The position numbers and the translations under genes are program-made. Shown here piece by piece: positions 1-64,000 of a stretch of 64,000 bases of DNA. Numbering within the stretch: the stretch's first letter is position 1; every line of letters starts with the position of its first letter. The DNA is from Oscillospiraceae bacterium (GTDB taxonomy: Bacteria > Bacillota > Clostridia > Oscillospirales > SIG627): assembly GCA_015063985.1 (NCBI GenBank), contig SVTC01000005.1, forward strand, positions 52,396 through 116,395. The letters are read 5' to 3'. The notes under the pieces are model-generated. The model saw only the letters and a list, made by a program, of their open reading frames with translations, was not told the origin of the DNA and made no database searches.

Positions 1-2
1 TT

Positions 3-293
3 GTGAACGAGAACTGCAAGAACTTTAATTTCAGTCTCTCGGCTGTGCCTGCTGCATTAGCTGATTATATGAAGATCAAGGAAGAAGCACATACCCCCGA
101 AAAGCTGTTTGAGAAATACGGACTTCCCTTTGATATTAAGATTGCGGATTCCAATCCTCAAAAAAGAGATGCGCGCTTGCAGCTTGAATACTATTACTAC
201 TCCACCGACGGATACAGAATAAGGGTGCTCTTCCAAGAAGTACCCAATGGATATTTGGTCAGCGAGGTATCTGCAAAAAAGATAAGTAAATAA
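3..293 (+). CDS. 3' end of a lipoprotein-family paralog; the 5' end lies outside the window
   Basis: The reading frame is open from the window edge. The 96 aa align with the C-terminal module of the 2598-3674 product (..EKLF.K.GLPFD...LEYYYYSTDGYRIRVLFQEVPNGYLVSEV..). Confidence 0.6.
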   Translation: MNENCKNFNFSLSAVPAALADYMKIKEEAHTPEKLFEKYGLPFDIKIADSNPQKRDARLQLEYYYYSTDGYRIRVLFQEVPNGYLVSEVSAKKISK

Positions 294-302
294 GCTACAC
301 AG

Positions 303-339
303 ACCCGTATAGTAAAATGAGCTATACGGGTTAATTTTA
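303..339 (+). terminator. Hairpin terminator after the first partial gene
   Basis: A 10-bp perfect stem acccgtatag / ctatacgggt (303-312 and 322-331) is followed by a T/A-rich tail. The U-tract is weak. Confidence 0.5.
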
Positions 340-393
340 TTATAAATCAAAAAAATATTACTGATTTTTTGATTAATTATTACAATTCAATAC

Positions 394-422
394 TTGACAG
401 TGAGAATAACGCAGTGTATAAT
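394..422 (+). promoter_or_regulatory. Sigma-A type promoter
   Basis: TTGACA (394-399), a 17-nt spacer, then TATAAT (417-422), about 75 nt upstream of the 500 start codon. Confidence 0.65.
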
Positions 423-499
423 GAAATTGCACAATAAGCGGGAGGGTGGTAGTCCTCACTCTTGGTAAAAACCAACATAAAAATTCAAGGAGGTCAAAA

Positions 500-2596
500 A
501 TGAAAAAATTGTTGTCGGTTGTTTTGGTGAGTGTGATCATTTTGAGTGTGTTTACATCGTGTCAAAGCGGTGCTGTTTCAAGCTCGGCTTTGGTAACTGG
601 CGAAAAAACCAAAGAACCAACGAAGGAAAGCACAGAGTCATTGATCACCTTGGAGAAAACACAGGAACAGATTGAGGAGGTTGACCCTGAGACCCTTTTA
701 ACCCCCTCCCAAATGCTTCAGCTCAAGGAATATATGCCGAAGATCGACGGATCTACCTCTCTTATCCCCTATGAAAAGGCAGTGAGAGCCGCTTTATATT
801 CAAAAACGGTGGACGAGGTGGCAGATCAGGTGGTTCATTCCACAACTTGGGGTGCATTTAGTAATTTATTAAACTGTAAAACAGATATTCTTTTAACTTG
901 CCCGATGAGCAAGGATCAGTATCGGAGGTTTGATGAAAAAAACTTTGGAATCGTTGAGACTCCCGTCACCAAGGAAGCCTTTGTGTTTATAGTGAACGCC
1001 AACAATCCCGTTGACACGCTCACTCAGCAGCAACTTAAGGACATCTATTCCGGAAAGATCACAAACTGGAAGGAAGTGGGCGGAAACGATGCCGAGATAG
1101 TTGCATACCAAAGAAACAAGGATTCGGGCAGCCAAAACTTTATGATTGATTTTATGGGTGATACCCCCTTGATGGATCCGCCATCCTTTCAGATCACCGT
1201 TGTTATGGGACAAATGATAGACGTGGTTGCCGATAACGATAACGGAATTAACTCCATCGGTTATTCGGTGTATTCCTATGCGGCGGATATGTATGAAAAT
1301 ATAGACGCTGTTAAGTTTATAAAGGTCGACGGGGTTTTGCCCTGCAAGCAGACTATGTACGACGACAGCTATCCTATTTTGGGGTATAACTACGTGGTTC
1401 ACAGAGACAGCGTTGCAGTGGGCTCCTCTGCGTGGCTTTTCGCAAAATACGCCCTCAGCCCTCAGGCTCAGTTGGCAGTGGCTCAAAACGGCTACGTGCC
1501 CGTCAGCAAAGTGGATTACGATTTCAGCACGGAAAGCCCGGTAGCCAAGGTAGAGATCTATGAGGGAGTTGGAAAGGGCGGAGAGGCTTTAGCAAAAAAG
1601 CCCGAATATTATTATAAAGCAAGTGTTCCTTACGGGGAAAATATTCTTGATCACTTGAAGGATCGGGCGCTTGCCGAAGAGATAAAAAAGACTGTAGATA
1701 AAAAATTTTATGATTACAGTGTATACAACGGCTATCTTTTTGTAACCGGTTACAGTAATTTTGAGCCCTATATTTGGGATCTTTACGGCGGAAAGAGGCT
1801 AAGTCTTGAAGAGTGCTTCTTTGACGGAATTGATGTTGACGAATATATCGGAAGCAGAATATATCTTGGAAATTATGAAGGGGATATGGCGCCCTCGGTG
1901 TTTTCACGCGGTCATAAGGATTGGTGTTTGAGCTTTGAAGGAATCGAATATCTTGTATCCTCCGATATTGCCAATGATCAACTTACGGCGCAACCCATAG
2001 AGCCTGTATACGTTTACCAAGTACCCGCAGATATGCAGGGGCTCTTTGACGATGAGGTGTTGATAGAAAAAGTTAAGATCTCATACCAGTACAATCAAGG
2101 AAAGGTGAAGGTTGAAGGCAGCTATTGCAGTATGCTTTTGCTCAATGAGGATTATTATCCGGGAGCAAAGAAGATCAACGAAAGCGTGAAGAAGTATATT
2201 GCCGAAAATTGTAATGACTATCGTGAGATTGAGGAAGTGTTTGAAAAATATAACCCCGACGTTGCGGAAACCGCAGGCGCTCCTCAATGGTATAACACTC
2301 AATACGATGAAAAAACGGTAGTATTTGCAATGGGTAACTTGGCACCGTATTTAGATGCCCAAAGCTTTTTGGTGTTCGATCTTCAAAGCGGAGAAGCTCT
2401 TGATTGGGAGACTGCACTCTTTAAAGAGGGGTGGAAGGATGCCATTAGCTCAGAGGATCTTAAAATCTATAACAATGCCGAAAAGGTGTATGGAGTAAGT
2501 GATAGTTCAATACGCGTATTTTATCTGATCGAAGGTGAAGCTTCAGTACGTAGCATAGAAATACCCGAGGAATACAGAGTGTATAAGGAGCAATAA
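500..2596 (+). CDS. Lipoprotein with an N-terminal PstS-like periplasmic-binding domain and a large uncharacterised C-terminal region
   Basis: ATG at 500 follows AGGAGG (the ORF track starts at 446). Lipobox signal MKKLLSVVLVSVIILSVFTSC. The motif LKDIYSGKITNWKEVGG is typical of the PstS/PBP-like_2 family. About 400 further residues have no motif I recognise. Confidence 0.6.
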   Translation: MKKLLSVVLVSVIILSVFTSCQSGAVSSSALVTGEKTKEPTKESTESLITLEKTQEQIEEVDPETLLTPSQMLQLKEYMPKIDGSTSLIPYEKAVRAALYSKTVDEVADQVVHSTTWGAFSNLLNCKTDILLTCPMSKDQYRRFDEKNFGIVETPVTKEAFVFIVNANNPVDTLTQQQLKDIYSGKITNWKEVGGNDAEIVAYQRNKDSGSQNFMIDFMGDTPLMDPPSFQITVVMGQMIDVVADNDNGINSIGYSVYSYAADMYENIDAVKFIKVDGVLPCKQTMYDDSYPILGYNYVVHRDSVAVGSSAWLFAKYALSPQAQLAVAQNGYVPVSKVDYDFSTESPVAKVEIYEGVGKGGEALAKKPEYYYKASVPYGENILDHLKDRALAEEIKKTVDKKFYDYSVYNGYLFVTGYSNFEPYIWDLYGGKRLSLEECFFDGIDVDEYIGSRIYLGNYEGDMAPSVFSRGHKDWCLSFEGIEYLVSSDIANDQLTAQPIEPVYVYQVPADMQGLFDDEVLIEKVKISYQYNQGKVKVEGSYCSMLLLNEDYYPGAKKINESVKKYIAENCNDYREIEEVFEKYNPDVAETAGAPQWYNTQYDEKTVVFAMGNLAPYLDAQSFLVFDLQSGEALDWETALFKEGWKDAISSEDLKIYNNAEKVYGVSDSSIRVFYLIEGEASVRSIEIPEEYRVYKEQ

Positions 2597-2597
2597 G

Positions 2598-3674
2598 ATG
2601 AAAAAAAGAAAAACGTTTGCTTTTTTGGCAGCTATGATGCTTTTATTATGCGGTTGCACTTCTCTTCAGACCCGGAGTGCAGAGCAGAGCACCCTCACAG
2701 AAGAGAGTCAAAGCACTGCCGAAAAGGACAGTAAATACGACATACAGACCACAAAGACAGAAAGTATGCTGGAGCATTTCTACGAGGATGCCCAATATCC
2801 CAAGGTGCCTGTGAGCATGGCTACGGAGGAATATCTTGAATATAACGACAGCAAGGTGCCCGCCCTTGAATTTCTCCAAAAATTCGGTATGGGCTACGAT
2901 GCAAGCTATTATCCTTCTTGGAATTACATCAGATATATTTCAAGCCAAGGGGATAACGTGATAGTGAGCTTTTATGAATTTAAGGGAGAGCTTTACGTTG
3001 GAAAGATCCAAGCTGAAAGCACCGAAGGGGTTAAAAAGCTCATTGAGAAGTATTACCCCGATGAAAAATTTCAGGAGCTTGTATTAAAGGACATAGATTA
3101 CAAATATCGCAAAGAGGAAGCCGTGTCGGCAAAGGACGTGTTTTCGGAGTACGGCATACCCTTTTACAAGGGCGCGAATGAAAACAACGAGATTTTGGTA
3201 TATTTCCTTACACCCTTCGGCGGCGAGCGCTTTTTTGCAATTGAAGAAAGTGAAACGGGGCTGATACTGAAGCCCAAGGAGCAGTTCTTTGATCAGGCGG
3301 ACGTTGAAAAGCACACGGCGTACGCCTCTTATCAGGACGACGTTATCCTTAAAAGCAGAGAGCGCCGTGACGTGTTCAAGCTGGTGGAGGAAAGCTGCAA
3401 AAGCTTGGATTTTGACTTTTCTGCAAAGCCAGCCACAATGGAGGAATATTTAAAGATAAGAGAAGAAGCTTACAGTCCCGAAAAGCTTTTCAAAAAATTC
3501 GGATTGCCCTTTGACAGTAATATTGTGGAGAAGGGATTTCACGAAAGGCAGGAAGAGATCGAGCTTGAATACTATTACTACTCCACAGACGGATACAGAA
3601 TAAGGGTGCTCTTCCAAGAAGTACCCAATGGATACCTGGTCAGTGAAGTGTTCAGTGAGAAGATAAACAAGTGA
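2598..3674 (+). CDS. Lipoprotein of unknown function built from repeated ~90-aa modules
   Basis: Signal plus lipobox MKKRKTFAFLAAMMLLLCGC. It starts 2 nt after the upstream stop. Three internal modules share (E)EYL...F.K.G.PF...Y..S..G...V.F.E. The last module is a paralog of ORF 3-293. Confidence 0.6.
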   Translation: MKKRKTFAFLAAMMLLLCGCTSLQTRSAEQSTLTEESQSTAEKDSKYDIQTTKTESMLEHFYEDAQYPKVPVSMATEEYLEYNDSKVPALEFLQKFGMGYDASYYPSWNYIRYISSQGDNVIVSFYEFKGELYVGKIQAESTEGVKKLIEKYYPDEKFQELVLKDIDYKYRKEEAVSAKDVFSEYGIPFYKGANENNEILVYFLTPFGGERFFAIEESETGLILKPKEQFFDQADVEKHTAYASYQDDVILKSRERRDVFKLVEESCKSLDFDFSAKPATMEEYLKIREEAYSPEKLFKKFGLPFDSNIVEKGFHERQEEIELEYYYYSTDGYRIRVLFQEVPNGYLVSEVFSEKINK

Positions 3675-3681
3675 ATATAAA

Positions 3682-3727
3682 AAGGACAACTGCCTTGGGT
3701 TTAGATTTATCCAAGACAGTTGTCTTT
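3682..3727. terminator. Long hairpin between convergent genes (probable bidirectional terminator)
   Basis: aaggacaactgccttgg (3682-3698) pairs with ccaagacagttgtcttt (3711-3727) with two mismatches. It lies between the 3674 stop (+) and the 3727 stop (-). Confidence 0.5.
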
Positions 3728-4818
3728 CATTTTGTGAGCATTTTTTCAAATTGGCTGAGGGTGGTTGAACGGGCGATATACTCGCGTCTTACGGTGTAGG
3801 GATCGTCGGAGGTGTTATAAAGCCTTGAATCGTTCATGGTAACGGCAAAGGAATAATTCTCTTTTGTGAATTTCAGAGCCGAGGAATCGTATCTTCCCGT
3901 GGGGTAGCAAAGCACAAAGGATTCCTTCTTCAAAAGTCGGGCAAGATAGAGTTTGGAGGAGGTCAGTTCCCTTTCCTGTTGCTCGGGGGACACCAGATCG
4001 AGATCGGGATGGGTTGCGGTGTGGCTCTGGAAGGACACAAGGCCCGATCGGGACATTTCAAGTATCTGTTCCTCGGTGAGCTTATTTTTCCACCCCACAG
4101 TGTCGGTTATGATAAAGACGGTTGCCTTGACATTATATTTTTTTAATATGGGATAGAGATAAAGATAGTTATCGTCATATCCGTCATCGAAGGTTAAGAT
4201 AACGGGCTTTTCAATACCGTCCAGGCTTGCCAGATCCTCGAAAAATATGGGGGTATAGCCGTTATCAAGAAGCCAGACTATCTGCTTTTCCATATTCTCG
4301 GGCTTGACGAAAAGCTCTCTTATGCCCCAAACCTCATCGCTTACGGCGTGATACATCAAAACCGGTATTTCAATATCCTCGGGGATGGAGGTTGGGATAT
4401 AGGTGAAAAGAAGCTCGCCTGTTTCGTTAAAGGTCTTAAAGCCCAATGAATTAAGAAGCTCAGTGGTGATATACCAATCTTTGCCGTCGAAAAAGCCGTC
4501 GGCATCATAGCTTCTTCCCTTGAAGTTGAACTTGGCGGTGAAATTCTCTCCGTCGGTAAAAACCTCGTAATCGCAAAGATCAATAAGACGAATATACCGT
4601 ACCCCGTCCTTTTCATAGAGCCTTACTGCCTTTGAGTCAAGATAAGCATCGGCGCAGTGCTCGGGCGAGGCGGGGTAGCTGATCTGAGGGGGTGTCACGG
4701 GGGGAAGCTCGTCCTCGGCGCTTATAGGCGGCGGCAGGGTTGAGGGCTCGGTGTTCTTCAAGGGCGCGCAGGATAAAAGAAGCAGGCTCAGCAACACTGT
4801 GCAAAACAGCTTTTTCAT
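3727..4818 (-). CDS. Polysaccharide deacetylase (NodB homology domain) lipoprotein
   Basis: Lipobox LLLLSCAP. NodB motifs VLMYHAV, ILTFDDGYDDNY and HTATHPDL. The start overlaps the rsmG stop as ATGA (4815-4818). Confidence 0.8.
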   Translation of the reverse strand: MKKLFCTVLLSLLLLSCAPLKNTEPSTLPPPISAEDELPPVTPPQISYPASPEHCADAYLDSKAVRLYEKDGVRYIRLIDLCDYEVFTDGENFTAKFNFKGRSYDADGFFDGKDWYITTELLNSLGFKTFNETGELLFTYIPTSIPEDIEIPVLMYHAVSDEVWGIRELFVKPENMEKQIVWLLDNGYTPIFFEDLASLDGIEKPVILTFDDGYDDNYLYLYPILKKYNVKATVFIITDTVGWKNKLTEEQILEMSRSGLVSFQSHTATHPDLDLVSPEQQERELTSSKLYLARLLKKESFVLCYPTGRYDSSALKFTKENYSFAVTMNDSRLYNTSDDPYTVRREYIARSTTLSQFEKMLTK

Positions 4819-5603
4819 AGCTTTTTCTTCTTTATTTGTGCAAAGGCACGGGGATATTTATCCGGGGTGGGGGCTATCTTTTTTATTATCACAAGATATC
4901 TCTTGGACCGAGCGAATTCCTGCGCTACCGCTCTTTCCTCCTCTGTGAGCTCCAAGCCGTCAAAGCAGTTGGGGGAGAGTGTGGTCTCCTGAAGCCTTAC
5001 AAGCCTTCCGCCCAAAAGCTTGATCGCGTTTTTGGCTTCTTCAAGCTCTGCGGGGGCATCCTTGCCCTTCAGGGCGATAAAGTAGCCGCCCTTTTTCACA
5101 AAGGGAAGACAAAGCTCGCAAAGCATATCAAGCCTTGCCAGAGCTCTGGAAAAAACAAGATCCGCCTTTTCTCTGTGGGCTGAGCCCTTGCAGGCAAGCT
5201 CCTCCGCTCTGCCGCAGAGGCATCTTACGTTATTCAAGCCCAGAAGCCTCACCGATTCCTCAAGAGCCTTTATCTTTTTCTCGGTGGAATCCACCATAGT
5301 GATCTTCATATTTTCCTTTGTCAATGCCAGGGGAAGACCGGGAAACCCGCCTCCGCAGCCGATATCGTAGCAAAGGGGCGCGCGAAATTCTCCAAGCTCC
5401 TCAAGGCAAAGAGGGCTCAGGCTGTCGGCGATATGCTTTAAGGTGACTCCTGCCTCATCGGTCACGGCGGTGACGTTGATCTGTTGGTTAAGGCTCACCA
5501 GCCTTTCATACAGACTCCCGAAGGAGTCCATAAGCTCCTCGTCGGGCTCTATATAGGGGACTGCTCTTCTTAAAAGAGCCTTGCAGTTATGAGAAAGTGG
5601 CAT
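4815..5603 (-). CDS. rsmG: 16S rRNA (guanine527-N7)-methyltransferase
   Basis: SAM-binding motif YDIGCGGGFPGLPLA. It sits directly downstream of mnmG, which is the conserved synteny. Confidence 0.85.
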   Translation of the reverse strand: MPLSHNCKALLRRAVPYIEPDEELMDSFGSLYERLVSLNQQINVTAVTDEAGVTLKHIADSLSPLCLEELGEFRAPLCYDIGCGGGFPGLPLALTKENMKITMVDSTEKKIKALEESVRLLGLNNVRCLCGRAEELACKGSAHREKADLVFSRALARLDMLCELCLPFVKKGGYFIALKGKDAPAELEEAKNAIKLLGGRLVRLQETTLSPNCFDGLELTEEERAVAQEFARSKRYLVIIKKIAPTPDKYPRAFAQIKKKKL

Positions 5604-5610
5604 TTTTACC

Positions 5611-7488
5611 TCACACGATGTTCAGATATATTAAAAGAACGGTGATATCCGCGGGGCTGACACCCGAAATTCTGGATGCCTGGCCGATAGAACGGGGGCG
5701 GAGCTTTTCAAGCTTTTGTGCCGCCTCTATCCTCAGACCCTTGACGTCCTTATAGCAGACAGTGTCGGGAATAAGCTTTTCCTCCAGCTTCTTAAATGCC
5801 CTTGCCTCCTGCTGCTGGCGCTTGATATAGCCCTGATACTTTACCTCTATCTGGGCGCGCTCTATTACCTCGCTGTCAAGCTCGGGGCGGGTCACGTCCA
5901 CGGGGGCAAGCTTTGCGGCATCAAGCTCGGGGCGGCGAATAAGCTCGGAAAGACGCATTCCGCAATCCACGGGGGAGGATGAGTTTTCCGCAAGGATCTC
6001 GTTAAGCCTTTTCGAGGGGGGGAGAAAGGTGGATTCCATTCTTTGGATCTCTTGGTCTATCAGTGCGAAAAGCTCCTGCTTTTTGGCGTAGCGTTCATCG
6101 TCGATAAGACCTGCTCTCCTTCCGTGCCCGATAAGTCGGCGGTCGGCGTTATCCTGCCTTAAAAGCAGACGGTATTCGCAACGGCTGGTCATCATCCTAT
6201 AGGGCTCCTCGGTGCCCTTGGTGACGAGATCGTCGATAAGGGTGCCGATATAGCTTGAAGCCCTATCCAGGATCATAGGCTCCTTGCCGAGCTGATAAAA
6301 GGCGGCGTTGATGCCCGCCACTATTCCCTGAGCGGCCGCTTCCTCGTAGCCCGAGGTGCCGTTGAACTGTCCCGCGCCGTAAAGACCGCGGTGGTTTTTA
6401 AACTCCATCGTGGCATAAAGCTGGGTGGGATCTATGCAATCGTACTCAATAGCGTATGCCGTTCTCATTACCTTGGCATTTTCCAAGCCCTTTATGGAGT
6501 GGAGCACCTTGAACTGAACGTCCTCGGGCAGTGATGAGCTGAGTCCTTGAACGTACACCTCCTTGGTGTCGAGGCCCATAGGCTCAAGGAAGAGCTGATG
6601 ACGGCTTTTATCGGCAAAGCGCATTACCTTATCCTCAATGGAGGGGCAATATCTGGGACCCGTGCTTTTTATCTTGCCCGAATAAAGGGGAGAGCGATGT
6701 ATATTTTCACGGATGATGCGATGAGTCTCTTCGTTGGTATAAACGGTGTAGCAGCTGAGCTGAGGGATATTTTTAAACCTTTCCTTATCGGTGTAATAGG
6801 AGAAGGGGACGGGAGGAACGTCGCCCGGCTGGATCTCGCATTGAGAATAATCTATACTGTCGGCGTGGATCCTTGCGGGGGTGCCCGTTTTAAAGCGCAT
6901 AAAGGAGATCCCCAGCTCCTTTAAGCTGTCGGTAAGCTCGTTTGCGGGGAAGAGATTGTCGGGGCCCGCACTGTAGAAGCAGTCGCCCACCACGATATTG
7001 GCTCGAAGATAGGTTCCCGAGCAAACTATGACCGCTCTTGCCTCGTACACCGCGCCGAACTTCGTCACGAGCTCCCAAAGCTCTCCCTTGGGACGGATCT
7101 TTGTGATCTCGGCTTGGATGAGATCGAGATTTTTTGTGTTTTCCAACACGTTTTTCATATAGCGGTGGTAGGCTCTGCGGTCTGCCTGCTGTCTGAGAGA
7201 GTGTACGGCGGGGCCCTTTGCAAGGTTGAGCATTCTTGATTGGAGGCAGACCGTATCTGCCGCTCTGCCCATTTCTCCGCCCAGGGCATCTATCTCGCAG
7301 ACCAGATGACCCTTGCCCGTGCCTCCTATGGAGGGATTGCAGGGCATATTGCCCACCGCATCCAGACTGAGAGTGAAAAGAACGGTCTCCACCCCCATTC
7401 TTGCGCTTGCCAATGCCGCCTCGATGCCTGCGTGTCCCGCGCCCACAACGGCCGTACCTATGCTTTTACAGAAAAATTCTTCTATCAT
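5611..7488 (-). CDS. mnmG: tRNA uridine 5-carboxymethylaminomethyl modification enzyme MnmG (GidA)
   Basis: 625 aa. FAD motif VVGAGHAGIEAA. Full-length GidA-like sequence, adjacent to mnmE and rsmG. Confidence 0.95.
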   Translation of the reverse strand: MIEEFFCKSIGTAVVGAGHAGIEAALASARMGVETVLFTLSLDAVGNMPCNPSIGGTGKGHLVCEIDALGGEMGRAADTVCLQSRMLNLAKGPAVHSLRQQADRRAYHRYMKNVLENTKNLDLIQAEITKIRPKGELWELVTKFGAVYEARAVIVCSGTYLRANIVVGDCFYSAGPDNLFPANELTDSLKELGISFMRFKTGTPARIHADSIDYSQCEIQPGDVPPVPFSYYTDKERFKNIPQLSCYTVYTNEETHRIIRENIHRSPLYSGKIKSTGPRYCPSIEDKVMRFADKSRHQLFLEPMGLDTKEVYVQGLSSSLPEDVQFKVLHSIKGLENAKVMRTAYAIEYDCIDPTQLYATMEFKNHRGLYGAGQFNGTSGYEEAAAQGIVAGINAAFYQLGKEPMILDRASSYIGTLIDDLVTKGTEEPYRMMTSRCEYRLLLRQDNADRRLIGHGRRAGLIDDERYAKKQELFALIDQEIQRMESTFLPPSKRLNEILAENSSSPVDCGMRLSELIRRPELDAAKLAPVDVTRPELDSEVIERAQIEVKYQGYIKRQQQEARAFKKLEEKLIPDTVCYKDVKGLRIEAAQKLEKLRPRSIGQASRISGVSPADITVLLIYLNIV

Positions 7489-7499
7489 AATTATCCTTT

Positions 7500-8888
7500 T
7501 TATTTACCTACGCAAAAGCGTGAAAAAATATCGTCTACTATCCTTTGGCTGACTCCTCTGCCGTCAAGGGTGTAAAGGCTTTGCAGAGCCTCCTCCAAAA
7601 GGGCGCCGCAGGCATCCTTTAAGCCGTCTGTCAGGGCGGTTTTTGCCTCCTCAATGCAGTCCAGAGCCTTTCGGAGCTGATCTCTTTGTCTTACCGAGGT
7701 GAGAAGCCTGCCCTCGCTGAGAGCCGCATCGTCGGCAATAAAAAGCTCCTCTATTCTTTTTGCGAGCCCATCTATTCCCTCGGCCTTAGCGGCGCAGATA
7801 TATACGCCCTTGCCCAAGGCGGCTTCTATGCCGTGGGTATCAAGCCTTTTTTCAAGATCTGTCTTGCAGAAAACGGGGATCACCGTGCTTTGGGCGTCCT
7901 TCAGGCTTTCAAGAAGCAGCTCGTCGCTTTCGTCCCAAGGCTCGGAAAGGTCGAAAAGTGCAAGTATCAAGCCCTCCGAGATGGAGGATATAAGCTTTTT
8001 CGAAAGGGATATGCCGATATTTTCTATTTCGTCCGATGAGGCTTGTCTTATTCCCGCGGTGTCCTTCAGATTCAAAAGAAGCCTTCCCAGGGTGACCGGG
8101 TATTCCAGAACGTCACGGGTGGTGCCCTTAACAGAGGTGACTATTGCCTTTTCCTCGCCTGCGAGAGTGTTGAAGAGGGTGCTCTTGCCCGCATTGGGCT
8201 TTCCCACTATGACGGTATCTATGCCCTCGGTGATGGCTATTCCCGTCTTGGAGGTCAGGATAAGCCTTGAAATTTTTTCGGCGCACTCCTCTATGGCGGC
8301 AAGAAGCTCATCGTCGCTGATCTCTTCCATATCCTCCTCGGGATAATCTATGGCGGCATAAAGGCTTGAAACGGGGGTCAAAAGCTTATCTGCAATGGAG
8401 TTTATCTCTTGGCTGAGCCTTCCTCTTGCCACCTTGCCCGAAAGATACACCGCCTGCTCGCTTTTGGCGTCCAGAAGCTTTGCAATGCCCTCCGCCTTTG
8501 TAAGGGAGGTCTTTCCGTTTATAAAGGAGCGGCGGGTAAATTCTCCCGCCTCGGCGGGGCTTGCTCCCGCCCAAAGAACCGCATCCAGCACCATGGCGGT
8601 GACTCTCACGCCGCCGTGACAGCTTATCTCGGCGGTATCCTCGCCTGTGTAGGAGTTGGGGGCGGGGAAGAAGGTCATCAAAACGTCGTCTATGATCTTG
8701 CCGTCTACGGCAATAAGGCCGTAATGGGCGCTTCGGGGAACTATTTTTCCCCAGGGCTCAAGACTGTCGGGGTTATTCTTGAAGAAGATCCTTCTTATGA
8801 TATTTTCGGCATCGTCGCCGCTTATTCTTATCACCGATACTCCCGCCTTCATAGGGGCGGTGGAAACGGCGCATACGGTTTTTGACAT
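7500..8888 (-). CDS. mnmE: tRNA modification GTPase MnmE (TrmE)
   Basis: G1 motif GKPNAGKST, C-terminal CVGK tetrapeptide, 462 aa, upstream of mnmG. Confidence 0.95.
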   Translation of the reverse strand: MSKTVCAVSTAPMKAGVSVIRISGDDAENIIRRIFFKNNPDSLEPWGKIVPRSAHYGLIAVDGKIIDDVLMTFFPAPNSYTGEDTAEISCHGGVRVTAMVLDAVLWAGASPAEAGEFTRRSFINGKTSLTKAEGIAKLLDAKSEQAVYLSGKVARGRLSQEINSIADKLLTPVSSLYAAIDYPEEDMEEISDDELLAAIEECAEKISRLILTSKTGIAITEGIDTVIVGKPNAGKSTLFNTLAGEEKAIVTSVKGTTRDVLEYPVTLGRLLLNLKDTAGIRQASSDEIENIGISLSKKLISSISEGLILALFDLSEPWDESDELLLESLKDAQSTVIPVFCKTDLEKRLDTHGIEAALGKGVYICAAKAEGIDGLAKRIEELFIADDAALSEGRLLTSVRQRDQLRKALDCIEEAKTALTDGLKDACGALLEEALQSLYTLDGRGVSQRIVDDIFSRFCVGK

Positions 8889-8909
8889 TTATATACCTTT
8901 CCTTAAGAC

Positions 8910-11048
8910 TCAGAATAGCTTTACGCAGAACAGATCGCCGAGGATGAAAAATCCTCCCAGGAACAAAATCAGTGAGATGGCAGCCACGCAAAGGCGGTAC
9001 TTATTCAAGGGAAGCATTACCCTTATAAGCACGGAGAACACCAAAAGATAGGTGAAAAGCACGCATAAGCCGCCCAAAATGGCACTCGGGATCAAGCCCG
9101 CAAGGTTAAGTGCGGTGCAGACCGTGACCAAAACGGCGGCAACGGCTCCGCCGGGAAGTGCGTTTTTTAAGACTTTTTTTAAGAAGTTGCCTTGGATCCT
9201 GTCACGGCTGGGCTCCAGACCCAGCAAAAAGCCCGTTATTCCGATTCCCGTTGTGCTTACCAGGGTGAGCTGAATGGGCTGGAAGGGGTAAGCCTGACCC
9301 CATATAAGGAAAATGAAGGTGAGAAGGGCGCTGAGAACGGTCTTTGTCAGAAACACGCCCGATGAGCGCTCCACGTTGCCTATGGACTGTCTGCCCTGAG
9401 CCACAACGTGGGGGAGAGTGCAGAAATCGTCGTTGAGCATAACAAGGCTTGCGCAGTTCTTTGCCGCATCGGTGGCGGAAAGAGGGGAGATGGCGCAGTC
9501 ACAGCTGCGCATTGCCTGTATATCGTTTATGCCGTCGCCCGTCATTGCAACGGTGTGGCCGAGCTTTTTCAGGGTGAGGATTATAAGCTTTTTTCTTTCG
9601 GGGGTGACCCTTGCAAATACAACGTTTTCCTCGCAGGCCGCCACCAGAGCCTCGTCGGACAAAAGGGAGGTGTCGATGGCCTTGTGGGCGTCCCTTACTC
9701 CCGCATCCCGGGCGATCTTTTCCACGGTGTCCACGTTGTCGCCGGAGATTATCTTTATCTGAACCTTCTGACTGTAGAAATAGTCAAGGGCTTTGTTTAT
9801 GCCCTCTCTCAGTGTGTCGCTTAGGCGGACTATACCCAGGGGACGGAGGGTAGAGCTATCAAGCCTTTCCTCTCTTTCGTCAAAGGCGGCACTGTACAGC
9901 ACCAGCGCTCTGCCCTTTTTTGCCGCTTGCTTCAACAGGCTCTCCTGCTCCGAGGAAAGACCGCCCACGAATTCGCCCGCGCCCAGAACGAGATCCTGCC
10001 CGAGGACCGTCAGTGCGCTGAATTTCTTCTTACTGTCAAAGGCGATAAATCGCTCGTATCTGAGGGGCTCGGCAGAAAAATACGCCTTTAAAGCCGCGGT
10101 GGTGGCTCCGCTATCGGTGGTGGCACGGGAAAAGAGGCTGAGCTTTTCTTCAAAACCGTCGCTGAAGGGGATAAGCTCCTCCACAGTCATATTGCCCGTT
10201 GTGAGGGTACCCGTTTTGTCAAGGCAGATAACGTCGGTGCGAGCAAGGGATTCAATGGAGTAAAGCTCCTGGACCAGCACTTTTTTTCTTGCCAGCTTTA
10301 CCACTCCTATGGCAAGCACGGTGCTTGTGAGAAGCATAAGTCCGTCGGGGATCATTCCCACAAGAGATGCCGCGGTGGTCACCACTGCCTGACGGATACT
10401 GTCCAGAGCCTGAGTCTGCCTGAACATCATTAAGCCGCCGATGGGGACTATCACCACGGAAATTATAAAGATTATGCGGTTGAGGGCTGCCATCATCACG
10501 CTTTTTTTGCTTCCCTCGCCCTTTACCGCCTTGGTTATGCCCGCCGCATAGCAATCTGCGCCTATCTTTTCCGCGAGCATTTGGGCAGATCCGGAAAGCA
10601 CCACAGTGCCGGAAAGCACCGTGTCACCGGGAGTCTTTTCCACGGGATCCGCTTCGCCCGTGAGGGAGGATTCATCAAGCTTTGCCTTGCCCGACAGGAT
10701 CACGCCGTCGCAAGCTATGCCCGTTCCGGCGCTGATAAGGACGGTGTCGCCCGCCTTCAGCTCGCCTCTGTCGATAAGTACTTCCTTGCCGTCTCTTAAG
10801 ACTCTGACCTTGCTTTGGGTCACAAGGCGCAGCCTTTCAAGGGTGAATTTTGCCTTTATCTCCCAAAAAACGCCGATGGCGAAGTTGCAAAGCACGGTTC
10901 CCAGAAAAAGAGCGTTTTTATAGCTTCCCGCAATGATAAGAGCCGCCGCAAGAACGAAGTTTATGAAATTAAAGAGCGTAAAAAGATGCTCGGAGATTAT
11001 TTTTGGTATACTTTTTGCCTTTGTGTCGAAATCTCGGTTCCTTTTCAT
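8910..11048 (-). CDS. Cation-translocating P-type ATPase
   Basis: DKTGTLT phosphorylation motif, TGDGINDIQAM hinge and LTGEADP actuator motif. I take the start at ATG 11048 (MKRNRDF..). The 956-aa ORF-track extension up to 11780 overlaps a real gene on the + strand. Confidence 0.85.
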   Translation of the reverse strand: MKRNRDFDTKAKSIPKIISEHLFTLFNFINFVLAAALIIAGSYKNALFLGTVLCNFAIGVFWEIKAKFTLERLRLVTQSKVRVLRDGKEVLIDRGELKAGDTVLISAGTGIACDGVILSGKAKLDESSLTGEADPVEKTPGDTVLSGTVVLSGSAQMLAEKIGADCYAAGITKAVKGEGSKKSVMMAALNRIIFIISVVIVPIGGLMMFRQTQALDSIRQAVVTTAASLVGMIPDGLMLLTSTVLAIGVVKLARKKVLVQELYSIESLARTDVICLDKTGTLTTGNMTVEELIPFSDGFEEKLSLFSRATTDSGATTAALKAYFSAEPLRYERFIAFDSKKKFSALTVLGQDLVLGAGEFVGGLSSEQESLLKQAAKKGRALVLYSAAFDEREERLDSSTLRPLGIVRLSDTLREGINKALDYFYSQKVQIKIISGDNVDTVEKIARDAGVRDAHKAIDTSLLSDEALVAACEENVVFARVTPERKKLIILTLKKLGHTVAMTGDGINDIQAMRSCDCAISPLSATDAAKNCASLVMLNDDFCTLPHVVAQGRQSIGNVERSSGVFLTKTVLSALLTFIFLIWGQAYPFQPIQLTLVSTTGIGITGFLLGLEPSRDRIQGNFLKKVLKNALPGGAVAAVLVTVCTALNLAGLIPSAILGGLCVLFTYLLVFSVLIRVMLPLNKYRLCVAAISLILFLGGFFILGDLFCVKLF

Positions 11049-11183
11049 TTTGTCTTCCTTATTAATATATAATAAAATATTATAACTCCCATCGAAAATT
11101 TTGTCAACAATAAGGTCAAAATTGTTGACTTTGGAGCGATTATTTGTTAAAATTAAGAGTAATTTGAAAAAGGGAGAGAATCT

Positions 11184-12110
11184 ATGGCAAGAACCGACTA
11201 TCTCAAGCCCGTGAAGGAGCTTGAATTTGACTTTGTTGATCCCGACTGCCCCGTTACCATCTGCAAGGGTAAAATAATGTCCGAGGTGGAAAATCACAGA
11301 CTTTTTATAAGCCTTGTATATAAGAATATGAGTAAGAAGCTTATCGATAGGATGAGCGTTCAGCTTTGGCTTTACGACAACGACAAGGCAAATCTGCCTT
11401 ACACGAAGCTTCCCCTGGAATACGATCTCAACGATCCTCCTCAGGGCTTTTACACCGCTATGGAGAAGTACACCGAGCACATAGCTCAGCCCGGAAACAA
11501 ATTCGGCAGAGAGTATTATTTCAAGGTGCCCGAGAGCTATTTTGTGAGAATGGCAGTGGTAATAACAAGGATCCATTTTACCGACGGTGAGGAATACCTG
11601 GGAAGCCCCAACGCACAGACCCTGCCCTTCAATAAGATGGATACGGACTTTGACGAGTTTGAGAAGAAGGCCTATCAGCGCATCAATATTTATTCCAAGC
11701 TGGAGAAAAAGCATCCCGGTAAGGTGGTTCCCATGGCGGGCGAGCATTTCTGGGTGTGCTGCTGTGGAGAAAAGAACCACACCGACAGCGATAAGTGCGC
11801 GGTCTGCTCAAGAGAGAGGCAGTGGCAGATGGAAAATCTGTCCAAGGAGGCGGTCAGCGCCCACGCTCAGGTGCTGAGAGAGGAAAAGAGTGCAGACGTT
11901 GCCTTCCTTGCCAAGCTTCAGAGCCGCAAAAATGCGGTAAGTACTCTGGAGCAAAAGGAGATAGACAAGAGGCGCAGAGAGATAGAGGAGGCGCAACAGA
12001 ACGTGCTCCGTCAGCAAAAGGCGGCGGATGCAAGAAAGAAGTGGGCGATAATACTTGTGTTTATCTGGATAATTGCCTGCATTGTGGTAATTGCATTTTC
12101 GAGGGCTTGA
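11184..12110 (+). CDS. Hypothetical tail-anchored protein with a zinc ribbon and a coiled coil
   Basis: Cys cluster WVCCCGEKNHTDSDKCAVCSRE, a charged coiled-coil stretch, and a C-terminal TM helix WAIILVFIWIIACIVVIAF. A GGAGAG ribosome-binding site lies upstream. Confidence 0.6.
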   Translation: MARTDYLKPVKELEFDFVDPDCPVTICKGKIMSEVENHRLFISLVYKNMSKKLIDRMSVQLWLYDNDKANLPYTKLPLEYDLNDPPQGFYTAMEKYTEHIAQPGNKFGREYYFKVPESYFVRMAVVITRIHFTDGEEYLGSPNAQTLPFNKMDTDFDEFEKKAYQRINIYSKLEKKHPGKVVPMAGEHFWVCCCGEKNHTDSDKCAVCSRERQWQMENLSKEAVSAHAQVLREEKSADVAFLAKLQSRKNAVSTLEQKEIDKRRREIEEAQQNVLRQQKAADARKKWAIILVFIWIIACIVVIAFSRA

Positions 12111-12113
12111 ATT

Positions 12114-12797
12114 ATGAAGATAGAGCTGCATTTACATACCGCCGAAAGCTCCAAATGCTCAAAGGTCGGTGCCGAGCAGATCATAAGGGAGTACCATCGC
12201 TGCGGATACGGCGCAGTGGTAATTACCGATCATTATGCCCGCGGGACCTTTGAAAAGCCGGACGTCTTCGGGAGGGACAAGACGGAAAGATTCTTAAGGG
12301 GCTACAGAGAAGCGAAAAAGTGGGGAGATGAGCTGGGAGTCAAGGTTTTTCTGGGCGCGGAGCTCAGATTTTCCGCCTCCAACGCCAACGACTATCTTTG
12401 CTACGGTCTCGACGAGGAATTTTTCTACGAGCACTGCGATCTGGACATAATGCGCTTAAGCGATTTTGAAAGGATCAAGCCCGCAAAGGCTCTGCTTTAT
12501 CAGGCTCATCCCTTCAGAAACGGCATAACCGTGACCGATCCCAAAAGGCTCTTCGGTATAGAGGTCTTCAACGGCCACGTGGGACACGATTCCAGAAACT
12601 CCATTGCCCTCCAATGGGCAAGGCTCCATAAGCTCCACGCCATATCGGGCTCCGATTCCCATCACAGATCCACCCTTTGCAACGGCGGAATAATCACGAA
12701 CGAGGACGTGCTCAGTATGGACGATCTTCTCAAGGTGCTGAGAACGGATAGCTACGCACTGTTCAATAAGAACGTTTTGGACAGTCTTCATTGGTAA
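12114..12797 (+). CDS. PHP-domain metal-dependent phosphoesterase
   Basis: N-terminal MKIELHLHTAESSKCS (PHP HxH motif) and later GSDSHH. It starts 3 nt after the upstream stop. Confidence 0.7.
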   Translation: MKIELHLHTAESSKCSKVGAEQIIREYHRCGYGAVVITDHYARGTFEKPDVFGRDKTERFLRGYREAKKWGDELGVKVFLGAELRFSASNANDYLCYGLDEEFFYEHCDLDIMRLSDFERIKPAKALLYQAHPFRNGITVTDPKRLFGIEVFNGHVGHDSRNSIALQWARLHKLHAISGSDSHHRSTLCNGGIITNEDVLSMDDLLKVLRTDSYALFNKNVLDSLHW

Positions 12798-12946
12798 TAA
12801 CAGACAAAAGCGATTGACATAACGGCAGTGCTGTTATGTCATTGTTACGATTTTGCTCTTTAGTGCGATAAAGTGATAAAAGGGTATTGCTTTTTTTCCT
12901 GCTATAGTGTATAATAATGCCACAATCAAGAAAGGACAATAAAAAA

Positions 12947-13734
12947 ATGAAAAAGATCTTTTGCCTTATGATGGCACTTATGTTTGCGGTTATGGGACTT
13001 GTCAGCTGTAGCGATGCAGGCGAAAGGAGCTTGTTATCGGTTACACCGACTATAAGCCCATGAACTATATGGAGGGGGACAAGCTGGTTGGCTTTGACAC
13101 CGAATTTGCAGAGGCTGTTTGCAAGAAGCTGGGTTACACCCCCAAGTTCCAGCTCATCGAGTGGGGCAACAAATATATGGAGCTTGACAGCGGCGCTATC
13201 GACTGCATCTGGAACGGCTTTACCTTCAACTGTGCAGACGACGACGGAATCCAGAGAAAAGACAAGGTAGACTTCTCCTACGCTTATATGAACAACGAGC
13301 AGGTGGTCATCGTTAAGAAGGATGCTCTCGCAGCTCTCAACACCGAGGCTGCTCTCGCAGGTAAGAAGTGCTCCGCAGAGGCAGGCTCCGCAGGAGAAGG
13401 CGTTGCAAAGACGCTTATGGGCGAGGCAGGTCAGTACATTGCGGTCACCGCACAGATGAACGCACTTACCGAGGTAAAGAGCGGCAACGTTGACTTTGTT
13501 GTACTTGATAAGACTCTTGCACTTTCCGTTGTCGGTCAGGGCGACTATGCTGATCTTGCCATCGCAGACGGCATCACCATCGAGAGCGAGCAGTACGCTA
13601 TCGGCTTCAAGAAGGGCAGCGAGCTTACCGAAAAGGTAAACGGAGCTATCAAGGAGCTGGCGGCAGACGGTACTCTTACCGAGCTTGCTGAAAAGTACAA
13701 CCTTTCCAACTATCTGGTAACCGAATACAAATAA
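12947..13734 (+). pseudogene. Amino-acid ABC transporter substrate-binding lipoprotein, frameshifted after the signal peptide
   Basis: ATG 12947 encodes MKKIFCLMMALMFAVMGLVSCSDAGE.. and then hits TGA at 13061-13063. The mature domain (..KELVIGYTDYKPMNYMEGDKLVGFD.., ORF 13060-13734) is in another frame that is closed upstream by TAG at 13009-13011. One extra A in gaaagg (about 13021-13024) would restore a single ORF. Confidence 0.75.
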
Positions 13735-13810
13735 TTAACGGGTATTTTACTCGGGGTGTTGCGCTTAATGCGCAACACCCTTGATTTGCTCTTTACGGGA
13801 AAGGATTTTT

Positions 13811-14578
13811 ATGACTGATCTTACTATGCTTTTAACGCAGGCGTCTACCGTGCCCACCTCCGCTGCGGTGCAGGAGATGAGCTTTGCACAGAGTCTGGGG
13901 GCTATGCTTTCCGATCTGGGGCAGGTCACGGTGGAGCTTTTAAGCGGCTTTACGGTGACGCTGTGGCTGTTTTTGCTCACTTTGGTGTTTTCTCTGCCCT
14001 TGGGACTTATAATCTCCTTTGGCTCCATGAGCAGATTCAAGCCCGTAAAATACGTGACCAAGACCTTTGTGTGGATCATCCGCGGCGTGCCCTTGATGCT
14101 TCAGCTCTTTATAGTTTTCTACGTACCGGGTATGGTCTTCCACGTTCAGTGGAGAGAGCTTCTGGGCGATGGAGTGGATTTCCGCTTCGTTGCGGCGCTT
14201 GTTGCCTTTGTAATAAACTACGCCTGCTATTTTTCCGAGATCTACCGCGGCGGAATAGAGAGTATCCCCAGGGGACAGTATGAAGCCGGTCAGGTTCTGG
14301 GCATGACCAAGAGTCAGATCTTCTTCAAGGTCGTCCTGATGCAGGTGGTCAAGCGCATAATCCCCCCGATGAGCAACGAGATCATCACTCTTGTAAAGGA
14401 TACGGCTCTTGCGAGAGTTATCGCGGTGGTTGAGATCATCCGTGTTGCGGAGCTTATGATGAGCAGAGCAATAATCTGGCCCTTGTTCTACACTGCGGTA
14501 TTCTATCTGGTGTTTGTCGGTGCGCTTACGGTGCTTTTCTCAAGGATCGAGAAAAAGCTTGGATATTACAAGGTTTAA
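13811..14578 (+). CDS. Amino-acid ABC transporter permease (His/Glu/Gln/Arg type)
   Basis: Multi-TM protein with the EAA-type loop EAGQVLGMTKSQIFFKVVL. ATG 13811 (MTDLTML) is preferred over the ORF-track start at 13781. Confidence 0.85.
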   Translation: MTDLTMLLTQASTVPTSAAVQEMSFAQSLGAMLSDLGQVTVELLSGFTVTLWLFLLTLVFSLPLGLIISFGSMSRFKPVKYVTKTFVWIIRGVPLMLQLFIVFYVPGMVFHVQWRELLGDGVDFRFVAALVAFVINYACYFSEIYRGGIESIPRGQYEAGQVLGMTKSQIFFKVVLMQVVKRIIPPMSNEIITLVKDTALARVIAVVEIIRVAELMMSRAIIWPLFYTAVFYLVFVGALTVLFSRIEKKLGYYKV

Positions 14579-14587
14579 GGAGGAGCT

Positions 14588-15382
14588 ATGGCATTACTTG
14601 AAGTTAAGGATATAAGAAAAAGCTTCGGAAAGGCTCAGATCCTCAAGGGTATAAGCTTTGATCTTGAAAAGGGCGAGGTGCTTTCCATTATCGGTTCCTC
14701 CGGCTCGGGAAAGACCACTCTTTTAAGATGCCTGAATTACCTTGAGATACCCGATACGGGCAGTATAAAAGTGGGCGGGAAAACGGTTTTTGATGCCGAC
14801 AGCGAAAGTAAATTCACAGATAAGATGATCCGTGATCTCAGGCTTCATTTCGGCCTTGTGTTCCAGTCCTTCAATCTTTTTCCCCAATACACCGCTCTTG
14901 ACAATATAATGCTTGCGCCCAAGCTCAGAGCGGCGGAGGAGGCGAAGGAGAAAAAGCTTTCCTCGGCGGAAAAAAAGGAGACCTTGGAGAAGATAAAGGA
15001 GAAATCCTTAAAGCTTCTTGACACTGTCGGTCTTTCCGACAAGGCGGGGCACTACCCCTGCCAGCTTTCCGGCGGTCAGCAGCAGAGAATCGCCATTGCC
15101 AGGGCGCTTTGCCTTGACCCCGACATACTTTGCTTTGACGAGCCCACCAGCGCTCTTGATCCGGAGCTTACCGGAGAGGTATTGAGAGTTATCCAGGAGC
15201 TTGCCGCAAAGAACACCACCATGATAATCGTCACTCACGAAATGTCCTTTGCAAGGGACGTAAGCGATCAGGTCATCTTTATGGACGACGGTGTTATCTG
15301 CGAGCAGGGCAGTCCCTCAATGATATTCTCCAATCCCCAAAAGCAGCGCACCAAGGATTTTCTTGCAATGAGCGAATATTAA
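14588..15382 (+). CDS. Amino-acid ABC transporter ATP-binding protein
   Basis: Walker A GSSGSGKTT, signature LSGGQQQR, Walker B ILCFDEPTS. Confidence 0.9.
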   Translation: MALLEVKDIRKSFGKAQILKGISFDLEKGEVLSIIGSSGSGKTTLLRCLNYLEIPDTGSIKVGGKTVFDADSESKFTDKMIRDLRLHFGLVFQSFNLFPQYTALDNIMLAPKLRAAEEAKEKKLSSAEKKETLEKIKEKSLKLLDTVGLSDKAGHYPCQLSGGQQQRIAIARALCLDPDILCFDEPTSALDPELTGEVLRVIQELAAKNTTMIIVTHEMSFARDVSDQVIFMDDGVICEQGSPSMIFSNPQKQRTKDFLAMSEY

Positions 15383-15388
15383 AAGCAT

Positions 15389-15418
15389 GCCGCATTCCGT
15401 TGAGAGTGCGGCTTTTTC
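15389..15418 (+). terminator. Rho-independent terminator after the ABC operon
   Basis: gccgca..tgcggc stem followed by TTTTT (15413-15417). Confidence 0.6.
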
Positions 15419-15429
15419 ATTGGAAAATC

Positions 15430-15458
15430 TTGCATATAAGGGGTGGATATGCTATACT
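15430..15458 (+). promoter_or_regulatory. Sigma-A type promoter for the TPR/NTase genes
   Basis: TTGCAT (15430-15435), a 17-nt spacer, then TATACT (15453-15458). Confidence 0.55.
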
Positions 15459-15482
15459 TAAGGCGAAAGGAGCATGGAGGCT

Positions 15483-16220
15483 ATGCACGAGATAAAAAGC
15501 AGCAGAGATATAACTAAAGTACTGGATGAATTCTATAAAAAAGAGGACGTTGCGGGGGCGGGAGAGTTTTTGGAGAGCTGCCTTAAAAGGCTTCGGGAAG
15601 AAAAAAACACGGCTCTTGAGCTTACGGTTCTCAGTGAGCTTATGGGCTTTTACAGAAGAAACGGCAACGGCACGGCTGCCCGTGAGGTATGCCTCAGAGG
15701 AATAGAGCTTCTGGAAAAGGGCTCGGTGCCCGACTCTCTTTCAAAGGCGGCGATATGGATAAATGCCGCCACCACCTTATGCTCCTGCCGAAGTGTCGAT
15801 GAGGATATAGAATATTTTGAAAGGGCTCGGGAGATATATCTCAGGCTTTTAAGGGCCAACGATCCTCTTTGGGCAAGCTATTATAACAATCTTGCCACCG
15901 CGCTGGAATCAAAAAAGAGACTTGCCGAGGCAAGGGATAATTATCTTAAAGCGCTGGAGATCGCATCGCGCACGTATCAGCCTTGCTCTGTGGCGGTGAC
16001 TGCGGTAAATCTTGCCTGCCTTGCGTCAAAAGCGGGGGATGAGGGCGAGGCGGATAAATACGTGGGCACGGCGTGGGATGCTCTGGAGAGGGAAAGAGAC
16101 AGAGGCGAAAAATACGCCTTTGCCTGCAGAAAATGTGCCGAGGCGATGGATCTTCTCGGATATTTCTACTATGCCGCAAGGCTGAATGAAAGGGCTGATA
16201 AAATATATGAAGGGGCTTGA
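15483..16220 (+). CDS. Tetratricopeptide-repeat (TPR) protein
   Basis: Helical repeats with TPR-like A/Y/L spacing (..WASYYNNLATALESKKRLAEARDNYLKALEIA..). ATG 15483 lies 10 nt after AAGGAG. ATG 15474 is an alternative start. Confidence 0.6.
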   Translation: MHEIKSSRDITKVLDEFYKKEDVAGAGEFLESCLKRLREEKNTALELTVLSELMGFYRRNGNGTAAREVCLRGIELLEKGSVPDSLSKAAIWINAATTLCSCRSVDEDIEYFERAREIYLRLLRANDPLWASYYNNLATALESKKRLAEARDNYLKALEIASRTYQPCSVAVTAVNLACLASKAGDEGEADKYVGTAWDALERERDRGEKYAFACRKCAEAMDLLGYFYYAARLNERADKIYEGA

Positions 16221-17109
16221 AATAAGCGAAAAATGCTTTCGGGAAAGCTTTATGCCCGCAGTGGAGGCTGAATACGGCGAGGCGGCAGAGGCTATCTGTG
16301 CGGGGCTTTGCGGCGGCGGCTCGGAGTGCTACGGCTGCGATGACAAGATAAGCCGCGATCACGATTTTTCCGACGGCTTTTATATATGGCTTACCGAGGA
16401 TGACGATATACGTTACGGCGTTGGGCTCTCAAGGATATATAGGAGCATTGTTAAGTCCGAGGGAAGAAGAAGCGTTGAGGGCAGAGCCAGAGGAGTCTGC
16501 ACCGTAGGGAGCTTTTATCTTGGGTATCTTGGCACGAGAGGCTTGCCCGAAAGCCTTGTTGACTGGGCGCTTCTGCCTGAATACGCTCTGTACGAGGCCT
16601 GCAACGGAAGGGTGTTTTGCGATAACAGAGGGGAGTTTTCAAGGATAAGAGAGGCGCTTTTGGATATTCCCGAGGACGTTTTGAGAAAGAAGCTTGCCTG
16701 CAGGCTTATTAATATGGCTCAGTCGGGGCAGTATAATTATACAAGATGCTTAGCCCACGGCGAGAGGGGTGCGGCAAGATTTGCTCTGGATGAATTCTGC
16801 AAAAATGCGGTATCCGCGGCGTTTTTACTGAATAAAAGCTACACTCCTTACTATAAATGGGCGCTGAGAAAGCTTTCCGAGCTTGATAATATGAAGACCT
16901 TTGCAGGCTTAACAGAGGAGCTTTTGTGGGAGAAGGATGAGAAAAAATGCAGTGAGATGATTGAAAATATATGCCAAAGGATAGCCCGAATGACCGTTGA
17001 TGCGGGCTTATGCTCCCAATGCGGCGACTATCTTGAGCCTTACGCCTACGGAGTTTATAACGGTATAGCCTCAAGGGAGCTGAAAACAGTTCACATTATG
17101 GAGGGCTGA
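16207..17109 (+). CDS. Nucleotidyltransferase-fold protein (possibly DUF4037-type) with a helical C-terminal domain
   Basis: Pol-beta/MNT-like signature GGGSECYGCDDKISRDHDF (G-S ... D-x-D) at 16312-16365. It overlaps the TPR gene by 14 nt. The DUF4037 label is from memory only. Confidence 0.5.
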   Translation: MKGLEISEKCFRESFMPAVEAEYGEAAEAICAGLCGGGSECYGCDDKISRDHDFSDGFYIWLTEDDDIRYGVGLSRIYRSIVKSEGRRSVEGRARGVCTVGSFYLGYLGTRGLPESLVDWALLPEYALYEACNGRVFCDNRGEFSRIREALLDIPEDVLRKKLACRLINMAQSGQYNYTRCLAHGERGAARFALDEFCKNAVSAAFLLNKSYTPYYKWALRKLSELDNMKTFAGLTEELLWEKDEKKCSEMIENICQRIARMTVDAGLCSQCGDYLEPYAYGVYNGIASRELKTVHIMEG

Positions 17110-17156
17110 GGGGCTTTAAGTCAATGGAGTTTGCAAAAATATGAGTAAAGAGTTTA

Positions 17157-17185
17157 TTGACAAATAAAGAGCTTGGGTATATAAT
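17157..17185 (+). promoter_or_regulatory. Perfect consensus sigma-A promoter upstream of the TIR-LRR gene
   Basis: TTGACA (17157-17162), exactly 17 nt, then TATAAT (17180-17185). Confidence 0.7.
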
Positions 17186-17234
17186 ATCATAGAAAAAAAT
17201 TGTGGAAAAAAGGAATTTTTTAAGGAGCGATAAG

Positions 17235-18872
17235 ATGTCCAATACAAGTTCTTCGCAGGCTGCTTGCGATTTTGAAGCCGTACACACTAAATTTGAGGCA
17301 TACACGGGAAACGAGCCCTATCTTTTTGTCAGCTATTCTCACCGCGATACCGCGCAGGTATATCCCATTCTTGACGCGCTCAGCGACAGAAAATACAGGA
17401 TCTGGTACGACGAGAGCTGTGAGACCGGTAACGATTTCAGAGACGAGCTCAGGCACAGAATAGAAAAATGCGAGGCGGTGGTGCTTTTCGTATCCAAGTC
17501 CAGCATGGAATCTCCCTTCTGCGGAATGGAGATAATCGTTGCCAGGGAGAATCAGAAGAGGCTTTACCCCGTTTATCTTGACGATGCGGCAGTGCCTCCC
17601 GCGTTCCAGATGCTTCTTGCCAATACCCATCACAGCACCGCGGAGAACGTGGAAAGGCTTATAAAGGCCATGGTCAGAGATCTTCCTGCGGTGACTATGG
17701 ATCGGCTGACCACAGACGGCGCCGTTCTGAAAAAGTGCGAGGACAACGGGAAGAGCATTGAGGTGGATGAGGGCATTACCGAGATAAGTGCCGAGGCCTT
17801 CAAGGGCAGAAGAGCCCTGCATTACATAAAGCTGCCCGAATCCCTGGAGTCCATCGGGCTTGAAAGCTTCAGAGGCTGTACCAATCTCAAGGAAATGGAG
17901 ATACCCGACAATACCGTACGTATCGGCGAGAGTGCCTTCAGAGATTGCACGGATATGAAGAGGCTCAAGATAAAGAACAATTGCATTAAGATAGGGGAAA
18001 GAGCCTTTGAAAACTGCTCGGATCTGGAGGACGTTCAGCTTCCCGAGGGCTTGACTGAGATATACGGCGGTGTTTTCAACAGCTGCAAGAGTCTTAAGAA
18101 CATCAAGCTTCCCGAAAAGCTTACCATTCTCGGCGAAAGTGCCTTCAGTGATTGTATAGTACTCAAGGAGGTCGCCATCCCCGAAACGGTGACAAAGATC
18201 GACGACCTTGCCTTCAACGGTTGTATCAGCATGACCAAGCTTGAGCTCAGCGAGGGCTTGAAGAAGATCGGAAAGAGCGCCTTCAAGAATTGCCGCGCCC
18301 TTTCAAAGATCGAGCTTCCCTCCACGGTCACAAGCATCAGCAACGCTCCCTTCAGAGGCTGTGAGAGCCTGAAGAGCATAAAGGTTGCTCCCAAGAACAA
18401 GAACTACAAGTCGGAGCCCAACAAGCGCGAGGGCAGTGATCACGTTCTCTTCAACAAGAACAAATCCGTGCTTATCGCATATCCTGCCAGCAGCAGAGAG
18501 GTCCAGTACGACGTTCCCGACAGTGTTACGGTTATCAGCGATTGGGCATTTTGCGAGTGCAAGAAGCTTAACAGAATAACCATCCCCGACAGTGTCAAGG
18601 AGATCGGCGAGGGCGCCTTCTGCAACTGCGCTTTGTTGGACGAGGTGGAGATTCCCGATAGCGTCAGCATTATAGACGACTGCGCCTTCAGAGGCTGTAC
18701 AAATCTGGAAAAGGTTATCGTGCCCTCCAGTGTTACAGAGCTTGGATGGGGACTTTTCGACGGTTGCGAGGCCAACGTCACCGTATACTGTGAAAAGGGA
18801 TCTGCGGTTTGGGATTATTGCGTGAGAAACGCCATAGTTACCTGTGATATAAATGATAAGGATAGCGAATAA
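17235..18872 (+). CDS. Cytoplasmic TIR-domain protein fused to BspA-type leucine-rich repeats (LRR_5-like)
   Basis: ATG 17235 follows TAAGGAG, and there is no signal peptide. TIR (TIR_2-like) blocks are YLFVSYSHRD, YRIWYDE, AVVLFVSKSS and SPFCGMEI, with a Glu at 17529-17531 in the position of the NADase catalytic Glu. About 11 repeats of ~23 aa follow (lP.svt.Ig..AF..C..L..i.i) from about 17757 to 18860. Confidence 0.75.
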   Translation: MSNTSSSQAACDFEAVHTKFEAYTGNEPYLFVSYSHRDTAQVYPILDALSDRKYRIWYDESCETGNDFRDELRHRIEKCEAVVLFVSKSSMESPFCGMEIIVARENQKRLYPVYLDDAAVPPAFQMLLANTHHSTAENVERLIKAMVRDLPAVTMDRLTTDGAVLKKCEDNGKSIEVDEGITEISAEAFKGRRALHYIKLPESLESIGLESFRGCTNLKEMEIPDNTVRIGESAFRDCTDMKRLKIKNNCIKIGERAFENCSDLEDVQLPEGLTEIYGGVFNSCKSLKNIKLPEKLTILGESAFSDCIVLKEVAIPETVTKIDDLAFNGCISMTKLELSEGLKKIGKSAFKNCRALSKIELPSTVTSISNAPFRGCESLKSIKVAPKNKNYKSEPNKREGSDHVLFNKNKSVLIAYPASSREVQYDVPDSVTVISDWAFCECKKLNRITIPDSVKEIGEGAFCNCALLDEVEIPDSVSIIDDCAFRGCTNLEKVIVPSSVTELGWGLFDGCEANVTVYCEKGSAVWDYCVRNAIVTCDINDKDSE

Positions 18873-20002
18873 TGAGTGAGCAATCAATGGGATCCCGTGC
18901 CCTGGGCTTGGTAAAGAAGAATGCGGTCTGCTGTATCGCCTTCGTGCTTGCTCTGATCACCTGCTTTATAATTCCCATAGATAAGGAATATCTCGGTTAT
19001 TTTGATTACAAGACCCTTACCTGCCTTTTCTGTGTGCTTGCGGTGGTCTGTGCCTTAAAGAATATAAGATTTTTCTATATTCTTGCAAAAAAAGTGGTAA
19101 GACTTTTCAAAAACGCCCGTATGAGTGTGCTGGCGTTGGTTTACATAACATTTATCGGCTCTATGCTGATAGCCAACGATATGGCGCTTTTGACCTTTTT
19201 GCCGCTGGGATATTTTGTTTTGACCACCACCGGCAAGGAAAAGTACATGGCATTTGTTTTCATTATGCAAAACATTGCCGCAAACCTGGGCGGTATGCTG
19301 ACTCCCTTCGGAAATCCTCAGAATCTCTATTTGTATTCCAAGTATGAGATAGATAACCTTGAGTTTATGGGGATAATGGCGCCTCCCTTTGTTGTATCGG
19401 TGCTTCTGATAACTCTGTGCTGCATAGTGTTTGTAAAGCCCGAGCCCTTGGAGCTGGATGACGAAAAAGTCCAGCTGAGCATTCCCAGGACCGCCGCGTA
19501 CCTTGGTTTGTTTGCCCTTTCCATCGTAATAGTTTTCAGGGGAATACCTTATTGGATAGGACTTATAATTATACCGATAGCCCTGCTGTTTATGGACAGA
19601 AAGGCTCTTCTTGACGTGGATTACGGTCTGCTTTTGACCTTCGTGTTCTTCTTTATCTTTGCCGGAAATATGGCAAGGATAGACGTGGTAAGAAGCTTGT
19701 TTTCTTCTCTTCTGGACAAGAGCACCCTTCTTTTCAGCACCGTTTCCTGCCAATTTATAAGTAACGTTCCCTCGGCGATACTCTTAAGCCAGTTTACCTC
19801 CAATTACAGAGATCTGTTGGTGGGAGTTAATATCGGCGGCGTGGGTACTCTTATAGCAAGCCTTGCAAGCCTTATTACCTTCCGTGAGTACATTAAGCAC
19901 AATCCCGGAAGGACTCTCTATTACGTGGCGAAGTTTTCCGTATTTAATTTCGGATTTTTGGTGATACTTTTGCTTTTTTCATTTGCGATGAAGCTATTTT
20001 AA
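18872..20002 (+). CDS. ArsB/NhaD-superfamily (SLC13/CitMHS-like) anion permease
   Basis: Polytopic membrane protein with IANDMALLTFLPL and TPFGNPQNLYLY motifs. Its ATG overlaps the TIR-LRR TAA stop by 1 nt (tAATG). Confidence 0.65.
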   Translation: MSEQSMGSRALGLVKKNAVCCIAFVLALITCFIIPIDKEYLGYFDYKTLTCLFCVLAVVCALKNIRFFYILAKKVVRLFKNARMSVLALVYITFIGSMLIANDMALLTFLPLGYFVLTTTGKEKYMAFVFIMQNIAANLGGMLTPFGNPQNLYLYSKYEIDNLEFMGIMAPPFVVSVLLITLCCIVFVKPEPLELDDEKVQLSIPRTAAYLGLFALSIVIVFRGIPYWIGLIIIPIALLFMDRKALLDVDYGLLLTFVFFFIFAGNMARIDVVRSLFSSLLDKSTLLFSTVSCQFISNVPSAILLSQFTSNYRDLLVGVNIGGVGTLIASLASLITFREYIKHNPGRTLYYVAKFSVFNFGFLVILLLFSFAMKLF

Positions 20003-20023
20003 GGTTTAACAGGAGTTTTTTAT

Positions 20024-20893
20024 ATGGATATGATGATGCTGGTGCTTTCCGCAGTGCTTTTGGCAGTGGATTTTCTTATTGCGGGTACGTACCAAAGGTG
20101 GGAGGGCAACACTCCGATTAAGGTCTTCAGATTTAACTTTTTTATCGGACTTTTTTCTATACTGATCTTCTTTTTCATAAACGGATGCAGATTTGAGTTT
20201 ACCGCCTTTTCGGCTGTACTTGCCGTGGTGATGACCTCTCTTGCGATCCTTTACACTCTCATCGGCTTTAAGGTTTTGGCGGCGGGAAATACGGCTTACT
20301 ATTCCTTCTTTCTTATGACGGGAGGAATGGTGGTTCCCTATATCTGGGGAATTGCTTTTCTGAACGAGGACTTTTCCGTGTTGAGGCTTATAGGTCTTTT
20401 GATGATAGTGGGCTCTGCCTTCGTTATCTACGGCGGCAAGAACAAGATGAGCCTTAAGGTAGCCTTGATGTGCGCCGCCATCTTTCTTCTGAACGGCTTT
20501 GTCAGCGTTATCTCCAAGGAGCATCAGATCAGCACCGAGGCGGTCAGCTCCGCGGCATACGTAATTCTCACTGCGGCGGTGAAGGTGATAGTTTGCGGCT
20601 CGCTTTGGCTGGGGACCGCTCTTCGCTCAAGGGCTCAGAGGGCTTCCTCGGAGAGGATAAGCCTCAAGGCGGTGGCTATACTTGCCGCATCTGCCTTGGT
20701 CAGCGGACTTTCCTATATGCTTCAGCTCAATTCCGCGGCAAAGCTTCCCGCAACGGTGGTATATCCCATCATCACGGGAGGAAGTGTGGTGTTTACCGCC
20801 TTTGCAGGATGGCTGGTGCTTAAGGAAAAGCCCACAAAGGAGCTTATTGTGGGTGTTATAATCTCCTTTATCGGAACTTGCTTATTCCTGTGA
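20024..20893 (+). CDS. DMT-superfamily (EamA-like) transporter
   Basis: About 10 predicted TM helices in two similar halves, 289 aa. Confidence 0.6.
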   Translation: MDMMMLVLSAVLLAVDFLIAGTYQRWEGNTPIKVFRFNFFIGLFSILIFFFINGCRFEFTAFSAVLAVVMTSLAILYTLIGFKVLAAGNTAYYSFFLMTGGMVVPYIWGIAFLNEDFSVLRLIGLLMIVGSAFVIYGGKNKMSLKVALMCAAIFLLNGFVSVISKEHQISTEAVSSAAYVILTAAVKVIVCGSLWLGTALRSRAQRASSERISLKAVAILAASALVSGLSYMLQLNSAAKLPATVVYPIITGGSVVFTAFAGWLVLKEKPTKELIVGVIISFIGTCLFL

Positions 20894-20910
20894 TGATCTA
20901 AAAGAATATC

Positions 20911-20961
20911 GGCAGAGAATTTTCTTCCCTTTGGGGGTCGATCAAAATTCTCTGCCTTTTT
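20911..20961 (+). terminator. Hairpin terminator after the DMT gene
   Basis: A 13-bp stem ggcagagaatttt / aaaattctctgcc with a 20-nt loop, followed by TTTTT. Confidence 0.5.
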
Positions 20962-20984
20962 ATTTTACAAAAAAAATTTCTCCT

Positions 20985-21012
20985 TGTAGGGACAGGCGTC
21001 CTCGACTGTCCG
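20985..21012. repeat. REP-like hairpin element, copy a (inverted relative to copies b-d)
   Basis: tgtagggacaggcgtcctcgactgtccg. Stem GGACAG/CTGTCC with a 10-nt loop. Confidence 0.8.
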
Positions 21013-21024
21013 TTATCGGTCTTA

Positions 21025-21190
21025 TTTTCCTTTACCCAAAGCAAAAAAATGGATGTGGTTAGGCATTATGACATATTTTTCAACCGACAAATGTTCATAG
21101 AAATCATTTAATTGTTTGATGAATTTATCCGCAATTTCTCCGTATTGGGTTAATTCGATTTGCGGACAGTCGAGGACGCCTGTCCCTACA
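21025..21190. repeat. 166-bp duplicate of an internal RAYT gene segment, ending in REP copy b (21163-21190)
   Basis: Near-identical to 21505-21669. The differences are A7 versus A6 (21043-21049 versus 21523-21528) and gaa versus gtg. On the minus strand it encodes ..VGTGVLDCPQIELTQYGEIADKFIKQLNDFYEHLSVEKYVIMPNHIHFFALGKGK* with no start codon. Confidence 0.85.
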
Positions 21191-21303
21191 TTTCAATTTC
21201 TCAACAGCATTTAAAAACTCAATATATTTTTTAAATCCATTTTTTCTCCTTTCTCGCCAATTTCGCCTTTGTAATACAAAGGCACAGGGCAAAAACCATA
21301 CCA

Positions 21304-21785
21304 TTATTCCTCTGCGTATAATTCATCGTAGTACCAACGAATCGGGTTTTCGTAAATGTATTTTACGTGTTCTTTATAGTCATCGCGGTTACGAATTATA
21401 TGGTCGTTAAAACGAGCTTGCCAAACGTTTTTGCCATACTCCTTATTGCAAAAACGCTTGAATGTCGATACAAATTGAGAGCATACGCTATTGGCTCTTT
21501 CAATTTTTCCTTTACCCAAAGCAAAAAATGGATGTGGTTAGGCATTATGACATATTTTTCAACCGACAAATGTTCATAGAAATCATTTAATTGTTTGATG
21601 TGTTTATCCGCAATTTCTCCGTATTGGGTTAATTCGATTTGCGGACAGTCGAGGACGCCTGTCCCTACAACGCGAGATAGGATGCTTCGCCTATTTTGCG
21701 TGCAAATCGTTATAAAATATACTCCAACACTATTGTAATCAAAACTTTGATATCTCGGTGTTTTTCTCTTTTTAAGTTCATCCAT
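21304..21785 (-). pseudogene. RAYT-type (REP-associated tyrosine, HUH/Y1, IS200-like) transposase, split by a frameshift
   Basis: The N-part (ORF 21396-21899, start ATG 21785) carries the HUH motif VIMPNHIHFLL. The C-part (ORF 21304-21519) carries NVWQARFNDHIIRNRDDYKEHVKYIYENP, which resembles E. coli RayT NIWQPRFWEHAIRN..YRHHVDYIYINP. The frames join if the A6 run at 21523-21528 is A7. Confidence 0.8.
21642..21669. repeat. REP-like hairpin copy c, located inside the RAYT coding sequence
   Basis: cggacagtcgaggacgcctgtccctaca, read in frame on the minus strand as VGTGVLDCP. Confidence 0.8.
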
Positions 21786-21860
21786 TTTTATCACCCACAT
21801 CATTTTAACACAAATCGGCAGAGAAAATAACTTCTCCGCCGATTTATATGTGTGTATTAA

Positions 21861-21887
21861 GGACCGTCGAGGACGCCGGTCCCTACA
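21861..21887. repeat. REP-like hairpin copy d, upstream of the RAYT start
   Basis: ggaccgtcgaggacgccggtccctaca. The stem is GGACCG/CGGTCC, a double compensatory change relative to GGACAG/CTGTCC. Confidence 0.8.
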
Positions 21888-21946
21888 AATTGTAAACATC
21901 CTTATGAGAACGCTCCTAAGGCGGGACTTTTCTTTGGTTTTTCAGA

Positions 21947-22993
21947 TCAAAGGATATCCTTCATTACTTTTATAACAGCCGCCGCCATGGAGGCAAAGCC
22001 CAGATCGGTGGGGTGGCAGCCGTCCACGGTTCCGCGGTCAAGACAAAGCTCGGTGAGCTCCTTATTGGTGATGAGATAAACGTTTTTATCTCCTGCGGCT
22101 TTGGCTTGAATGTAGGTGCTTTCGATTATTTCAAGGCGCTTTTTCTCGTCCTCGTTAAGATAGCACTTGGGGCGGTTCATCATAATGATGGGAAGAGTGG
22201 GATTTGCGCTTCTGATGATATCAAACATTCTCTTGTGGGTGTTTTGCAGATGCTCGGTTGAGGGAGCGTTGTGATCGTAGTCATAGACAAAAGCGCTCAT
22301 TTCGAGGTTTTTGATGTAGTTGGACATATTATCCTCGCCCTTGGCATTTCCCGAGAAGCCGAGGTTTATGTAGTTGCAGTCCAGAGCCATGGAAACCAGA
22401 GCCTGGTAGCTTGTGGAGGGGGTGGAGGCGCATCCGCCCTGGGTGATGCTGGAGCCGTAGTACACAACGGGCTTCTCGACTCTGTAGGGGGTGGGGGCTT
22501 CTATCACTGCGCTTTCGGCAAGACCGATATAAAGCTCCTTTATTCCGCTGTAGAGAGGCATGGTGAGAAGAAGCTCCTTTTTGCCCTCGCCCACGTTTAC
22601 CACGCCTTCAAGCATTTCTGTGGCGCCAAAGTGGGGGATGTAGCTGCCTGCATAGCGGGGCTTGCCGTCCTTGTATACGGTAAGATCAAATCCTGCCGAG
22701 CCTGCAAGAGCAAAGTGAGCCATCTTTCCCATGGAAAGCTTTGCATACACTGCAACGTAGGGGCTGTCGGTGATAAATTTAACTCTACCGCCTGCGGTGT
22801 TTTTGTGAAGAAGCTTAACACCCTCGTTGACAGAGTTTGCAACCTCCTCGGGCATTCTTCTGATGCGCTCGTTGTCGAAGATGACGCCGTATACCTTGAA
22901 GGGCTCTTCCCAAATGCTGTGGAATTTAACGTCCGGTTTTTTGATCTCCTGTGGGTCGATGGCGAAATTCTTATCAAGCTTTGCGATATCCAT
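21947..22993 (-). CDS. SGNH/GDSL-type esterase with an N-terminal beta-sandwich domain (acetyl-esterase-like)
   Basis: VYYGSSITQGGCAS (catalytic Ser block) and GCHPTDLGF (D-x-x-H block). It is a paralog of the next gene. Confidence 0.7.
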   Translation of the reverse strand: MDIAKLDKNFAIDPQEIKKPDVKFHSIWEEPFKVYGVIFDNERIRRMPEEVANSVNEGVKLLHKNTAGGRVKFITDSPYVAVYAKLSMGKMAHFALAGSAGFDLTVYKDGKPRYAGSYIPHFGATEMLEGVVNVGEGKKELLLTMPLYSGIKELYIGLAESAVIEAPTPYRVEKPVVYYGSSITQGGCASTPSTSYQALVSMALDCNYINLGFSGNAKGEDNMSNYIKNLEMSAFVYDYDHNAPSTEHLQNTHKRMFDIIRSANPTLPIIMMNRPKCYLNEDEKKRLEIIESTYIQAKAAGDKNVYLITNKELTELCLDRGTVDGCHPTDLGFASMAAAVIKVMKDIL

Positions 22994-23005
22994 TTTTATT
23001 CTCCT

Positions 23006-24061
23006 TTACAGATTGAAAATTTTTTTCATTACCTTTGTAACAGCCGCCGCTATGGAAGCAAAGCCCAAGTCTGTGGGGTGGCATCCGTCCACTGTGCCGC
23101 AATCCTTTGAAAGAGCGGTAAGCTGTTTTGAACTGATGAAATACACGTTTTCATCTCCCGCCGCCTTGGCGTCAAGATAGGTCTTCTTTATAATTTTGTG
23201 GCGCTTTATTTCGTCCTCGGTTTGGAAATATTTAGGGCGCGGCATGATGATTATCGGAAGAGTGGGATTAGCGTTTCTGATGACGTCAAACATTCTCTTG
23301 TGGGTGTTTTCAAGATGCTCGGCAGAGGGTGCGTTGTGATCGTAGTCATAGACGAAGGCGCTCATTTTAAGATCCTTGATATAGTTTGCGATCTCAAGCT
23401 CTCCTTTTGCTCCGCCTGAAAAGCCAAGGTTTATATAGTCGCAGTCGACGTTTCTGGAAACAACAGCCTCATAGCAGGCACCGGGGTTTGAAGCGCAAGC
23501 GCCGTGGGTTATGCTGGAGCCGTAATAGACTATAGGCGTTTTGATGGTGTATTCGGGGGAGGCTTCAAGCTTGGCATCCTTGCTCAAGCCGATATAAAGC
23601 TCACAAACGGCGCTGTGGAGAGGGAAGTTTATCACGATATCCCTCGTTTTTTTGCCTTGCAGCTCGATTGCGGCTTCGTATCTGTCCTCGATCCTGAAGG
23701 GCGGGATCACGTTTCCTCTTCGACGTTGCTTGCCGTCCTCGAAGACGTAAAGATCAAAGCCCGCAGTTGCCGCCATGGGGAAGGTGGTGTTTTTTATGAT
23801 CTGCTTCAAAACCGCATATATTGCCACGTAGGGGCTGTCGGTGGTGAAGCGGACTCTTCCGCCGGAGGAATGGGTGTGGAGAGTTGCCACGTCGTTACTG
23901 ACGGAGTTAGCCAGCTTTTCGGGAAGTCTTCTGTACACACCGTTTTCCAAGGTGACGCCGTACAGACGGATCTTTCCTTCGCCGATGGGATAATATTTCA
24001 CGTCGGCTTTGTTGAGGTTGCTGTCAAGGATGATATCTTTTCCTTCGACCTGAACGTTCAT
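23006..24061 (-). CDS. SGNH/GDSL-type esterase, tandem paralog
   Basis: VYYGSSITHGACAS and GCHPTDLGF. Collinear similarity to 21947-22993 along the whole length. Confidence 0.7.
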   Translation of the reverse strand: MNVQVEGKDIILDSNLNKADVKYYPIGEGKIRLYGVTLENGVYRRLPEKLANSVSNDVATLHTHSSGGRVRFTTDSPYVAIYAVLKQIIKNTTFPMAATAGFDLYVFEDGKQRRRGNVIPPFRIEDRYEAAIELQGKKTRDIVINFPLHSAVCELYIGLSKDAKLEASPEYTIKTPIVYYGSSITHGACASNPGACYEAVVSRNVDCDYINLGFSGGAKGELEIANYIKDLKMSAFVYDYDHNAPSAEHLENTHKRMFDVIRNANPTLPIIIMPRPKYFQTEDEIKRHKIIKKTYLDAKAAGDENVYFISSKQLTALSKDCGTVDGCHPTDLGFASIAAAVTKVMKKIFNL

Positions 24062-24076
24062 TAGCTCAGCTCCTTT

Positions 24077-26800
24077 TCAGATCTTTTTTGTTTTGAGCTT
24101 TACTTCTTTTCCTTTGCAGAAGACCGTAGCCTTGCCGTAGTGGAGTCTGACCTGCCAAGGCTCCTCTACAGTTCTTGCCAGCTTTACTCTTCCCGAAATG
24201 GGGGTATGAAGCATAGGATCGTGCTCGCAGACCACCTTAAGGACGTTTTCTCCCCTTTTGGTCTTGCAGTAGAAGCGGAAGGGTCTTACTCTGTTGGCAG
24301 TAACCCTATGGTGGGGGCTAAAGTTATCGCCCAGGGGCTTGCCGTTGAGATATACGGTGCATTTTCCCTCCAGACGCTCAAATTCAACGTATTGATATTC
24401 TCTGGGGGAAGTAAAGGAGGCAATATACTCCTTGGTTACGGTCTGTGATTCCGTGTTGGAATACTTTGCAACCAGACGGAAATCGTTTTCCATATTGGGG
24501 TAGGGCTCCTTGTATTCTATCCAATCCGCGCGGGTGTTCAGGCGGTTTGGCACCCTTTCGGGAAGGTTGTAAAGCTTGCCCTCGCATTGGAAGGCTCTGA
24601 TAAGCTCGATCTCCTCTTTTTCGGGCTTCACCTCGTAATCCAGGCAAGCGGGATCTCCGTTGCCCACGCCGATGATCTCTCCGTTTATTGCCTCAACGCT
24701 GACGTAGTCGGAGGCATTAAGGCAGGGTCTTTTGTTTTTATCTAAGCCTTCAAGCTCAATTACCGTGACGTCGTTTTCGTTTTCGGCTTTTAAAAGGGTG
24801 GTGGCTTTTACGCTTGATACTGCACCGGAGCTGCGAAGTCTGTCCCAAAGATATTTGCCGTCCTTTATTCCTTCTACAGCCAGCTCGCCCGGCTCGAAGT
24901 CTATTTCAAAGGTGGGGGCATCAAATCTTTCTACTACTTGCTCCTTTATAAGCCTGCCGTTGAGATAAAGCTTGATGCTTTCGCAGTTTGTAAAGGCGCT
25001 GACTGTCATTTTCTCGCCCTTTTTACCGTTCCAATGGGGACTGAGCTTTAATACGGGCTCGTCTGTCCACCAGGACTTATAGTAATAAAAGATGGGCTTG
25101 GGGTTGCCGCAGAGGTCTATTACTCCAAAGCTTGAAGCGACGTTTGCGGTGACGAAGGGGTTGGGCTCTCCGCGGTAATCAAAGCCCGTCCACATAAAGC
25201 TTCCAGCAAGGTAGTCTCTTTTTGCAAAGTATTTTACCCAGCCCTTGGCGGTCTCGCCCCAGGGCATGGTGACGTTTCCCGTGGAGTCCAAGGTAAGACT
25301 GCTAAGGTCGTTTTTTGCTGCTCCGCGGCTTAAAACAAAGCTTGCCTCCTCCGTTCCGATTATTGGCTGATCGGGATGCTCGGCGTGATAGATATCCACC
25401 CAATCTCCGTTTTTGCCGTTGTGGATGTAGTTAAGCCCTCTGACCTCGCTTTGGGAGTTTGCCCCCACAAAATCGGGGCCGTTGTTTCCGCCGTAGCACA
25501 CCGCACGGGTAGGATCGAGAGCCTTTGCCAAGCGGCTTGCCGATGCCATAAGCCTTGCGCTGACGGGCTTATTCTGAACGGAAAATTCCTCGTTGCCGAG
25601 GCTCCATATAATAATGCTCGGGTGATTTCTGTCTCTTTTGATAAGATCGGTAAGCTGGCGCTTTGCTTCGGGGGAGCTTCCGAAAAGTCGGGTCTCGTCC
25701 ATTACCATAATGCCCAGCTCGTCGCAGGCATCCAGAATTTCGGGGGCGGGAGCGTGGTGTGCGCTTCTGTAGGCGTTGCAGCCCATTTCCTTCAAAAGAG
25801 CTATTTTGTGATAATGGAGATTGTCGCTTAAGGCGATGCCCACACCGCCGAAATCCTGATGGCAGCAGGCGCCCCATATCTTTACGGGCTTGCCGTTTAA
25901 AAGAAAGCCCTTGTCCTTGTCAAATACCGCGGTTCGAAAGCCGAAGCGGGTGCTTTGGCAGTCCTTTCCAAGCTCTATTGAAAGGCTATAGAGCTTAGGC
26001 TCCTCCAAGCTCCAGAGCTTAAAGGATGAAAGCTTCATATCGCAGCTTAGCGCAGCCTCGGAGTAGGGCTCGAGATCTACGGGGAGCTCGGTGCTCGAAA
26101 GCTCCTTTGCGCCGTCAAAAATACGAAGCACCGCCGAGCCCTTAAAGCCCTTGTCGCTATCGTTTACCGCGACGAAATCCGTTTTTACGCTTCCGTCGGT
26201 CTCGGGTCTTATAAAGGTCTCGTCCTCCTTGATATAGCAGGGCTCGCCGATGAAAAGATAAACGTTTCGGTATATTCCCGAGCCCTCGTACCACCAGCCC
26301 TCGTGCTGATCGCTGTCCACTCTGACGGCGACGGAGTTTATCTCACCCTCTACAAGGTGGTCGGTGATATCCACTGTAAAGGGGGTGTAGCCCGATGCGT
26401 GTCTGTCCATATAGGCGCCGTTTACCCAAAGGATGGAGTCGCGGTATATTCCTTCAAAGCGCAGGAATATCTTCTTTCCCCTCCAAGCGGGATCGAAGTC
26501 GAATTCCTTTCTGTACCAGCCGATATTACAGACCTTGTCCGAAAGAGTTCTCTTTTCGGTGGTGAAGCGATGATAGTTTGTGTTGCTTCTTGCGCCTGCA
26601 AAGGTGTCGGACAAAAGATCCTTTTCCATTTCCACCGCCCAATCGTGGGGGAGAGTTACGTCCTTCCAGTTGTTATGGGGGAGATATCTTGCGGCTCCGC
26701 CCGAGCCGTCTGAATATTTTGCAAGAGCAAAGTCGGAAAAAAGCCCGTCTTTTTCTTCGAGGTGAAATTTCCAATGGTTGTTGAACAATATTTTTTTCAT
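24077..26800 (-). CDS. Glycoside hydrolase family 2 (beta-galactosidase/beta-glucuronidase-like)
   Basis: 907 aa. NHPSIIIWSLGNEE acid/base motif and the N-terminal sugar-binding pattern WK.V.LPHDW. Confidence 0.85.
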   Translation of the reverse strand: MKKILFNNHWKFHLEEKDGLFSDFALAKYSDGSGGAARYLPHNNWKDVTLPHDWAVEMEKDLLSDTFAGARSNTNYHRFTTEKRTLSDKVCNIGWYRKEFDFDPAWRGKKIFLRFEGIYRDSILWVNGAYMDRHASGYTPFTVDITDHLVEGEINSVAVRVDSDQHEGWWYEGSGIYRNVYLFIGEPCYIKEDETFIRPETDGSVKTDFVAVNDSDKGFKGSAVLRIFDGAKELSSTELPVDLEPYSEAALSCDMKLSSFKLWSLEEPKLYSLSIELGKDCQSTRFGFRTAVFDKDKGFLLNGKPVKIWGACCHQDFGGVGIALSDNLHYHKIALLKEMGCNAYRSAHHAPAPEILDACDELGIMVMDETRLFGSSPEAKRQLTDLIKRDRNHPSIIIWSLGNEEFSVQNKPVSARLMASASRLAKALDPTRAVCYGGNNGPDFVGANSQSEVRGLNYIHNGKNGDWVDIYHAEHPDQPIIGTEEASFVLSRGAAKNDLSSLTLDSTGNVTMPWGETAKGWVKYFAKRDYLAGSFMWTGFDYRGEPNPFVTANVASSFGVIDLCGNPKPIFYYYKSWWTDEPVLKLSPHWNGKKGEKMTVSAFTNCESIKLYLNGRLIKEQVVERFDAPTFEIDFEPGELAVEGIKDGKYLWDRLRSSGAVSSVKATTLLKAENENDVTVIELEGLDKNKRPCLNASDYVSVEAINGEIIGVGNGDPACLDYEVKPEKEEIELIRAFQCEGKLYNLPERVPNRLNTRADWIEYKEPYPNMENDFRLVAKYSNTESQTVTKEYIASFTSPREYQYVEFERLEGKCTVYLNGKPLGDNFSPHHRVTANRVRPFRFYCKTKRGENVLKVVCEHDPMLHTPISGRVKLARTVEEPWQVRLHYGKATVFCKGKEVKLKTKKI

Positions 26801-26815
26801 ATAGATCTCCTTGTG

Positions 26816-28252
26816 TTAAAGCTGATAGTGCCCAAAGCAGCTGAAATTTCTAAGTCCGGGGGTGATGCCCTTGGGATGGGACATGATTTTTATTCGCACG
26901 GCATAGGCCTTTACCTTTGCGGTCTCTCTGTAATCAACGGGAAGATCGCGGGTATTTTTTGAAGCGTCATAAAGGCAAAGCCAAGTTTTCTGCTCCTTGT
27001 CGGGGGAATATTCCACCTTGTAGCCAAAGGCTCCGGGCATAATTTTGTTTTGGCAGTCCATACCCACGTCTCTCCACATAAGGCGGAAGGCTCTGACGTA
27101 ATAGGCTGTGTCCGAGCCGAAGGGGACGGTGAGAGTGGGCTCTCGGTCATCCTCTCTTGGCTGCCACCAGCTGAGCATACTGTCATCGCAGGCATATATT
27201 CCCTCCCTTCCTTGGGCAAAACTGCTTGCTTGAGGGCGTTGATAAAGGGTGAGATTGAGCCAATGGGGGTCATTGTCGTCGCAAGAGCCGTCGGGGATGT
27301 AGCGGGGTTCTTCCGCGAGCTCCTTGCAGTAAAGCTCGCCGTTTTCGTCTATATATACCCGATCCATACTGATCCTGCGCTCAAAGGGATGGGCGTATCC
27401 GAGAACGTTGGTATAGAAAAGCCACAGAGAGTTGTTGGGGCCGTCGCAAAGGCATCCGTGGCCCGCACCCTTGACTATTCCGGTAGTCTTAAGGCTGAAC
27501 GGATCGTGCTTTTTTTGTTTTTTAAAGCCCGACAACGGGCCTTCATCTGAATAGCAGATCCCGTTGGCATAAGTGGGATATTCCGTTCCGCAGCCCGAAT
27601 ATAAAAGATAATATCTGCCGTTTATCTTCTTTGCCCACTGACCTTCTATCCAGCCGAGATTTGCGTTTTGGTTTCTTGCGCCGTGGCACTGCCAGCTTAC
27701 TTCAGGCTCAAAGCGGTTGATCTCCACGGGCTCGCTGATAAGTTGCCAAGGCTTGTCGGGACAAAGCTCTGCACCCAGCGTGCCATAAATTGCGCTTTTG
27801 TCCTTTTCATTTTTTGCTACTGCGTTACAGTAATAAATGAAAAGTCTGTCATTGTCGGCAAGAAAGCAGGCATCGGCGGGGCGAAGGGGCTTTCCGTTGG
27901 GCTTTGTGAGATGTCCCGCAACTTCAAAGGGGCCCGTGGGACTGTCGGAAACGTAAAGCTCACTCATTCCGTGGCCGTTAAGATACCATTTTCCGCGAAA
28001 TTGAACCACCGCAGGGCTGTATCTTAAGTGGGGGATGCCGATGTCGATTTTCTCCCAAGTGACAAAGTCACTGCTTTGATAAGCTACGGAATAGCTGGGG
28101 TAAAGTATCCATTTTCCTTCGTGGTAAACAACGCTTGGATCTGCTATCGAGCGATAGTCACCGCCCAAAGGATTGTCATTGTCGCTTTGTTGATCTAAAG
28201 CTCTTCCCGAAACAAGATCGGGTATGGCTAAAGGGTTGCAGTAAGTCTTCAA
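26816..28252 (-). CDS. Glycoside hydrolase family 43-like beta-propeller with a C-terminal beta-sandwich
   Basis: NPL....ADPSVVYHEGKWILY (catalytic Asp block), GWIEGQWAKKINGRYYLLYS (Glu block), no signal peptide. Confidence 0.7.
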   Translation of the reverse strand: MKTYCNPLAIPDLVSGRALDQQSDNDNPLGGDYRSIADPSVVYHEGKWILYPSYSVAYQSSDFVTWEKIDIGIPHLRYSPAVVQFRGKWYLNGHGMSELYVSDSPTGPFEVAGHLTKPNGKPLRPADACFLADNDRLFIYYCNAVAKNEKDKSAIYGTLGAELCPDKPWQLISEPVEINRFEPEVSWQCHGARNQNANLGWIEGQWAKKINGRYYLLYSGCGTEYPTYANGICYSDEGPLSGFKKQKKHDPFSLKTTGIVKGAGHGCLCDGPNNSLWLFYTNVLGYAHPFERRISMDRVYIDENGELYCKELAEEPRYIPDGSCDDNDPHWLNLTLYQRPQASSFAQGREGIYACDDSMLSWWQPREDDREPTLTVPFGSDTAYYVRAFRLMWRDVGMDCQNKIMPGAFGYKVEYSPDKEQKTWLCLYDASKNTRDLPVDYRETAKVKAYAVRIKIMSHPKGITPGLRNFSCFGHYQL

Positions 28253-28262
28253 TGGTTTGTCC

Positions 28263-28697
28263 TCATAGCTTTATTTTAACAACTGCTTTTCGGATAAGCT
28301 TTTGGCTTTCTTCGGCTTCTATGCCGGGGCGGTGTGCATCCTCGGGGAAGAAAACGGCAAAGTCGCCGTCCTTTAAGATGAGAGAGCATTTGGACTCTCC
28401 CTTTAAAAATACCACGTCCTTTTCGGGGTCATATTCAGCCAAGACAGACATATCCTCAAGAGGAGAAAAGTCGATCCTTTCCTTTCCCGAGATGATATAT
28501 TGGATGTCGATATATTTTTCGTGAGCCTCGAATTTTGCTTCATCGGGCTTTTTGGGGACGTTTTCCTGAACTATGGCAAAGAGCTTATCGCCGTCGATGG
28601 GGTATTTCCCCGCTTCGAGCTCCTTTGCGTTTTTTAAAAATTCAAATGCCTTTTCAAAGCCGTAACGCTCGGCGTATTTTATGCTTGAGAATATCAT
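28263..28697 (-). CDS. YhcH/YjgK/YiaL (DUF386, EbgC-like) family protein
   Basis: GKYPIDGDKLFAIVQE...FEAHEKYIDIQYIISGKE is the family signature. ATG 28697 (MIFSSIKY) is chosen over the ORF-track start. Confidence 0.75.
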   Translation of the reverse strand: MIFSSIKYAERYGFEKAFEFLKNAKELEAGKYPIDGDKLFAIVQENVPKKPDEAKFEAHEKYIDIQYIISGKERIDFSPLEDMSVLAEYDPEKDVVFLKGESKCSLILKDGDFAVFFPEDAHRPGIEAEESQKLIRKAVVKIKL

Positions 28698-28777
28698 TTT
28701 CTTTTCCTTTTCTTGATTTAAAGAATAAAGCCCTTGGCACCGAAGAATGAGCATCGGCACCAAGGGGGTCTTTTATT

Positions 28778-30484
28778 TTAAAGCTTTGCTTTTATGGCGG
28801 CGTTTACCTTTTCTCTCAGGTTGAGAAGGTACTGAGGATCGCGGGGGTAGTTATTAAATTCCAAAGGAGTGATTCCCTCATCGATAAGGGAAATAACAAA
28901 GTCGCGGGAATAAAGGCTTTCGCAAAGCTCCAAGGCTCTCTGATCCTGCAGAGCGTCGTAGAACACCTTAAGGCGCAGGGATTCGATGCAAGTGCAACGG
29001 GGACCGGGATATACGCTGAAGCAGTCGCCCGAGGGGGAGAAGCCGTCGCCGTCGGTGTTGTTCCAGGGGTTGAGGGGAGCGAAGGAATACTCGTTGAAAT
29101 AGAAGTTATAGCCCCAATGCAAAAAGCCCTTGACGTTATATTTATACATCTGTGCGCCGATGATACGGTTTCTTTCCGAGGGCATGCACATAAGTCTGTT
29201 GGACAGACCCTCTCCCGAGCCGCAGCAGTAATAGGTCCAGCGCTCTTTTACATCTCTGTCAAGAAAATCCTGTACCGCGCCGTTGTGGGGAATGGGGATC
29301 CGGCAAAGACCCTGATCGAAAAACTCAACGTGGCTCATTGCGTCAATGATGGGGTAATCCTTAACAAGAGGATAAAGCAGATCTCTTGCCGCCTTGTAGG
29401 AGTCAAGATGCTTTTGGGAGGGCTCGTCGGAAACGTGGAAATACATTCTCTTGTCGCAGTTCTTTTCCTTCATGTGGGCTATGAATTGGGGAATGAAGGT
29501 CCTTAAGAAGCGGCTGTATTCCTCGCCTGTGGCGGCGGTATCCCAGCCGAAGATGCGGCGGTATTCTCCGTCCACGGTCGCCATTACCTTGGGGCAGTTG
29601 TGACAGCCCCACTGAGTGAACATATGGTTTATTTCAAAATATTCCACACCCACCTTGTCGCAAAGGGCGATCCACCTATCAAGCTTTTCAAAGCCGAAGG
29701 AATATTCCCCGTTATTGAGAGCTACGTCGATAAGCTGAGTAGTGGGGCGCTCCAAGCCGGGAGCGGTGTCCAGAGGGGGAGTGAACAGAGGAGTGAGGAT
29801 CATATTTATGCCGTTTTTGACGGCGGTCTTCATAAAGCTTTCTATGGCGAGCCAATGCTTATCGTCGAAGCTTTCCGTTTCGTAGTATACCTGCAGGCAA
29901 TCGCAGTAGAACCACTGGGTGAACTTTGTGGTCTGGGCGGGAAGCATTGCGTCGATGACCTCCACTGTAAGAGTCGCCTCGCAGGGCTCGTATTGGGGAT
30001 CGAGCTCCATGGTGTTATTCGCCTTTGTACGTCTTAAACGCAGGGTGATGGGGTAAACTCCCGCCTTCAAGCCCTCGCCCTCGATATCTATCCAGAGGCT
30101 GTTGAGGTGATTATACACCATAAGCCTGTTGCCGTCCATGGGAAGGAGTGCATCGGGATAAAGACCGACATCGGTCCTTGTCATACCGCTGTCGCAGTGA
30201 TCCTTGTAGATGGGCATAAGAGAGGGAACGTGGGACACTCTTCTGACCTTGATAAAATCCTTGATGGGGCTTTCTATTTCAAGCTCGGCGGTCCGGAAGT
30301 GCATTGAAAACTTTTGTCGGGGATCGAGACAGTAAGCCATCTGGAAGCTTGCTCTTTCGTTTTTCAGCATGGAAAAGCTTTTTATTTCGCGCTTTGTTTT
30401 GATGTTTTCGTTATGATAGCATTTTTCCAGGGAGGATACTATTTTTGTGAGCATAGTGCTGTGAATAAGGGCGGTTTCCTGCAT
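28778..30484 (-). CDS. DUF4091-type (GH123-like) putative glycoside hydrolase
   Basis: About 568 aa with TIM-barrel-like blocks (INMILTPLFTPPLD, HVSDEP). The start is set to ATG 30484 (MQETALIHS) because the longer ORF runs into the 3' end of the upstream gene. The family label is from memory. Confidence 0.55.
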   Translation of the reverse strand: MQETALIHSTMLTKIVSSLEKCYHNENIKTKREIKSFSMLKNERASFQMAYCLDPRQKFSMHFRTAELEIESPIKDFIKVRRVSHVPSLMPIYKDHCDSGMTRTDVGLYPDALLPMDGNRLMVYNHLNSLWIDIEGEGLKAGVYPITLRLRRTKANNTMELDPQYEPCEATLTVEVIDAMLPAQTTKFTQWFYCDCLQVYYETESFDDKHWLAIESFMKTAVKNGINMILTPLFTPPLDTAPGLERPTTQLIDVALNNGEYSFGFEKLDRWIALCDKVGVEYFEINHMFTQWGCHNCPKVMATVDGEYRRIFGWDTAATGEEYSRFLRTFIPQFIAHMKEKNCDKRMYFHVSDEPSQKHLDSYKAARDLLYPLVKDYPIIDAMSHVEFFDQGLCRIPIPHNGAVQDFLDRDVKERWTYYCCGSGEGLSNRLMCMPSERNRIIGAQMYKYNVKGFLHWGYNFYFNEYSFAPLNPWNNTDGDGFSPSGDCFSVYPGPRCTCIESLRLKVFYDALQDQRALELCESLYSRDFVISLIDEGITPLEFNNYPRDPQYLLNLREKVNAAIKAKL

Positions 30485-30638
30485 AGCGGTATCTCCTTTT
30501 TTGAGGCATTTAGGCATTTTTCTCATTTTAACATTAAAGGGTGGCTTTGTCAATGTAAAATGTGGTTTTGCTTTTGTAAAAAAGCCGTAAAATGCAATAA
30601 AAAAGCCCGCACCCCATAAGAGGTGCGGAGCTTGATGA

Positions 30639-31451
30639 TCAAAATCCTGATCCCAGTATGGCTTCGCCGAAGATCTCGGCAAGGAGCCTCCAAAGCTCAC
30701 CGCTGTAGATTGCGGGAATTACGACGGAAAAGAAAAAGCTCAAAGCGAGGACGAAGCATATCAGTGCGAAGACCAACAGTGCCTTGAAGCAGTTCCTTTT
30801 ATTCTCCTTTTTGCTTCCGAAGGCAAATACGAACATACAGACCAAATTCACCACGGGTAAAAGCATAAGTAAGAAGGTCCAGAACCATTCGCCAAAGCTT
30901 ACTACATCCTTGGACTTATCCGCCTGAGGCTGAGGAGCCTGCTGATAGGGGTTATACTGAGTGTAGGGATTGGGCTGCTGATAGGGATTGTATTGCTGAT
31001 TGTAGGGGTTGGGCTGCTGATAGGGAGTTTGCTGATTATAGGGGTTAGGCTGCTGATAGGGGTTGTACTGAGGCTGGGGAGCTGCCTGATAAGGAGCCTG
31101 CTGAGGAGCCTCGGGCTGATAGGGAGCCTGCTGGGGAGCCTCGGGATGATATGGAGCCTGCTGGGGAGCCTCGGGCTGATAGGGGACCTGCTGGGGAGCC
31201 TCGGGCTGATAGGGAGCCTGCTGGGGAGCCTCGGGCTGATAGGGGACCTGCTGAGGAGCCTCGGGCTGATAGGGAGCCTGCTGAGGAGCCTCGGGCTGAT
31301 AGGGAGCCTGCTGGGGAGCCTCGGGCTGATAGGGAGTCTGCTGAGGAGCCTCGGGCTGATAGGGAGTCTGCTGAGGAGCCTCGGGCTGATAGGGAGCGTC
31401 CTGCGCGGGCGCGTTCTGAGGATCAAAGGGAACGTTGGGATTATTATTCAT
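30639..31451 (-). CDS. Pro/Gln/Tyr-rich tandem-repeat protein with a C-terminal multi-TM anchor
   Basis: Ten copies of PYQPEAPQQ(T/A/V), then NPYQQ-type degenerate repeats, then hydrophobic helices (WFWTFLLMLLPVVNLVCMFVFAF, ALLVFALICFVLALSFFFSVVIPAI). Confidence 0.7.
   Translation of the reverse strand: MNNNPNVPFDPQNAPAQDAPYQPEAPQQTPYQPEAPQQTPYQPEAPQQAPYQPEAPQQAPYQPEAPQQVPYQPEAPQQAPYQPEAPQQVPYQPEAPQQAPYHPEAPQQAPYQPEAPQQAPYQAAPQPQYNPYQQPNPYNQQTPYQQPNPYNQQYNPYQQPNPYTQYNPYQQAPQPQADKSKDVVSFGEWFWTFLLMLLPVVNLVCMFVFAFGSKKENKRNCFKALLVFALICFVLALSFFFSVVIPAIYSGELWRLLAEIFGEAILGSGF
31095..31394. repeat. 30-bp coding tandem repeat, 10 copies
   Basis: Unit cctgctg(a/g)ggagcctcgggctgataggg(a/g)(g/a)c on the + strand, in frame on the minus strand. 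Variation sits mostly at the 10th codon (T/A/V) and at silent sites. Confidence 0.9.
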
Positions 31452-31516
31452 GGTTACTTCCTCCGTAGTTTTCTGTGTTCAGTATATACCAAAAATGCCG
31501 TTATGTCAATAGGAAT

Positions 31517-31603
31517 TTTATTGCGGTTTGCATATACCGCAAGGGGTGTAGCCTTGGGAAGTAAGCTCGGAAAGGCTTCCTTCGAACAGCTTTTTATTTT
31601 CCT
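31517..31603 (-). pseudogene. Remnant encoding only the C-terminal Zn-finger-like tail of an EndA-type nuclease paralog
   Basis: It translates to LEENKKLFEGSLSELTSQGYTPCGICKPQ*, compared with REENKRLFTGDIRELTEQGYTPCGICKPQ* at the end of 32110-32982. The first 40 nt (31517-31556) are identical to 32109-32148. Confidence 0.75.
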
Positions 31604-32068
31604 CTAAAGTAGGGGAGGGGCTTGCTCCTCCCGTTTTTTATGCAAAAATATAATCGCATGGATATGATCGGGCATAATGACGTAATCCTCAATGGTTACA
31701 TCGGGAAATCGGGTTTCTATTGATTGTAGTTGTTCTTTTGCGATTTCGCCGCAAGGTTTTAATTTGACCGTGATTTCGGGAGGAGCAAGCCCCTCTACAT
31801 CGGGAGGAGCAAGCCCCTCTACATCGGGAGGAGCAAGCCCCTCTACATCGGGAGGAGCAAGCCCCTCTACATCGGGAGGAGCAAGCCCCTCCCCTACAGA
31901 GAGACCGTTTGATTTATCGGTAATTGTAAGGTCTGTTTTGACTATTTCGGATAAAATATGCATTCTGTCACGGATACATATCGTAACAAAATATGCACCT
32001 GCGGAGCTGTAGTCAAAATTTTTTAGCCTTGTCGATTTTCTTTTCGGCAATTCGTTTTCGTTGTCCAT
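31604..32068 (-). mobile_element. RAYT-type transposase paralog, truncated after the HUH motif and carrying an in-frame tandem REP array
   Basis: ATG 32068 (MDNENELPKRKSTRLKNFDYSSAGAYFVTIC..) and HUH motif VIMPDHIHAIIF. The ORF ends at ..KKREEQAPPLL* inside an inverted REP2 copy. The C-terminal Tyr-containing half is absent. Confidence 0.7.
31778..31895. repeat. 24-bp tandem repeat (4 full copies plus 1 partial) of a second REP-like hairpin unit
   Basis: gggaggagcaagcccctctacatc x4, then gggaggagcaagcccctcccc. On the minus strand it encodes (EGLAPPDV)n. An inverted copy ggggaggggcttgctcctccc lies at 31612-31632. Confidence 0.9.
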
Positions 32069-32109
32069 TTTTATCACCCATTTCTTGTGAAGGCAAAGAG
32101 AATTTCGGT

Positions 32110-32982
32110 TTATTGCGGTTTGCATATACCGCAAGGGGTGTAGCCTTGCTCCGTGAGCTCTCGGATATCTCCCGTGAAGAGTCTTTTGTTTTCCTCCCGC
32201 ATAGACTCGACGCCGCTGCATTGGGGAAGGTGGATCTTTTTGGAGGAGAGGTTTAAAACGTACTCTCCCTCGGTGCTTGCGGATCGGGAGACTTGAGGTG
32301 CAAGACGGTTGGAGCCGTCGGAATAATCTATTATCACGCCCGTTTCCACGTTAAAGACGAAAACGTCAAAGCACACGCCCTCGCCCTCGTCCTCCACGGA
32401 AAAGCCCTCCATTCTGACTCCTCTTGCCACAAGCTCATCTCCCGAAAAAACGGGAGTGACTCTGTACATAACGTGGTTGGAGGTCTCTCTTACGTAGTCC
32501 GCCACAAGATTTTCAAAGGGGAGCATACCCAATACGTTCATCGAGCGGGTGCCGGTGATGAGGTTCTTCTCGTTGGCGTTTTCTCCCGCAAGCTGAAAGC
32601 CTATAAGATGACAGCGGTTATAGAGGTACTTGCCGTCCACAAAATCGTATTTTGCGGTCTGCCAGCCCGAGGGCTTTATCATACCTATGCTTTCTCTGTC
32701 CTCGGTGGGCATGATATCCCTGCCTATACAGGCGTGGGTGACGGTGCATCTGCCAAGTTCGTCAAGCTCGCCGTAGTATTCGTAGCTTTTATCGGTGAGC
32801 TTATCAAACTCGGGTACGTTATCGCCTATTGCCTCGTAGGGCGAGCCTTTGTATTGGGGAATGGCGTCAAGGGTGGACGGCAGGGTCTGCAGAGGCGGAT
32901 CGGAGGGTGCTGAGTGGGGAGGGTTGGTGCAGGAGCAAAGCAAAAAAAGGCAAAGAAGGATAAGGGCGAGCTTTTTTGTCAT
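32110..32982 (-). CDS. Secreted DNA/RNA non-specific endonuclease lipoprotein (EndA/NucM-like) with a C-terminal H/C-rich tail
   Basis: ATG 32982 with lipobox MTKKLALILLCLFLLCSC. The core NRCHLIGFQLAGENANEKNLITGT resembles DNA-entry nuclease (Endonuclease_NS_2-like). Tail: KKIHLPQCSGV...GYTPCGICKP. Confidence 0.7.
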   Translation of the reverse strand: MTKKLALILLCLFLLCSCTNPPHSAPSDPPLQTLPSTLDAIPQYKGSPYEAIGDNVPEFDKLTDKSYEYYGELDELGRCTVTHACIGRDIMPTEDRESIGMIKPSGWQTAKYDFVDGKYLYNRCHLIGFQLAGENANEKNLITGTRSMNVLGMLPFENLVADYVRETSNHVMYRVTPVFSGDELVARGVRMEGFSVEDEGEGVCFDVFVFNVETGVIIDYSDGSNRLAPQVSRSASTEGEYVLNLSSKKIHLPQCSGVESMREENKRLFTGDIRELTEQGYTPCGICKPQ

Positions 32983-33362
32983 TTTTTCAGGTATCTCCTT
33001 TTTGTGATGCATTTATGGGTGGGGGAGGAAAGCTCCAGAGTCTCTGTCAATTGGAATTTGCCGAGGTCTATATTTAAAAATTTATCCGCGGGATAAAGAC
33101 GGTTCCAGAAATAAAGAATAAGCTCCGTAAAGGGATAGTCGCTGCAGTCCCCGTACTCCAAAAATAAAAGTGAGGCGGGCTCGTCGGGGCTGTAGAGCCT
33201 TACCCGAGGATCGTCCTTAAAAAGTCTTTGGGAGAAGGGAGTAACTGCCATGATGCCGCCACCCTCCGCTATCATATCCTCGTATACCGCTCTGTCGCGG
33301 CTCTGTCTTCTGTTATTGAAGCTCATTCCCATACGGTCGTCAACACAAATGGCTATTTTCAT
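32979..33362 (-). CDS. Small cytoplasmic protein of unknown function (weak DHFR/RibD_C-like N-terminal pattern)
   Basis: 127 aa, MKIAICVDDRMGMSFNNRRQSRDR... Its TGA overlaps the nuclease ATG (ATGA at 32979-32982). It starts 11 nt after the upstream gene. Confidence 0.55.
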   Translation of the reverse strand: MKIAICVDDRMGMSFNNRRQSRDRAVYEDMIAEGGGIMAVTPFSQRLFKDDPRVRLYSPDEPASLLFLEYGDCSDYPFTELILYFWNRLYPADKFLNIDLGKFQLTETLELSSPTHKCITKRRYLKK

Positions 33363-33373
33363 TTTTTGTCCTT

Positions 33374-34429
33374 TCAGCGGGGAATAATATCCTTAAGGGT
33401 GTTTATCAATTCTCTGTCGCCCATACGGTGCACCGAGCTTATGAGCCTTATGTCCATATCCCTTGCCCTTTGCTCCAGCCTTTGGCGTGCCTGAGGGCTG
33501 AGCTTGCCCATGGCGGTGGCGACCACCGCCTTAAGGTGATCCTCGGGGCAAAAGTGCTCGGCGACTGCTGACAGCTTATAAAGCTCGTTTTCGTCAAAGG
33601 AGCCGTTTTTGCAGCTTATAAAGGAGAGTTTTGCATTGCGGCTTATAAGGACGTCCACCTCGTTGTTGGTGTCGTTTCCCCGTTTTTCTCCGTCCCAATC
33701 AAGAACTGCGCCCATTACCGCGTCGTCGCAAAGCTCTCTCACTGCCCAAAGCACCTTTGCTTCAAGGGCGTTGCCCGCCTTCAGTATAAAGTCGCCCCTT
33801 TCCATAAGGATCCCGTTTTGGGTCTCGATGCAAAGGGACTGCCTTTCCAGCTCTCCTATGAGCCATTTTGAATGGGGACCGGGCGGTCTTTTGAATGCAT
33901 AGCTTCCGGGGGAGGCTTTTTCTATGGCGCCGTTAAGCTCGGTGATGGCGCGGTTATATCTGTCGGGGTCCTTTTTAAGTATCCTCCAGAGCCTTTGGCT
34001 GAGCTCGGGGTCCTGGCTTTGGCTGCTTTCCACTGAGCCTCCCATTAAAGCCACGGTCTCGCTCACGCTTATCGCGGGGGCGTTGGAGGGAGAGGAGAGG
34101 GTGCCGAGGGCATCGGGGTGCTTTTGCATCATCTTACCGAGGGCAAGAAGCATAAGCCCCTCGGAGCCGCGGGTATCGGCAACACAGTCGCCGTGGGCGG
34201 ATATGATCCCTTCCAGAGTGCTTTCCAGACAGTTAAGATCCTCGGTGTTGCAGGGGCACCAGAGTATTTTCTGATCGGGCCTTCTTTTTTTGAAGAAGGC
34301 TTCTGTGGGGGCCTTGTATTTTTTCAGTGCCGCGGGAGAGACAAGATACACCAAAAGCTCGGGAGAATGCTCCAACGCGCTGACCACGTTGTGAATGCTT
34401 TTTTCCCTGAAGAGTTCAATGAGAGTCAT
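33374..34429 (-). CDS. Card1/Can2-like protein: CARF-like N-domain plus PD-(D/E)xK (DUF1887-type) nuclease domain
   Basis: ATG 34429 follows AAGGAG. N-terminal blocks LIELFREKSIHNVV and CVADTRGSEGLML resemble the CARF/DUF1887 patterns (..SEQ.IPNV.., D.TGGTK.M). C-terminal blocks are GNALEAKVLWAV, then NEVDVLISRNAKLSFISCKNG (33608-33661), i.e. D...S-x-K where the family has E-x-K. Confidence 0.55.
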   Translation of the reverse strand: MTLIELFREKSIHNVVSALEHSPELLVYLVSPAALKKYKAPTEAFFKKRRPDQKILWCPCNTEDLNCLESTLEGIISAHGDCVADTRGSEGLMLLALGKMMQKHPDALGTLSSPSNAPAISVSETVALMGGSVESSQSQDPELSQRLWRILKKDPDRYNRAITELNGAIEKASPGSYAFKRPPGPHSKWLIGELERQSLCIETQNGILMERGDFILKAGNALEAKVLWAVRELCDDAVMGAVLDWDGEKRGNDTNNEVDVLISRNAKLSFISCKNGSFDENELYKLSAVAEHFCPEDHLKAVVATAMGKLSPQARQRLEQRARDMDIRLISSVHRMGDRELINTLKDIIPR

Positions 34430-34514
34430 TTGGGGCTCCTTTTTCTTTGATAGTTTAATTATACACTCTTTTTTTCTGCGTGGCAAGAGAAAAAGGCTTT
34501 TTTGATATCAACGC

Positions 34515-34543
34515 TTGACACAAATCGGCAAAGAGGATATAAT
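34515..34543 (+). promoter_or_regulatory. Consensus sigma-A promoter for the IMPase/HAD genes
   Basis: TTGACA (34515-34520), 17 nt, TATAAT (34538-34543). Confidence 0.65.
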
Positions 34544-34569
34544 CTATTTATCAATAGCGAGGTGTTAAA

Positions 34570-35334
34570 ATGGCTTCTTACGAAAAGGAATTGAAATTTG
34601 CCGTTGAAACGGTGAAAAAAGCAGGACAGAGCTTTAAGGAGGCGGGGACGGTCAGCGAAAAATCAAAGTTTGACCTCGTCACCGAAAGAGATCTTAAGAT
34701 AGAGGAATTTATAAAGGCTGCCATAAAGGAAAGCTTCCCCGAGGATTCCATCCTCGCCGAGGAGACTATGAGCCGCACCGCTCTTGCGGGGCGCACCTGG
34801 ACGGTGGATCCCATTGACGGAACGGTGAATATGGCAAAGGGCTTGCCCCTTTACGGTGTGCAGTGCGCCCTTCTCATAGACTCGGAGCCCGTGGTGGGAG
34901 TGATATATCTGCCCATTGTGGATATGCTTTTCTGTGCCTCCTGCGGCGGCGGAGCTTATCGGGACGGGGAAAGACTTTTAGTATCTGACTGCGAGCCGAG
35001 GAAGGCGTCGGTGAGCTTTGGAGATTTTTCCCACGCAAGACCCGACGATTTTACCGATCAGCACAGAATGGTGTACCTTCTTTCCACTCAGGTGGCAAAG
35101 CTGAGGATGCTGGGTACCGCCGCCTGGGATTTTGCCGCTCTGGCATCGGGCTGGATAGACGCAACGGTGCTCTTTACGAGGAATCAGTGGGATCTTGCCC
35201 CCGGCAGGCTTATTGCAAGTGAGGCGGGAGCGGTAGTATGCGATCTTGACGGCGGAGAATACTCTCCCTCCTCCAGAGGAATAATAGCCGCCTGCGACAA
35301 GGATATGGCAAAGCTTATTTCGGAGTGCTTCTGA
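34570..35334 (+). CDS. Inositol monophosphatase family protein
   Basis: Motifs LAEE, WTVDPIDGTVNM and GTAAWDFA. Confidence 0.85.
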   Translation: MASYEKELKFAVETVKKAGQSFKEAGTVSEKSKFDLVTERDLKIEEFIKAAIKESFPEDSILAEETMSRTALAGRTWTVDPIDGTVNMAKGLPLYGVQCALLIDSEPVVGVIYLPIVDMLFCASCGGGAYRDGERLLVSDCEPRKASVSFGDFSHARPDDFTDQHRMVYLLSTQVAKLRMLGTAAWDFAALASGWIDATVLFTRNQWDLAPGRLIASEAGAVVCDLDGGEYSPSSRGIIAACDKDMAKLISECF

Positions 35335-35342
35335 GGTGAAAA

Positions 35343-36005
35343 ATGAAGATAAAGGGCGCGATCTTCGATATGGACGGCACGGTCATAGATTCCCTTTGGG
35401 TATGGGACTATCTGTGGGAGGAGCTGGGAAAGAAATATCTGGGAAAAGAGGGCTTCAGGCCGAGCGTTGAGGATGACAGAGCAGTAAGGACCATGATCCT
35501 CAAGGACGTGGCGGCCTTCATTGCCGAAAGGTACTCTATGGGAGATGCCGAAGAGGTATTTAAGACCACGGAGCAGGTGATCGAGGAGTTTTATCGGGAA
35601 AGGGTAGAGCCCAAAAAGGACGTGATCGGGCTTCTTGACCGTATGAAGTCCGAGGGTGTGAGGATGTGCGTTGCCAGCGCCACCGCAAGGGAGCTTCTGT
35701 CGATAGCCATCCGCCGCTGTGATCTGGGAAAGTATTTTGTGGCTGTGGTAAGCTGTGCCGACGTGGGCAAGGGAAAGGACTGCCCCGACGTGTTTATGGA
35801 GGCGCTGAGGGTCTTGGGGACTCCTCTTGACGAGACTGCGGTCTTTGAGGACAGTGCTCTTGCCGCCGAGACCTCCAAGAGGGCGGGCTTTTTCGTTGTG
35901 GGAGTGTACGATCCCGATAATTACGGTCAGGAAAGGCTTATGAAAAACAGTGACCGCTATATAGATCGGGACGGACTTTTCTCTCAGGTATACGATATTA
36001 TATGA
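35343..36005 (+). CDS. HAD-superfamily hydrolase (beta-phosphoglucomutase-like subfamily IA)
   Basis: Motif I AIFDMDGTVIDS, later CVASAT and FEDSALAAET. Confidence 0.8.
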   Translation: MKIKGAIFDMDGTVIDSLWVWDYLWEELGKKYLGKEGFRPSVEDDRAVRTMILKDVAAFIAERYSMGDAEEVFKTTEQVIEEFYRERVEPKKDVIGLLDRMKSEGVRMCVASATARELLSIAIRRCDLGKYFVAVVSCADVGKGKDCPDVFMEALRVLGTPLDETAVFEDSALAAETSKRAGFFVVGVYDPDNYGQERLMKNSDRYIDRDGLFSQVYDII

Positions 36006-36082
36006 TAAGGCTTTGGCGCCTCGCCGTTTTTGGCGGGCGTCTTTTTTTGTGAGAAAAAGTGAAAAAATAATGGTGCTTCGTA

Positions 36083-36111
36083 TTGCTAAAAATAAGCTTT
36101 TATGTTATAAT
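36083..36111 (+). promoter_or_regulatory. Candidate recA promoter with an extended -10
   Basis: TTGCTA (36083-36088), 17 nt, tgtTATAAT (36103-36111). I saw no GAAC-N4-GTTC LexA box nearby. Confidence 0.5.
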
Positions 36112-36203
36112 ATAAAAGGATATGTGTTTTAATGGGGAGAATATGTGAAAACCCCGTGATCCTTACATAAAAATGACAAAACAAATAAGCGATGGAGGCA
36201 ATA

Positions 36204-37310
36204 ATGGCGACAAAAAAGGAAAAGACCGTTGTTGAAGACGGCGCACAAGGCAAAAAGAAAGCGATATCCACCGCAATGAGCCAGATCGAGAAAAAATACG
36301 GAAAAGGCTCGATAATGAAGCTCGGTGAAAACAGGACCATGAACGTTTCCGCGGTATCCACCGGATCTCTGAGCCTTGATATGGCTTTGGGAATAGGCGG
36401 ACTGCCCAGAGGAAGGATAGTGGAGATCTACGGCCCCGAATCCTCGGGTAAGACCACTCTTGCTCTTCACTGTGTTGCCGAGATGCAAAAGATCGGCGGA
36501 GAGGCGGCGTTTATCGATGCGGAGCACGCGCTGGATCCCGTATATGCATCCAACATCGGTGTCAGGATAGACGATCTTCTGGTATCTCAGCCCGACAACG
36601 GCGAGCAGGCTCTGGAGATAGCTGAGGAGCTTATCCGCTCCGATGCCATTGATATAGTGGTAATCGACTCCGTGGCGGCTCTGGTTCCCAGAAGCGAGAT
36701 AGAGGGCGAGATGGGTGCCTCCATGGTAGGTGCTCAGGCAAGGCTTATGAGCCAGGCGCTGAGAAAGCTCAGCGGTGCCATTGCAAAGAGCAACTGTATT
36801 CTTATTTTCATAAACCAGCTCCGTGAAAAGGTTGGCGTTATCTACGGCAATCCCGAGGTCACCACCGGAGGAAGAGCGCTGAGATTCTACGCCTCCGTCA
36901 GAATAGACGTAAGGCGCGGCGAGCAGATAAAGAACAAGACCGACATAGTGGGAAATCACACCAAGTGCAAGGTTGCAAAGAACAAGGTCGCCCCTCCCTT
37001 CAAGGTTGCGGAGTTTGATATTCTCTACGGCAAGGGAATAAGCTATGCGGGCGAGCTTCTGGATATGGCGGCGCTTTTGGGTATCATCGAAAAGAGCGGC
37101 TCCTGGTTCAGCTACAACGGCGAAAAGATCGCTCAGGGCAGAGACAATGCCAGGGCATATCTTGAGGAAAACAAGGACGTTGCCGACGAGATCGACGCAA
37201 AGGTGCGCGCAAGCTACGGTAAGCTTGACGATGCCGCGATGATGGAGGACGGTATGGCTTTTGACGACGATGAAGACGACGATGAGCTCGGACTTGACGG
37301 GCTTGAATAA
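36204..37310 (+). CDS. recA: Recombinase A
   Basis: ATG 36204 follows GGAGG. The sequence [17 protein letters not shown]...[13 protein letters not shown] (Walker A) is RecA across its full length, with an acidic C-terminal tail. Confidence 0.97.
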
Positions 37311-37330
37311 ATTTTGAGAGGTACGAAATA

Positions 37331-38482
37331 ATGGAACATATCACAAGTGATAACATCTTTGCACAGCCCGAACGTTTTGCGCCCCTGAAGCTTATAGCTC
37401 TTAAAAGCGCCACAAAATTAGGCGACGAGATCAACGGCCATCTTATGGATATGGCGGACAAGGCCAATTTCGAAACGGACGGCTTTCTTATCGAGAGCGA
37501 GTGTCCCAGATTTGCCTCCGGTGATGCCAAGGGTGTTATAAAGGAATCCATCCGCGGAGACGACCTTTACATTCTCGTTGACGTGGGAAACTACAGCTGT
37601 AAATATAAGTCCTTTGGTATGGAGCACCATATGAGTGCCGACGATCACTACCAGGATCTTAAGAGAATAATCTCCGCAGCAGGCGGTAAGGCTTGCCGTG
37701 TAAACGTTATTATGCCTATGCTCTACGGCGGCAGACAGCACAGAAGGACCTTCAGAGAGAGTCTTGACTGCGCGCTTGCTCTCCAGGAGCTCCAGAATAT
37801 GGGTGTCAGCAACATCATCACCTTTGACGCTCACGACCCCAGAGTCGTAAACGCAGTACCTCTTATGGGCTTTGACAACGTTATGCCCTATTATCAGGTC
37901 CTCAAGTGCCTCTTCAAGAAGGTGGAGGGCTTTACTCCCAAAAAGGATAAGCTGATGGTAGTCAGCCCCGATGAGGGAGCCATGAACAGAAACATATTCT
38001 ACGCATCCATGCTGGGAACCAAGCTGGGTGTGTTCTACAAGCGCAGAGACTTCTCCAAGGTAGTGGGCGGAAGAAATCCCATAGTTGCTCACGAGTATCT
38101 GGGCGAGGACGTTGAAGGAATGGATATCTTCATTTCGGACGATATGATCTCCTCCGGTGAGAGCCTCTTTGACGTTGCCACCGAGCTGAAGAAGAGAAAG
38201 GCGAACAGGATATTCTCCTTTGTTACATACGGAATCTTCACCAACGGTCTTGAAAAGTTCGACAAGGCTTACGAGGAGGGGCTTTTGGACGGCGTTCTCT
38301 GCACCAACCTTACCTACGCCTCCGAGGAGCTGAAGTCGAAAAAGTGGTATCACGAGGTAAACTGCAGCAAGTATATTGCATATATTATTGCAGCGATCAA
38401 TCACAACACCTCCGTGGGCGATCTGCTTGATCCTCACGATAAGATAGTACAGCTTCTCGACGAGTGCGGCTGGAACAAATGA
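37331..38482 (+). CDS. Ribose-phosphate pyrophosphokinase family protein (long, ~380-aa form)
   Basis: ITFDAHDPRV, VVSPDEGAMNR and the PRPP-binding loop ISDDMISSGESL. Confidence 0.7.
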   Translation: MEHITSDNIFAQPERFAPLKLIALKSATKLGDEINGHLMDMADKANFETDGFLIESECPRFASGDAKGVIKESIRGDDLYILVDVGNYSCKYKSFGMEHHMSADDHYQDLKRIISAAGGKACRVNVIMPMLYGGRQHRRTFRESLDCALALQELQNMGVSNIITFDAHDPRVVNAVPLMGFDNVMPYYQVLKCLFKKVEGFTPKKDKLMVVSPDEGAMNRNIFYASMLGTKLGVFYKRRDFSKVVGGRNPIVAHEYLGEDVEGMDIFISDDMISSGESLFDVATELKKRKANRIFSFVTYGIFTNGLEKFDKAYEEGLLDGVLCTNLTYASEELKSKKWYHEVNCSKYIAYIIAAINHNTSVGDLLDPHDKIVQLLDECGWNK

Positions 38483-38907
38483 TATCAAGGGAGCTCTTAT
38501 ATAAAAGAGCTCTCAGAAGCTTATCCTGCAGCGATCAGACCCCTCAGGGCTTGTACTGTAAGCTGATCTCTGACAAAAGCGTGGATCACCAATTGGCAAA
38601 AGAGGTGATAAAGCAGCTTCACAGAGAGGGCTTTATAGACGAGAGAAGGTATTACCTTAACCTTATCGAGGAGGGCAAAAGAAAGCTTTGGGGAAAGAGA
38701 AGATTTGAGAGCGAGCTGAAAAAGCGCCGCTTCAACGAAAAATATCTTGCCGCCTTTAAGGCGGAGGAGATAGATTGGGCAGAGATGGCAGCGGAGCTTA
38801 TCCGCGGCGAGGAGGACGGTGCCAAGGCGTACAGAAGGCTTATTTCCAAGGGCTACGATACGGCGACGGCTGCCCAAGCGGTCTCAAGCTGCTTTAGCGA
38901 GGGCTAA
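38479..38907 (+). CDS. recX: RecX-like regulatory protein
   Basis: Three-helix-repeat pattern (..QLHREGFIDERRYY.., ..ELKKRRFNEKYL.., ..LISKGYDTATAAQAV). ATG 38479 overlaps the prs stop (ATGA). It lies in the recA neighbourhood. Confidence 0.55.
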   Translation: MISRELLYKRALRSLSCSDQTPQGLYCKLISDKSVDHQLAKEVIKQLHREGFIDERRYYLNLIEEGKRKLWGKRRFESELKKRRFNEKYLAAFKAEEIDWAEMAAELIRGEEDGAKAYRRLISKGYDTATAAQAVSSCFSEG

Positions 38908-38958
38908 GGGGCTTAATACGGTAAATTTTACTTGTTTTGGGAAAACAAGGGGGAGAAA

Positions 38959-40299
38959 ATGAGTATAAAAGTCGGATTTATATCTTTAGGATGTCCAAAA
39001 AACCAAATGGATCTTGAGCTGATGCTTGCCAAGGTGGCGGAGGAGGGCTTTGAGATAGTGGAGGAGGACATCCACGCAGACGTGATGATCGTCAACACCT
39101 GTGCATTCATAAAAAGCGCCAAGGAGGAGTCTATAGAGGCTATCCTGGACTTGGGCTGGCTGAAGGAAAACAGAGATCTGAAGGGCATAGTGGTGACGGG
39201 CTGTCTTGCGCAAAGATATTTTGACGACATTCAAAAAAGCATTCCCGAGGTGGATGCGGTGCTGGGTCTGGGCGACGAGAAGGATATTTGTCTTGCCATA
39301 AAAAAGGTATACGGCGGAGAGAAGTATTTTGCACACAGTGAGCCCGAGAGCCTTTGTATGGAGGGTGACAGAGTGGTCACCACCCCCGAATACACCGCAT
39401 ATTTAAGGATCGCCGAGGGCTGTAACAACCGTTGCAGCTACTGCGCCATCCCCGGAATAAGAGGGCGCTTGCGCTCGAGAAGGATAGAGGATATAGTTGC
39501 GGAGGCAAAAACCCTGAGGCAGATGGGCGTCAAGGAGCTTTGCCTTGTGGCTCAGGATACCACCGGCTACGGAAAGGATCTGTACGGCGAGTACTGTCTG
39601 GACAAGCTTCTGGAGAGCATCTGCTCCGATCCGGAGCTGGACTTTAAGTGGATAAGGCTCTTTTACTGCTACCCCGACAAGATAACCGACGGGCTTTTGC
39701 AGGTGATGAAAAAATATCCCAACCTTCTTCACTACATAGATATGCCCATCCAGCACATATCCGACAAGGTGCTGGAGAGAATGAACCGTCACGGCAAGAG
39801 TGACGTGATCAAGGACAGTGTCAGAAGGCTCAGAGAGGCAATGCCCGATATGGTGATAAGGACCACCGTTATGGTAGGCTTTCCCGGAGAAAACGGTGCT
39901 GATTTCGAGGAGCTTTTGAGCTACGTCAAGGAAGCGAAATTTGAAAGACTGGGCTGCTTTTGCTACTCCAGGGAGGAGGACACTCCCGCATACGGCTTCG
40001 ACGGAAGAGTTCCTCAGAAGACCCGTGAGCGCAGAATGGAAAGAGTTATGGAGGCTCAGTTTGAGATAAACCGCCTCAACAGTGAAAAACAGATAGGTCA
40101 GATCAAGGAGGTCCTCTGCGAGGGCTACGATCCCGTGGGTGAGTGTTGGTTCGGAAGGAGCTGGGAATACGCTCCCGAGATAGACGGCAGAGTCTATTTC
40201 AAGACCCGCAAAAAGCCCGAGGCTGGAAGCTTTGTAAGGGTGAAGATCACCGATATTCTTGACTACGATCTGCTTGGAGAGGCTGTCAGGGAGGACTGA
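38959..40299 (+). CDS. rimO: Ribosomal protein S12 methylthiotransferase
   Basis: MSIKVGFISLGCPKNQMDLE N-terminus, radical-SAM CNNRCSYCAIP, and a C-terminal TRAM-like segment. Confidence 0.85.
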   Translation: MSIKVGFISLGCPKNQMDLELMLAKVAEEGFEIVEEDIHADVMIVNTCAFIKSAKEESIEAILDLGWLKENRDLKGIVVTGCLAQRYFDDIQKSIPEVDAVLGLGDEKDICLAIKKVYGGEKYFAHSEPESLCMEGDRVVTTPEYTAYLRIAEGCNNRCSYCAIPGIRGRLRSRRIEDIVAEAKTLRQMGVKELCLVAQDTTGYGKDLYGEYCLDKLLESICSDPELDFKWIRLFYCYPDKITDGLLQVMKKYPNLLHYIDMPIQHISDKVLERMNRHGKSDVIKDSVRRLREAMPDMVIRTTVMVGFPGENGADFEELLSYVKEAKFERLGCFCYSREEDTPAYGFDGRVPQKTRERRMERVMEAQFEINRLNSEKQIGQIKEVLCEGYDPVGECWFGRSWEYAPEIDGRVYFKTRKKPEAGSFVRVKITDILDYDLLGEAVRED

Positions 40300-40881
40300 A
40301 TGAAGAAACTTAATCTTCCGAACAAGCTGACCCTTCTGAGAGTGGCGCTGGTGCCTTGCTTTGTGGTTTTTATGATGATAGAATCCATATTTTCCAGCAC
40401 TGCCCTTCCCAGGGTGATATCTGCAATACTGTTTATCGCCTGCGCTCTGACCGACGCCCTTGACGGAATGATAGCCAGAAAAAACGGCCAGATAACGGAT
40501 CTTGGCAAATTCCTTGATCCCATTGCGGACAAATTTATGATAATTTCGGCTATGATGGCCTTTTGCGCTTCCTCGGTCTATGCAAATATCCGTGTGTGGG
40601 TATTTATCGCAGGGCTGGTGGTAGTGCTCAGAGAGCTGGCGGTCACCTCACTGAGGCTTCTTATGGCAGGCAGGCAGACTGTGGTCGCCGCCGCCTTGCC
40701 CGGAAAGCTCAAGACCGTGACCCAGACCGTTTTTGTGGCGGTTGCCATGCTGGAGCCCGTGGTTTTGCCTCAAAGCCTTGCGGCTACCTATATCACCCTT
40801 GCACTGATGGTGTTTATGACCCTTTATTCGGGCTTTTGCTACGTCAAGCATTATTGGCCCGTGTTGACCCAAGAAATTTGA
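40300..40881 (+). CDS. pgsA: CDP-diacylglycerol--glycerol-3-phosphate 3-phosphatidyltransferase
   Basis: CDP-alcohol phosphatidyltransferase motif DALDGMIARKNGQITDLGKFLDPIADK. Confidence 0.9.
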   Translation: MKKLNLPNKLTLLRVALVPCFVVFMMIESIFSSTALPRVISAILFIACALTDALDGMIARKNGQITDLGKFLDPIADKFMIISAMMAFCASSVYANIRVWVFIAGLVVVLRELAVTSLRLLMAGRQTVVAAALPGKLKTVTQTVFVAVAMLEPVVLPQSLAATYITLALMVFMTLYSGFCYVKHYWPVLTQEI

Positions 40882-40897
40882 GAATCGAGGAGACGAA

Positions 40898-42343
40898 ATG
40901 TATTTATACAATACACTTACACATAAAAGGGAAGAATTTGTTCCCGTAGAGCCCGGCAAGGTCAAGATGTATACCTGCGGCCCTACCGTTTACCACTACG
41001 CCCACATTGGAAATCTGCGTACCTATATGATGGAGGATATTCTTGACAGATATCTGAGATATTCCGGATACGAGGTCAAGCGTGTTATGAACATCACCGA
41101 CGTGGGACATCTTACCAGCGACGGTGACACCGGCGACGACAAAATGCTCAAGGGTGCAAAGAGAGAGAAGAAGACGGTAATGGAGATAGCCAAATTCTAT
41201 ACCGACGCCTTCTTTCTGGATTGCGACAAGCTTCACATAAGAAGACCCGATGTGGTGGAGCCCGCCACCGGCTGCATTGAGGATTTTATCAAGGTCATCA
41301 GCGCTCTTATAGAAAAGGATTTTGCTTACGAGGCGGGCGGCAACATTTACTTTGATACCGCAAAGCTCAAGGAGTACTACGCCTTCCACAACTTCAGCGA
41401 GGAGGATCTGGAGGTAGGCGTGCGCGACGGCGTTGAGGCAGACTCCAACAAGAGAAACAAGGCCGACTTTGTGCTTTGGTTTACAAAGAGCAAGTTTGAC
41501 GATCAGGAGCTGAAGTGGGAGAGTCCCTGGGGTATCGGCTACCCCGGCTGGCACATTGAGTGCAGCTGTATCGCCATGAAGCATCTGGGCGAGAGGTTGG
41601 ACATCCACTGCGGCGGCATAGACAACGCATTCCCTCACCACACCAACGAGATCGCACAGAGCGAGGCTTATCTGGGTCACAAGTGGTGCAACTATTGGAT
41701 GCACGTTTTGCATTTGAACACCAATTCGGGAAAGATGAGTAAATCCAGCGGCGAGTTTCTCACCGTCAGCCTTTTGGAATCCAAGGGCTACGATCCGTTG
41801 GTGTACCGCTTCTTCTGTCTGCAGAGCCACTACCGCAAATCCCTTGTGTTCAGCTATGAAAATCTTGACAATGCCAAGACCTCCTACAAAAAGCTGGTCA
41901 ACAGAATAGTGCCTCTTATAAAGGCTGAGGCGGGAGAGATAGATCCCGATGCCTTCGAGGCTATGAAAAAGCGCTTTACCGATGCGCTGGATAACGACCT
42001 TAACACCTCTCTTGCCATCACCGCTCTTTACGACGTGTTTAAGTCCGATGCCTCTGCGGCGACAAAGCTCAAGGCTATCGAGGATATGGACACCGTGCTT
42101 CAGATCGGAGTGATCGACAGTGCCAAGGCGCTTATCGAGGAGGAGAAGAGGGCGGCAGAGGAGAAGGCAGCAAGGCTTGCCGCAGATCCCGAGAGTGCCG
42201 CGATCGAGGAGAAGATCGCCATGCGTGCCGCCGCCAAGAAGGCAAAGAACTTTGCCGAGGCTGACAGGATCCGCGATGAATTGGCGGCTCAGGGAATAAT
42301 CCTTGAGGACCGTCCCGGCGAGACCCTTTGGAAGAGAGCATAA
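40898..42343 (+). CDS. cysS: Cysteine--tRNA ligase
   Basis: HIGN ([10 protein letters not shown]) and KMSKS motifs, 481 aa. Confidence 0.95.
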
Positions 42344-42374
42344 CGAAAAAAGAATTTTGGAAAGGAGAAGCGGG

Positions 42375-43646
42375 ATGAAGAACAAAAGATATTTTCTCAT
42401 AGGTTTTTATGCCTTTTTGACCTTTGTTGCCTGCCTTATGTTTTACACTCTTTGGGAAAACAGTGAAAAGCTGGGTGCGACTCTGGGCTTTTGGATGTCC
42501 ATCCTGACTCCTTTTGCGTGGGGCTTTGTGCTTGCCTACGTTATAAACTTCCTTTTGAAGTTTTTTGAAAAGTATATTTCAAGGTGGAGATTCATAAAAA
42601 AACCGGGGCACGTCAGGGCGCTGAGTCTTGTCGTTGCGTATCTTGGATTTTTTATACTCATCGCATTGGTATTGCTTCTGATCGTTCCTCAGCTGGTCAC
42701 CAGCATTTCGGGGGTGGTCTCCCAATACGATGCGGCTTCCATTAACAGATGGGTAAAGGGACTTTCCGACGGACTTCACGCTCTTGCCGGATCAAACACC
42801 TTCCTTCTTGAGCAGATAGATCGATTCATTCCCGCTTTGGACGGACTTGTGGATGAGGTATTGGCATTTCTTCCCAAGCTCGTACCCGAGGTATTTAATT
42901 TTGTATCCGGCGTCACCTCGGGACTTAGCAACTTTATGGTGGGAATGGTCGTAAGCGTATATTTGCTGTTCGACAAGGAAAAGCTTTGCGCCAGAGTTAA
43001 AAAGCTTGCAATAGTGCTTTTCGGCAAGAAAAGGGGCGATTACGCCATAGGCCTTGCGGGAGAGATAAACGAGACCGTGGGCGATTTTCTTTCGGGCAAG
43101 CTTACGGAATGTCTCATTATGGGGCTTTTCAGCTTCGTTGCAATGCTTATAACGGGAATAAAGCTTCCGGTGCTTTTGGCGGTGATATTGGGGCTTTCCA
43201 ATATCGTGCCCTTCTTCGGACCTATAATCGGTGCGATAATAGGAGGAGTCATACTTGTTCTGGTTGATCCTTCCCAGCTTTTGTTATATATAATAGTAGA
43301 TATAATAATCCAGAACGTGGACGGAAACATAGTCGGTCCCAGGATATTGGGAAAGAGCACGGGTCTGAGCGGTCTTTGGATAATAGTTGCCATTTTATTG
43401 GGCGGAGGCTTGTTCGGCTTTTGGGGAATGCTTCTGGGGGTACCCGTTTTTGCCATCCTCTATGCCTTTATCAGAGAATTCGTTGCCAAAAGGCTTAAGG
43501 AGATGGAGCTTTCTCCCGCCACCTCGGAGTACGTGGATTACAAGGGTGCTCACGTGGATCTTGTGGAGAATAACAGCCAGCGCCCGAAGAAGCCATCCAA
43601 GCTTTTGGAGAGGATCAAGAAGTGGAAAAACAAAAAGCAGAGCTGA
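42375..43646 (+). CDS. AI-2E family transporter (PerM-like)
   Basis: ATG 42375 (MKNKRYFLIGFY). Multi-TM protein with the NIVPFFGPIIGAIIGG block typical of the family. Confidence 0.75.
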   Translation: MKNKRYFLIGFYAFLTFVACLMFYTLWENSEKLGATLGFWMSILTPFAWGFVLAYVINFLLKFFEKYISRWRFIKKPGHVRALSLVVAYLGFFILIALVLLLIVPQLVTSISGVVSQYDAASINRWVKGLSDGLHALAGSNTFLLEQIDRFIPALDGLVDEVLAFLPKLVPEVFNFVSGVTSGLSNFMVGMVVSVYLLFDKEKLCARVKKLAIVLFGKKRGDYAIGLAGEINETVGDFLSGKLTECLIMGLFSFVAMLITGIKLPVLLAVILGLSNIVPFFGPIIGAIIGGVILVLVDPSQLLLYIIVDIIIQNVDGNIVGPRILGKSTGLSGLWIIVAILLGGGLFGFWGMLLGVPVFAILYAFIREFVAKRLKEMELSPATSEYVDYKGAHVDLVENNSQRPKKPSKLLERIKKWKNKKQS

Positions 43647-43659
43647 GCTCTGCTTTTTT
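43637..43659 (+). terminator. Rho-independent terminator whose loop contains the AI-2E stop codon
   Basis: gcagagc-tga-gctctgc followed by TTTTTT. Confidence 0.75.
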
Positions 43660-43678
43660 CGGAATACCGAGGTATGAA

Positions 43679-44347
43679 ATGTTTGTAATATCCGACGTAA
43701 AGAAAAATTACGGAAAAAAGCAAGTCCTCAAGGGCGTGGAGCTCAGCATTGCTCCGGGGGAGTGTATAGGACTATTGGGGGTCAACGGAAGCGGTAAATC
43801 CACCCTTTTAAACATACTTGCGGGCGTTATACCCGCAAAGAGCGGAAGCTTTTCCTTTGAGGGAAGGGATCTTATGAAGGACAGAAGGCTCAGGGAGAGT
43901 CTTGTGGGCTTTGTCCCCCAGAATCCGCCGCTGATAGAGGAGCTTAACGCAAGGGACAATCTTCTTTTGTGGTACGAGCCTGAGGTGATGAAAAAGAGTC
44001 TCGAGGTCGGTCTGCTGAAGGCTCTTGGTATAGACGGATTTCTGAAGACCGCAGTGGGAAAAATGAGCGGGGGAATGAAAAAGAGGCTCAGTATAGCCTG
44101 CGCTATGAGCCGCAACGTGAATCTTATGCTTATGGACGAGCCCTCCGCGGCACTGGATCCCGTTTGCAAGGAGCAGATAAAGGCATACGTCAGGGATTTT
44201 TGCGCGGCGGGTAACAGTGTTATCATATCCACCCACGATATTACCGAGCTGGAGATCTGCCACCGACTTTACGTATTAAAGGATGGAAGGCTTTGCCCCT
44301 ATTCCTTCAACGGTGATGCCGACTCCCTGGCGAGGGCGCTTTTATGA
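43679..44347 (+). CDS. ABC transporter ATP-binding protein
   Basis: Walker A GVNGSGKST, signature MSGGMKKR, Walker B LMLMDEPSA. The start is ATG 43679. Confidence 0.9.
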   Translation: MFVISDVKKNYGKKQVLKGVELSIAPGECIGLLGVNGSGKSTLLNILAGVIPAKSGSFSFEGRDLMKDRRLRESLVGFVPQNPPLIEELNARDNLLLWYEPEVMKKSLEVGLLKALGIDGFLKTAVGKMSGGMKKRLSIACAMSRNVNLMLMDEPSAALDPVCKEQIKAYVRDFCAAGNSVIISTHDITELEICHRLYVLKDGRLCPYSFNGDADSLARALL

Positions 44348-45522
44348 ATTACTTAAGGCTTTGCTTTAAAAGATGTCTCAAGGCCTTGCCCGCGGTCTTT
44401 GCGGTCACTGCCGCAGTGGTGCTGACGGTTGCCTTGGCGGTATCCGCACTTGTTGCCACAAGTGGCCAAGACGAGCTTCCCAAGACCAGAGTGGGGCTTG
44501 TGGGTGATCTTGAGGGGACCTACTTTGATATAGGCATATATGCTTTGGAGAATCTTGACAGCTCCGCAGATTACGTGAGCTTTTCCATGCACGAAAGGGC
44601 TGAGGCGGAGAGGATGCTTCTTACCGGAGAGCTGGACGGATACTTATTTATTCCCGATGGCTTTGTGACTGCAATAATAAAAAGAGAGCCCGTTCCCTTG
44701 AAGTACGTTGTCCGCAGTGAGCCCTCGGGGCTCGGTACCGCTCTTGTGGCGGAGGTGGTGGACATTGCCGCTCAAATGGTGGGTGAGACGCAAAACGGCA
44801 TTTACGGAATGCAGGAATACGTTTACAAGACCCAAAAGGGTGTGGGGAGCCTCTACAAGCAGGTGGAGCAGATCAATCTGAAGTACGTGACCAATGCTTT
44901 GGACAGAGCTCTTTGGGTGGACGTGCAGACGGTCAACGTGGCGGGAGCTCCCGATATGGCAAGCTATTACGGCTACAGTGCTTTGACGGTATTGCTGATG
45001 CTCTGGGGGATCGCCGCCTTCGGGCTTTTGAAAAGAGGTCCCGTGGATTTCTCGCGCTTTGCGGCATCCAAGGGAGTATCGGTGCAAAGGCAGTGCGCCT
45101 TGGAATATTTTGCTTTTTTTGTTATAACGCTGATGATATTTTTGCCGATTGCCCTTGGGCTGAAGCTGATCTTATCGGGCAGTATTGACGTTGTTTTTAT
45201 CCTTTTGGCTCTGTGCGCAGTTTTTGCGGTAAGCGCAACGGAGTTTTTGGTGTATCGCGCCTTTGAAAAAACGGTGAGCGTTATATTGTTCTGGTTTACT
45301 CTCACTTTGTTTTCCTGCTATACCGCAGGCTGCTTTTACCCATCGTGGTTCTTCCCCGAGGCGGTCAGGGCGGTGGGAGCGCTGTCTCCCGCAGGCGCTG
45401 TGTTTGAGGCGATGAAGTCGGGGGGTGCGGGCGAGCTTGAGGGAGTGCTTATCTGCCTTATATACGGTGCGGTGTCAATTGCTCTTGCGGTGCTGTTTTC
45501 AAAGCGCAGAGTGTCGAGGTGA
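44344..45522 (+). CDS. ABC-2 type transporter permease
   Basis: N-terminal TM helix, a large extracytoplasmic loop, and a C-terminal bundle of TM helices. A 4-nt overlap with the ATPase gene. Confidence 0.65.
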   Translation: MNYLRLCFKRCLKALPAVFAVTAAVVLTVALAVSALVATSGQDELPKTRVGLVGDLEGTYFDIGIYALENLDSSADYVSFSMHERAEAERMLLTGELDGYLFIPDGFVTAIIKREPVPLKYVVRSEPSGLGTALVAEVVDIAAQMVGETQNGIYGMQEYVYKTQKGVGSLYKQVEQINLKYVTNALDRALWVDVQTVNVAGAPDMASYYGYSALTVLLMLWGIAAFGLLKRGPVDFSRFAASKGVSVQRQCALEYFAFFVITLMIFLPIALGLKLILSGSIDVVFILLALCAVFAVSATEFLVYRAFEKTVSVILFWFTLTLFSCYTAGCFYPSWFFPEAVRAVGALSPAGAVFEAMKSGGAGELEGVLICLIYGAVSIALAVLFSKRRVSR

Positions 45523-46649
45523 TGAGTATGACTGCTATAAGACGAATCTGCCTTCTTACCAAGAGGCTCTTTAAAAAGCCGGGATTTATAGTTATCCTCG
45601 TTACCTGCTTTCTTTTTTCCGGTGCTCTTTGCACCTTTTGCGATGACGGCGGCTCTGTGGTGAGGGTGGCGGTGGCGCTGACCGATCCCGACGATCCGGT
45701 ACTGCAAAGGATAGCAAAGCGGCTTACCGATGCCGAAAGCATAATAAAATTTACCGTCACCTCTCCCCAAGAGGCAAAGGATGCCGTGGAAAGCGGCGAT
45801 ATGGACGAGGCGTGGATACTGCCCGAGGATATTGAGCTTGCCATAGAAAAATATTTTCTGGAGAGGACTCCCATAGCTACGGTCATAAGAGGCAGGCAGG
45901 ACGTGACAAATCTTCTGTCCGTCGAAAGGCTCAATGCCGCAATATATCCCGAGATGTCCTACAGGGTGTACGTGGATTTCATCAAGAGTAATTTCCCCGA
46001 TAATTTAGATGAAGCTCAGCTGAGAAAAAGCTACGACGAGTCCTTCAAGCTGGGAAAGCTCATAGAGACGCAGACCGTTGATTCGGTGGCGGTAAGCGAC
46101 GGGGATGATTTTTTGGGCGCGTCCACAAGAGGAATAGTTGCCTTGGTGGTGCTTTTTGCGGCGCTGAGTGCTCAGATGTACTATCTGGACGATAGAGAGA
46201 AGGGCTGCTTTGACGGCTTTAACCAAGGGAAAAGCTTTGGCTTTAACCTGATTACCGTGATGGGTGCAGCGCTGATATGCGCGGTCTTGTGCTTTTGCTC
46301 CCTTTGGGTCTTCGGCTATTTTAAGGAGGCTCTGCTTTGGGAGGGGATAAGCTATATCGTATACGCCGTTGGCTGCGGAGGCTTTTGTATGCTTCTGGGT
46401 GCAGTGATGAAAAAGACCTCCCTTTTCGGGGTGCTGATACCCTTTGTAATGATTTTATCCCTTTTTGTGTCGCCTATATTCTTTGAAATATCCCTGCTCA
46501 GACCTATTGCAATGCTTTTGCCCTGCTATTGGTATCTGCAGATGGCAGCCAACGCTTCAATGACGGGCTTTGCTCTGCTGTACCTTGTTATTACCCTTGC
46601 TCTTTCTTATTTGGCGGGTATTCTGAGGTCAAAACACCTGAGGGTATAA
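45519..46649 (+). CDS. ABC-2 type transporter permease (second subunit)
   Basis: Same topology as the previous gene, overlapping start/stop. Confidence 0.65.
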   Translation: MMSMTAIRRICLLTKRLFKKPGFIVILVTCFLFSGALCTFCDDGGSVVRVAVALTDPDDPVLQRIAKRLTDAESIIKFTVTSPQEAKDAVESGDMDEAWILPEDIELAIEKYFLERTPIATVIRGRQDVTNLLSVERLNAAIYPEMSYRVYVDFIKSNFPDNLDEAQLRKSYDESFKLGKLIETQTVDSVAVSDGDDFLGASTRGIVALVVLFAALSAQMYYLDDREKGCFDGFNQGKSFGFNLITVMGAALICAVLCFCSLWVFGYFKEALLWEGISYIVYAVGCGGFCMLLGAVMKKTSLFGVLIPFVMILSLFVSPIFFEISLLRPIAMLLPCYWYLQMAANASMTGFALLYLVITLALSYLAGILRSKHLRV

Positions 46650-46709
46650 GCGCTTGACAAACGGTCGGCGTAAGTGTATAATTCCAATATAAACCAAAGG
46701 AGAAGAAAA

Positions 46710-47621
46710 ATGTTTGATATAATCGTTATCGGTGCGGGTCCTGCGGGTCTTACCGCTGCAATATATGCAAGAAGAGCCAACAAAACGGTGCTTATTCTTG
46801 ATAAGGGAGCCTTCGGCGGACAGATGACCTTTTCGCCCAAGCTTGAAAATTATCCCGGCTTTGAAAGCATCAGCGGAAGTGAGCTGGCAGATCTGATGGT
46901 CACTCAGGCGCTTGAGCAGGGTGCTCAGGTGGAGATAGAGAACGTCATCGACGTCAAGGACGAGAATGGCATAAAGAAGGTATATACCGAGGATGAAAAC
47001 GTTTATGAGGCGAAGGCCGTGATCATTGCGGCAGGCGCAAAGCACAGACATCTGGGCGTGGAGGGCGAGGATGCCTTTATCGGCGACGGAATAAGCTTTT
47101 GCGCGGTATGCGACGGCGCCTTCTACAAGGATAAGGAGGTCATTCTTATCGGAGGCGGAAACAGTGCTCTCCAGGAGGCTATACTTCTTTCCGAGACCTG
47201 CAAGAAGGTCACGGTGGTGCAAAACCTGGATATGCTTACAGGCGAAAAGAAGCTTTGCGATATAATTGAAAAGAGAGATAATATCGAGGTCATTCTGGGT
47301 ACGGTGGTGGATAGCGTTATGGAAGCGCCCGCCTTTAAGGGTATCCGCACAAGAAGAGTGGCAGACGGCGAGATCAATGAGCTTTATGCAGACGGAATGT
47401 TCGTTGCCATTGGTCTGGAGCCCGAGAACGCCGCCTTTGAGAGCATTTGCAAAATTGATGAAAGAGGATATATTGCATCGGGCGAGGATTGCCTGACCAA
47501 GACCCCCGGCGTTTTTGCCGCGGGAGATTGCAGAACAAAGACGGTCAGACAGATCACCACCGCCACCGCAGACGGAGCGGTAAGCGCAGTAAGCGCCTGC
47601 AGATATATAGACAGTCTGTAA
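46710..47621 (+). CDS. trxB: Thioredoxin-disulfide reductase
   Basis: ATG 46710 follows AAGGAG. GAGPAGLTAA FAD motif, redox-active CAVCDG, GGGNSALQEA NADPH motif. Confidence 0.9.
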   Translation: MFDIIVIGAGPAGLTAAIYARRANKTVLILDKGAFGGQMTFSPKLENYPGFESISGSELADLMVTQALEQGAQVEIENVIDVKDENGIKKVYTEDENVYEAKAVIIAAGAKHRHLGVEGEDAFIGDGISFCAVCDGAFYKDKEVILIGGGNSALQEAILLSETCKKVTVVQNLDMLTGEKKLCDIIEKRDNIEVILGTVVDSVMEAPAFKGIRTRRVADGEINELYADGMFVAIGLEPENAAFESICKIDERGYIASGEDCLTKTPGVFAAGDCRTKTVRQITTATADGAVSAVSACRYIDSL

Positions 47622-47642
47622 TTACAGCTTTTGGAGAGTATT

Positions 47643-49688
47643 ATGGAAATAAAATTTAAAGGCTTGAGGTTTGTCGTAACAGAGGATGAGCGTATAGGGC
47701 TTGTGGACTTTTTCGGCTATGAAAACGAATATACCGAAAAAAGCCTTTCGGATTTTCAATTTCCTCAGTTTGATATTGCGGGCGGGAATTTGTCGGGAAA
47801 CTTCGTTCAAAGCTCCTCCTTTCAGACAAAGGCGCTTCGCTACCTAAGCCACAGTGTGGAAGATAACACCCTGACGATCGTGCAAAAAAACTCTCTTTTT
47901 GAGGTTACTTCTTTCTTTAATGCCTATGACGACACCAACGCTTTAAGAGTGAGCCAAAGCTTTAAAAATATATCCGACACCGAGCAGGAATTGATCACCG
48001 CAAACACTCTCGGTCTGCGCTTTGGAAAGGGCGGAATCCCCGCCGAGCACAAGGATTGGTTTTTCCACCGCTTTTCCAACGCCAGATATCACGAATCTGC
48101 GCCTGACGTTCGCTCCTTTTACGATCTTGGATTTTTCAAAAACAACGGATATTTCAATCTTTCCAACAACGGCAACACATCCGCTCTTTATAACGTGCCC
48201 CAAGGTATAATCGAAAACAGAAGGTCCAAGGATTTTTATATGTTCCAGATAGAGTCCTATTGCTCTTGGCAGGCGGAGCTTTCTGCTGTGAACGCAAATT
48301 ATGACTTTCAGCTGGGCGGGCCTAATCAGTGGTACCATTTGTGGACCAAGAGCTTGAAGCAGGGCGAGAGCTTTAATTCCACTCCCGTTTCATTGTGCTA
48401 CGGCAAGAGCTTGAACGAAGTGATCGCCAATATGACCCTTTACCGCCGACATATCAAGGCGGACTGCCAAGCGGATCGCAATTTACCGTCCATCTACAAC
48501 GAATATATGCATTATTCCTGGGACAGCCCCAACGAGAAGAGGGCAAAGGAGATGGCAAGCGTTGTGGCAAGCACGGGATGCGAATATTACGTTATCGACT
48601 GCGGCTGGCACGATTCGGCTGATTACGGCACCACTGAAATGTATAGGCATTTCGGAAGCTGGTATGAAGACAGAGGGCGTTTTCCCAACGGCATCAAGGC
48701 TGTCAGCGACGAGATGCACCGCCACGGCTTGAAATTCGGTTTATGGATAGCTCCCGAGGTAGTGGGCTGTAAGAATGAAAGGATGCTGGGCTATTACGAC
48801 GATGACTGTTTCGTTAGAAAAAGCGGAAAAAAGGTGTTCAACGGCACGGGCTATCTTTTGAATTACAAAAATCCAAAGGTCAGAGCATATATGACGGACA
48901 CCATTAAAAGAATGGTAAAAGAATACGGCTGTGACTACATCAAATTCGACGGCTGTCCAAACCCCGGACTTGTGGGAGGGGAGCTTTACGAATATATCGA
49001 CGCCTTTACCGATTGGAGCAGGGAAATGTCAGAGCTTTACCCCGAGGTCATTTTCGAGGACTGTGCGGGCGGCGGTTTGCGAACCGATTACAAGGCACTT
49101 TCCATCTTTTCCCTGATATCCACCTCCGACCAGATAGATTACAGAGAATATCCTTATATAACTGGAAACGTGTTTGCGTCCGTTCTTCCCGAGCAGGCGG
49201 CGGTGTGGAGCTACCCGATAAACGACGAGACCTTTAAAAACACTGCCCCCGAAGAGCTTGATTCTGTTATAACAAAGGAGATCGTTGTCATCAATATGAT
49301 GAACGCGGTGCTGGGCAGAATTCATCTTGCTTCAAGACTTCAGCTTTTAAGCGCCGAAAAGATGGCTTTGGTGAAGGAAGGCGTGGATTTTTATAACGCC
49401 ATCACAAAGGATAAGTTAAATTCCGTTCCCTATTTCCCCAAGGGCTATGCAAAATTCGCGGATACTCTTGTGGCAGTGGGGTTAAAATGCGAAAAAGCGG
49501 TGTATCTCGGTGTGTGGAATCTTCACGGAGATCGCCACGTGCAGATAGATTTGCCTGAAATAGAGGCAAAATCGGCAAGGGTATGCTATCCCAAGAGCCT
49601 TGAAACAAAATACGAGCTGAAAAACAATAGGCTCATAATAGATTTTTCCGAGGATGAGCAGGGAAGGATCTTTAAAATAGAGCTTTGA
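47643..49688 (+). CDS. Alpha-galactosidase-like glycoside hydrolase (GH36-type)
   Basis: YYVIDCGWHDS, YIKFDGC and FEDCAGGGLRTDY blocks resemble the melibiase/GH36 catalytic-region patterns. Confidence 0.6.
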   Translation: MEIKFKGLRFVVTEDERIGLVDFFGYENEYTEKSLSDFQFPQFDIAGGNLSGNFVQSSSFQTKALRYLSHSVEDNTLTIVQKNSLFEVTSFFNAYDDTNALRVSQSFKNISDTEQELITANTLGLRFGKGGIPAEHKDWFFHRFSNARYHESAPDVRSFYDLGFFKNNGYFNLSNNGNTSALYNVPQGIIENRRSKDFYMFQIESYCSWQAELSAVNANYDFQLGGPNQWYHLWTKSLKQGESFNSTPVSLCYGKSLNEVIANMTLYRRHIKADCQADRNLPSIYNEYMHYSWDSPNEKRAKEMASVVASTGCEYYVIDCGWHDSADYGTTEMYRHFGSWYEDRGRFPNGIKAVSDEMHRHGLKFGLWIAPEVVGCKNERMLGYYDDDCFVRKSGKKVFNGTGYLLNYKNPKVRAYMTDTIKRMVKEYGCDYIKFDGCPNPGLVGGELYEYIDAFTDWSREMSELYPEVIFEDCAGGGLRTDYKALSIFSLISTSDQIDYREYPYITGNVFASVLPEQAAVWSYPINDETFKNTAPEELDSVITKEIVVINMMNAVLGRIHLASRLQLLSAEKMALVKEGVDFYNAITKDKLNSVPYFPKGYAKFADTLVAVGLKCEKAVYLGVWNLHGDRHVQIDLPEIEAKSARVCYPKSLETKYELKNNRLIIDFSEDEQGRIFKIEL

Positions 49689-49720
49689 TGCTTTATTTTG
49701 CGGCACAAAAATATCGGAAA

Positions 49721-49749
49721 AACGGCGGTGAAATCCGCCGTTTTTTTTT
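49721..49749 (+). terminator. Rho-independent terminator
   Basis: aacggcgg-tgaaat-ccgccgtt followed by a T run. Confidence 0.8.
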
Positions 49750-49912
49750 GCTTTAAGAGCTTTCTTTATCACGCTTTTCTCGGGGCAGATTAAAGCAAAA
49801 GCTCCCTCTTGGCGGAAAGCCGAGGGAGCCGCTTCTTATAAAGCCATTATGGCATTTTTGATCCTGAGGGATTTGGCGTCGGATCATTGCACTGCTGTTT
49901 ATCTGTCTGTTT

Positions 49913-50167
49913 TCAGTCTTCGATGAGCTTTTCTATTGTGCCGTTTCCCGTGATTTTTTCACAATCCTTCGTGACCACGTCGGTCATATGAAGATATTTT
50001 ATCAGCCCGTCGTTTTTAATGAAATTCATGGGCTTGTCGGTGTGGTTTTCGCAGATGAAATTGTCCATAATAAGACGCTCCACCACCGCGTTTACTCCAA
50101 CCTTGATCGTGTCTTTTGGCAGGGTCTTTTCTTTTCTTTGGATGTCTCTGAGAACCAAGTTTTTCAC
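49913..50167 (-). CDS. Small hypothetical protein (84 aa)
   Basis: An ORF with its own downstream hairpin (about 49801-49832, minus strand). No motif recognised. Confidence 0.35.
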   Translation of the reverse strand: MKNLVLRDIQRKEKTLPKDTIKVGVNAVVERLIMDNFICENHTDKPMNFIKNDGLIKYLHMTDVVTKDCEKITGNGTIEKLIED

Positions 50168-50230
50168 AAGAGACTCTTTTTGGATGTAGATAAAGGCAAG
50201 ATTATAGCGAGGCTCTGATGCGGGGTGATG

Positions 50231-50257
50231 AAAAAAGCGCCCTCGAAATGAGGGCGC
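50231..50257 (-). terminator. Rho-independent terminator of queT
   Basis: Minus strand: gcgccctc-atttc-gagggcgc followed by TTTTTT. Confidence 0.8.
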
Positions 50258-50263
50258 TGATTA

Positions 50264-50731
50264 TTATTTTTGGTGGTTTTTCAAGACTCTGTAAAGGGGG
50301 TAGCCGGCAACCACGCAGCTCAGAGTCTGGCCGATAAAGACCGTCAGGGCGAAGTACCAAAGAGCTCCGGGGGTGGCGTATACCCACCTGAAAACGAAGG
50401 GCAGAATGAGAGAGTTGGTAATGACGGGGCCAAACAGTGCCAAGGCAGGCAAGCGCCTGAGAAGCCGCACGCCCAATGCGCCGAGGACTGTGGCAAGGGT
50501 TCCGAAAACAACGTCCCATATGGGGCAACCGGTCAGCAGATTGGAAAGCAGGCAGCCTATGCTGACGCCCCAGATCGCCGCGGGCTCAAAGAGGCAGAGC
50601 ACGTTGAGCACCTCCGAAAGGCGGAGCTGGATAACGTTGCTTGCCAAGCCTAACGCCGAGCAAAGCCAGGTGAGGACCAAATAGCTTGCCGCGATCATAG
50701 CGGCATAGCAAACCTTGAGAGTCTTATTCAT
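50264..50731 (-). CDS. queT: QueT-family queuosine-precursor transporter
   Basis: 155-aa polytopic membrane protein (..YLVLTWL....VIQLRLSEVLNVL..) directly behind a preQ1-I riboswitch-like leader. Confidence 0.65.
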   Translation of the reverse strand: MNKTLKVCYAAMIAASYLVLTWLCSALGLASNVIQLRLSEVLNVLCLFEPAAIWGVSIGCLLSNLLTGCPIWDVVFGTLATVLGALGVRLLRRLPALALFGPVITNSLILPFVFRWVYATPGALWYFALTVFIGQTLSCVVAGYPLYRVLKNHQK

Positions 50732-50738
50732 TTTTAAT

Positions 50739-50781
50739 CTCCTTTAGTTTTGTTTTAAGTGAGGAAGGTCTCGAACTCACT
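50739..50781 (-). promoter_or_regulatory. preQ1-I riboswitch (translational, SD-sequestering)
   Basis: Minus strand: GUGAG-UUCGAGACCUUC-CUCAC-UUAAAACAAAACUAAAGGAG. This gives a 5-bp P1 and an A-rich tail like the B. subtilis (AUAAAAAACUAAGG) and T. tengcongensis (UUAACAAAACAAGG) aptamers. Loop CCUU can pair with the AAGG of the ribosome-binding site. Confidence 0.75.
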
Positions 50782-50787
50782 TTTTAT

Positions 50788-51768
50788 TTACAGAAGCTTT
50801 TCCAGAACGGGGAAAAGTCTTTCCGAGAGCATTTCAAAGCCGTCGTCGTTGGGATGGAGAACGTCGGGACTGAAGAACTTGGGGTCGTGGTCAATAAGGG
50901 TCTTTCCGTCTATGACCGTAAGATCCTTTATCGCTGCCGATGCGCATTGGATGATCCTTTCCGTGGCGTAATCAAAGCTGCCGACCTTGGTGGTGCGGTC
51001 ATTGTCGCCCCTCCAGAAGGGGGTGATCACCGCAACGGGAGTATCGGGATAAAGCTCTGCGAGCTTTTTGTAAAACCCCTCCACGGAGAGGTCAAAGCGC
51101 TCCTTTTTTCTGTTGGACCAATCGTTGGTGCCCAGTGCCACGGTGATAAGATCGGGGGTGAAGCCTATTCCGTCGCCGAGATTTCCCACGTGGTACACGT
51201 CGCCGCCGATGCCCTGGTTTATCATATTGCAATCAAATTTGCGGGCAAGCCTTGCGGGATAGCTGTGGGAGGGGTACTTGGCATCGTAGCCGTGGGTGAT
51301 GGAATCGCCGATGCAGAGCATGGTCTTGGCCTTCTTAACGGGCTCAAGGCTTGCGTTATCGTCGACGGCTATTTCCTTTACAGCCGCCTTGAAAAGGCAG
51401 GGGAACCACAAAGTCACCCTTTTTTTGCCCTCGGGAAGTCGGAAAGTGATCGTGGGCTTTCTTTCGGTGAATTTATCTTCGCCTTTGCGGTCAAAAAGCT
51501 TTCCGTCAACGTAAAGATCGAAATAATAGAACTGTCTTGAGCTTGCGCGGTGCAGCTTAAAGGAAAGAGAGAGGCTCTGGCTATCGGTGATCATATCCAG
51601 AACTATTCCCGAGCTTGCGCGGCATTTCTGACGGAAATCCGCATTGGTGTCCTCGTAATAGTCCTCCTGAGCCTCCGCATAGCGTCTGAAAACGGTGTAT
51701 TGATCCTCGGAGGTCACGGCAACAGCGCCGTGAAAAAGAGGAATAAACTGTTCTTTGGTAAGCTTCAT
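50788..51768 (-). CDS. SGNH/GDSL hydrolase
   Basis: LCIGDSITHG, ALGTNDW and LHPNDDGF blocks. ATG 51768 (MKLTKEQ) is chosen because the longer ORF overlaps ychF. Confidence 0.75.
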   Translation of the reverse strand: MKLTKEQFIPLFHGAVAVTSEDQYTVFRRYAEAQEDYYEDTNADFRQKCRASSGIVLDMITDSQSLSLSFKLHRASSRQFYYFDLYVDGKLFDRKGEDKFTERKPTITFRLPEGKKRVTLWFPCLFKAAVKEIAVDDNASLEPVKKAKTMLCIGDSITHGYDAKYPSHSYPARLARKFDCNMINQGIGGDVYHVGNLGDGIGFTPDLITVALGTNDWSNRKKERFDLSVEGFYKKLAELYPDTPVAVITPFWRGDNDRTTKVGSFDYATERIIQCASAAIKDLTVIDGKTLIDHDPKFFSPDVLHPNDDGFEMLSERLFPVLEKLL

Positions 51769-51772
51769 TTTA

Positions 51773-52876
51773 TCAAACGTTGAATCTGAACAGCACAACG
51801 TCGCCGTCCTTCATCACGTACTCCTTTCCTTCGCTTCTTACAAGTCCCTTTTCCTTGGCGGCGGTCATAGAGCCGCACTCCATAAGCTCGTCGTAGCCGA
51901 TGACCTCTGCGCGGATGAAGCCGCGTTCGAAGTCGGAATGAATCTTTCCTGCGGCGGCGGGAGCGGTGGTGCCCCGTTTGATGGTCCAGGCTCTGACCTC
52001 GGGCTTACCTGCGGTGAGGTAGCTGATGAGGCCCAGAAGCTCGTAGCCTGCGGCGATGAGTCGGTCCAGGCCCGATTCCTTAAGGCCGTACTCCTCCAGG
52101 AATGCTGCCTTATCCTCGGGATCCATCTGGCTGAGCTCTGCCTCGATCTGAGCGCACACGGGAATGATGCCGCTGTTTTCGCCGTCTGCAATAGCCTTAA
52201 GGGCGCGGTAATGATCGTTTGCGCCCTCGGGACTGTCGATGGAGTCGATATCATCCTCGCCCACGTTGGCTGCGTAGATAACGGGCTTCATGCTGAGAAG
52301 GGGGCTTTCGCTGAGCATCTGCTTCTCATCGTCGGTCATTTCCACAAGTCTTGCGGGAATGCCTTGGCTGAGGGCGTCCATTACTCTTTGGGTGAGATCT
52401 ATATCCACCTGAGCCTCCTTATCACCCTTCAGGCGCTTCTTGGCTCTGTCCAGCCTCTTTTCCAATATTTCTATATCGGAAAGGATGAGCTCCATATTGA
52501 TTATCTCAACGTCTCTTGCGGGATCAACGCCCTTATCCACGTGGACTATGTCCGCATTTTCAAAGCAACGGACAACGTGAACTATGGCATCCACCTCGCG
52601 GATGTGGCTCAAAAACTTGTTGCCCAGACCCTCGCCTTGGCTTGCGCCCTTAACGAGACCCGCAATGTCAACGAATTCGATGATGGCGGGGGTGGTCTTC
52701 ACTGCGTCGTAGAGCTTGGTAAGCTCGTCAAGGCGCTTGTCGGGCACCGTTACCACGCCCACGTTGGGGTCTATGGTGCAGAAGGGGTAGTTTGCCGCCT
52801 GCGCACCCGCTCCCGTAAGAGCATTAAAAAGTGTACTCTTGCCAACGTTTGGCAAGCCGACGATACCGAGTTTCAT
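51773..52876 (-). CDS. ychF: Redox-regulated ribosome-binding ATPase YchF
   Basis: [21 protein letters not shown] and a C-terminal TGS-like ..FIRAEVI.. segment, 367 aa. Confidence 0.95.
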
Positions 52877-53111
52877 TTTTCTTTCTATCTCCTTAAAAAT
52901 CCTTTATTTATCAAGGGATCGGTGACTGTCACCATTTTAACGAATTTAACTTTAATATTATATCATACTCGCAGATTTTTTTCAATAGGAAGAAGGTATT
53001 TTGCACGGGGAGTTTTTTAAAAAAAACGGAGCAATAAAAAGGCATTTCTTTAGTCCGACTTTAGCAAAGAGTGGTATAATCTGTTTGTAAAATGAAAAAG
53101 GGGGGCGGGGA

Positions 53112-53864
53112 ATGGAGTTTCAGACCGTGTTCAAGCGATATGAGCTGAAATATCTGCTGACTCTTGATGAAAAGCAAAGAGTGCTTGAGGCGATGGAAAG
53201 GTATATGGAGCTTGACAAATTTAAGCGCTCCACCGTAAGAAACGTGTATCTTGACACGAAAGATCACAGGCTCATAAGGCGCTCTATGGAAAAGCCGGAA
53301 TACAAGGAAAAGCTTAGGATAAGAAGCTACTGTCGGGCAAATGAGGACAGCACGGTTTTTGTGGAATTGAAAAAGAAATACCGCTCAGTGGTCTACAAGC
53401 GCCGTATGGCAATGAGCCAAAGGGATGCCGAGGCCTGGCTTTTCAAAAAGGCTCCCTGCCCCGCCGACACTCAAATATCACGGGAGATAAGCTATTTTTT
53501 ATTTCTTTATCGGGAGCTTGAGCCTAAGGTGTTTTTATCCTACGAGCGGGAGGCGTATTACGATAAAAGCGGCGGAGATCTCAGAGTGACCTTCGATGAC
53601 AATATTCTGTGCCGCCAAAGGGACATAAGCCTTTGCTCGGAGGTTTACGGCGACAGACTGCTTGATGAAAGCAGTGTGCTGATGGAGCTGAAATGCTCGG
53701 GGGGTATACCCTTATGGCTGGTGAAGGTGCTTTCTCGGGAGAGGATATACAAGACCTCCTTTTCAAAATACGGCACCGCCTACGAAAAATATATTTTTCC
53801 CGAAATCTGCAAGAAAGCTAAGGGGGCTGATAAAAATGGAAACGATATTCAAAGGGATATTTGA
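53112..53864 (+). CDS. VTC-domain (polyphosphate-polymerase-like, triphosphate tunnel fold) protein
   Basis: N-terminal FKRYELKYLLT and ..EKLRIRSY.. / ..VELKKKY.. strands are typical of bacterial VTC-domain proteins. Confidence 0.65.
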   Translation: MEFQTVFKRYELKYLLTLDEKQRVLEAMERYMELDKFKRSTVRNVYLDTKDHRLIRRSMEKPEYKEKLRIRSYCRANEDSTVFVELKKKYRSVVYKRRMAMSQRDAEAWLFKKAPCPADTQISREISYFLFLYRELEPKVFLSYEREAYYDKSGGDLRVTFDDNILCRQRDISLCSEVYGDRLLDESSVLMELKCSGGIPLWLVKVLSRERIYKTSFSKYGTAYEKYIFPEICKKAKGADKNGNDIQRDI

Positions 53865-54528
53865 CAGTGAGTTGACCAAGGTGATCGAGGTGGGAGATTT
53901 TCTTCTTTGCCTTGGTGTGAGCATTTTGCTGGGAGTGATAATTGCCGCGGCATATACTCTGAAAAACGATCACACCTCGGGATTTCTTCTCACTCTTGCG
54001 GTTTTGCCCGCAGTGGTGTGCGTGGTGATAATGATGGTCAACGGGAACGTTGGCGCAGGTGTTGCGGTGGCAGGAGCCTTCAGCCTTGTCCGCTTCCGTT
54101 CCGCTCCCGGCTCCGCAAAGGAGATAGCGGCAATATTTTTCGCAATGGCTGCGGGACTTATTGCGGGAATGGGATATCTCGGCTACGCTGCCCTTTTCAC
54201 GGTTATTATGTGTCTTGCCTTTATGCTCTGCAGCCTTATCGCCTTTGGCAGGGAAAGCCGCGACAGGGTGAAGAAGACCTTGAAGATAACCATTCCCGAG
54301 GATCTTGATTACACGGGAGTCTTTGACGATATTTTTCGTGCCTACACCAAAAAGAGCGAGCTTGTAAGGGTGAAGACCACCAATATGGGAAGTATGTTCA
54401 GGCTCACCTATGACGTTATCCTCAAGGACGTTTCCGAGGAAAAGGAAATGATAGACCGCCTCCGTGAGAGGAACGGAAATCTGGAAATATTCATATCAAA
54501 GCGTGAAAGCTCGGTTGCGGAGCTTTGA
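53836..54528 (+). CDS. DUF4956-type membrane protein
   Basis: Four TM helices then a soluble C-terminal domain. A 29-nt overlap with the VTC gene, which is the usual pairing for this family (from memory). Confidence 0.55.
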   Translation: METIFKGIFDSELTKVIEVGDFLLCLGVSILLGVIIAAAYTLKNDHTSGFLLTLAVLPAVVCVVIMMVNGNVGAGVAVAGAFSLVRFRSAPGSAKEIAAIFFAMAAGLIAGMGYLGYAALFTVIMCLAFMLCSLIAFGRESRDRVKKTLKITIPEDLDYTGVFDDIFRAYTKKSELVRVKTTNMGSMFRLTYDVILKDVSEEKEMIDRLRERNGNLEIFISKRESSVAEL

Positions 54529-54543
54529 TGAAGGGAGTTTTTT

Positions 54544-56700
54544 ATGAAATTTAAGCTGACGGCGCTGTTAACGACCGCAGCCATTCTGTTTTCGGGCTGT
54601 GCGGGAGCCTACACGGGAGCTGCACCTGAGGGTGGCTTGCCCTCTCAAGAAAGGAACACCTTGCCTCTTACCCAAGGCGGGGGAGCTGAGCTTGGTGATG
54701 ACAGTGTATCCTTTGGCGAGGCAATAGAGGATACGGGGGCATACGACGGCTATTTTGAGGGAGACGGAGACGGTGTGACGGTGGAATGGGTATCGGGCAC
54801 CGAGAATGCATACAAGCTTGAGGGGAACACTCTTTACTTTACCGCCATCACCGAGGAAAGCGTGTATTCCCTTTCGGGAAGCTTCAGGGGAAGCGTGGTT
54901 ATAGACGTGGGCGATGAATATAAATTCGAGCTTGAGCTAAAGGGCCTTTCCCTTATCTGCGACAGTGTAAATCCCATCACGGTAAAAAGCGCAGACGAGG
55001 TAACGATAAAGGCGAAAAAGGACACAAAAAGCTATATCTACGACTTAAGAGAGGCGATCGACTCTGCCGACGAGGCGCTTTATTCGGGGGCGATCCACTC
55101 CGAGACGGATCTTGAGCTTGGCGGTAAGGGTGAGCTGACGGTGGTTTCCGAAAACAATAACGGGATCCATTCCAAAAATGATCTGCAGGTGAAAAATCTA
55201 AGCTTATTCGTTGCCTGCATCGATAATTGCCTTAAGGGAAAGGACAGTGTTGAGATAGAGGGGGGCAGCACAACCCTGATAGCATCGGGAGGAGACTGCA
55301 TAAAGACCTCGGACAGCGATATCTCCGAGAAGGGCAATCAGAGGGGAGATATTACCGTAACGGGCGGCACTCACACTCTTTACGCCGCCTGCGACGGAAT
55401 GGATGCGGCGCATAACGTGATAGTTGACGGCAGCACCACGGTGCTTAGCATTTATACCGACAAGTATTCAAGCTACTCCGGGGAGGTGACCTCTGTCAGT
55501 GAGGACGGATATTATATCCGCTTCCCGAGCCAGGACTACAGCTACTCGGTAAAGTTTATCAATTCAGACACCCAAGAGTCTTTATGGGTGGATGCGCAGT
55601 ATCATTCCAAGGCTCAAGGTCAAAGAAGCAGTTATTATTACTATTTCTTCCCAAAGCCTGAGGGCTACGATAAGCTTAGATTTTTTGTGTATTCCGACGG
55701 AATGGAGCTTTCTCAGGAGCTTTGTTATGCCGCCGCATCCGATGAAATGGTGCTCAGCACCGCCTACGATACCATCGCCCTGACGAGCTCGGGCTATTCG
55801 TGGACAAGCTACACCACCCGTGTTCAGGAGGGCGGCTTTGGCGGTCCCGGAGGAAGACCCGGCGGCGGAGGGCCGGGGGGCATGGGCGGAATGCAGGACG
55901 GCAACAGTGATAAGGGTGACTATTCCACTAAGGGCATAAAGGCCGCAAACGAGATAGTGATAGAAAACGGCACCGTTAATATAAAGGCATACGACGACGC
56001 CATCCACGCCAACAGTGACCAAAGCCTTGAAAACGGAGCGTCACCTTTGGGCAAGGTAACGGTCAACGGCGGCAATATTACCGTATATTCCAACGACGAC
56101 GGACTTCACGCCGACGGAGAGCTGGTTATGACCGACGGTACCGTTACCGTCACCCAAGCCTATGAGGGCATAGAGGGTACCCGTGTGAATATCACGGGCG
56201 GACGCCTTTCCGTATATGCCAAGGATGACGGAGTCAACGCCACCGCCACCTCCGACACTGCTGTGAGCATCGGCGGCGGAAGAATATATATCAGCTGCGG
56301 AGGCGACGGAATAGATTCCAACAGTCGAGCCTCATACAGCGGAATAGTGTTCTCGGGCGGGGAAACGGTGGTCATTTCCACCTCGGGAGGTAACTCCGCC
56401 ATAGACAGTGAGCAGGGATATCTGTACAGCGGAGGCTATGTTATTGCTCTTATGCCCGTAGGCGGAATGGCAAACGAGGCTACCCACTGTCAGGGCTTTG
56501 AAAGCATAGGAAGTGTGACGAAGGCATCTCTTTTGGAGGGAGAGTATCTTGTGGTGACCGTCAAGGATAAAGTGGCAACGGTGAAGATCGCGGAGTCTAT
56601 GTCCGCATATATCATAGCTTTGGGAGACTCTGCCGCCGAGATCTCCACAGAAGCCTCCACCGAGCTTGAGCTTGACAAAAACGGCGTTGCATGGAATTAA
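54544..56700 (+). CDS. Secreted lipoprotein with two beta-helix-like repeat halves (Cthe_2159-type carbohydrate-binding family)
   Basis: Lipobox LFSGCAG. Recurring G(I/L)HS/DG(L/I)HA/DGIDSN turn motifs. A Gly-rich linker GGFGGPGGRPGGGGPGGMGGM separates the halves. Confidence 0.55.
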   Translation: MKFKLTALLTTAAILFSGCAGAYTGAAPEGGLPSQERNTLPLTQGGGAELGDDSVSFGEAIEDTGAYDGYFEGDGDGVTVEWVSGTENAYKLEGNTLYFTAITEESVYSLSGSFRGSVVIDVGDEYKFELELKGLSLICDSVNPITVKSADEVTIKAKKDTKSYIYDLREAIDSADEALYSGAIHSETDLELGGKGELTVVSENNNGIHSKNDLQVKNLSLFVACIDNCLKGKDSVEIEGGSTTLIASGGDCIKTSDSDISEKGNQRGDITVTGGTHTLYAACDGMDAAHNVIVDGSTTVLSIYTDKYSSYSGEVTSVSEDGYYIRFPSQDYSYSVKFINSDTQESLWVDAQYHSKAQGQRSSYYYYFFPKPEGYDKLRFFVYSDGMELSQELCYAAASDEMVLSTAYDTIALTSSGYSWTSYTTRVQEGGFGGPGGRPGGGGPGGMGGMQDGNSDKGDYSTKGIKAANEIVIENGTVNIKAYDDAIHANSDQSLENGASPLGKVTVNGGNITVYSNDDGLHADGELVMTDGTVTVTQAYEGIEGTRVNITGGRLSVYAKDDGVNATATSDTAVSIGGGRIYISCGGDGIDSNSRASYSGIVFSGGETVVISTSGGNSAIDSEQGYLYSGGYVIALMPVGGMANEATHCQGFESIGSVTKASLLEGEYLVVTVKDKVATVKIAESMSAYIIALGDSAAEISTEASTELELDKNGVAWN

Positions 56701-56766
56701 GATCTTATTGAAAAGACAGAGAATTTTTGCTATAATTATTTGAGAAACCAAAAAGGGGGGAGCGAG

Positions 56767-57441
56767 GTGCGCCTATTGGTCGCAGAGGACGATCCAAGGC
56801 TTTTGAAAAGCCTTGTGCGTATCTTTGAAATAAATAACTATACAGTTGACGGCGTAAGCGACGGAGACACCGCCTTTGACCTTGCCGCCTCCGATGAATA
56901 CGACGGTCTTGTGCTTGACGTTATGATGCCGGGGACGGACGGAGTGACGCTTTTAAAAAAGCTGAGAGAAAAGGGGATAAGCACCCCCGCTCTCTTTCTC
57001 AGCGCCAGAAGCGAGACCTATCAGAAGATAGAGGGGCTTGATGCGGGTGCGGACGATTATCTGCCCAAGCCCTTTGAAACGGGAGAGCTTCTTGCCAGAG
57101 TCCGCGCAATGCTTCGCAGAAAGGACAATTATCTTCCCGACGTGTTGCGCTTTCACGGTCTTTATCTTAACCGCTCCACCTACGAGATATCCTGCAACGG
57201 TATTTCGGCGGCTCTCAGTGCAAGGGAGTTTCAGGTAATGGAGATGCTTATGCAGCAGCCCGGGGGGATAGTCAGCCCCGAGCAGATAATCACCCACGTC
57301 TGGGGCTGGGATACAAACGTGGACACCAGTGTGGTCTGGGTGCATATATCCAACATCCGCAAAAAGCTGGAGGGGATATCCTGCCCCGTGCTTATCCGAT
57401 TTGTACGAGGGGGCGGATACGTTCTGGAGGCTGAAAAATGA
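56767..57441 (+). CDS. OmpR-family response regulator
   Basis: GTG 56767 follows a GGGGGGAG ribosome-binding site. RLLVAEDD...LDVMMPG receiver domain and a winged-helix C-terminus. Confidence 0.85.
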   Translation: MRLLVAEDDPRLLKSLVRIFEINNYTVDGVSDGDTAFDLAASDEYDGLVLDVMMPGTDGVTLLKKLREKGISTPALFLSARSETYQKIEGLDAGADDYLPKPFETGELLARVRAMLRRKDNYLPDVLRFHGLYLNRSTYEISCNGISAALSAREFQVMEMLMQQPGGIVSPEQIITHVWGWDTNVDTSVVWVHISNIRKKLEGISCPVLIRFVRGGGYVLEAEK

Positions 57442-58679
57442 TCGACAGACTTCGACGCAGATTTATAATAATCTCAATCGTTTCGGTGCTCTCGGTGGTG
57501 ACCCTGGTATTCGGGCTGATACTTTCGTGGAATATTGTTTCCCTGAACAGAAATATGGATATTCTCGCCGACAGAGTGTCGGAGGGCGGAGGAAGATTTC
57601 CCGGCACCCCCAACGAGGGACCGAGGCCCGATAAGATGCCGCCGAAAAACGATCAGTCTCTCGGATTTATTAATCCCGAGACCCCCTTTTCCACGCGCCA
57701 CTTTACCGTGTTCTTCGATGAGGAGGGCAATGCCACGGACACCTTTACCGATTCGATCTACGCCATTACAAAGGAGCAGGCGGTGGAGTATGCCCAAAGG
57801 GTGCTCAAGGGAGCAGATAACAGAGGCTGGATATCAAGCTACCGCTACAAGGTGTTTTCCACCGAGCGCGGCAGAGGAGTGGTCTTTGTCGACGGCAGTA
57901 TGAACCGCTCCGCACTGACCCAATCCATGGTGATAGCCGCAGTGGTGCTCTTTGCCTGCGGGGCGCTGGTGCTGATCTTGATATTACTGCTCTCGAAAAG
58001 AGCCGTAAAGCCCATCGCGCAAAGCTACGAAAAGCAAAAGCAGTTTATCACCGATGCAAACCACGAGCTGAAGACTCCCTTGACTCTTATTCTGGCAAAT
58101 CTTGATATTGCAGAGGGCGAGCTGGGTAAAAACGAATGGCTGGAGGACATCCGCTCGGAGGGAATGCGTATGGCGGAGCTGGTAAATCAGCTTGTGGCTC
58201 TTTCCCGTATGGACGAGGAGGAGCAGAGACCCCGTATCGCGGAGCTGAGCCTTGGGGAGACGGTGTATGACACTGTATCGGAATTTGAGCCCCTTGCTCT
58301 GAGCCGAGGAAAGACCGTCACGGCCTCGATAGACAGATCCCTTAAATGCCGCGGCGACGAGAGCCTGCTAAGACGCCTTGTGGGTATACTTATGGATAAC
58401 GCCGTAAAATATTGCGACAAGGGCGGAGAGATAAGCGTAAGCCTTCAAGGGGGAAGATGCCCGACTCTCACCGTAGAAAACAGCTATTCGGCGGTGGACG
58501 AGCTGGATACGGAGCGCTTGTTCGACCGCTTCTACCGCGCCGATCGGGCGAGGACCTTTAACGGAGGCTACGGCCTGGGTCTGGCTATGGCAAGATCCAT
58601 AGTACAAAAGCACCGAGGAGAGATAAGCGCCTATAAAAAGGATGGCGCCATAGGCTTTAAGGTCATATTGCATTATTGA
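57438..58679 (+). CDS. Sensor histidine kinase
   Basis: Two TM helices, H-box NHELKTPLT, N/G boxes DNAVKY and GLGLAMARSIV. A 4-nt overlap with the regulator gene. Confidence 0.9.
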   Translation: MIDRLRRRFIIISIVSVLSVVTLVFGLILSWNIVSLNRNMDILADRVSEGGGRFPGTPNEGPRPDKMPPKNDQSLGFINPETPFSTRHFTVFFDEEGNATDTFTDSIYAITKEQAVEYAQRVLKGADNRGWISSYRYKVFSTERGRGVVFVDGSMNRSALTQSMVIAAVVLFACGALVLILILLLSKRAVKPIAQSYEKQKQFITDANHELKTPLTLILANLDIAEGELGKNEWLEDIRSEGMRMAELVNQLVALSRMDEEEQRPRIAELSLGETVYDTVSEFEPLALSRGKTVTASIDRSLKCRGDESLLRRLVGILMDNAVKYCDKGGEISVSLQGGRCPTLTVENSYSAVDELDTERLFDRFYRADRARTFNGGYGLGLAMARSIVQKHRGEISAYKKDGAIGFKVILHY

Positions 58680-59048
58680 AAAATTTTTTTAATATAAAAG
58701 AAAAATGGGAGAAACTTCTTTACGAAGTGTCTCCCAATGATTTTTTGAAAAAAGTGTTGCACTTGGCTTGACAATCTGACGAGGCGAAATAGTAGCCACA
58801 TCTGTGGCGGTAGGGTGAGTTTGCAAGTGTCAAATGTTTCGGTGGGCTTTCAGCTCCGCCGGCAACACGCCCTTATAGGGCTGAGGGGGGTGTTTTTTTC
58901 ATCCTCCTTTGCCGCGGCAATACGGATGTGAATGGGAAGAGCGGTCCGGATAAACACCCACAAAAGGATGATTATCAAAATACGTATCAGGTACGGAATA
59001 AACCCGTTAAGAAACAAAGCCGCAGGAACGCATACCACCAAGAGAGCT

Positions 59049-60371
59049 TTATTTCTTTACAAAAAAGCTGATCCTTTGGCTTGCTATCTCAAAGCTTGAG
59101 GCGATCTTATTTGTGACTCTGTCCTGCCAAAGCCCCTCCAGCTTCAGGGTATAGGGCTTATCGCTGAGATTGGATACCGTAAGGTAAGTGCTTTCGTTTA
59201 CGAACATTGAGGCGTAGATATCCTCAAAAAGCTCCGATCTGATAAGATCGCAGTCTCTGAGCTCTATATAGGCAAGGGAATTTTCGCTGACCATAGGCTT
59301 ATACAGAGCAAAATATCTGCTCCAGCAGTTGAATTCATCGGGATCGTCGGGGATGGAGGACCAAAGGCTGTAAACGTAAGGGCCGTCGGGATGAGCGTCC
59401 ATATACTCTCCCACCGCCTTGTAAAACTCCTGCTCGTCTCCGCCGTAATAGGTAACGTTTTCAAGCTCGGTGTTTTTGCCTCTGATGGGGCGACCCGTCT
59501 TCAAAAGAGGAAACTGCATAAAAGGGACGGTGTAGGCAATATAATCCTCCAGGGTGTTGCCCTCGTAGAAATGTCTGTCCTGGCAGGGGACCACGTAGCC
59601 CGGATACTCCTTCCCGATGCCCGGCTCGAGCTTTGTTATTGCCTCGCCTACCCAGAGATAGTCATATACCTTATCCTTGCAGGGAGCGGGGTTATTTCTG
59701 TCGCAGTGGAGCTTGTATATTCCACCGCGCTTTTTTATTTCACTGTAGATCTGCACCAGCATATCCTCTACGTCAGCATCGTAGAAATCCTTATCCATAT
59801 GGCAATGAGAGCCGGGGACGTAGCCGTCGTAGCCCCAATCGTTGAATATGCCGTCAAAGCCGTAGCGATCCATAGCCTCAAGGGTCTTGGGGATAACGTA
59901 GGCTCTCCAGGCGGCGTTGCCGTGATTTCCCTTGCGGTAACAAAAGTAGTTATTTTTAAAGGCGCGCTTTATCGAGGTGAACTCCTCGCGAAAATCCGGA
60001 TCGGTCTGTTGAAAATATCCCGATGACACGTATGCTATGACCTTGATGCCGTTATCGTGGCACAGCCTTACAAACGCCTTCATTCCTTCCTCGTCCACAG
60101 CGCTGAATTTATCTGCGCCGTAAAGCCTGCAGGCGTCGTTCCAATCCTCGTGGAGCTGAATGAGACTGACTCCCGCCTTTGCCATTTTCTCTATCAGCGC
60201 TCTGTCGTAATCGGTGGGGCTTGCAATGACCTTGTCGGGATAATCTCCCAGGTTGTATATGGCCTGACCCGCAAGATAATCACTTACCCTTATTCTGCGC
60301 AGATACCTTTTGTTGGTTTTTTCCGCCAGACGGATGTTTTCTATTCTTGCCTGTTGCTTAAGCTCTGTCAT
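59049..60371 (-). CDS. Hypothetical TIM-barrel glycosidase-like protein
   Basis: Alternating strand/helix blocks (VSLIQLHEDWND, IKVIAYVSSGYF, FDGIFNDWGYDG). No confident family assignment. Confidence 0.45.
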   Translation of the reverse strand: MTELKQQARIENIRLAEKTNKRYLRRIRVSDYLAGQAIYNLGDYPDKVIASPTDYDRALIEKMAKAGVSLIQLHEDWNDACRLYGADKFSAVDEEGMKAFVRLCHDNGIKVIAYVSSGYFQQTDPDFREEFTSIKRAFKNNYFCYRKGNHGNAAWRAYVIPKTLEAMDRYGFDGIFNDWGYDGYVPGSHCHMDKDFYDADVEDMLVQIYSEIKKRGGIYKLHCDRNNPAPCKDKVYDYLWVGEAITKLEPGIGKEYPGYVVPCQDRHFYEGNTLEDYIAYTVPFMQFPLLKTGRPIRGKNTELENVTYYGGDEQEFYKAVGEYMDAHPDGPYVYSLWSSIPDDPDEFNCWSRYFALYKPMVSENSLAYIELRDCDLIRSELFEDIYASMFVNESTYLTVSNLSDKPYTLKLEGLWQDRVTNKIASSFEIASQRISFFVKK

Positions 60372-60888
60372 CTAAATTTACTTCCTTTTTTGTATTTCTG
60401 TCGTGGCGTACCAAGCCAAGTATTATGGAGCTCATTGCCAGAACCTCGTTGAGAGCGCCGGTGTGAGCGCCGTGAACGAGATTATATACTATCCAGCAGG
60501 GGCCCACCAAAAGGGAGATGAGGCGTATTTTTTTTGGATCCTTCATCCACAGTGCCACCGTGGAAAGCACCGAGCCTGCTATGGGCAGAAGACTCCAGCC
60601 ATTTTCATAGGTATATATGCCCGATGCTACCATAAGTGCAATGAATACAAAAAGCCATACCCTCGACGAAGCCCATTTTTTTGTGTTGTTTAAGAAAAAC
60701 AGGGTCCTTACAAAGGAGATCAGATCAAGACAGCCGCCCGTTATTGCATTTACCATAAAAAGCTGGAGTGAGAACATAAGGCTTGCAGTCATCTGAAAGA
60801 GCAGTATCAGTTTTCGGGAGCTGAACTGAAAGGATAAAAGGGAAAATACTATACCGATCACTCCCACTATTTGTGCGGGCAGATTCAT
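60358..60888 (-). CDS. YgjV-family inner membrane protein
   Basis: About 5 TM helices. The N-terminus AQIVGVIGIVFSLLSFQ resembles YgjV-like proteins. Confidence 0.5.
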   Translation of the reverse strand: MNLPAQIVGVIGIVFSLLSFQFSSRKLILLFQMTASLMFSLQLFMVNAITGGCLDLISFVRTLFFLNNTKKWASSRVWLFVFIALMVASGIYTYENGWSLLPIAGSVLSTVALWMKDPKKIRLISLLVGPCWIVYNLVHGAHTGALNEVLAMSSIILGLVRHDRNTKKEVNLDDRA

Positions 60889-61005
60889 AGGCGGGATCTC
60901 CTTTCCTTGTAAGAATTTTTGAAAGTGCAGTGATTATTATATCACATAAATAATGTTAATTCAATGTCAAATTTACATAAATGCCCGGTTGGGAATTTTT
61001 AAGTT

Positions 61006-61953
61006 TTATAACATTGTGTTAAGAAGGGGATCGGCGGAGTTTTTATTGTGTTCAAGCATGCTTTTTAATGCGAAAAGCACGTCGGAAAGTCTTTCGTCTG
61101 AGATCACATCCTGCGGAGCTCTCAGTGTATATAAGGCTTTTTCGTTACTGCATTTTAACAAAAAGGATATTTCCACCCTGCCGGAGCGGTATTGGGGCGA
61201 AGAAAAGGATATATCCTTATTGCAAAGTCGGGATATCTTTTCAAGGCATATTGCGGCAGTGTCCACGGCGCCGGGAGTGTTTTTATACAGCTTAAGCTCC
61301 TTGCACTCGCAGCTTAAAACAACGATGGCGTTATCGGCCTTTTCGAGGACGCGGCAAATAAGTCTTTTTCGGTCGGTATTTACAAGAAGGAAGCATATCG
61401 CCCAAAGCATAGCCGCGGCAAGCCTTGTGTGGTCGGAGGCGACGGCGAGTCTGCTTTCGCACAGTACCTCAAGCCTGTAGCCCCATCGGGACAGGCTTTT
61501 TTCCGTTCTTCGGCGCAGAGCCTCCAGAAGATCCTTCACCGCTACTGCCACTCTTTTTTCGGAGGCAAGACCCTTAAGGGAGCCTTCGGCATCCGACTCG
61601 AGAAGGGTGTTTCTTGCCGAGGGCTCCAGTCCTTCCTTAAAGGGGAGGGCGGGAGTATTCCGATCCGCCGTCTCACCTATCTCCAAGGGAAAGAGCTTCA
61701 GCTTATAAAGTCCGTCCTTAAAGGACACGGACACTATCCAGCGCTTGTCGTAAAGCTCAAAGGAGCTTATGCCGATCTTTAGTGTGACTCTAAGAGCGGT
61801 TTGGATATCTTCGGAAAGGGAAAGAAAGGGGAAGTGCTTTTTGGCAAGAGCATTAAACGACACTATTTTGCGCCGTGAGTTACAAATAATGCAAATGGAG
61901 GCTTCATCGGGATAGGGCTCGTATTCGAGCTCGCTTTTAATATTATCTTTCAT
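61006..61953 (-). CDS. Hypothetical protein, coupled downstream of the AraC regulator
   Basis: 315-aa ORF starting 3 nt after the AraC stop. No motif recognised. Confidence 0.45.
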   Translation of the reverse strand: MKDNIKSELEYEPYPDEASICIICNSRRKIVSFNALAKKHFPFLSLSEDIQTALRVTLKIGISSFELYDKRWIVSVSFKDGLYKLKLFPLEIGETADRNTPALPFKEGLEPSARNTLLESDAEGSLKGLASEKRVAVAVKDLLEALRRRTEKSLSRWGYRLEVLCESRLAVASDHTRLAAAMLWAICFLLVNTDRKRLICRVLEKADNAIVVLSCECKELKLYKNTPGAVDTAAICLEKISRLCNKDISFSSPQYRSGRVEISFLLKCSNEKALYTLRAPQDVISDERLSDVLFALKSMLEHNKNSADPLLNTML

Positions 61954-61956
61954 AGT

Positions 61957-62850
61957 CTATTTTCTCGTTAATTTTTTAAAGCTTCCGGGGGTACATCCTT
62001 TATAGCGCTTGAATTGGCTGGCAAAATGGCTGGGGGTGGAATAGCCCACCGCTTCGGCGATCTCGGTGAGATTGAGCTTTCCCTCTGAGAGAAGCAGCTC
62101 AGCCCGAGCCAGGCGCAGGTGGATAAGATAAGAGCGCAGAGTTATTCCCATAAGAGAAGAGAAGCAACGGGAGAAATAGGCGGTGGAATATCCCGCCACA
62201 TCTGCCAGAGTTCTTTCGTCGCAGATCTGTATATTCTTGCTTGCAAACTCCATAGCCCTTGTGACGTTTCGCACGGTGTCCGGGGGGAGGGGATGTCCTG
62301 AAACGTCAAGAAGTCTTTCCTTGCTCCAGCTTCTTAAAAGCAGCGAGAACAGGTTAAGAATTGCGCCCTTTACGGATAGCTCAAAGCCCGTATCCCTTTC
62401 CTCCGACTCGGTAAAGACGGTGTTCACAAGGGCTTCTATCCTTTTGGCATAAGGCGACGATGCCTTTACCACCCTCGGATGAGAGGAGCCCGCGGTGAGA
62501 AAGGGCAGAATGTATTTAAATTCCGAGGCGGACTGATCGGCGTTGTAGATTATCTGGGGCATAAGCTTTATGACCTTGTATTTACTGTGTGTGGGCGCAC
62601 GAAAGCAATGGGGCTCCATGGAATTGATTATAAAAAGCTCTCCCTCAGAAAAGCTTGAGACCTCTCCCGAGACCAAGGCCTCGGTCTCGCCCTCCAAGCC
62701 CCACAGCAGCTCTATGTATTCGTGGTAATGGCACCTTGAGTCCTTTGAAAAGGGCTTGCCTGCCTTTTGGTGTATCTCCAGACAGTGGACCGTTTGGGGC
62801 ATACCGTTTTGCCTGTATATTCCTTCATCAAAATCCATTTTTCTCTCCAT
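61957..62850 (-). CDS. AraC-family transcriptional regulator (cupin plus HTH)
   Basis: C-terminal LTEIAEAVGYSTPSHFASQFKRYKGCTPGSF and an N-terminal cupin-like sensor domain. Confidence 0.85.
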   Translation of the reverse strand: MERKMDFDEGIYRQNGMPQTVHCLEIHQKAGKPFSKDSRCHYHEYIELLWGLEGETEALVSGEVSSFSEGELFIINSMEPHCFRAPTHSKYKVIKLMPQIIYNADQSASEFKYILPFLTAGSSHPRVVKASSPYAKRIEALVNTVFTESEERDTGFELSVKGAILNLFSLLLRSWSKERLLDVSGHPLPPDTVRNVTRAMEFASKNIQICDERTLADVAGYSTAYFSRCFSSLMGITLRSYLIHLRLARAELLLSEGKLNLTEIAEAVGYSTPSHFASQFKRYKGCTPGSFKKLTRK

Positions 62851-62967
62851 GTCAAAAAAACGATAATTTTTAGCAAATTTATTATAGCATATTTTTTGCT
62901 TTGGTGGTATAATTAAGCTATAAAAATAGGTGAAAAAATTTTTTTACCTTTGAAAAGGAGCAAGAAT

Positions 62968-63705
62968 ATGATAAAGGTCACTGTATGGAACGAATTTATC
63001 CACGAGACTAAGAGCGAAAAGGTAAAGGCTATATATCCCAACGGTATCCACAAGTTGATTGCGGATTTTCTCGCTTGCGATGATATCAGCGTAAGGACCG
63101 CTACTCTTAATATGCCCGAGTGCGGCTTGACAAAAGAGGTATTGGATGATACCGACGTTCTTATCTGGTGGGCACACGTAGCTCACGATAAGGTACCCGA
63201 CGAGATAGCCTTCCGCGTAAGAGATGCGGTCAACAGCGGTATGGGTATAATCTTCCTCCATTCCGCACATCTTTCCAAGCCCTTCAGATATCTTCTGGGA
63301 ACCGCCTGCAATCTTTGCTGGAGAGAGTCCGGCGACAGCGAGAGGCTTTGGGTCATCGAGCCCGGTCATCCCATAGCTCAGGGCTTAGACCGCTTTATCG
63401 AGATCCCCGCAGACGAGACCTACGGCGAGCCCTTCGGTATTCCCAACCCCGATAAGACCGTATTTATTGGTACCTACAGCGGCGGAGAGGTGTTCCGCAG
63501 CGGCGTTTGCTTTGAGAGGCTCAACGGAAAGATCTTCTACTTCCAGCCCGGCCACGAGACCTTCCCCATCTACTACCAGGCAGAGATCCAGAAGGTAATA
63601 AAGAATGCGGTAAGATGGGCTGCTCCCAATGCCCCCCGCAGATCTCTTAGTTGTCCCAACGTTCGTTTCCCCTCCGACAAGGAAAAGGGATACGTAAAGC
63701 AATAA
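62968..63705 (+). CDS. ThuA-domain protein
   Basis: MIKVTVWNEFIHE... and GEVFRSG..F.RG.G.IFYF.PGHE are ThuA-like. ATG 62968 follows AAGGAG. Confidence 0.7.
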   Translation: MIKVTVWNEFIHETKSEKVKAIYPNGIHKLIADFLACDDISVRTATLNMPECGLTKEVLDDTDVLIWWAHVAHDKVPDEIAFRVRDAVNSGMGIIFLHSAHLSKPFRYLLGTACNLCWRESGDSERLWVIEPGHPIAQGLDRFIEIPADETYGEPFGIPNPDKTVFIGTYSGGEVFRSGVCFERLNGKIFYFQPGHETFPIYYQAEIQKVIKNAVRWAAPNAPRRSLSCPNVRFPSDKEKGYVKQ

Positions 63706-63726
63706 GTAAAAACTAAGGAGAAAAAA

Positions 63727-64000
63727 ATGGTAAACGACGTTGTAAGAGTAGGTATAATCGGTTGCGGCGGTATCGCAAACGGAAAGCATATGCCTTCGCT
63801 GAAAAAGCTCAAGGACGTTGAAATGGTCGCGTTTTGCGACATCGTTGAGGAAAAGGCCGTAAAGGCAAAGGCCGAGTACGGCACAGAGGATGCAAGGGTC
63901 TATACAGACTACAAAAAGCTTCTTGAGGACAAGACCATCGACGTGGTCCACGTCTGCACTCCCAACAGAAGCCATTCCTTCATAACCGTGGACGCACTGG
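63727..64000 (+). CDS. Gfo/Idh/MocA-family oxidoreductase; the 3' end lies outside the window
   Basis: My own translation: MVNDVVRVGIIGCGGIANGKHMPSLKKL..VDVVHVCTPN (Rossmann GxGxxA motif). AAGGAG lies upstream. It is absent from the ORF track because no stop falls in the window. Confidence 0.8.
   Translation, partial: MVNDVVRVGIIGCGGIANGKHMPSLKKLKDVEMVAFCDIVEEKAVKAKAEYGTEDARVYTDYKKLLEDKTIDVVHVCTPNRSHSFITVDAL

Follow-up and report, generated by a model that had tools for sequence, protein, structure and literature searches.

In bacteria, TIR enzymes are known to generate phage-defence signals or to deplete NAD+, and the gene described here fuses a TIR domain directly to leucine-rich repeats (TIR-LRR). 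What does such a protein do in its host, and with which partners does it act? We analysed the TIR-LRR gene in a 64-kb stretch of DNA, called the window throughout, together with its relatives in other species.

The open reading frame on the + strand runs from 17202 (GTG) or 17235 (ATG) to 18872. The ATG, six bases past an AAGGAG motif, is the likely start, and gene callers returned the 545 aa product on at least 10 conspecific contigs. The first-pass annotation reported an exact TTGACA-17-TATAAT promoter before the gene, and all 12 consensus positions were indeed matched (Table 1). In the sister species L098, both hexamers and their spacing are identical, while the remaining intergenic region has diverged, with indels. 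Since five perfect 12/12 promoters were observed in the window against 0 expected by chance, promoter perfection is ordinary in this genome. The proposal of autonomous expression did not hold, as TIR-LRR is the first gene of a conserved pair in which the ATG of a CitMHS-type permease gene overlaps the TIR-LRR stop codon. In most relatives, TIR-LRR is not promoter-proximal and sits after the gene of an RyR-domain membrane protein. A riboswitch or other RNA element in the leader was ruled out, with no Rfam family and no tRNA found in the window.

Table 1. Positions of the TIR-LRR locus features in the window.
Feature	Positions	Strand	Basis
Sigma-70-type promoter: TTGACA 17157-17162, 17-nt spacer, TATAAT 17180-17185	17157..17185	+	12/12 match
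Ribosome-binding site AAGGAG	17223..17228	+	6 nt before ATG 17235; read directly in sequence
TIR-LRR gene, 545 aa, cytoplasmic	17235..18872	+	ORF, Pfam, AF2, Foldseek, homologues
TIR domain core, aa 26-125, motifs FVSYSH, WYDE, SPFCGMEI	17310..17609	+	Pfam TIR_2; PDB profile matches
Glu99 codon, putative catalytic glutamate	17529..17531	+	AbTir/plant TIR alignment; invariant in 71/71 orthologs
Linker, aa 126-172: helix and N-terminal LRR cap strands, invariant CEDNG motif	17610..17750	+	AF2 secondary structure; invariant columns C168-G172
BspA-type LRR_5 solenoid, aa 173-545: ~13 23-residue repeats, hairpin insert aa 385-430, C-terminal cap	17751..18869	+	Pfam, repeat register, Foldseek
CitMHS/IT-superfamily (DASS/ArsB-like) permease, 376 aa	18872..20002	+	Pfam CitMHS E 3.5e-25; ATG overlaps the TIR-LRR TAA stop by one base (ATAATG)
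EamA-family transporter gene	20024..20893	+	Pfam EamA; 21 nt downstream of permease

The protein had been read as beginning with a TIR_2-like domain on the strength of four strings, YLFVSYSHRD, RIWYDE, VVLFVSKSS and SPFCGMEI. All four were found in the translation, and Pfam TIR_2 (PF13676) matched aa 31-125 with E 5.4e-19 (69.3 bits against a gathering cutoff of 28). Profile matches in the PDB were the bacterial TIR protein 7uxr, AbTir, AT1G72930, RPV1 and the TLR2/TLR15 TIR, at low sequence similarity (E ~5e-4 with the family profile). The AF2 model of the TIR is a flavodoxin-like βαβ domain that Foldseek matched to the SARM1 TIR (TM 0.64). The Glu of GMEI had been placed at the catalytic position of TIR NADases. 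The alignment agreed, as Glu99 falls on the NYEL Glu of AbTir, which we take to be E208, and on the CLDEL Glu of AT1G72930 and RPV1. The residues S33-H36, W57-D59 and C96-E99 are invariant in 71 of 71 species-level orthologs.

The TIR domain is followed by BspA-type repeats, as had been claimed; Pfam LRR_5 (PF13306) matched in three stretches with E 1.7e-85 (283.7 bits against a gathering cutoff of 27.7). The presence of these repeats stood but their number, given as about 11, did not. The repeat register counts about 13 repeats plus a cap: nine of 23 residues are clean (aa 173-379), the next is split by a hairpin insert of about 40 aa, and three more follow. The AF2 model of the whole protein had a mean pLDDT of 86, and both of its parts matched known folds, the LRR part finding the BspA-type structures 4gt6 (E 1e-15), 4fs7 (E 6e-14), 4h09, PcpA and TpLRR by Foldseek. 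No P-loop domain of the NB-ARC/NACHT/STAND NTPase kind was found between TIR and LRR in Pfam or in the AF2 model, which has only a 47-residue linker there. With NCBIfam HupY/LrrG the score was 122 bits (cutoff 1250). The absence of a signal peptide, also noted at first reading, was upheld, as no hydrophobic segment was found along the protein. Because of this, and since the N-terminal 14 residues are disordered, TIR-LRR is predicted to be cytoplasmic. This protein and 38 aligned homologues have a hydrophilic, variable N-terminus, and no signal peptide, transmembrane segment or secretion motif was detected in TIR-LRR or in the N-termini of these homologues.

We examined the genes around TIR-LRR in the window and in other species. 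The permease downstream scored 89.3 bits with Pfam CitMHS (cutoff 31.9) and has about 10 hydrophobic segments. Its AF2 model matched VcINDY, Pho90, NaDC3 and ArsB by Foldseek, which backs the superfamily assignment only, because the pLDDT of this model is only 61; a search of PDB sequences returned no match. A permease gene lies on the same strand within 200 nt of TIR-LRR in 44 of 49 species loci, and the ATAATG stop/start overlap was found again in about 25 of the species loci. The pairing is kept with a second CitMHS/ArsB permease type that is less than 20% identical to the first, and in a 50%-identity clade the gene order is reversed with adjacency kept. Pairwise distances of TIR-LRR and permease are correlated (r = 0.73). 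The EamA gene is present in all conspecific contigs listed and in 0 of 80 other species loci; it was therefore rejected as a conserved partner, and is possibly co-transcribed with the pair in the window species only. The upstream TPR (15474-16220) and DUF4037/NTase-like (16186-17109) genes were also rejected as part of the system, since the same overlapping pair occurs without TIR-LRR in L099, L100 and L101 and accompanies none of the 80 TIR-LRR loci of other species.

At 27 of 49 loci the TIR-LRR cassette includes a third gene, placed in any of three orders, which encodes four transmembrane segments, a TrkA_N-like domain and a RyR domain. Pfam detected RyR in 18 and TrkA_N in 15 of 32 members of this partner family, and the RyR domain matched RyR repeats in the PDB with E 1e-16 and 8e-8. 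Residues H557, W560, H587 and D604 are invariant, and their spacing matches H36/W39/H61/D78 of the B. thetaiotaomicron RyR-like protein and H75/W78/H100/D117 of RyDEP. It was shown in 2026 that these H/W/H/D pocket residues of RyR-domain proteins bind or cleave 2'cADPR/3'cADPR (PMC13232231). As the associated RyR domain is of a nucleotide-binding type, a nucleotide product of TIR-LRR is suggested. The RyR-domain gene is absent from the window, and the argument for a signal receiver is therefore borrowed from relatives. The window holds the reduced two-gene form, TIR-LRR plus permease, with its own promoter. Both partners are absent in 5 of 49 loci.

We also compared the locus with known defence systems. 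PADLOC and NCBIfam system models gave sub-threshold matches only, restricted to the TIR domain, and a known defence system was therefore rejected as the identity of TIR-LRR. The PADLOC ThsB models matched partially with E 1e-6 or weaker, Pfam ThsB_TIR reached 19.8 bits (cutoff 21.2) and NCBIfam ThcB4 26 bits (cutoff 220). No ThsA-type effector (SIR2/SLOG or TM-Macro) was found beside the window gene, whose neighbours are the CitMHS permease and the EamA transporter, both without PADLOC matches; the partner in relatives is TM-TrkA_N-RyR, not ThsA. In some relatives, the cassette adjoins genes for TIR-HD, ThsB-like TIR, TIR-STING, Card1 and TIR-methyltransferase. Among 150 immediate neighbours, TIR_2 is the commonest family and most are housekeeping genes; 14 PADLOC family matches were obtained there, some possibly to the same protein. 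The first-pass annotation knew of no characterised bacterial TIR fused to BspA-type LRRs without an NTPase module. Our model searches and the literature likewise turned up no characterised homologue, and no paper on a TIR_2 and LRR_5 or BspA fusion was found that describes this family; a gut TIR NADase paper and its supplements nowhere mention an LRR fusion. A genomic survey had already noted TIR and LRR directly associated in bacteria (PMC7145615). In 2024, a survey of TIR systems in E. coli remarked that bacterial TIR systems seem to lack leucine-rich repeats and other TLR-like features (PMC11350192).

Taken together, the best reading is that TIR-LRR is a putative cytoplasmic TIR enzyme acting as one unit with membrane proteins in Thoeris-like, phage-triggered signalling, a reading to which we give about even confidence. 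In this membrane-coupled nucleotide-signalling module, the LRR would engage a ligand or partner and bring TIR domains together. The assembled TIRs would turn NAD+ into nucleotides of the ADPR type, a cyclic ADPR isomer being the most likely, and this product would act on the permease, and on the RyR-domain protein where present, to alter membrane transport or integrity. The trigger would most likely be phage infection, leading to an abortive-infection-type response; this is the least secure step, and the anti-phage role is plausible but unproven. Consistent with that role, some relatives' cassettes lie among TIR-HD, ThsB-like, TIR-STING and Card1 genes. Counting for the best reading are the invariance of the catalytic-position Glu, the structural match to SARM1, the permease coupling, the RyR partner and the defence genes in relatives. 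Counting against it are the occurrence of a Glu at this position in TLR TIRs that are not catalytic, the missing RyR-domain gene of the window, housekeeping-like evolution, an LRR that is not hypervariable, the uniform arrangement in the conspecific contigs listed, the ordinary context in the window, the lack of phage, viral-contig and plasmid relatives, and the lack of a system-model match.

The evolution of the family bears most directly on a serious, if rather unlikely, rival, in which a vertically inherited TIR-LRR regulates membrane transport as a housekeeping second-messenger module, with no phage involved. It would make or consume an NAD+-derived nucleotide on cue (for example, redox/NAD status, ion/anion load or sporulation) and control the IT-family permease, and the RyR/TrkA_N protein where present, like TrkA-type subunits gating TrkH. 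A representative search with the full protein gave 392,635 matches, the best 150 of which were all giant LRR_5 proteins, and was uninformative on TIR-LRR relatives. The family was found in more than 100 species among gut and rumen Clostridia MAGs (104 GTDB species matched), with more than 120 clusters of full-length homologues that are 79-85% identical. Where TIR-LRR clusters at about 85%, the identity of the neighbouring gene product falls to 56%, and against the sister species the values are 93% for TIR-LRR and 76% for the neighbour. The dN/dS is 0.037 for TIR-LRR versus 0.10 for the neighbouring gene. An LRR sensor caught in an arms race is a picture at odds with the stronger purifying selection on the LRR (dN/dS 0.024) than on the TIR (0.041); the LRR is not hypervariable. 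Conservation of TIR-LRR exceeds that of the DUF4037 protein next to it and that of an amino-acid ABC transporter from the same loci, as a housekeeping module would predict. Very strong purifying selection on both domains, the breadth of species and the predominance of housekeeping neighbours also favour this rival, and the start/stop overlap with the transporter suggests a stoichiometric complex.

Part of the genomic setting favours the housekeeping reading as well. The window locus lies about 8 kb from mnmE-mnmG-rsmG among housekeeping neighbours. The first-pass annotation had raised a variable island; GC is normal at the window locus, PADLOC matched none of the neighbours, and every conspecific contig listed, from 10 metagenome samples, shows the arrangement unchanged. 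Synteny with DUF4037 is kept in the sister species, and synteny with housekeeping genes was seen in five Christensenellaceae-labelled species. Recent horizontal transfer was rejected as the cause of the high identity, since nucleotide identity is only ~70% where protein identity is ~84-85%, dS is ~1.3 even against the sister species, and GC is normal. A phage or plasmid origin was rejected too, with no relative in IMG/VR and only TIR matches of ~30% identity in plasmid and phage records; absence from these collections again fits housekeeping. The flanks of TIR-LRR vary between species and a deletion remnant was found in L073, both being typical of accessory genes. Cassette composition, order and genomic position differ between species, sometimes within TIR-rich defence islands, which, with the existence of a loss remnant, counts against a housekeeping module. 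To our knowledge, all cytoplasmic bacterial TIR enzymes characterised so far belong to defence or conflict systems, and we know of no bacterial physiology that uses cADPR-type messengers; both points also count against it. With its slow evolution and its tie to a membrane permease, TIR-LRR does not look like the usual mobile gene of phage defence.

A more specific proposal outside phage defence is a vertically inherited bacterial second-messenger pathway of the cADPR type, in which an LRR-regulated TIR cyclase would produce a cyclic ADPR isomer, and this isomer would gate the RyR-domain membrane protein and/or the anion permease; we regard it as improbable. Less probable again, and doubtful at best, is a self-contained abortive-infection protein whose LRR binds a conserved phage protein and whose TIR burns NAD+ as in TIR-STING/SPARTA, the neighbours being unrelated passengers. 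The match of the TIR, with its catalytic-position Glu, to the NADase TIRs of SARM1 and AbTir, the window form with its own promoter and the 5 of 49 loci lacking both partners are consistent with such a protein. However, permease adjacency in 44 of 49 loci outlasts order reversal and permease-subtype swap, stop and start codons overlap, TIR-LRR and permease distances correlate and the nucleotide pocket of the RyR partner is intact, all of which argue against passengers. A non-enzymatic scaffold, with the TIR serving only for oligomerisation or as an adaptor, like TIRs of the TLR/MyD88 type or the Tcp host-mimics of bacteria, and the LRR as a protein-binding module, possibly for host interaction like surface BspA proteins, is the least probable and very unlikely: BspA-type LRRs are mostly adhesins and Glu alone is insufficient for catalysis, being present also in the non-catalytic TLR1/2/6/10 TIRs (PMC7075850), but export signals and membrane segments were not found in TIR-LRR or the 38 homologues' N-termini, the βA FxSxSH and WYDE motifs common to AbTir-type NADases are invariant besides Glu99, and the pairing with an RyR domain that binds nucleotides suggests that the TIR yields one.

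The family is notable for being widespread in gut and rumen Clostridia, extremely conserved and genetically locked to membrane transport proteins, and it may bear on gut-bacterial NAD+ metabolites (PMC9092222). If the TIR product acts on the partners, TIR signalling would gain a new class of effector, bacterial RyR domains would gain a function on the host side, and there would be a tractable bacterial system in which to ask whether RyR-type domains are cADPR receptors. The second-messenger pathway, if true, would give the long-debated link from cADPR to the ryanodine receptor in animals a counterpart, and possibly a relative, among prokaryotes, and would be the first case of the RyR/R12 domain serving as a host-encoded receptor.

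Thoeris resembles this system in having a TIR with the catalytic-position Glu encoded beside a protein in which a nucleotide-binding domain is joined to an effector part. The RyR partner of relatives carries the pocket for which recognition of the Thoeris signals 2'/3'cADPR has been shown (PMC13232231), and, as with the TM-Macro effector of type II Thoeris, the effector is membrane-embedded. In contrast to Thoeris, the TIR here is fused to a 370-aa BspA-type LRR, so that the sensor is fused to the TIR; the loci hold no SIR2-SLOG or Macro ThsA, their partners being the IT-family permease and TM-TrkA_N-RyR; and the protein is slowly evolving and largely vertically inherited, with ThsB models matching weakly and over the TIR only. 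AbTir/TcpB/PdTir-type TIR NADases and SARM1 share FxSH, WYDE and the catalytic-position Glu; 7uxr, AT1G72930, RPV1 and AbTir are the best PDB sequence matches, and SARM1 is the best structural match. Those proteins are coiled-coil-TIR or ARM-SAM-TIR, whereas in TIR-LRR the TIR comes first, at the N-terminus, and the LRR after it.

Plant TNL proteins and animal Toll-like receptors likewise join TIR and LRR in one polypeptide, and in plant TNLs the TIR is also N-terminal and cytoplasmic with an S-x-[WF]-C-x-x-E-[LI] αC motif. However, TIR-LRR has neither an NB-ARC/STAND NTPase nor a TM helix, and its 23-residue BspA/LRR_5 repeats, under strong purifying selection, are not canonical plant or animal LRRs. 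The BspA-like surface proteins (T. forsythia BspA, PcpA, TpLRR, 4gt6/4fs7/4h09) share the LRR subtype and its fold with TIR-LRR, down to the hairpin insert and the C-terminal cap (Foldseek E 1e-15 to 1e-8), but are secreted or surface-anchored adhesins, whereas TIR-LRR has no signal peptide or anchor and has an enzyme-type TIR. The TIR-LRR proteins of Chloroherpeton thalassium and Rhodopirellula baltica in the genomic survey (PMC7145615) also combine both parts without an NB domain; they come from other phyla, the LRR family named is the canonical LRR_8 (PF13855), and partner genes and function were not described. Finally, the third gene of relatives shares its H/W/H/D ligand residues with phage RyDEP and other RyR (PF02026) proteins. 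The phage protein RyDEP is small and soluble and acts in anti-defence, whereas the RyR domain of relatives ends a host membrane protein (4 TM and TrkA_N-like) encoded beside a TIR gene.

An open reading frame on the forward strand of the window encodes TIR-LRR from either a GTG or an ATG start. The ATG has AAGGAG six bases upstream and yields the 545-aa product that gene callers give on conspecific contigs. In Pfam searches, TIR_2 was matched at residues 31-125 (E 5.4e-19) and LRR_5 with E 1.7e-85, the two domains named in the first-pass annotation. An AlphaFold2 model was built with 39 homologues as input (mean pLDDT 86). In Foldseek searches with this model, the N-terminal part matched the SARM1 TIR domain, and the C-terminal part resembled the BspA-type LRRs 4gt6, 4fs7, 4h09, PcpA, and TpLRR (E 1e-15 to 1e-8). 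Nine repeats of 23 residues each run cleanly through aa 173-379, the next one is split by a ~40-residue hairpin insert, and three more and a cap complete the register, which gives ~13 repeats rather than the 11 or so first counted. No hydrophobic segment was found anywhere in the protein, and its N-terminus is hydrophilic and variable; the protein is therefore predicted to be cytoplasmic and to lack a signal peptide, as first read.

Glu99, the Glu of SPFCGMEI (codon 17529-17531), had been placed at the catalytic position of TIR NADases. In single-sequence and profile searches of the PDB, it aligned with the Glu of AbTir NYEL and of CLDEL in AT1G72930 and RPV1, in keeping with that placement. 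A Glu at this position is no proof of catalysis (PMC7075850). Among 71 species-level orthologs, S33-Y-S-H36, W57-Y-D59, and C96-G-M-E99 are invariant.

The gene had been credited with an exact TTGACA-17-TATAAT promoter. The match is perfect, and its hexamers and spacing are unchanged in the sister species (L098) while the remainder of the intergenic region is rearranged, which argues that the promoter is functional. Its perfection is nothing special to TIR-LRR, since five perfect promoters occur in the window vs 0 expected from shuffles. The organism makes unusually frequent use of full-consensus promoters. These results indicate that TIR-LRR is a real, expressed-looking, and cytoplasmic protein with an invariant Glu at the catalytic position.

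Coordinates of features in the window and in loci of TIR-LRR relatives
Feature	Location	Strand	Remark
TTGACA-17-TATAAT promoter of TIR-LRR	17157-17185	+	perfect match
Other perfect TTGACA-N16-18-TATAAT promoters	394-422; 11079-11107; 34515-34543; 46654-46682	- for 11079-11107	window
rsmG, mnmG, mnmE	4815-8888	-	window, in a row
TPR + DUF4037 pair	15474-17109		window, overlapping genes
TIR-LRR ORF	17202 (GTG) or 17235 (ATG) to 18872	+	ORF call
CitMHS / IT-superfamily permease	18872-20002		window
167-aa ORF	21396-21899	-	window
Two esterase genes	21947-24061	-	window
RyR partner	L001:8163-9983		example
TIR-rich islands	L001:12965-21414; L004:14729-21600		beside cassette
Two further 5' genes	L010:72-2039; L010:2032-7890		also in ~14 other loci
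~708-aa TIR-LRR form	L047:9473-9970		also L048, L055, L058, L060
TIR-only truncated ORF	L073:9926-10393		fused to permease C-terminal half
TIR-like stretch in phage record	MT836178.1, 8023-8418	-	unannotated human-faecal phage contig

Full-length homologues form more than 120 clusters at 79-85% identity. They share one architecture and a length of 544-555 aa, and the name given to one of them is "leucine-rich repeat protein [Clostridia bacterium]". When a single genome was scanned for each GTDB species, 104 relatives were obtained, and the 80 that were kept are MAGs from gut, rumen, and caecum with labels such as Acutalibacteraceae, Christensenellaceae, Oscillospiraceae, and Ruminococcus. Over the N-terminal 172 residues (TIR and linker), the closest of these 80 is 84% identical and the most distant 45%. 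Column conservation in the 71 orthologs showed the LRR (0.74-0.83) and the TIR (0.81) to be equally conserved, with looser columns (0.44-0.49) confined to strand positions 2 and 4 of each repeat, which are exposed.

Compared with the sister species (dS ~1.3), TIR-LRR is 93% identical in protein and has a dN/dS of 0.037 (TIR 0.041, LRR 0.024), vs 76% and 0.10 for the neighbouring DUF4037 protein, whose nearest other relatives are 53-60% identical. In more distant species, the DNA of TIR-LRR and the permease is ~70% identical, and the proteins are ~84-85% and 81-82% identical, respectively. Such diverged DNA beside a conserved protein, together with the faster DUF4037, shows that the high TIR-LRR identity reflects an old divergence under strong constraint, and recent transfer as its source was rejected. 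The GC content of TIR-LRR is that of its surroundings. Five Christensenellaceae-labelled species carry a form of ~708 aa, extended at the N-terminus by ~160 residues. The extension aligns with the TIR domain without a shift of register (23% identity, pairwise E 0.001) but without the Glu, and is apparently a second, degenerate TIR in tandem. Another relative (L073) seems to have lost the LRR together with one half of the permease gene by deletion; this would be evidence for occasional loss, or could be a MAG assembly error.

We then clustered ORFs from all loci by a simple procedure (greedy longest ORFs, BLAST at 60% coverage). Two genes were found to accompany TIR-LRR across loci, a permease and a RyR-domain membrane protein. 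In the window, the last base of the TIR-LRR stop codon is also the first of the permease ATG (ATAATG), and this overlap recurs in ~25 species loci. In 44 of the 49 loci with sufficient flank, TIR-LRR and a permease share a strand and are no more than 200 nt apart. The adjacency holds with a second permease type (435-458 aa, <20% identical, Pfam matches to both CitMHS and ArsB) and with the gene order reversed in a 50%-identity clade, and the pairwise distances of TIR-LRR and permease are correlated (r = 0.73). The permease is named "citrate transporter", "SLC13 family permease", or "NhaD/arsenite permease-like" in the sources, and a low-confidence model matched VcINDY, Pho90, NaDC3, and ArsB. 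These results demonstrate that TIR-LRR and a predicted anion-type permease form a conserved gene pair whose stop and start codons overlap.

The gene for the RyR partner, a protein of ~600 aa, is absent from the window, which covers 64 kb of a 121.6-kb contig. It occurs in 27 of the 49 loci, in any of three gene orders but always adjoining the TIR-LRR/permease pair. Four TM helices at the N-terminus of the protein are followed by a weak TrkA_N-like Rossmann region, detected in 15 of 32 members, and the C-terminus is a RyR domain that Pfam recognizes in 18 of 32; the L001 member scanned alone gave no significant Pfam match. The profile of the family (alignment A4) matched an RyR1 chimera (E 1e-16) and a B. 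thetaiotaomicron "putative ryanodine receptor" (8e-8) in the PDB. According to a 2026 preprint, 2'cADPR and 3'cADPR, two TIR products, are bound by RyR/R12-domain proteins (PF02026) and are also cleaved by phage RyDEP; the residues that take part in RyDEP are H75, W78, H100, and D117, described as conserved family-wide (PMC13232231). H557, W560, H587, and D604 of the RyR partner are invariant and align with H36, W39, H61, and D78 of the B. thetaiotaomicron protein. The latter are spaced +3, +25, +42, as in RyDEP, and those of the RyR partner +3, +30, +47 because of a five-residue insertion. From this spacing, rather than from direct alignment, we infer that the residues map onto the RyDEP pocket. 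In relatives, the cassette has a third member, a membrane protein with a putative nucleotide pocket and apparently a RyR-domain receptor or effector encoded by the host. Two further genes are often found 5' of the cassette; one encodes a membrane protein of 525-739 aa with weak VIT1 similarity, and the product of the other (1300-2000 aa) has a core weakly similar to transglutaminases.

An rsmG-mnmG-mnmE cluster typically lies near the replication origin, and the window, with these genes in a row, may therefore be origin-proximal chromosome. After mnmE come a P-type ATPase, a PHP protein, an amino-acid ABC transporter, the TPR and DUF4037/NTase-like proteins, TIR-LRR, the CitMHS permease, EamA, and then esterases and glycoside hydrolases. 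The TIR-LRR site is ordinary chromosome, and PADLOC gave no meaningful match among its neighbours in the window. A test of whether the gene lies in a variable island had been suggested. Within the species, the arrangement is identical in every conspecific contig listed (10 metagenome samples); between species the flanks differ. TPR, DUF4037, and EamA were near TIR-LRR in 0 of 80 other species loci, and the DNA resembles that of L001 and L004 only over 17283-19956, exactly the two genes. The TPR + DUF4037 pair is also kept in other Clostridia without a nearby TIR-LRR (L099, L100); the DUF4037 N-terminus carries a GS...D.D nucleotidyltransferase-like motif. Just 3' of EamA, in the region's lowest-GC stretch (0.38), the 167-aa ORF weakly matches REP-associated tyrosine (Y1) transposases (27 bits vs cutoff 80). 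Two tandem paralogous GxDLY + GDSL-type esterase genes follow, then GH2, GH43, and GH123 glycoside hydrolases, in what looks like a glycan-degradation cluster.

The 150 immediate neighbours in ~60 species are mostly unrelated housekeeping genes; TIR_2 is the commonest family (5 members), and there were 14 PADLOC family matches, of which some may fall on one and the same protein. The L001 and L004 cassettes lie among a TIR-HD protein, a ThsB-like TIR, and protein kinases. A TIR-HD_3 protein of 983 aa (split into two gene calls in L001) and the ThsB-like TIR (with DUF4190 in L004) are common to the two islands, and both have an AAA+/AAA_lid_6 ATPase with a YbjN-like protein upstream. In L001 there are also a TIR-methyltransferase fusion and an ADP-ribosylglycohydrolase, with Card1 upstream; L004 adds a CAP12-type TIR-STING and Ser/Thr kinases. 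Close TIR-LRR relatives were not found in viral contigs, phage records, or plasmids. The TIR-like stretch in one phage record is 35% identical to aa 21-147 (E 4e-19).

In relatives, where the TIR gene is locked to a membrane protein with an apparently intact cADPR-type pocket, the layout is that of generator and receiver, as in Thoeris. Engagement of the LRR would lead the TIR to turn NAD+ into an ADPR-type nucleotide, probably cyclic, which would act on the membrane partners. We favour, with middling confidence, a Thoeris-like module with a probable defence role. A housekeeping signalling module is the less probable reading: very slow evolution, the unchanging within-species arrangement, and the housekeeping context speak for a physiological role, but existing knowledge of bacterial TIR enzymes, the occasional defence islands, and the variable cassette composition favour defence against phage. 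That TIR-LRR depletes NAD+ on its own is improbable, and a non-enzymatic scaffold slightly more so.

The first-pass annotation knew of no characterised bacterial TIR fused to BspA-type LRRs. Our literature search likewise turned up no account of a protein that joins TIR_2 to LRR_5, of the permease as its partner, or of a TIR gene with a host RyR-domain partner. Co-occurrence of TIR and LRR in bacteria is, however, already recorded in a survey (PMC7145615); a 2024 study noted that bacterial TIR systems seem to lack leucine-rich repeats and other TLR-like features (PMC11350192). TIR-LRR belongs to Pfam TIR_2 and LRR_5 and falls outside ThsB by the models searched. It differs from NLR/STAND receptors in having no NTPase, as the annotation had noted of NB-ARC/STAND modules, and, with no hydrophobic segment, it is not a surface BspA adhesin. 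The cassette is, as predicted from its genes, a bacterial TIR enzyme system, alike to Thoeris in its generator/receiver layout but built from different parts.
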